This document shows positions 1 to 18,901 of a DNA stretch of 18,901 nucleotides, in pieces; the first letter of the stretch is position 1, and each line of letters opens with the position of its first letter. The position numbers and the translations under genes are program-made. Location: assembly GCA_964619725.1 (NCBI GenBank), contig CAZUFC010000040.1, forward strand, positions 42,616 through 61,516. Direction: 5' to 3'. The notes under the pieces were generated by a model. The model did no database searches and had not been told where the DNA came from. It worked only from the letters and a program-made list of their open reading frames with translations. This stretch comes from an uncultured bacterium. GTDB lineage: Bacteria; CSSED10-310; CAZUFC01.

Positions 1-142
1 GATGAGCTGATGTAAGTTAGGCAATGATTTCAGCGGGGGTCAGAGCCCTGCGGAAACCTTTGATGAAGCTGAAATCATTCGACTCTGGATGAGCTGATGT
101 AAGTTAGGCAATGATTTCAGCGGGGGTCAGAGCCCTGCGGAA
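1..142 (+). repeat. 55-bp exact direct repeat (1-55 and 88-142; period 87 bp) containing a REP-like GGGGTCAGAGCCC core; may continue left of the window
   Basis: gatgagctgatgtaagttaggcaatgatttcagcgggggtcagagccctgcggaa occurs twice. The intervening 32 nt contain gctgaaatcatt (68-79), the reverse complement of aatgatttcagc (23-34). Confidence 0.9.
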
Positions 143-211
143 CGCTTTGCTTCGTCTTATTTTCAGATTTCAATGGAGCCGGCGGCAGCGCAAATTTTTT
201 TTTTGAGAAAA

Positions 212-225
212 TTGACCTGAGTCAA
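212..225 (+). promoter_or_regulatory. Crp/Fnr-family (HcpR/Dnr-like) binding box upstream of hcp
   Basis: Palindrome TTGAC-ctga-GTCAA, 120 nt upstream of hcp. A -10-like TATCCT at 247-252 would put the box centre near -41, which is class II activation geometry. hcp genes are commonly controlled by Crp/Fnr-family regulators. Confidence 0.7.
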
Positions 226-345
226 GGATTTATTTTACAGAGCGGGTATCCTCAAAAACGTATTCTTTCCGGCGCTGTCCCGGCAAAGGATAATGATTAA
301 ACGCGGTAACTTAATTCTCAACTCTTTCATCAGGAGGAAAAAATT

Positions 346-1983
346 ATGAAGATGTATTGTTTTCAATGTCAGGAAACAGGTAAAAACGGCTGCCTCAGCA
401 AAGGAGCTTGCGGCAAAGATGCGGAAACATCAGCTCTGATGGACCTTTTGATTTATGTGTCCAAGGGAATTTCTGTTCTGCAGAACGGTTTAAACAATGC
501 TCCAAAATCGGAAATGGAAACCGGACGATTTTTGACCGAATCTCTTTTCATAACCATAACTAACGCTAATTTTGATAAAAGCAGGATAATCGAATTTATT
601 AAGTCCGGAATTGAATTAAAGAATAAATTAATCGAACAGTATGATGAAGCCGCCGTGATGTGTTTGCCTGATTCGGCGCTATGGCATTCAGACAACGTCA
701 GCGATTTTTATAAGAAAGCATCGGTAATCGGCATAAAATCGACAACGGACGAAGATATCCGTTCATTGCGTGAAACTTTGATTTACGGATTAAAGGGAAT
801 AGCAGCCTATGCCCATCATGCTTCTGTTTTGGGTTATGAAAAAAGAAGTATTTATCAATTTATGATCGATGCGCTCGATGCTACCGTAAAAAACCTCAGT
901 CAAAAAGAGTTAACGGAAATGGTAATAAAGGCGGGACATACGGCTGTGGATACAATGTCGCTGCTTGATAAGGCACATACGACCGTTTATGGGCATCCTG
1001 AAATATCAAAGGTCAACGTCGGGGTGAGAAATCGACCTGGAATACTCATTTCCGGTCATGATATGAAGGATATGGAAGAATTGCTGAAACAAACGGAAAA
1101 TGCCGGAGTGGACGTGTACACACATGGAGAAATGCTCCCGGCGCATTATTATCCTTCCTTCAAAAAGTATGACCACTTCGCAGGCAATTACGGCGGTTCC
1201 TGGTGGAAACAAAACAAAGAATTCGAATCCTTTAACGGTCCTATCCTTATGACTACGAATTGTATCATACCTGTTCGGGAATCCTATCGAGAACGGATTT
1301 TTACTGCTGGAGCGGCGGGATATCCGGGAGTCAAGCATATTCCTGACAGAATAAACGGTCATGAAAAGGATTTTTCTGGATTGATTGAATTGGCCCGAAA
1401 ATGTGATCCTCCGCAGGAATTGGAGACAGGAGAAATAGTCGGGGGATTCGCTCATAACCAGCTCACGGCACTTGCCGATAAAATAGCAGACGCCGTCAAA
1501 TCAGGCGCTGTTAAACGTTTCATCGTGATGGCAGGATGCGACGGACGTCATAATTCCAGACAATACTATACCGACGTTGCCCGTGAACTTCCTCCAGATT
1601 CTGTCATCCTGACTGCAGGATGCGCAAAATATCGATACAACAAACTGAACCTCGGCGATATAAACGGCATACCCAGGGTTCTGGATGCAGGTCAATGCAA
1701 CGATTCTTATTCCCTGGCAGTGATTGCCCTGAAGTTAAAGGAAATTCTTGGTGCAGCCGACGTCAACGAACTCCCCATATCCTTCGATGTCGCATGGTAT
1801 GAACAAAAAGCCGTCGCCGTCCTCCTCGCCCTGCTGGCTCTCGGTTTCAAAAATATCCGGCTCGGTCCGACGTTGCCGGCATTCCTTTCACCAAACGTCG
1901 CTCAATTCCTTGTCGAAAACTTCGCCGTCAAATCGATCGATAATCCAAAAAATGACGTCGATCAAATGATGAAAGGAAAATAA
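346..1983 (+). CDS. hcp: Hybrid cluster protein (prismane / hydroxylamine reductase, NO reductase), class I
   Basis: 545 aa. N-terminal C-x2-C-x7-C-x5-C ([18 protein letters not shown]) and hybrid-cluster motifs ISGHD, YTHGEM, TTNC, GCDG, GCAKY, DAGQCND, WYEQKA. RBS AGGAGG at 332-337. Confidence 0.97.
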
Positions 1984-2005
1984 AATCACAGATTGCAACG
2001 GGAAA

Positions 2006-2070
2006 CAGCGCCTGTCCGCTAACGCCATTCACGACTCAAATTTTTATGCTGGACAGGCGCTGCGGTTTTT
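2006..2070 (+). terminator. Possible terminator or stem-loop downstream of hcp
   Basis: 12-bp perfect inverted repeat cagcgcctgtcc (2006-2017) / ggacaggcgctg (2051-2062), followed by cggttttt. The 33-nt loop is long for an intrinsic terminator. Confidence 0.4.
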
Positions 2071-2213
2071 AATCCAAAAAGGAGTTAAGAACCGTCACTA
2101 TAATATACAAACTCCGCAGATTCAGCTCCCCCGTAATGGCCCCGGTTTTCAGCAGAAGTTAAACGACGGAAACGCCGGCTTGAGCAGAGCAAAACCAAAC
2201 GGAGGAGCGGGTC

Positions 2214-2327
2214 TGCGAAGGGATCAGAGCCCTTCGCAAACCATTGGCTGGTCTTAAATCCATTGCCCCCTGGGCAGCGGAGGCAATATCGGCAAAGGTT
2301 TCAGCGGGGGTCAGAGCCCTTCGGAAA
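2214..2327 (+). repeat. Two REP-like hairpin copies in the hcp-protease intergenic region
   Basis: tgcgaaggg-atcagag-cccttcgca (2214-2238, perfect 9-bp stem) and tttcagcgggggtcagagcccttcggaaa (2299-2327), which differs by one base from 28-56. Confidence 0.8.
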
Positions 2328-2723
2328 GCATTGGGCAGACAAAAGATCGTCTCCGTACTGCTGCTCGCCCTGGTTTAACCTGGGAGATACTGGAATTTGG
2401 ATATTGAGCATTTGGTTAAAGAGGAAACATTATTTTTTCCGACTGCCGAGTGCAACCGTTCATTTTTATAAAAACAACCGTTCAAAAATGAAATTACTCT
2501 TCTCTTCTGTATGCGGATCAACAAGTAAAAACAAATATCCGTAAAATTGCCTCCCTTTTAATCTATTGCAAAATAATAACTTATTATCCTTAACTAAGAT
2601 TATTGCAGCGCTTCCGCACGATCAGGCATGATTTTCGCCATTTGATTCAGCGGAATTCGGAAAGGTTGCTTAGAGGCCTCGAAGCGATCAGTTTTTTAAC
2701 CAGTTTTCGTAAGGAGAAGGATA

Positions 2724-5015
2724 ATGAAAAAGTTCAAGTATCTGTGGACGGTATTGGCGGCGGCAGCCGTGTTATTGTGCGCTCAGGGAGCTGATTTGTC
2801 GGCTGACATGGGGCAGGTTCAGGACGTGACCTACGGCAGCGGCAAATGTTCGCCTTGGCTGTTGGATAAGATGGAGACTATGGATTCATCCGGGAGGTTG
2901 AACGTGATACTGACGTTGACTGAGCAGCCTTTGTCCCGAATAGCGGAAGAGGTGCGTTATGACTACTCCGGTTTGGTTGAGGGTTTGGAAAATGAGTTAC
3001 GGGAAATAAACAGGATTGAATCTCATTCGGCGGAATTAACGGCTGACAAGTATGAAGAACGGGAATTGGCCGCCTACAAGGGATATGTATTGAGTGACGA
3101 GCAGTATGAGCGAAAGCAGGCAATACTGGAGGAGCTGGATGATTTGCGGACGGAGATAAATCATGAGATCGGCCGGCATGTTGAAGCGGAAACACGGGAG
3201 CAGCAGGAAGAGGTTGCGTCTCTTCTGGAGAGTTGGGGTTGTCCGGTATTAAACAGAGTACGGCTGACGAATGCGATTTCGTCAAATGTGCCTGGAGAAA
3301 TGATTCCCATACTCGAAGCCGATCCTGACGTAATGTGGATAGACCTTAGCCATGTGCGTGAGGGGCATCTGAACACGAGTATATGCACGGTCGGCGCGGA
3401 TACTTCATTCTGGGATGAGGGATACACGGGAGCAAGCTGCGAAGGGGGCATATTGGATTCAGGAGTGGATGAAGATCATCCGGCATTTTCCTGGAAATCG
3501 TTCCAGTCGCATGTATCGCTGGCGACAGGCAGCACATCTCCTTATTTCGATGACGTGACTTCTTCAAATGATGACCTGCACGGTCACGGGACCCACGTAA
3601 CGGGCATAGTATGTTCGAATGATTCCACATATCCTGGCGTAGCGTATAACGACAACAATAATGTGAATTTGAAGGCCGCCTATAATGCATCGATAGGCGG
3701 AGCTTTCATGAACGATGACGATGCCATGGCTGCAGTGGACTGGGCGCTGTTCGACGCATCGGATGATGCCGAAGTTTTCAATTTAAGTTACGGTTCGACG
3801 GCCTCATCCGACGACAATTCCTACTGCCGGTTCTGGGATTCCGTTGTGGACGACATGGGCTGCATGGTAACGATTTCCGCGGGCAACAGCGGACCGACGG
3901 GTCGAGTGGGTTCTCCGAGCATCGCTTACAATTGCATGAGCGTAGCCAATATAAACAATAAAAATGACTGCAGCACGTCTAACGACGAGTGGCATTCAAG
4001 CAGCAGCATCGGACCGACATTGGGATACAGGTCCAAGCCTGACATCGGCGCTCCCGGAAAAAGCATCAAATCCGCCAACAACAACTGGGAAGGCATATCA
4101 GCTAATTTCGTCAATATGACGGGAACGAGTATGGCTGCTCCTCATGTAGCCGGCGCCTGTCTACTTCTGGCCGATTACGGCATAACTTCGCCCAGGGAAC
4201 AGAAAGCGTTGTTGCTGAACACGGCGGATGATGTGGAAAACATAGGCGTATGGAATAAATATTACGGTCACGGCGCCTTAGACCTGGACCATGCCTGGTA
4301 TCATCGCAACGACGTTTTTACTGATTACGTGTACGATTCCCGATATGAGGTTGAAGACCGTTACAGATTGTATACGGGACATATGTACGAAGATGACAGA
4401 ATAACGATGGTCCGTAACCGCCACGCGGACTATAACGGCGATTATCCCACCGATTATTACGATTTAAGCAATATTAACCTGTATCTGTACAGGGAAACGA
4501 CCAATGCGATGCTGGACGCGGACACCGGAAGCACAGACAACGTATGCATGGTGGAACAGGAAGACTATTCCGGCGTAGATGTAGTAGCGAAAGTAAGGAG
4601 TTACGGGGAATTCGAACATAATTCAGGATGGGACTTCTTCGCAATGGCCACCGAAGAAGGTTTCGAGCCGGCGGAAGTGGACCTCTCCGTCAGCCTCTCC
4701 AGAACGACTTATGATTTCATAATCTTTTACCTGGTCGAAATCGTCGTTTCGGTCACCAACGACGGGAACGTCCGGGCGCACGATTGCGATGTAGTCCTGG
4801 ACATTCCGGACGACTGGACATGGTACGAAGGGTACGACGGAACAATGAACATCGGAGACGTAGACCCCGGAGAAACCGTCGAATGCACATTCATCGCAGC
4901 CGATGACGAACTGGGATTCTATTCTCTCACCGCTGAGGTCGAAAGCCTCAGCTACGGCGAAACCTTCTCCGATTCCGTCACCCGCATCTATCGTCCTATG
5001 ATTCCATTACCCTGA
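2724..5015 (+). CDS. Secreted S8 (subtilisin-like) serine protease with long propeptide and C-terminal Ig-like (CARDB-like) domain
   Basis: 763 aa. Signal peptide MKKFKYLWTVLAAAAVLLCAQGA. Catalytic motifs GILDSG, HGHGTHVTG, SAGNSG (oxyanion Asn) and GTSMAAPHVAG. C-terminal VSVTNDG...IGDVDPGET beta-sandwich pattern. RBS AAGGAG at 2711-2716. Confidence 0.93.
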   Translation: MKKFKYLWTVLAAAAVLLCAQGADLSADMGQVQDVTYGSGKCSPWLLDKMETMDSSGRLNVILTLTEQPLSRIAEEVRYDYSGLVEGLENELREINRIESHSAELTADKYEERELAAYKGYVLSDEQYERKQAILEELDDLRTEINHEIGRHVEAETREQQEEVASLLESWGCPVLNRVRLTNAISSNVPGEMIPILEADPDVMWIDLSHVREGHLNTSICTVGADTSFWDEGYTGASCEGGILDSGVDEDHPAFSWKSFQSHVSLATGSTSPYFDDVTSSNDDLHGHGTHVTGIVCSNDSTYPGVAYNDNNNVNLKAAYNASIGGAFMNDDDAMAAVDWALFDASDDAEVFNLSYGSTASSDDNSYCRFWDSVVDDMGCMVTISAGNSGPTGRVGSPSIAYNCMSVANINNKNDCSTSNDEWHSSSSIGPTLGYRSKPDIGAPGKSIKSANNNWEGISANFVNMTGTSMAAPHVAGACLLLADYGITSPREQKALLLNTADDVENIGVWNKYYGHGALDLDHAWYHRNDVFTDYVYDSRYEVEDRYRLYTGHMYEDDRITMVRNRHADYNGDYPTDYYDLSNINLYLYRETTNAMLDADTGSTDNVCMVEQEDYSGVDVVAKVRSYGEFEHNSGWDFFAMATEEGFEPAEVDLSVSLSRTTYDFIIFYLVEIVVSVTNDGNVRAHDCDVVLDIPDDWTWYEGYDGTMNIGDVDPGETVECTFIAADDELGFYSLTAEVESLSYGETFSDSVTRIYRPMIPLP

Positions 5016-5047
5016 AAATTATTCCTCCTTAGTCATATAAATCACCA

Positions 5048-5086
5048 CGGCGGACCGCTTAAAAAAAAACGGCCCGTCGCTTTTTT
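5048..5086 (+). terminator. Intrinsic terminator between the convergent protease and methyltransferase genes
   Basis: Imperfect GC-rich stem cggcggaccg / cggcccgtcg with an A-rich loop, followed by a T6 tract, 32 nt after the protease stop. Confidence 0.6.
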
Positions 5087-5098
5087 ATTATTCCCTGA

Positions 5099-5869
5099 TT
5101 ATTTCCGGTCTTTTTTATTGAGAATTAGCGTCCTGAACACAAAAAATATGAAGTCCTGAAGCAGATCAGGCGCCGTTTTTCTCATGCGGGTGAGTTTTGT
5201 TCGCATTCGGTCCCATCTGGTCGGATTACCGGTCTTTGTTGCGTACAGGATCGAATCCGCCAAGCCTACGTTCTTAAAGCCATTCCGGTTAAATATAACT
5301 TCATGGGCGGCTTTTCTGACTTCGGGCCAACCGGTCATTCGGTATTTCTTTATGAACATGTGATAAGGGGAGAGACAATAGCGCATGGCGCAGGTCGTAT
5401 CATGAAAGGCTATTATGCCGCCGTCGACTACAAAAGGAGACCAGAAAAAAAAATCCGCTTTGACGGATTCGTAATCATGAGCGCCGTCAATAAATAGCAG
5501 TTCAATCGGCTTATTCCATTTCGAAACGGCTTTTTCCGACGTATGGACGATAGGTTTTACCAGATCGCTCAACCCTGCAGTATCAAGGTTTTTCGTAAAT
5601 TCCTCCAAAGTCGATTGCTGCTGCAGCTCGGTATGCAGAGAAGTCTGAGCATGAGGATCAATGGCATAGACTTTTGTTTTTTTGCCGGCTTTAGAACCTC
5701 CGGCCAGCCAGACAGTGGATTTTCCTTTCCAGGAGCCTATTTCCACTACAACGCCCCTGCCTGAGACGCTTTTCGCAGCCTGATACAGGAAGCTTCCCTC
5801 CCTGTTCGTCAACCAACCCTCGATATTCTCCGCCGAATTTTTGATTTCATCAAAATATCTTTTCTTCAT
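5099..5869 (-). CDS. Class I SAM-dependent methyltransferase (Methyltransf_24-like)
   Basis: 256 aa. Motifs GWL, VVEIGSWKGKST, VYAIDPH, LLFIDGAHDYESVKAD and GGIIAFHD. RBS AAGGAG just upstream. Confidence 0.9.
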   Translation of the reverse strand: MKKRYFDEIKNSAENIEGWLTNREGSFLYQAAKSVSGRGVVVEIGSWKGKSTVWLAGGSKAGKKTKVYAIDPHAQTSLHTELQQQSTLEEFTKNLDTAGLSDLVKPIVHTSEKAVSKWNKPIELLFIDGAHDYESVKADFFFWSPFVVDGGIIAFHDTTCAMRYCLSPYHMFIKKYRMTGWPEVRKAAHEVIFNRNGFKNVGLADSILYATKTGNPTRWDRMRTKLTRMRKTAPDLLQDFIFFVFRTLILNKKDRK

Positions 5870-5925
5870 AGACTCCTTTATTTTGAACAGGTTTAGTTAT
5901 TATTTTCTGAATCTTGATGTATTTT

Positions 5926-6136
5926 TCAAGAGGCTTCATTTTTTCGAGCGTTCAATTTCAAAGTAAACTTGGTAGTGACCCCGCCGTTTTCTTCAAGGAT
6001 AATTTCGCCGCCGTGGGCTCTTGCGATTTCCCTTCCCATCCCGACATCCGGCGAACAACGGCATATATCCGGGCGATCAGCTCCTCCATATGAAAACGGC
6101 TATTTTCTTTCCGTCTTTTACAACAAGAACCTTCAT
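5926..6136 (-). pseudogene. Collapsed remnant of a response regulator-histidine kinase pair
   Basis: The minus strand from ATG 6136 reads MKVLVVKDGKKIA (receiver-domain N-terminus). A different frame then reads (PF)..MEELIARIYAVVRR (receiver C-terminal helix), and 6033-5926 reads REIARAHGGEIILEENGGVTTKFTLKLNARKNEAS*, a paralogue of the kinase tail at 7884-7991. Confidence 0.75.
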
Positions 6137-6561
6137 CCCGGCAAAAATAATACAGGGCAGAACAAGGAACTGCAACATTACAATTTCGTCATTTTTCCGC
6201 TTAAACAGATATAAGACAAATGCATTTTTCCGAAACCTTCCAGAAACTATGCCTCTTCAGCCAAAATCATTCCTAATGCTTATAAACCATAGATTCGAGG
6301 GGGGAGCCCCGGCTTTTGAGCAGTTCCGATAATAGCTGCATCACCCGCCGTATCAGATAAATCAACGCCGGCTGGATTGGCGGACTCAATCCGCCCTGAC
6401 CCGGTTAGTCGTCTTTTCCTTTATAGTTCATCTTATTGATGCGTGATTCCGATACATCCTCGACCGGGAATTCGCTGTCCTTATTCCGACTGCCGGCGAG
6501 TATGGCGCCGACCGGATCGACACCGATTCCGACGCCGACCGAAGCAAAGCGCCGTCAGCCC

Positions 6562-6651
6562 GACCAACCACCCGGATGAACCGGACGGCGAAAACGCTTT
6601 TTCAAAAGCCGACGCGGATTCGTCGCCACCGGTTATCCTAAGCCGTTAGTT
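6562..6651 (+). mobile_element. Integron attC recombination site (90 bp)
   Basis: R'' GACCAAC (6562-6568), L'' GATGAACC, L' GGTTATC (6631-6637) and R' GTTAGTT (6645-6651). The arms ggatGaaccggAcggcg / cgccaccggttatcc pair with two unpaired bases at the positions typical of attC extrahelical bases. Both R-L spacers are one nt longer than in the textbook aadA7 site. Confidence 0.75.
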
Positions 6652-6680
6652 TCAGGTGTCGCCCATGGAGAAACAGATAG

Positions 6681-6709
6681 TTGAGCATTGCATACAGAAT
6701 TGGTATAGT
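6681..6709 (+). promoter_or_regulatory. Sigma70-type promoter of the toxin-antitoxin cassette
   Basis: -35 TTGAGC (6681-6686), 17-nt spacer, extended -10 TGg-TATAGT (6701-6709), then RBS AAGGAGGT (6723-6730). Confidence 0.7.
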
Positions 6710-6736
6710 ATAGGCGTGTCACAAGGAGGTAACCTT

Positions 6737-6964
6737 ATGACTGAAGATGCAACGAAAGTGTTAGAGGCAGCGTTGATGTTGCCGGTGAACGAGCGGGCTT
6801 CCATCGCAGGAATGCTTTTGGAGAGTCTTGATGAAACGGTTGACGAAAAGGTGGAACAGGCTTGGTCTAAAGAAATTGCTCGGCGAATCCAGGAGATTGA
6901 TGAGGGTAAGGTTATAACCGTCCCTTGGTCAGTGGCTAGAGAACAAATCATGGGTGGAAAATAA
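6737..6964 (+). CDS. Addiction module antitoxin (TIGR02574-like), 75 aa
   Basis: ALMLPVNERASIAGMLLESL...AWSKEIARRIQEIDEGKV..PW pattern of this family. ATG 6737 follows a strong RBS, so it is preferred to the ORF-track start at 6656. Confidence 0.9.
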   Translation: MTEDATKVLEAALMLPVNERASIAGMLLESLDETVDEKVEQAWSKEIARRIQEIDEGKVITVPWSVAREQIMGGK

Positions 6965-7267
6965 TTGGCGACCGTTGAGCTTCATCCCGAGGCGATTGCT
7001 GAGGCAGCACAAGCACGGAAGTGGTACGCCGAGAGAAGTGAACGAGCGGCGGATGGTTTTATTCAAGAACTCGATCAGGCAATTGACAGAATTTCAGAAG
7101 CGCCGGAGCGATGGCCCAATTATCTTCATGGAACCCGGCGATATCTGATGCGACGCTATCCATATTTCGTTGTATATCGGGGCCCTGGAGAAAAGGTAGA
7201 AGTGGTTGCTATTGCACACGGCCGTAGGAAACCTGGCTATTGGCGACGGCGAAAGGTGCACAACTGA
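6965..7267 (+). CDS. Type II toxin, RelE/ParE superfamily
   Basis: 100 aa, TTG start immediately after the antitoxin stop. HPEAIAE...WY...PERWP...RRYLMRRYPYFVVYR...VVAIAHGRRKPGYW. Confidence 0.92.
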   Translation: MATVELHPEAIAEAAQARKWYAERSERAADGFIQELDQAIDRISEAPERWPNYLHGTRRYLMRRYPYFVVYRGPGEKVEVVAIAHGRRKPGYWRRRKVHN

Positions 7268-7301
7268 CAAGCGGATGAACCGGACGGCGAAAACGCTTTT
7301 T
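7262..7301 (+). mobile_element. Truncated attC site (left arm only) closing the TA cassette
   Basis: R''-like AACTGAC overlaps the toxin stop codon, followed by a 5-nt spacer and L'' GATGAACC. 30 bp (7272-7301) are identical to 6573-6602. The right arm is missing and replaced by a REP-like element. Confidence 0.7.
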
Positions 7302-7326
7302 TTGCGACGGGCTCTGCCCCCTTTCC
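7301..7326 (-). repeat. REP-like element copy at a rearrangement junction
   Basis: tttgcgacgggctctgccccctttcc, 25/26 identical to 10779-10804. It is the reverse complement of the GGGG(T)CAGAGCCC family. Confidence 0.8.
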
Positions 7327-7327
7327 G

Positions 7328-7827
7328 TTAAAGGCAATAGCGCATGGCGCAGGTCGTATCATGAAAGGCGATTATGCCGCCGTCAATTACAAATGGAGAT
7401 TAGGACAGAAAATCAGTTGTAACGGAATCATAATCATGTGCTCCGTCGATAAAAAGCGGGTCAATCGGCTCATCCCATTTTGCAACAACATTTTCCGACG
7501 TTTCGACGACCGGTTTCACCATGTCCTTCATTCCTGCCGCCTTCAGGTTCTCCGTAAATTCATCTAAAGTCGATTTCTGTTGCAACTCGCTGTGCAGGTT
7601 AGTCTGAGTGTGAGGATCAATCGCATAGACTTTTGTTTTTTTGCCGGCTTTAGAACCTCCGGCCAGACATACAGTGGATTTTTCTTTCCAGGAACCCATT
7701 TCCACTATGACGCCTTTGCCGGAGCAACTTTTCGCCGCTTGATAGAGAAAAAAACCTCCCTGTTCGTCAACCAGCCTTCAATGTCGTCCGCTGCTTTTTT
7801 TATTTCATCAGAATAACTTTTTTTCAT
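7328..7827 (-). pseudogene. Pseudogene paralogue of the 5099-5869 methyltransferase
   Basis: Starts MKKSYSDEIKKAADDIEGWLTNRE at 7827. There is a 1-bp deletion near 7755, and TAA at 7400-7402 replaces a Trp. It then reads SPFVIDGGIIAFHDTTCAMRYCL*, and the last ~90 codons are missing. Confidence 0.9.
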
Positions 7828-7883
7828 GGATTCCTTCATTTTGAATAGTATTGGATTATTCTTTCCTTATCTTTCATATATTT

Positions 7884-8543
7884 TCAGGAACTGTCTCTTT
7901 TTCGAGCGTTCAATTTCAAAGTAAACCTGGTAATGCCCCCGCCGCTTTCTTCAAGGACAATATCGCCGCCGTGGGCTCTTGCGATTTCCCTGGAGAGCGC
8001 CAGCCCCAGTCCGAAACCCTCTTTTTTACGGTTGTGAGCCGGATTGCCCCGGAAAAAGCGGTCGAAATTTTTATCCTGAAGGTCTTCTGGGATATTTTTG
8101 CCGGCATTGGCAATGGTCAGGAGTATCCGGTCTTTCCGTTTTTTGAGCGAAACTCGGATGAATCCGTTTTGAATATTATATTTAACGGCATTGTCCGTAA
8201 GGTTGAGCAATGCCTGCTCAAGCAGTCGCTTATCGCCGTCAGTCCAGATATCCGGTTCGATTTCAGATTCAAACTTGAGATTGGGATTCATGGCGGGAAC
8301 ATCTTCTGTAATCTCTTTCACCAGGAGGCTGAAGTCGAGAGGTTCTTTATGAAGGGGAAGTCTTCCGGAATCTGCCTGGGAGAGCAGCAGGAGTTTCTGC
8401 GTAATGGATTTAAGCCTGGCTGTTTCTTCCAGGAGATTGCTGAAAGTTCTTTGAATGTCAATACCGGGCGGAGCGTTTTGAACGGCCTGTTCCAATTCGC
8501 CCTAGATGATGGTAAGGGGCGTTTTTAGTTCATGAGCGGCGTC
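7884..8543 (-). pseudogene. 5'-truncated sensor histidine kinase (HisKA + HATPase_c) with nonsense mutation
   Basis: The in-frame extension of the 203-aa ORF reads DAAHELKTPLTII*GELEQ (H-box; TAG at 8502-8504). N box NLTDNAVKY, F box FDRFFR, G2 box GFGLGLAL. There is no sensor, transmembrane or HAMP region upstream of 8543. Confidence 0.88.
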
Positions 8544-9047
8544 GATACATGCCAGACGATCTGTTACAGCGATTCTCAGGAGATCGCATGCCCGCAGCAG
8601 CCGGGTCAGTCTTATTACGGACAGGATGCCCAGTATGACGGCGCGCTGCCGGCCTACCAGGATAACGGTGATGGAACGATCACCGATTTGAATACCGGAT
8701 TAATGTGGCAGAAAACTCCGGACCTGGAAAATAAAAGAACATGGCAGGATGTTATTTCAGAAGCTGAAACGTTCCAGTTAGCAGGTCACCAGTCTGGCGG
8801 CTCCCGACAATATAAGGAACTATACTCGCTCATCGATTTCAGCGGCGATACGCTTGATTGGGAGGAAGCGCTGCAATATGCGGAAGAATTGGTGCATGCC
8901 GGTTACGACGACTGAAGATTGCCCTATGCCAAAGAATTGCAGAGCATAGTGGATTACACCAGAGCTCCGGACGCTCAGGAACCATCGCAAGTCGGACCCG
9001 CCATTGATCCGATGTTTGAAATAACGGATGATGATTCCTTTTTCTGG
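8541..9047 (+). pseudogene. Degraded tandem DUF1566 (Lcl C-terminal-like) domain protein
   Basis: VDTCQTICY, YGQDAQY, DNGDGTITDLNTGLMWQ and KELYSL. WRLPTI is displaced into another frame near 8794-8811. GYDD*RLPYAKELQSIVDY has TGA (8913-8915) at a conserved Trp. The 5' end is missing and an internal deletion is likely. Confidence 0.8.
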
Positions 9048-9192
9048 CCCGAAACAGGCGAAGGCTCCTTCCAGGGCATAAGGTTCCTGGCTGCCATGCT
9101 GACGCTGGATTTGACAGTGTTACTGGATGGATTACAAGGGCCGGCTCTGTGGAAATTCGGATTCGAACCCTAAATTATGCGGCCAAAAAAGC

Positions 9193-10500
9193 TCAAAGTC
9201 CTGCAGTAGCTGAGTATGCGAAATATAAGGGCACAAACGTCAGTTTGTGCTCCGGCGATTCACTGTATGGAGCCGTTGAAAACACATATCCTCCGGGACT
9301 TTCCTGATGCTTGTTCAGAAACATATGCATACTTTTTAATCGTCCGGAAGAACCGGCTTTGACTTCAACGGGAACGATACGACCATTTATCTCCGCCAGA
9401 TAGTCTACTTCCGCTGAACTGCTTTTTGCGGCTCGCGACCAGTAATAAAGGTTTCTCTTTTGAGTAATCATCATCTCCTGCCCTACGAACTGCTCTGCCG
9501 CAGCGCCGCGGTAAATATTCAACAAATCGGATTCGGCATACTCCCTGTCAAGCGACATACCGCATAATCTCGCCATAAGCCCGATATCGACCGTCAAAGC
9601 CTTGAACCTCTTGGGTGAAGCTGTTCTGCCAAGCGGCAAACCGGCAGGATTCACGGACGGAACCTGATGGATCACCCGGGCTTTTACCAGCAGTTCAAAC
9701 GCCTTTTTTATCGTGGGATTCGAGTATCCTTCCGCAAGATGAGCATATTTTATCTGACGTCCGACCCTGACGCCCACGGATCGAAAAACCGATTCAAGAC
9801 AACGCTTGTCCGCATACGGAGCATACTTTGAAAAATCCTGAACATAAGTCTCGATTATTTCCTCATGCACTTTGAAGCTTTCCTTGATCGATCCAGTTTC
9901 GATATACGCCTTCACGCTTTCCGGCATGCCGCCGATGAAAAAATACCGATGCAATTCATCCAACAACATTCTGTGAACCGGTTCAGGCAGCTTCGACGGC
10001 CTTTCCCCCAGCAAATGCGCCGCCTTTTCCCGTCCCGAAGCTTTCAGATACTCACGGAAACTTAGCGGATACATTTCCAAAAACTGAACGCGTCCCACAG
10101 GAAAAGCGATGTCCTCCAATGCCAATTCCAGCAGCGACCCGGCTGCAACCACTTGCAGATTACTCATTTCTTCATGAAAATAACGAAGCGCCGTGACAGC
10201 ACGGGGACAAGCCTGTATCTCGTCAAAAAAAAGCAAAGTTTCACCAACCCTTATTTCCCGGTCAAGCAATACCTCAAAATCTGCCGTAATCCGCCGCGGA
10301 TCAAGATCATCCTCAAATACCCGATGAAAATTACGGTTTCTTTCCAGGTCTATCGTAACGATATTCCCCGGGAAATACTTTTCGCCGAAACGTTTAACGG
10401 AATAGGTCTTCCCAACCTGACGAGCCCCTCTGACTATCAGGGGTTTCCTCCGTTGTGAGTTTTTCCATTGAACGAGCGCTTCTTCAACATCTCTTTTCAT
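9193..10500 (-). CDS. AAA+ ATPase with DUF4143 / C-terminal PD-(D/E)xK-like domain (COG1373-like)
   Basis: 435 aa. Walker A GARQVGKT, Walker B LLFFDEIQ, GRV...MYPLSFREY, GGMP and C-terminal EVDY...PVEVK. Confidence 0.92.
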   Translation of the reverse strand: MKRDVEEALVQWKNSQRRKPLIVRGARQVGKTYSVKRFGEKYFPGNIVTIDLERNRNFHRVFEDDLDPRRITADFEVLLDREIRVGETLLFFDEIQACPRAVTALRYFHEEMSNLQVVAAGSLLELALEDIAFPVGRVQFLEMYPLSFREYLKASGREKAAHLLGERPSKLPEPVHRMLLDELHRYFFIGGMPESVKAYIETGSIKESFKVHEEIIETYVQDFSKYAPYADKRCLESVFRSVGVRVGRQIKYAHLAEGYSNPTIKKAFELLVKARVIHQVPSVNPAGLPLGRTASPKRFKALTVDIGLMARLCGMSLDREYAESDLLNIYRGAAAEQFVGQEMMITQKRNLYYWSRAAKSSSAEVDYLAEINGRIVPVEVKAGSSGRLKSMHMFLNKHQESPGGYVFSTAPYSESPEHKLTFVPLYFAYSATAGL

Positions 10501-10778
10501 TCAGGCATTCCTCCGACAGTCATAATAGCAGGAATCGCGATTTTTTTAAATTACTTTTAATTTTATTAGGTCATAATTTTGAATTGTCTTCAAAAAGGAA
10601 AGGTTTCAATTCGATGTTTAATATTGTTCGAAAAGGCGTATTTCGAGGATACAGTTTTCGCAGCCTTGAATAATTGATAAGCTTTTAAAATCTGATAAAG
10701 ACAAAATACATCCGCTATTAGTTTTTTTGTTCCGATTGCGATACCGAACCGAACGGCCTGATTATCGACAGCGGCTGC

Positions 10779-10804
10779 TTTGCGACGGGCTCTGACCCCT
10801 TTCC
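10779..10804 (-). repeat. REP-like element copy downstream of rdrB
   Basis: tttgcgacgggctctgacccctttcc; near-identical to 7301-7326. Confidence 0.8.
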
Positions 10805-10885
10805 TGACACTTTTCCCAACAGCCTGATCATCCCTAAGACGGAGGAGATGATGAACGCTTGAATTGAATAGATCACTGATTTTAT

Positions 10886-13822
10886 TCAAAAACCGAACAG
10901 GTCGTCTATTCTTCGTAAAAGTTTCTGTTCGCGTCTTTTCCGGTTGATGTAGAGGCGCTCCCGATTTAAACCGGTTACGGGGAGAAAATCAATATTTTTA
11001 ACAACTTCGAATTCCGGTTCTATCTCTTCTTTTTTATGAAAAGCGCCTTCATGCAAAAATGTTTTTTCAATACTGTTATTACGCAGATAATCAATCCATT
11101 TGCGAACATTTTCCTTGTGATAGCCCTTTTTTTCCGCTGCTGCAGCCAGAAGAGCGTATTCCCGTTTGAGGCTGGTGTTGAAGATTCCAGGATTATCCGT
11201 ATTAACCACCACCTGTGTTTTTCGATTGTTTTTTTCATCCAGCCCATGAGCGTTAAACGAAAAAACGGGATGCTCCGTCAATTCGCCGAACCCGCCGATA
11301 AGATAATTTGACGAAGGACAGACCTCAATCGTCACCTCTCGATCCGCTATTTCCTGCAGGACTTTTTCTCTTATTTCATGAAAGCATTTGACCCAATCGA
11401 ATTCGAATTCTTCCCATTTCACTTTTTTCCTGGCTTCGATGTAGTATTCGACATTAAACTGGTAACGCCAAAGGTATTTGATAGCGGCAAGGGGAACGAG
11501 TCCCTCGAAAAGGTCATTCAGTCCGACTGTGGTAGCTCGCCATTCCATGTTTTCCGGAAGGGTTCTCAAGTCGCGTACGGCAGAACATAGAAACCAGTTT
11601 TTGGATTTGCCTGCGTCGCACAGTTCCAGGTTCACACTGTCGCCTTGCGACAAAAGGCAATGCCCTGTTTTAACGCACGAACGAAAGTTGCCCTGCATGG
11701 ATGCCGGACATATTCGGTTTAGGGAATATCCCTTGTGGACATCCATTGGCGAACCGCCGCAAACTAAACCTTCAGGATGAGTTCCCGCATTCCAACCCAG
11801 GTTCTCCAGAATACTGAAAAATTCCACAGGGTCCATCCATCTCATTTTCCAGGCAGCCGCCAGCAGATCGTTCAGTCCCTCAGTAGTCGGCGGAACAGTT
11901 TCATTCCAGTAAAGTTCATTAAACTCCCTGGCGATATAATTTTCCAGCCGTTTTATTTCCTCATCGCAATGGGAGCAGAAACGAAGCATGTGATGTATCC
12001 ATACCCAATTATCCAGTCGTTCTTCACGGGGCATTTGAGGATCAGTCCCTGCGGTTTTGATCCATTTTTCGGGATCGATGCCCAGGACTATGCCGTGGCC
12101 GATTCTGTCACCTGGTCTTAAATCGAGAAAATGCAACGCTTCATAAACCGCCCGCAGTCCGGAAATAGGATGATGAAACGATTCGCCGACGTGATAGGTG
12201 GCTTTCAAAGGTTCGATATCGCAACGATGAACCGTATCCGTGAATCTCCGGAATGCAAGAGGCAACGAACGGCGCAGATATCGAAAGGCAGGCGCGAATA
12301 TTTCCGGGGATGCATCCCGCTCATGACGCGCCGCATCAATCGCCAAAATTGCAGCAGCGGCGTCAGGGTCTTCTGCTCGATACTTCTCCAGGTTCAGCGC
12401 AATTTTTTTTATCTCCCGACGAAGCCGCCGGTGACGAATAACCGGCGTCCATACCGTCTGCCATTCCTCCGTCTTTTTTGGGGGTCGAGTTTGTGGAGGC
12501 ATCTTGATAAGATGAGCAACCAGTCCGAAATCTCTTCCCAACCGGTAATCCTCAGAAAACAAAGTATGATAATAAGCCTCGATCCACGAGCTTAGCGTTT
12601 CCCGTTCTGGCGTTACCCTGCCCTCAACTCTCTGTCGCCGATCATTAGTCACGGATTGTAAGATGTAATGCTGACGACTTCGGCTCCAGTTAGGCGATAA
12701 TTTTCTGGCCGGCGAATCATACCAGTCCAGAAAATTCAAAAATCCCAACCGTTTAGAATGCTGAGTCACAGCCTGATGGAAGATATTCTGAATCGCCAGA
12801 TAAGCGAAAAGAACCGGACGATACCAATGAGGCAGTTCTTTTCCATGTCTTCGCAATGTGATGAAAGCTTTAATTAAAAATTGACGCTCCTGTAGATAAA
12901 AATTGCCTGCTCCGGCTTCAGGAGAAAGAAATGCCGGCGAAAAATTTACCCCAAAAGAATACTGCCGGTGTAAATTATCGGCGATAAACATTCCAGCGGA
13001 TATGGCCAGATCATCAGTTTCTCCTGCCGCTGAGAGAACCTCAAAATGAGACTTGACCATTATCGCCCGTTGATACTTTTCAAGAATCGAATAAATGCAT
13101 GAACTGCGGAATCCCTGAAAGAGAGCGATCACAACCCCCAGCATGTGGCGCATAATGTGAATATCTTTTAACCTCTGATAAATTAGAGCGTTCAGTTGTC
13201 CCTCATCCAGTCTCCTTTTCCACTCTCTTAATTTCTTAATACTTCGTAAAGCCCTGGATTGGGTCACTAACTCGCTCCACAAATCAAGCGTAGAAGGAAC
13301 CCCGCCAAGATGAACATGGCATTCCACCATTTCCGCACGGAGAGGAAATTTCAAATATTGAGCATCCGTACGAAGATAAGGAGGCCAATCAATGAACGCA
13401 CCCTCGCTCCGCCCGTCCCTCATATTCGCAATATGCTCGGCGACACGCCAACAGGCCAATTGATCCGGTACGACCAGTAACCCAGCATCCATTAATTCAA
13501 GCATCATATCATGTTTCACGAAAGGACAATGCCCGTTCAATTTTAAATAACGCCGCGAAAGAGTAGACAATGCCAGTCCCAGAACTCCGATCGAACTGTG
13601 TCGCTCGGAAATCTCCAAAACATTCTCTAGCAGATATTCGATTTGCTCAAGCGGCATATTGGGACGCCCCAGCCCCACTCCATTCATTATTCCACGTAAT
13701 CGTTCTTTCTGACGTTTTTCATAATCGCCTGGACGCAAACTGATCAGCAATTCGTCCAATCTTAGAAAGGCTTGGCTCGATAAACATTTCAGCCAGAATT
13801 CTATGTCGGTGGAGGGTTTCAT
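10886..13822 (-). CDS. rdrB: Large adenosine-deaminase-family metallohydrolase, RADAR effector RdrB-like
   Basis: 978 aa. HxH (ECHVHLGG, H169/H171), TYHVGE (H544/E547), GDRIGHG (H576), IEVCPSSN and VNTDNPG (D876). It lies directly downstream of a large P-loop ATPase. Confidence 0.85.
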   Translation of the reverse strand: MKPSTDIEFWLKCLSSQAFLRLDELLISLRPGDYEKRQKERLRGIMNGVGLGRPNMPLEQIEYLLENVLEISERHSSIGVLGLALSTLSRRYLKLNGHCPFVKHDMMLELMDAGLLVVPDQLACWRVAEHIANMRDGRSEGAFIDWPPYLRTDAQYLKFPLRAEMVECHVHLGGVPSTLDLWSELVTQSRALRSIKKLREWKRRLDEGQLNALIYQRLKDIHIMRHMLGVVIALFQGFRSSCIYSILEKYQRAIMVKSHFEVLSAAGETDDLAISAGMFIADNLHRQYSFGVNFSPAFLSPEAGAGNFYLQERQFLIKAFITLRRHGKELPHWYRPVLFAYLAIQNIFHQAVTQHSKRLGFLNFLDWYDSPARKLSPNWSRSRQHYILQSVTNDRRQRVEGRVTPERETLSSWIEAYYHTLFSEDYRLGRDFGLVAHLIKMPPQTRPPKKTEEWQTVWTPVIRHRRLRREIKKIALNLEKYRAEDPDAAAAILAIDAARHERDASPEIFAPAFRYLRRSLPLAFRRFTDTVHRCDIEPLKATYHVGESFHHPISGLRAVYEALHFLDLRPGDRIGHGIVLGIDPEKWIKTAGTDPQMPREERLDNWVWIHHMLRFCSHCDEEIKRLENYIAREFNELYWNETVPPTTEGLNDLLAAAWKMRWMDPVEFFSILENLGWNAGTHPEGLVCGGSPMDVHKGYSLNRICPASMQGNFRSCVKTGHCLLSQGDSVNLELCDAGKSKNWFLCSAVRDLRTLPENMEWRATTVGLNDLFEGLVPLAAIKYLWRYQFNVEYYIEARKKVKWEEFEFDWVKCFHEIREKVLQEIADREVTIEVCPSSNYLIGGFGELTEHPVFSFNAHGLDEKNNRKTQVVVNTDNPGIFNTSLKREYALLAAAAEKKGYHKENVRKWIDYLRNNSIEKTFLHEGAFHKKEEIEPEFEVVKNIDFLPVTGLNRERLYINRKRREQKLLRRIDDLFGF

Positions 13823-13839
13823 TTGCTTTTTAAATAGGC

Positions 13840-16800
13840 TTATTCAGTTTTTTCTTTGGGCTGACAGCTTCTTTTAGCTTCTGTCTTATTTGTATCGACA
13901 TCCTGCGATGAATCTGATCCATTTTTTGTTTTTAGTATTTTATCGTCAATAGACCCCTTCACCGCCATGGCCAGATGATTTAAATACTTTTCAGCATCCC
14001 GGTAAGGCTTTATATCGGCCACAAGACAATTAAGCATTGCTATCAATGCTTTACGACGCTGTTCAATATCTCTGATTGCCTCACTCTGCCTATCGTTGCT
14101 TACTTCAGAATATCTGACGTCAAGCCCGCACCAGGACAATCCCATCAACTCAAGCGGATAGTATAAAGAGTGTACTTTTTTCGAAATAGTTGCATCCTTT
14201 TTTTCACATTCATCAATCGTTACTATTGATGATTCATCATCAAGGAGTATGCGCCCGCCGTCTAGTCTATCCAATGGATCTAAAGAAATCAAAGGTAAAC
14301 TTCCGAAACAAACCAACAATGCCAAATTCAAAGCCTTTTTTAAATCTCCGTTTATATGTTCAATGATCTTGTTCCACTGCCGTATTCTAAAATCCTTATT
14401 TATCCTTATCGATTTAACATGAGTGCGTTTACCAGAATCTTCTCCCGCAGCAATCATGAAGCACGCAAATTTGTTATTTCCATCTTTTCGGTATACTGTT
14501 GCATTGACGTTCTCAAATTCACCTTGGTCAGAATGCTTTTTTAAAATTTTCCGTATTTCCATGTCGTCGTCCAATGGACCGCCCCAATGTAAGAAACAAC
14601 CAATTGTAGGAAACGAGGCTAATGCTAAAAAAGTATCGCTCCATTTCCATAGGCTTTTTGTTTTGATAGCGCTCTGAAGGTATTTCAGATTCTGATAAAG
14701 GGGATGATAAGCTCCTTCTGATTCATTAGCTGCTCTAGGCGGTTTCTTGTTGACAGAACTTCTTTGCAATGAAGGTCTTTCAACGCTTCGTCCTTTTTCC
14801 TTTTTTTTCGATTTAGCTTGATTTTCTTCTTCTTTTTTCTCTTCGGGTTCTTCCTCAGCGGGTTTTTCTCCATCATTGCGACATGTGCAGTCGTCCGTAT
14901 CGAAAGTTGATTTATACTCCAACGTTTCGATCAAAACGGAATTGAGAAAATGATATATCCATCTTTGAATGATATCGCCGGCGCCCGACCATTGACCGAC
15001 ATAACTTTCCTCGTCGCCGATGTCCTCCAGAAATGTCTCGATAGTCTTTTGAATTTGATTGAAATTCGGTTTACAGCGATTTTTGGAATACCAATGACGT
15101 CCCCAATAAGCAACCCATTCAGTAACGGCTGCGCCCAGCCATTTCAATGTTTGATCCCATGCTTGTTTTCGGCATGATTCCAGATCGTTTCTATCTTGAA
15201 TCGTTATACAATTATCTTTAGAAAAACCAACACCTGGATTTGTCGCAATTTTTTTATCATCATCAATCCATTCCGGGTCAGGAAATTTATGCCATGCCAA
15301 TCCTAAACCTGCTTTGTTGTTCTTAAATAAAGGATAAAAATCCGCTGGATCAGAGGCGGCATCTATTTCTTCGGTAATTTTTTTCCAATACTCGCCCAAT
15401 TCATCATATTCATCCTTTTCCTTTGGGGGAGGCGGTGATGGCGGAGCCATACCCATTTCAAACGGAGCCCACGCTCCCGCCGTGGGTTCTAGTTCTGTTT
15501 TCAATTTTCTGTAAATTATCTTGAACAAGTCCTTTTTCCTTATTTGAGTAATATCTGTAATCTTTTCATAAATATTCGCTGCTAATCGAATAACTTCTTT
15601 GACGATACTCAAACCGTTCCAGCAATTCAAGTATGTTTGACCGCCTTCTGAAGTTGTCCAGCAATTTAATAACAGCCTAGGTAAAGCGCCGGCCAAGCGG
15701 TCGAAAAAATCTGGCGACGTGGCCATCTCAGGAATTTTCGGTATCTTTTCATTTACAAGGCGAGTTAACTTTGCTTCTTCCTCATTTAAGATGAAAAGAT
15801 CAGTTATTTCGTCTTTTTGGAATACGCCCGGCAAATATTCCGAAGACCATTTAAAGCAGGATCGATCTGCCCAATAATCTCTTTTCGGCGTTAAAAACTC
15901 ATTGCATCTGGTTCTCATTTCTTTCCTGTATCTAGTTAAATTTCTTCTTTCCGGATTTCCGAGTATTTTGCGCCATCCAGCTCTGGGAGACGGATCGTTA
16001 ATGTCCAATAGATTTTCTAAGGCTCCGGGCCGATCACATAATTTTACAACGCCAGGCTTTATATTAGCTTTTCTTGCGACCCAGGGAACCAGTCTTGCAT
16101 ATAATTGCCTCTGTGAATCCTTCAAATTAAGTTGCAGATGTCGAGCCTGCCTTGATCGTTCATCAGAAGGCAGGGACATCAAATAGTAACCTGGGACGCA
16201 CAAATCGAGTCCCAGACTGATTATGCCGGGGACACTTCTTCCATCAAGATTTGCTTCAACAGCAAATCTAAAGAATGCAAGAATCAAATTTACGTTTACA
16301 CTGTCCGTTCTGGCATCAAGACGAAGCATTGATTCATCTGACATTTCGTTAGTCAGCAGGAAATTCAATATGAATAATCCCACACGATCTTCCTTGATTA
16401 AAGCTTTCAACTCCTGTGGGGACAACTGGTTCAATTCAAGATTCCCGCGCCAGTTATGGAACATATCGATCAAAAGGTTGTTTTTTCTTTTTAATTCTTT
16501 TTGATGCTGAACCTTCCCATTATAATTACCTGACTTATTTTTATTTTTTATTTCAACAACTCGTTCTGTTTCAAGAAGACAAAAATAAATAAAACGTCTG
16601 ACGTCTCTGGGAATTAGAAAACGATAAATATTAAAAAGAAATTCCAAATCAGCATAGAAGAAGTCATCACAAGCCTTTTCGATTCTCAAGCAATCGCGTA
16701 ATACGCTGTTGAAATAATCCTTTTTAAATGCGATCACATTTTTCATTTCACTATTGCCAGTATTCTCTTGTGTTTGGTCGATAGCCCTTCTCTCATTTCG

Positions 16801-17925
16801 GGGAATACTTTCCTTTATTTTAAGAAAAATTCTATCGAAATCCATATCAATCATATCGGGAAGATAGACTCGCATATGGGGCGGCAACAATTTTTTCAGA
16901 TATTGGTGTGTTAGGTCTTCGATGAAAGAATCTTCGGAAAGAAAATGGTGAGATGTCTCCGATTTCAAATTGATAAGCCCCCGACGTAACTGGCGACTAA
17001 ATGAATTTTTTAGTGTTTGCGAATACATTTCTATATCGCCTGTCACCATTATCAGCATTTTATTGGACGTTAAATAGCGTCTCAGTGATTCCAGGACTTC
17101 CTCGCCGCGATTAAAAGACATATCGACATCATCAATTGCGATAACGGCCATTTCCTTCCCCACCAAATCAAGGTATACGTCGATAAACTCCCATAAAGCC
17201 CTTTCCAGGTTATAACCCGAACGAAATTGCATGGTTTCTTCAAGCATGCCCTCCGTATCATACTCGTTAAATGCTTTTTCCAGTCTGTTTATATTCAATG
17301 TAACAGGCAGTTGCTTTATTACCTTCGCCAGAGCCGTCCTGAATTTATCGGACTTTTCCTTCATAACATCCCGGCCCAATTGGCAGATTTTTTTATTCAG
17401 ACATTGCTGTGCTCTGTAATTAAGATCAGCGAATATAGTTGAGACAATATTATCTTTTTTCTGCATCATTGCAGGCTCGACAAGACCACAAATACTTATT
17501 TTACCGGATATTTCATCCAACTTGCTTTTCTCGGAAGCAATTCTTTTTTCGGAATTGATTTCTGTGCCCTCTCCTTCCAATTTAACGAGGCTTTCAGAAT
17601 AGTTTTTTCTATAATCCAGTTCATCCTTTTGATCCTTATCATCAAGCAACCTGATCAAACTATGCAAAAATGAGGTTTTTCCTGCACCCCTTCTTCCCAA
17701 TATCCCAAGATTCAAGTGTCGACGCCTCAGTTTCCATACCGTTTCTTCATCATCGAAGGTTTTATTTTGTTTTTCAAAACTTAATTGACTCAGCGCCTTT
17801 TCGATATGTTCGATCGCTTGTTTTATCTGGTGAATATATATTTGAGATTCGGCATCGATGGGTTGAGCATCTTTTAAGTTCGATATGTCTATGATGATGT
17901 CGTTTTTTCGTGTTAAATCGGTCAT
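13840..17925 (-). CDS. rdrA: Large P-loop (KAP/AAA+-like) ATPase, RADAR sensor RdrA-like, with long C-terminal region
   Basis: 1361 aa. Walker A GRRGAGKT (aa 77-84), Walker B VIAIDDVD (D265/D266), LESLRRYL and YLKKLLP. It ends 17 nt before the deaminase gene. RBS AAGGAG at 17936-17941. Confidence 0.82.
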   Translation of the reverse strand: MTDLTRKNDIIIDISNLKDAQPIDAESQIYIHQIKQAIEHIEKALSQLSFEKQNKTFDDEETVWKLRRRHLNLGILGRRGAGKTSFLHSLIRLLDDKDQKDELDYRKNYSESLVKLEGEGTEINSEKRIASEKSKLDEISGKISICGLVEPAMMQKKDNIVSTIFADLNYRAQQCLNKKICQLGRDVMKEKSDKFRTALAKVIKQLPVTLNINRLEKAFNEYDTEGMLEETMQFRSGYNLERALWEFIDVYLDLVGKEMAVIAIDDVDMSFNRGEEVLESLRRYLTSNKMLIMVTGDIEMYSQTLKNSFSRQLRRGLINLKSETSHHFLSEDSFIEDLTHQYLKKLLPPHMRVYLPDMIDMDFDRIFLKIKESIPRNERRAIDQTQENTGNSEMKNVIAFKKDYFNSVLRDCLRIEKACDDFFYADLEFLFNIYRFLIPRDVRRFIYFCLLETERVVEIKNKNKSGNYNGKVQHQKELKRKNNLLIDMFHNWRGNLELNQLSPQELKALIKEDRVGLFILNFLLTNEMSDESMLRLDARTDSVNVNLILAFFRFAVEANLDGRSVPGIISLGLDLCVPGYYLMSLPSDERSRQARHLQLNLKDSQRQLYARLVPWVARKANIKPGVVKLCDRPGALENLLDINDPSPRAGWRKILGNPERRNLTRYRKEMRTRCNEFLTPKRDYWADRSCFKWSSEYLPGVFQKDEITDLFILNEEEAKLTRLVNEKIPKIPEMATSPDFFDRLAGALPRLLLNCWTTSEGGQTYLNCWNGLSIVKEVIRLAANIYEKITDITQIRKKDLFKIIYRKLKTELEPTAGAWAPFEMGMAPPSPPPPKEKDEYDELGEYWKKITEEIDAASDPADFYPLFKNNKAGLGLAWHKFPDPEWIDDDKKIATNPGVGFSKDNCITIQDRNDLESCRKQAWDQTLKWLGAAVTEWVAYWGRHWYSKNRCKPNFNQIQKTIETFLEDIGDEESYVGQWSGAGDIIQRWIYHFLNSVLIETLEYKSTFDTDDCTCRNDGEKPAEEEPEEKKEEENQAKSKKKEKGRSVERPSLQRSSVNKKPPRAANESEGAYHPLYQNLKYLQSAIKTKSLWKWSDTFLALASFPTIGCFLHWGGPLDDDMEIRKILKKHSDQGEFENVNATVYRKDGNNKFACFMIAAGEDSGKRTHVKSIRINKDFRIRQWNKIIEHINGDLKKALNLALLVCFGSLPLISLDPLDRLDGGRILLDDESSIVTIDECEKKDATISKKVHSLYYPLELMGLSWCGLDVRYSEVSNDRQSEAIRDIEQRRKALIAMLNCLVADIKPYRDAEKYLNHLAMAVKGSIDDKILKTKNGSDSSQDVDTNKTEAKRSCQPKEKTE

Positions 17926-17942
17926 TTTCTTTCCGCTCCTTG

Positions 17943-18809
17943 CTAATCTCGCTTATAGGCCAGACGGCTGGCTCTGGCCGCCCCGATTAAATCCAGCTTG
18001 CTTTCTCCCATGGGCTGATCATAATCATCCAAAGTATGGAACCTGACGGTTAAGCCATTCTGAAGTTCCAACTCATCCATGATGTCCCAATACAACTTCT
18101 GCCAATCGCGTGCTTTGACCTGGAGATTCCGTAGTTTTTCATCGAATTTTTCTCCCTCTTTCGGGGCTAAAAGTTCATGCACTCCATGAGGTTTCATTAC
18201 CAGCGGATGTAAGCCTAACTCTGCGCAAACCATGCTGTAGAAGTCATGAATCCATTCTGTTATTTCAGCGATCAATGCAAATCTGCTTTCGCTGGAATCT
18301 ATTAGTTTGTTTTTCTCAAAGGATTCATGGGAGCAATCGATCAATTTCCATATTTTTTTGAGTTTTGATTTATCCAGCAAATCCTCAATTTCTATTTTTC
18401 TTGTTGGATTGCCCGTTTTCAATATTTCTCTAGTCTTCTCCCAGGACTTTTCGACCAATTCAAATAATTGTAATACTTCTTTTACCGCTTCAATGGACTC
18501 TTTATATTTTTCAGTGCCGCTCAATTCCTTTTTAATTTTGCTGCATTTTTGTTTCCTCAGTTTACTTTCAACTTCGTAAGTAAAATTATACGCATAAACT
18601 TTGGTAAATCCTTTGAATAGTTCATCCCTATTTCCAACTTCCAGCACCATTGACTGGTCTTGAAGGACTCGGCTCTTTATTTTTGTTAATATGTCACTCA
18701 AGCATTCATAATTACTTTCTCCCAGCCTTTTTTTTACTTTTTCAGACTCGAAATACAGACTCTTATTCATCACATCGACCAGTATTTCTTTTAAATCAGT
18801 TCGATTCAA
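17943..18809 (-). CDS. Hypothetical soluble, probably alpha-helical protein; first gene of the RADAR-like operon
   Basis: 288-aa ORF in AT-rich DNA, ending 17 nt before rdrA on the same strand. K/E-rich with no hydrophobic segment. The start is uncertain (TTG 18809, or GTG/ATG about 12-13 codons downstream). An in-frame stop about 14 codons upstream shows the gene is complete in the window. Confidence 0.8.
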   Translation of the reverse strand: MNRTDLKEILVDVMNKSLYFESEKVKKRLGESNYECLSDILTKIKSRVLQDQSMVLEVGNRDELFKGFTKVYAYNFTYEVESKLRKQKCSKIKKELSGTEKYKESIEAVKEVLQLFELVEKSWEKTREILKTGNPTRKIEIEDLLDKSKLKKIWKLIDCSHESFEKNKLIDSSESRFALIAEITEWIHDFYSMVCAELGLHPLVMKPHGVHELLAPKEGEKFDEKLRNLQVKARDWQKLYWDIMDELELQNGLTVRFHTLDDYDQPMGESKLDLIGAARASRLAYKRD

Positions 18810-18901
18810 AATTTTCTCGATACTTGTTTTCGGCGCTTTTTTCGTATTTCAGACTTCGTTAAGGCAAAATTTAAAGTCATTTAAATTAAATTAGTTGAGC
18901 A

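Follow-up and report, generated by a model that had tools for sequence, protein, structure and literature searches.

A rare RADAR-like locus in an uncultured bacterium whose KaiC-like ATPase gene is probably interrupted by a short repeat

The DNA analyzed here (the window) is an 18,901-nt stretch from an uncultured bacterium, and its last base is also the last base of its contig, C40. The earlier note on this DNA described three co-oriented open reading frames (ORFs) of 288, 1361, and 978 amino acids (aa), an arrangement that was confirmed on the minus strand (Table 1), with the two 17-nt gaps lying at positions 17926-17942 and 13823-13839. The RdrA-like gene, whose ATG is preceded by the Shine-Dalgarno sequence AAGGAG, is followed on the same strand by the RdrB-like gene, and the same order occurs in the related loci L004 to L006. 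A 99-aa ORF at 10590-10889, which overlaps the stop codon of the RdrB-like gene, was treated as spurious because it has neither a family match nor a counterpart in nine related loci. Scans for promoters and terminators gave results no better than those from shuffled sequences. A ParE toxin-antitoxin pair and an AAA_14/DUF4143 ATPase are encoded near the locus.

Table 1. Features at the end of the window, with positions counted from its first base
Feature	Position	Strand	Remarks
RdrB-like adenosine deaminase gene	10886-13822	-	978 aa, ATG start
RdrA-like AAA+ ATPase gene	13840-17925	-	1361 aa, ATG start
3' fragment of KaiC-like gene	17943-18848	-	301 codons open from repeat boundary
288-aa ORF inside KaiC-like 3' fragment	17943-18809	-	TTG start
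Target-site duplication	18846-18848	.	ATT on + strand; AAT = Asn codon on gene strand
First 53 nt of 244-nt MITE-like repeat	18849-18901	+	contig end truncates repeat

The 978-aa protein is a predicted RdrB-like deaminase that is collinear with RdrB end to end and retains the zinc-binding His tetrad and the catalytic Glu. It matches the PADLOC RdrB model (126.6 bits), the PDB entries 8fnv/8fnw (E value of 5e-24), and the NCBIfam RdrB model NF041744 (181.3 bits against a cutoff of 800, with residues 83-919 aligned to positions 69-844 of 850), and hhalign places its residues 80-921 on positions 72-819 of 838 in canonical RdrB (E value of 3e-68). The His tetrad (H169/H171/H544/H576), the catalytic E547, and D876 are invariant among the nine sequences compared. 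An insert at about residues 686-738, specific to the clade, carries three conserved cysteines (C716, C722, and C735).

Homology of the 1361-aa protein to RdrA is confined to its N-terminal ~575 residues, which contain an AAA+ core. Residues 7-574 align by hhalign with positions 5-476 of 894 in canonical RdrA (E value of 6e-34), and shorter matches were obtained to the NCBIfam RdrA model NF041743 (113.5 bits against a cutoff of 600; E value of 9.9e-33; residues 127-358 only) and to the PDB entries 8fnt/8hr7 (E value of 5e-16 across residues 118-362); the PADLOC RdrA model scored 64.1 bits. Invariant among nine sequences are the Walker A motif GILGxRGAGKT (G77-K83-T84), Walker B D265/D266, and sensor 1 G296/D297. 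Past residue 574, profile comparison by hhalign detected no similarity to canonical RdrA, and these C-terminal residues, about 790 in number, are conserved within their own clade only. An AlphaFold2 model of the RdrA-like relative P0011, built from nine rows (mean pLDDT of 50.7; pTM of 0.36), is helical past the aligned RdrA core, yet pLDDT there is only about 30 to 50. The C-terminal lobe of published RdrA is itself very variable in sequence, according to the passages of PMC9994260 that describe it.

These matches in PADLOC, NCBIfam, and PDB bear out the assignment of the two large genes as RdrA- and RdrB-like, and the residues singled out previously for mutation (K83 and H169/H171) exist and are invariant among relatives (nine sequences per protein). 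End-to-end alignment with ordinary RADAR members, which the earlier note took as a possible sign against novelty, was found for the RdrB-like protein but extends over only the N-terminal ~575 residues of the RdrA-like protein. Both proteins are indeed longer than their characterized counterparts (E. coli chains of 947 and 798-799 aa), but length alone is not special, as the loci L015 and L016 described below illustrate.

Relatives of these proteins are few, numbering 8 for the RdrA-like and 11 for the RdrB-like protein among 5.8 billion proteins. When one genome per species was examined across 185,579 species, three related loci were recovered, each from a different phylum, and a search for the RdrA-like protein in the single genome of the window's order and the 14 genomes of its phylum returned its own genome only (1 of the 14). 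Of 51 pattern stretches that the RdrB-like profile matched in viral contigs, none was confirmed. In a quick IQ-TREE analysis of 27 RdrB-like rows, the window and all three KaiC-linked loci fall within one 13-row clade (SH-aLRT of 100), separate from both the canonical clade (100) and an intermediate clade (100). This distinct placement, together with scores far below the NCBIfam equivalog cutoffs, agrees with the proposal that the system diverges from known RADAR. The locus probably represents a rare, deep branch of RADAR-type defense systems, and the clade would extend a predicted RADAR-like ATP deamination to metagenome-assembled genomes (MAGs) of Planctomycetota and Pseudomonadota and to a little-sampled phylum from a microbial mat.

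The survey of homolog neighborhoods that had been proposed revealed a third gene. In all three related genome loci (from an unclassified bacterium MAG, a Ca. Anammoxibacter MAG, and a Pseudomonadota MAG), a co-oriented gene for a double KaiC/RecA-like ATPase (1062, 1122, and 1009 aa, respectively) immediately precedes the RdrA-like gene; the two are 133 nt apart, overlap by 4 nt, and are 33 nt apart in the three loci, in that order. These proteins match the Pfam KaiC family PF06745 with 56.9 to 86.8 bits (cutoff, 26.6) in two or three stretches and contain two Walker A motifs each, that of the second domain reading GPTGCAKT; NCBIfam PRK09302 scored 27.6 to 46.5 bits against a cutoff of 408, such that the equivalog level is not reached. 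Four more KaiC-like relatives share a locus-tag neighborhood or an exact contig size (13377, 46147, 21441, and 85396) with RdrA- or RdrB-like relatives; gene context was read directly for three relatives and deduced for these other four from contig sizes and locus tags. In 1.84 billion proteins, the close KaiC-like family is represented by about 10 full-length members, similar to the RdrA-like family size of 9.

Structural modeling of the KaiC-like relative P0035 from a 10-row alignment gave a mean pLDDT of 55.3 and a pTM of 0.38. Foldseek returned KaiC chains as the top matches to this low-confidence model (E value of 3e-11), which was the only result used from the P0035 and P0011 models, both being too poor to assign folds to the N-terminal region, the tail, or the C-terminal lobe; querying the ESM Atlas with the first 300 residues of P0035 produced no usable match. 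With models of this quality (pLDDT of 55 and 51), the claimed architecture therefore rests on sequence: the arrangement conserved in relatives is a KaiC-like gene (encoding about 1000 to 1450 aa), then an RdrA-like gene, and then an RdrB-like gene. The conservation of the third gene suggests that two proteins may not suffice in this clade. That the variant might be undescribed is in keeping with the literature, in which the RADAR core is known and no description of the KaiC-like, RdrA-like, and RdrB-like architecture was found in print; Table S1 of PMC9994260, which covers 270 RADAR systems, might already include members of this clade.

The 288-aa ORF had been regarded as an accessory gene of a different kind, a view that BLASTP, the KaiC-like profile, and the repeat boundary all contradict. 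Its only homology is to the conserved C-terminal tail of the KaiC-like protein: BLASTP matched it to the KaiC-like C termini of L004, L005, and L006 (E values of 2e-19, 2e-14, and 4e-14), and positions 960-1066 of the KaiC-like profile A4 match an open frame of 301 aa in the window (E value of 2e-18) that encodes the conserved tail (..VRFHTLDDYDQPMGESKL..). No protein of similar length matching the ORF was found among 5.8 billion proteins, nor did it match any family in Pfam, PADLOC, or NCBIfam (the best PADLOC hit, to a methyltransferase model, had an E value of 0.0044). Upstream of the TTG, the frame continues through 13 more open codons, as far as 18848, before the TGA at 18851-18849 closes it; this TGA is the outermost TCA of the repeat read on the opposite strand. 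Neither the TTG at 18809 nor the ATG at codon 14 is preceded by a Shine-Dalgarno sequence; the KaiC-like gene has GGGAG, and the RdrA-like gene AAGGAG. Judged by these matches, the 288-aa ORF is what remains of the 3' end of a large KaiC-like ATPase gene into which the 244-nt repeat has inserted.

This repeat is 243 to 244 nt long, with ends TCAGAC...CTCTGA, and occurs in 13 strong copies in the genome, several of them at contig ends. A 3-nt target duplication borders all seven copies for which both flanks are available, and only short ORFs (at most 81 aa) occur in and between the two copies on contig C218. The element is therefore MITE-like, being short, multicopy, and without a transposase, with an imperfect terminal inverted repeat and a target duplication of fixed length. 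The summed contig depth in run X1 rises at the repeat from 7.5 to 221, and several different sequences flank it.

The remainder of the KaiC-like gene is a 1236-aa ORF on contig C105, so the three-gene operon is not complete in the window as had been supposed. This ORF ends 32 nt before the end of its contig, its stop codon lies inside the repeat, and its product lacks the tail motif that is present in 9 of 9 full-length KaiC-like relatives. The end of C105 corresponds to repeat positions from about 244 to 189 and that of C40 to positions 53 to 1, in identical orientation, leaving about 135 nt of the repeat unassembled between them. The trinucleotide ATT flanks the repeat on both contigs, a match with a probability of 1 in 64 by chance, and supplies an in-frame Asn codon (AAT) on both sides. 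The 9.17-Mb assembly contains one close KaiC-like gene and one tail, which cover complementary profile positions (128-877 versus 960-1066). The two parts are also alike in G+C content (37.3% for the KaiC-like part and 38.4% for the tail part, with 39.2% for the RdrA-like gene), and both flanks of the locus have 45.5 to 47.6%. Contigs from four runs of one study yielded neither an uninterrupted allele nor a contig bridging C105 and C40, but these negative results are weak evidence because contigs drop rare variants. Within the KaiC-like protein itself, a tandem duplication of the N-terminal region is weakly hinted at (E values of 0.015 and 0.002), and the genes upstream of it on C105 are housekeeping genes (ThiI, FBPase, and 2-thiouracil desulfurase).

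The likely explanation is that the first gene of the locus, originally of about 1529 codons, is interrupted here by the 244-nt MITE-like repeat. Such an insertion would leave a tail-less 1236-aa ORF at the end of C105 and a 288-aa "gene" at the end of C40. For annotation, the locus cautions that what looks like a "small unknown accessory gene" next to a contig end can be what is left of a large gene cut by a repeat that the assembler failed to span.

The insertion could instead have given rise to, or fixed, a working four-gene operon that encodes the KaiC-like body (1236 aa) and the tail domain (288 aa) as separate subunits of a normally functioning system. Both genes downstream, RdrA-like and RdrB-like, are intact and retain every catalytic residue, the TTG and the codon-14 ATG could serve as starts for the fragment, and the contigs of the four runs contain no uninterrupted allele (the weak evidence noted above). 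We nevertheless regard functional fission as unlikely, since the tail is fused in every full-length relative, the candidate starts lack Shine-Dalgarno sequences, a search of 5.8 billion proteins yielded no separate protein of this type and size, and the open frame reaches precisely to the edge of the repeat, which a recent interruption would predict. It is very unlikely that the C105 gene belongs to another locus and that the window's tail is the remnant of a second, lost copy, any apparent adjacency being coincidental. The repeat has at least 13 copies, as a result of which many contigs end in it, and no read or contig joins the ends of C105 and C40; against this, the assembly holds a single close KaiC-like gene and a single, complementary tail, whose orientation, element coordinates, 3-nt flank, and reading frame all fit one split gene, whose low G+C content is common to both parts, and whose gene order agrees with that of all three relatives.

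A self-contained operon of a small unknown accessory protein, RdrA, and RdrB would account for the three co-oriented ORFs with their 17-nt gaps and for the lack of a family match to the 288-aa protein in Pfam, PADLOC, and NCBIfam. It is highly improbable, given that the homologue of this ORF's C-terminal part is the tail region of large KaiC-like proteins, that the contig ends 92 nt upstream, inside the repeat, and that the missing gene body is present at another contig end. The housekeeping neighbors on C105 would suit a nonimmune role, as a purine-nucleotide deaminase complex with chaperone-like ATPases, but we consider this extremely unlikely: the homology is specifically to RdrA and RdrB, the G+C content is atypical, the ParE toxin-antitoxin pair and the AAA_14/DUF4143 ATPase lie nearby, and the distribution is extremely rare and patchy (3 loci across 185,579 species, with one genome each, and 1 of 14 genomes in its own phylum).

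If the interrupted locus belongs to a RADAR-type system, its working may be sketched by analogy with published work on canonical RADAR: upon phage infection, the RdrA-like ring would activate the RdrB-like enzyme, which would convert ATP/dATP to ITP/dITP and thereby abort the infection. In canonical RADAR, an RdrA heptamer docks on an RdrB dodecamer. The KaiC-like ATPase might act on RdrA/RdrB as an additional upstream sensor or regulator, possibly via its conserved tail. More speculatively, a double-ring ATPase of the KaiC type, its own variable N-terminal region serving as sensor, could gate or time RdrA-RdrB through the LDDYDxPMG tail, making the trio a distinct three-component nucleotide-poisoning immune machine, a proposal that we offer as a tentative one and hold to be rather doubtful. 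Were it true, about 130 further double-KaiC proteins (~1200 aa, from metagenomes) would be sensors of other unrecognized defense systems. If the KaiC-like ATPase does regulate RdrA/RdrB, the interrupted local copy is probably impaired or works without KaiC-like control; with both core genes intact, the insertion may not have stopped the system from working. The relevant passages of the 2023 structure paper (PMC9994260) go no further than proposing the RdrA C-terminal lobe as a sensor, and a clade with an added KaiC-type ATPase and a putatively enlarged lobe would offer a separable, testable control layer for questions of RADAR sensing and of how RdrB is switched on.

Among systems resembling this locus, L015 (1151 and 911 aa) and L016 (1068 and 933 aa) likewise place an enlarged RdrA-like protein beside an RdrB-like protein, but the 13-row clade does not include their RdrB proteins. 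A phmmer search detected no KaiC-like gene at either locus, although a gene upstream in L015 could not be seen because the contig starts 72 nt upstream of the RdrA-like gene. The RADAR accessory genes RdrC/RdrD, reportedly small membrane or SLATT-type proteins in the 2020 work of Gao et al., are similar in that an extra gene is attached to the RdrA-RdrB core; here, the extra gene lies upstream and encodes a predicted cytoplasmic double RecA-fold ATPase of 1000 to 1500 aa. Circadian KaiC (PDB 4o0m and others) has the same two tandem RecA-like P-loop domains, to which the KaiC-like proteins of this clade add an N-terminal region of 200 to 550 aa and a 200-aa C-terminal region with the LDDYDxPMG tail.

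The closest likeness is to canonical RADAR, for which the comparison drew on the E. coli and S. suis structures 8fnt, 8fnv, 8fnw, and 8hr7 and on Duncan-Lowey et al. (2023, PMC9994260). Both have co-oriented ATPase and deaminase genes in that order and an RdrA-type AAA+ core with Walker A, Walker B, and sensor 1, and H169/H171/H544/H576/E547 here correspond to H152/H154/H498/H530/E501 of E. coli RdrB. Identity between the clades is about 21 to 24% in profile alignments, however, and both proteins score far below the NCBIfam equivalog cutoffs. Past the RdrA-aligned part, about 790 aa remain here, versus about 420 model positions in the canonical profile, and the RdrB-like protein carries the Cys-containing insert. 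Finally, whereas the abstract of PMC9994260 describes RADAR as a two-protein system, this clade retains a third gene upstream, that of a large KaiC-like ATPase.

The first of three co-oriented minus-strand ORFs, separated by 17-nt gaps as the earlier note described, is the distal part of an interrupted KaiC-like gene, not the accessory gene of a different kind that the note had proposed. The C-terminal 50 to 160 residues of this 288-amino-acid (aa) ORF align to the extreme C terminus of the KaiC-like proteins of three related loci, L004, L005, and L006 (E = 2e-19, 2e-14, and 4e-14), and share with them a tail motif, ..GISIRLHxLDDYDxPMGExKL.., which occurs in nine full-length close relatives. 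No relative of similar length was found among 5.8 billion proteins, and the ORF has no family match in PADLOC, Pfam, or NCBIfam. The KaiC-like and RdrA-like starts are preceded by a Shine-Dalgarno sequence, whereas the TTG of the 288-aa ORF is not.

Features of the window and of related loci
Feature	Location	Strand	Remark
Methyltransf_24 gene	5099-5869	-	Full length
Type II toxin-antitoxin pair	6656-7267	+	Unstab_antitox antitoxin (102 aa), directly followed by ParE-family toxin (100 aa)
Methyltransf_24 gene, 101 aa	7400-7705	-	Short, probably truncated
AAA_14 + DUF4143 ATPase, 435 aa	9193-10500	-
99-aa ORF	10590-10889	-	Probably not a gene
RdrB-like ORF, 978 aa	10886-13822	-
RdrA-like ORF, 1361 aa	13840-17925	-
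288-aa ORF	17943-18809	-	TTG start
Element positions 1-53	18849-18901
Element positions about 244 to 189	Last 56 nt of contig C105		Orientation same as in window
L004, long RdrA-like locus			Unclassified bacterium MAG
L005, long RdrA-like locus			Candidatus Anammoxibacter MAG
L006, long RdrA-like locus			Pseudomonadota MAG
RADAR-like variant, RdrA-like protein 1151 aa	L015:73-6293
RADAR-like variant, RdrA-like protein 1068 aa	L016:5002-11959

Searching the same assembly with a KaiC-like profile recovered one strong gene on contig C105 (E = 8e-148 and 2e-63; positions 128 to 877), the window's tail segment (positions 960 to 1066), and one weak match elsewhere (E = 0.0033). The 1,236-aa ORF on C105 has no tail, and 32 nt separate its stop from the contig end; the final base of the window is likewise the final base of contig C40 (assembly of 9.17 Mb in 344 contigs). 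Across the assembly, 13 strong copies of the stretch at the window end occur, many of them where contigs stop. Aligned, they define an element of 243 to 244 nt (TCAGAC...CTCTGA) whose termini form an imperfect inverted repeat; it is too short to encode a transposase and is bordered by a 3-nt target duplication in all seven copies with both flanks visible. In a comparison of contigs from four runs of one microbial-mat study, summed depth at the window end in run X1 climbed from 7.5 to 37 to 221 over the last ~55 nt, where several different sequences are joined. The partial copies in the window and on C105 leave about 135 nt unassembled. Both flanks read ATT (AAT on the gene strand), a triplet that encodes Asn in frame on either side: in the C105 ORF, which continues ...YVLN, then seven element-encoded residues and a stop, and in the frame open from 18848 into the 288-aa ORF, whose closing upstream TGA is the element's terminal TCA on the opposite strand. 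An uninterrupted gene would comprise 1,229 + 12 + 288 = 1,529 codons. Many contigs (C218, C77, C18, C8, C185, C113, C271, and others) break at a member of this MITE-like family of at least 13 copies, and C218 carries two inverted copies ~510 nt apart.

The G+C content is 37 to 39% in the RdrA-like gene and in both pieces of the KaiC-like gene, body and tail, versus 45.5 to 47.6% in the two flanks, which fits one acquired operon. The G+C content of the RdrB-like gene is 46.5%, near that of the flanks. With its first gene broken, this copy of the system is probably impaired or no longer properly regulated, although the split KaiC-like gene could conceivably still function. The RdrB-like gene is closely followed by a same-strand AAA_14 + DUF4143 ATPase gene, which was not found beside the system in L004 to L006, and farther on a toxin-antitoxin pair is flanked by Methyltransf_24 genes. 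A 99-aa ORF overlapping the RdrB-like stop by 4 nt has neither a family match nor a counterpart in the related loci.

The RADAR-like core proposed in the earlier note holds in full for the deaminase and in part for the ATPase. Judged by sequence, the 978-aa protein is related to RdrB along its entire length: residues 83 to 919 align to 69 to 844 of the 850 positions of NCBIfam RdrB (E = 3.6e-53), and it matches PADLOC RdrB (126.6 bits) and the RdrB structures 8fnv/8fnw (E = 5e-24). A profile of nine clade members aligns to one of six canonical RdrB sequences over 80 to 921 versus 72 to 819 of 838 (E = 3e-68). H169/H171, named in the note, are invariant among relatives, as are H544, E547, H576, and D876, and, in alignment with E. 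coli RdrB, the histidines that bind zinc and the catalytic glutamate fall on H152/H154/H498/H530/E501 (PMC9994260). An insert at ~686 to 738, absent from canonical RdrB, contains three conserved cysteines. The 1361-aa protein is related to RdrA in its N-terminal part only, with matches confined to residues 127 to 358 (NCBIfam) and 118 to 362 (PDB) and a profile-profile alignment of 7 to 574 with 5 to 476 of 894 in canonical RdrA (E = 6e-34). K83, also named in the note, lies within a Walker A motif and is invariant, together with D265/D266 and G296/D297. The final ~790 residues are conserved inside the clade, and the searches made gave no match to them outside it. Both proteins fall far below the NCBIfam equivalog cutoffs (113.5 versus 600 bits for RdrA and 181.3 versus 800 bits for RdrB).

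The divergence anticipated in the note is also evident in a quick IQ-TREE analysis of 27 RdrB-like rows (fragments P0024 and P0025 left out; rows P0015 and the L004 ORF are one gene with different starts), which places the window in a 13-row clade (SH-aLRT 100) containing all of L004, L005, and L006. Canonical sequences form a separate clade, and so does an intermediate set of 977- to 1,076-aa proteins. The system is rare. Among 5.8 billion proteins, word filtered to 8,000 scored candidates, the RdrA-like protein has eight strong relatives (1,188 to 1,382 aa, 29 to 33% identity) and two weak ones, and the RdrB-like protein has 11 strong, 5 intermediate, and 4 canonical-like relatives. With one genome per species (185,579 species), 3 of 19 pattern matches have the long RdrA-like gene, which occurs in 1 of 14 genomes of the window's phylum; its order comprises one genome.

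In all three of these loci, a co-oriented ORF (1,062, 1,122, and 1,009 aa in L004 to L006) directly adjoins the RdrA-like gene upstream, and the RdrB-like gene lies downstream. The upstream proteins contain two KaiC/RecA-like P-loop domains (Pfam PF06745, 56.9 to 86.8 bits; cutoff, 26.6) and match no PADLOC family except, weakly, a P-loop one; they score far below the equivalog cutoffs for circadian KaiC. KaiC chains are the best fold matches of a predicted, and poor, model. Among 1.84 billion representatives, a profile search returned about 10 close full-length relatives and, at a second level, about 130 double-KaiC cluster representatives (P0050 to P0185; ~1,150 to 1,350 aa; 110 to 260 bits), in which Pfam finds KaiC only, leaving the N- and C-terminal regions without a family, and PADLOC finds nothing except a weak P-loop match. 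Four close relatives are on contigs also carrying an RdrA-like or RdrB-like relative; one link is given by locus tags GY847_32140, 32135, and 32125 on one 13377-nt contig, and the other three rest on equal contig sizes (46147, 21441, and 85396 nt). On the 13377-nt contig, which also carries P0039, RdrB-like P0020 is just 769 aa, and GY847_32130 lies between its gene and that of RdrA-like P0004; this relative may also have a split gene, namely that of the deaminase. The KaiC-like gene had no match in the canonical metagenomic RADAR loci L007, L008, L010, and L011 or in the long-RdrA variants L015 and L016, the L015 contig starting just upstream of its RdrA-like gene, where an upstream gene would be invisible. 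A further co-oriented ORF follows L015 (430 aa) and L016 (314 aa).

According to PMC9994260, canonical RADAR consists of a heptameric RdrA ring docked through its crown onto dodecameric RdrB, which converts ATP/dATP to ITP/dITP upon infection, with both active sites required. The sequence itself shows the homologies, intact catalytic residues, gene order, and interruption; the clade would perform the same chemistry, and its conserved KaiC-like ATPase may act upstream as a sensor or gate, possibly by way of its tail and of the enlarged C-terminal region in the RdrA-like protein. In our literature search, no paper brought KaiC together with RdrA/RdrB or into the context of adenosine deaminase and antiphage defense; supplementary RADAR locus lists may include clade members without comment. 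RdrC and RdrD are RADAR accessories. PMC9994260 presents RADAR as a system of two proteins, and the interest of the present locus lies mainly in the conserved third component and less in its own interrupted copy.

Follow-up and report, generated by a model that had tools for sequence, protein, structure and literature searches.

What is the short gene that lies directly upstream of an rdrA-like gene in an uncultured bacterium, and what does it have to do with the RADAR-type genes that follow it? The window, by which we mean the whole stretch of 18,901 nucleotides (nt) that was analyzed, corresponds to positions 42616-61516 of contig C40 in a genome of 344 contigs, and the gene in question lies near its right-hand end. 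The original prediction took the 288-residue product (ORF288) to be a candidate new accessory subunit of RADAR, soluble and therefore unlike the membrane proteins that accompany the described forms of that system. In the available text of PMC7699616 and PMC11676413, RADAR occurs as rdrAB alone, in association with Csx27 or in association with SLATT proteins. The available text of PMC9994260 calls RADAR a two-protein system, in which RdrA heptamers are docked on an RdrB dodecamer and ATP is converted to ITP.

The rdrA and rdrB genes and their surroundings

The two genes that follow ORF288 lie in tandem on one strand, 17 nt apart (Table 1). Their products score far below the NCBIfam equivalog cut-offs for RADAR: RdrA reaches 113.5 bits against NF041743, for which the cut-off is 600, and RdrB reaches 181.3 bits against NF041744, for which the cut-off is 800. 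When the PDB was searched, a profile of the long RdrA family found 8hr7 as its best match (E 3.3e-24), with 8fnt close behind, and RdrB found 8fnv (E 5.1e-24), with 8fnw close behind. We take these four entries, which the search labeled 'Archaeal ATPase' or 'Adenosine deaminase', to be RADAR structures.

The likeness to RADAR lies in the tandem arrangement of a P-loop ATPase and a giant adenosine deaminase, and in the conservation of the Walker and zinc-ligand motifs. The long RdrA has eight relatives of 1188-1382 amino acids (aa), with 29-33% identity, and the Walker A and DDVD motifs are invariant in the nine aligned sequences. In RdrB, the HxH motif, two further histidines and the aspartate of the TD motif (H169, H171, H544, H576 and D876) are likewise invariant in nine sequences, RdrB having a set of relatives that corresponds to that of RdrA. 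Besides the low scores, a difference from RADAR is size: the RdrA proteins of this group have about 1200-1380 aa, whereas the solved chains have 907-947. Judged by sequence, then, the two products are distant relatives of the RADAR proteins, not equivalogs. A TDNP variant in RdrB was considered as a sign of decay and dropped, since three of nine relatives also have TDNP.

Table 1. Positions of the features discussed; those given without a contig name refer to the window
Feature	Position	Strand	Basis or remark
Hydroxylamine reductase (hybrid-cluster protein)	346..1983	(+)	
Subtilisin-like serine protease, 763 aa	2724..5015	(+)	
AAA_14 + DUF4143 ATPase, 435 aa	9193..10500	(-)	PADLOC candidate PDC-S01, end to end, E 3.6e-137
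99-aa ORF	10590..10889	(-)	overlaps rdrB stop; no family match
RdrB-like adenosine deaminase, 978 aa	10886..13822	(-)	NF041744 E 3.6e-53; PF00962 59.8 bits
Long RdrA-like ATPase, 1361 aa	13840..17925	(-)	PADLOC RdrA E 2.1e-18; NF041743 E 9.9e-33
Shine-Dalgarno AAGGAG of rdrA	17936..17941	(-)	read from sequence
ORF288	17943..18809	(-)	288 aa, TTG start; ORF list and shuffle control
Conserved tail domain, ORF288 residues ~172-285	17955..18296	(-)	two long helices, then motif; phmmer, alignments, AF2
LDDYDQPMGE, most conserved stretch, ORF288 residues 260-269	18003..18032	(-)	alignment, 11 sequences
Target-site duplication AAATA, 5 bp	18845..18849	(-)	matches AAATA at C105:29719-29723, before the element's left end
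MITE-like repeat, right-hand 52 nt	18850..18901	(-)	contig and window end inside the element; blastn copies
MITE-like repeat, reference full copy	C77:17643-17884		blastn query C77:17640-17888
KaiC-like 5' piece, 1236 aa	C105:26036-29746		ends within 32 nt of contig end; KaiC domains, no tail

Several other features of the window deserve brief mention. The PDC-S01-type ATPase just downstream of rdrB suggests a small defense island, and the hydroxylamine reductase and the serine protease farther out are ordinary flanks. Residues 53-92 of the 99-aa ORF match short stretches on contigs C182, C16, C163 and C250, and this ORF is probably another repeat rather than a gene.

The reading frame upstream of rdrA

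The frame of ORF288 is open for 301 codons, from 18848 down to a TAG stop at 17943-17945. When these 959 nt were shuffled 2000 times, the longest open run was 190 codons, so that 301 was never attained. The observations on which the original prediction was built have stood up well. The stop codon is followed directly by the ribosome binding site of rdrA and then by its ATG at 17925, with a spacer of 17 nt between the two genes. A terminator scan found no terminator-like site at this junction, and the signal in the promoter and terminator scans was at the level of shuffled sequence. ORF288 is AT-rich like rdrA, with a GC content of 0.384 compared to 0.392 for rdrA, 0.465 for rdrB and 0.471 for the genome. 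The product is predicted to be soluble and without a membrane segment, the highest 19-residue Kyte-Doolittle mean being 0.93 and the GRAVY value -0.60.

The lack of a recognizable motif was also borne out, in that the Pfam, NCBIfam and PHROG libraries contain no family for ORF288. A PADLOC match to a type II methyltransferase was marginal (E 0.0044, 14 bits) and was taken as chance. Among the PADLOC and Pfam models for RADAR accessories, Csx27 and SLATT included, none matched, in keeping with the view that ORF288 is unrelated to the described membrane accessories. When 5.8 billion proteins were searched by words with ORF288, the query itself was the sole match, and a comparison of ORF288 with 60 relatives gave no match below E 0.01. 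In a scan of genome contigs, a 469-aa ORF of Cellulophaga baltica matched ORF288 weakly; there is no large ATPase near it, and the match was judged to be chance.

A tail shared with double-KaiC ATPases

ORF288 does have homologs, which were recovered with phmmer among 1.84 billion cluster representatives. Ten proteins besides ORF288 itself matched at E <=0.001, with E values from 2.8e-14 to 5e-4. Seven of the ten are double-KaiC proteins of 1059-1450 aa that align with ORF288 solely at their extreme C-terminus; all seven contain PF06745 (KaiC) above the Pfam cut-off, and the family alignment shows two P-loops. In the best match, residues 172-281 of ORF288 align with residues 942-1041 of the 1059-aa protein P0013 at 47% identity.

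The shared segment is characterized by the motif W..Y..IMD.LE.Q.G..R.H.LDDYDQPMGE, which is present in ORF288 and is preceded by a helix and a gap of variable size. Ten columns of the alignment, including L260, D261, Y263 and P266, are invariant in the 11 sequences. The remainder of ORF288, residues 1-171, matched nothing in any homolog, and the corresponding stretch spans roughly 80-400 residues, depending on the family member; this fits a variable linker without proving one. By the Pfam search ORF288 has no KaiC domain, and in this genome the two P-loop domains and the tail are not on one polypeptide.

Are there natural proteins that consist of the tail alone? Three of the ten matches are short. 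P0019 starts within the second KaiC domain, and the cluster of P0018 (72 aa) also contains the 1049-aa protein P0023, so that both were set aside as fragments. The third, P0022, has 237 aa and may be either a genuine tail-only protein or one more fragment.

From the 11-sequence alignment, AF2 predicted helices at residues ~173-197 and ~224-249 with pLDDT 78-88, while the conserved motif that follows received only ~48-55; without the alignment, the model of ORF288 had a pLDDT of 37.6. In such a model, confident helices together with a conserved motif of low pLDDT are the pattern of a segment predicted to fold on a partner. Foldseek, which the original prediction had named as a check, found no match to the tail model in the PDB, and a profile of the tail gave only noise-level matches to PDB sequences. 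The ESM Atlas held no usable lead for ORF288 and placed P0013 in generic KaiC/RAD55 clusters only.

The probable 5' half of the gene and the element that separates it

If the homologs of ORF288 are the ends of much longer proteins, where is the rest of the protein in this genome? A search of the 344 contigs with the KaiC-like relative P0014 gave two matches, to different parts of the query. Residues 132-859 of P0014 match a 1236-aa ORF on contig C105 (46% identity, E 1.2e-169), and residues 953-1056 match ORF288. In the C105 piece, two KaiC/RecA-type P-loop domains follow an N-terminal region and are themselves followed by about 140 residues of linker; PF06745 scores above its cut-off in this piece. 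Its GC content of 0.373 resembles that of ORF288 (0.384) and rdrA (0.392) rather than the genome value of 0.471, which speaks for the pieces belonging together. By tblastn, the KaiC-like gene, ORF288, rdrA and rdrB are each present in single copy in this genome. The genes upstream of the kaiC-like piece encode ThiI, fructose-bisphosphatase and a DUF523/DUF1722 protein, so that the kaiC-like gene marks the start of the system. In the translation of the C105 piece, a region with the motif ILFE...YWY occurs twice, at residues ~140-175 and ~385-430; the N-terminal module seems to be duplicated, which would account for the extra size of the protein.

Both pieces run up to the same repeated element. 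Contig C40, and with it the window, ends 92 nt upstream of ORF288, inside a 242-nt repeat without a long ORF, whose limits and terminal inverted repeats were established by aligning its copies and scanning for motifs. A blastn search of the genome found eight full copies, namely the reference copy on C77 and others on C8, C18, C113, C185, C218 (two) and C271, along with eight partial copies, at least seven of which are at contig ends, including those of C40 and C105. The repeat is thus a main cause of the breaks in this assembly. A 5-bp duplication is present in all seven full copies for which both flanks are visible. Multiple non-coding copies, inverted termini and a short target duplication are all features of MITEs, and the repeat is called MITE-like from these features of its own; no parent transposase was found. 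Rfam contains no match for it either, and its predicted RNA fold is no better than that of shuffled sequence (z -1.12).

Both C105 and C40 terminate in 55 nt that are identical to the C77 copy, each to a different end of it and in opposite sense. C105 carries the left end of the element and C40 the right end, in matching orientations and both flanked by AAATA. Three orphan left ends were found in the motif scan, and each pairs one-to-one with an orphan right end by its 5-mer (C89 with C244, C105 with C40 and C307 with C142), although A/T-rich target 5-mers of such low complexity make a chance match of AAATA commoner than 1 in 1024. The stop codon of the C105 ORF lies 21-23 nt inside the element, and the TGA that closes the frame above ORF288 is formed by the last two bases of the element and the first base of AAATA. 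When the element and one copy of the duplication were removed in a script, the two pieces joined into one open frame, 1529 codons long and closed by the stop codon of ORF288. From the target duplication, the orientation of the ends, the reading frame and the copy number, we infer that C105 and C40 adjoin. The insertion looks recent, considering that both pieces are still open and that the 55-nt ends are identical to the C77 copy.

Logan contigs from four runs of one study stop inside the repeat, where the summed depth is 264 compared to 7.5 in the gene. The joined form was absent from these contigs, as was an uninterrupted allele; rare variants drop out of such contigs, and so the result shows that the interrupted form is present and no more.

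The kaiC-like gene beside rdrA and rdrB in relatives

The full-length, tail-bearing double-KaiC family has eight members of 1049-1450 aa. Seven of them share a contig with a relative of the long RdrA, of RdrB or of both (Table 2), as judged from locus tags at two loci and from equal contig size and source at the other five. Gene order and spacing in the relatives are likewise read from locus tags and contig sizes, not from DNA; by this measure the tags are consecutive in GY835 for all three genes and in GY847 for the KaiC-like protein and RdrA. The contig of the eighth member, P0016, is just 5194 nt long. In the GY847 record, one locus tag lies between RdrA and RdrB, the latter being 769 aa long with 73% coverage; the extra tag may represent a split rdrB or a fourth gene.

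Table 2. RADAR-type proteins listed on the contigs of seven full-length KaiC-like relatives
Contig (nt)	KaiC-like	RdrA	RdrB
12184	P0014 GY835_05235	P0005 GY835_05230	P0026 GY835_05225
13377	P0015 GY847_32140	P0003 GY847_32135	P0031 GY847_32125
53326	P0017	P0006	not listed
21441	P0021	P0009	not listed
46147	P0013	not listed	P0028
56411	P0023	not listed	P0033
85396	P0020	not listed	P0034

Other collections yielded no further loci. Searches of metagenome and viral contigs with the tail alignment and with the KaiC alignment recovered no relative's locus, a tblastn search of plasmids with P0013 gave only a weak P-loop match, and the tail profile matched nothing at E <=1e-5 in 400 other genomes.

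Since the kaiC-like gene stands whole beside the long RdrA and RdrB in relatives, these genomic associations indicate a divergent RADAR-type clade in which it is the conserved third gene. What, then, becomes of the proposed accessory subunit? The evolutionary tie to rdrAB that the original prediction envisaged is upheld, in that homologs do accompany rdrA. These homologs are the C-termini of whole KaiC-like ATPases, and ORF288 is not the stand-alone gene that it was taken to be but the 3' piece of a split one. It is the entire KaiC-like ATPase, not the 288-aa fragment, that constitutes the accessory component.

Alternative explanations

Our preferred explanation, with a probability of roughly 85%, is that the 242-nt MITE-like element split a kaiC-like gene of about 1529 codons, ORF288 being its 3' end. 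Could the two pieces form a working pair? ORF288 would then be translated from its own start to give a tail-only adaptor that acts in trans with a tail-less KaiC-like ATPase and RdrAB, either after the split or independently of it, and it would in effect be a small soluble accessory subunit. Several facts are consistent with such a gene fission: both pieces are intact open frames, ORF288 retains every invariant residue of the tail and remains tightly joined to rdrA, and the short protein P0022 may be another stand-alone tail. However, the TTG start of ORF288 has no Shine-Dalgarno sequence, whereas rdrA and the kaiC-like gene each have one. This absence is weak evidence, because rdrB is also without a clear Shine-Dalgarno. 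Also against a working fission are the fact that, without the element, the frame continues into the piece upstream, and the perfect identity of the repeat ends with the C77 copy, which suggests an event so recent that there has been no time for decay. In addition, the other two short tail-bearing matches are visible fragments of long proteins. Considering all of this, we regard a working fission as unlikely.

A different possibility is that C105 and C40 are not neighbors, with ORF288 being the remnant of another, lost kaiC-like copy and the C105 gene belonging to another locus. Indeed, no read or contig spans the gap, and the same repeat is present at several contig ends. Yet each gene is single-copy, the two pieces match separate, complementary parts of P0014, C40 alone among the orphan ends of the motif scan has an AAATA that matches C105, and the reading phase is kept across the join; we regard this possibility as very improbable. 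We find it harder still to believe that ORF288 is an unrelated orphan gene with a chance likeness to KaiC tails. The word-based search that returned the query alone and the silence of the family libraries would be expected of an orphan, but phmmer matches that reach E 2.8e-14, with 47% identity over ~110 residues and a common invariant motif, would not, and the KaiC-like proteins that match are neighbors of relatives of this very RdrA.

A possible role for the KaiC-like protein

The split-gene reading implies the following history. In the ancestral locus, an intact kaiC-like gene would have stood directly before rdrA and rdrB. A MITE-like element would then have inserted in the stretch that encodes the linker, leaving the 5' piece on what is now C105 and the 3' piece, ORF288, on C40, and the insertion would uncouple the tail from the ATPase in this genome.

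How might the intact protein act? For the 288-aa product the original prediction had proposed a phage sensor, an assembly factor or an inhibitor of the deaminase as candidate roles. For the KaiC-like ATPase, we infer that the KaiC-like protein is a putative ring ATPase that would act with or upstream of RdrA and RdrB. The tail, carried on a linker of variable length, is a putative docking element for RdrA, for RdrB or for the KaiC ring itself; this suggestion comes from the strong conservation of the tail, the variability of the linker and the disorder predicted for the tail when alone. A more ambitious proposal, to which we would give even odds, is a three-component 'KaiC-RADAR' in which the long RdrA and RdrB have as their obligate partner a giant double-KaiC ring ATPase, with its conserved tail at the end of a flexible linker. 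The ATPase might load, gate or sense, and the natural fission described here, which encodes the tail alone before rdrA, may yield a product that can still dock in trans.

Relation to known systems and significance

KaiC and its relatives are double-domain ATPases of the KaiC/RecA superfamily, represented in Pfam by PF06745, and hexamers of the circadian KaiC are found in the PDB. The RADAR-linked family belongs with them: the 5' piece and all full-length relatives contain PF06745 above the cut-off, in one to three Pfam stretches per protein, and a PDB search with the family profile matches KaiC and RecA. It is a distant branch, however, with scores well below the NCBIfam cut-offs for KaiC. It differs further in having an extra N-terminal region of 300-560 residues, in the linker of about 80-400 residues and the tail, which has no match among solved structures, and in being tied to rdrAB rather than to kaiAB. 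The contrast with the described RADAR accessories is equally plain, since the extra gene here encodes a soluble double-KaiC ATPase of more than 1000 aa and not a small membrane protein such as the Csx27-type RdrC or the SLATT-type RdrD.

A full-text literature search found no paper that joins KaiC with RdrA and RdrB or with RADAR phage defense, and none that joins a KaiC-like protein, an adenosine deaminase and anti-phage activity. In the main text of PMC9994260, neither 'KaiC' nor 'accessory' appears. A KaiC-linked RADAR variant is thus found in no paper searched, while the 288-aa gene that led to it is itself an ordinary fragment.

The case carries a warning for annotation: what looks like an 'orphan' gene at the end of a contig may be the distal half of a longer gene into which a repeat has inserted, with the same repeat also breaking the assembly. 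The conserved tail on its flexible linker offers a concrete handle on how RdrA is switched on. If a KaiC-type ATPase of more than 1000 aa is a constant neighbor of the long RdrA and RdrB, this clade would add a second motor to RADAR.
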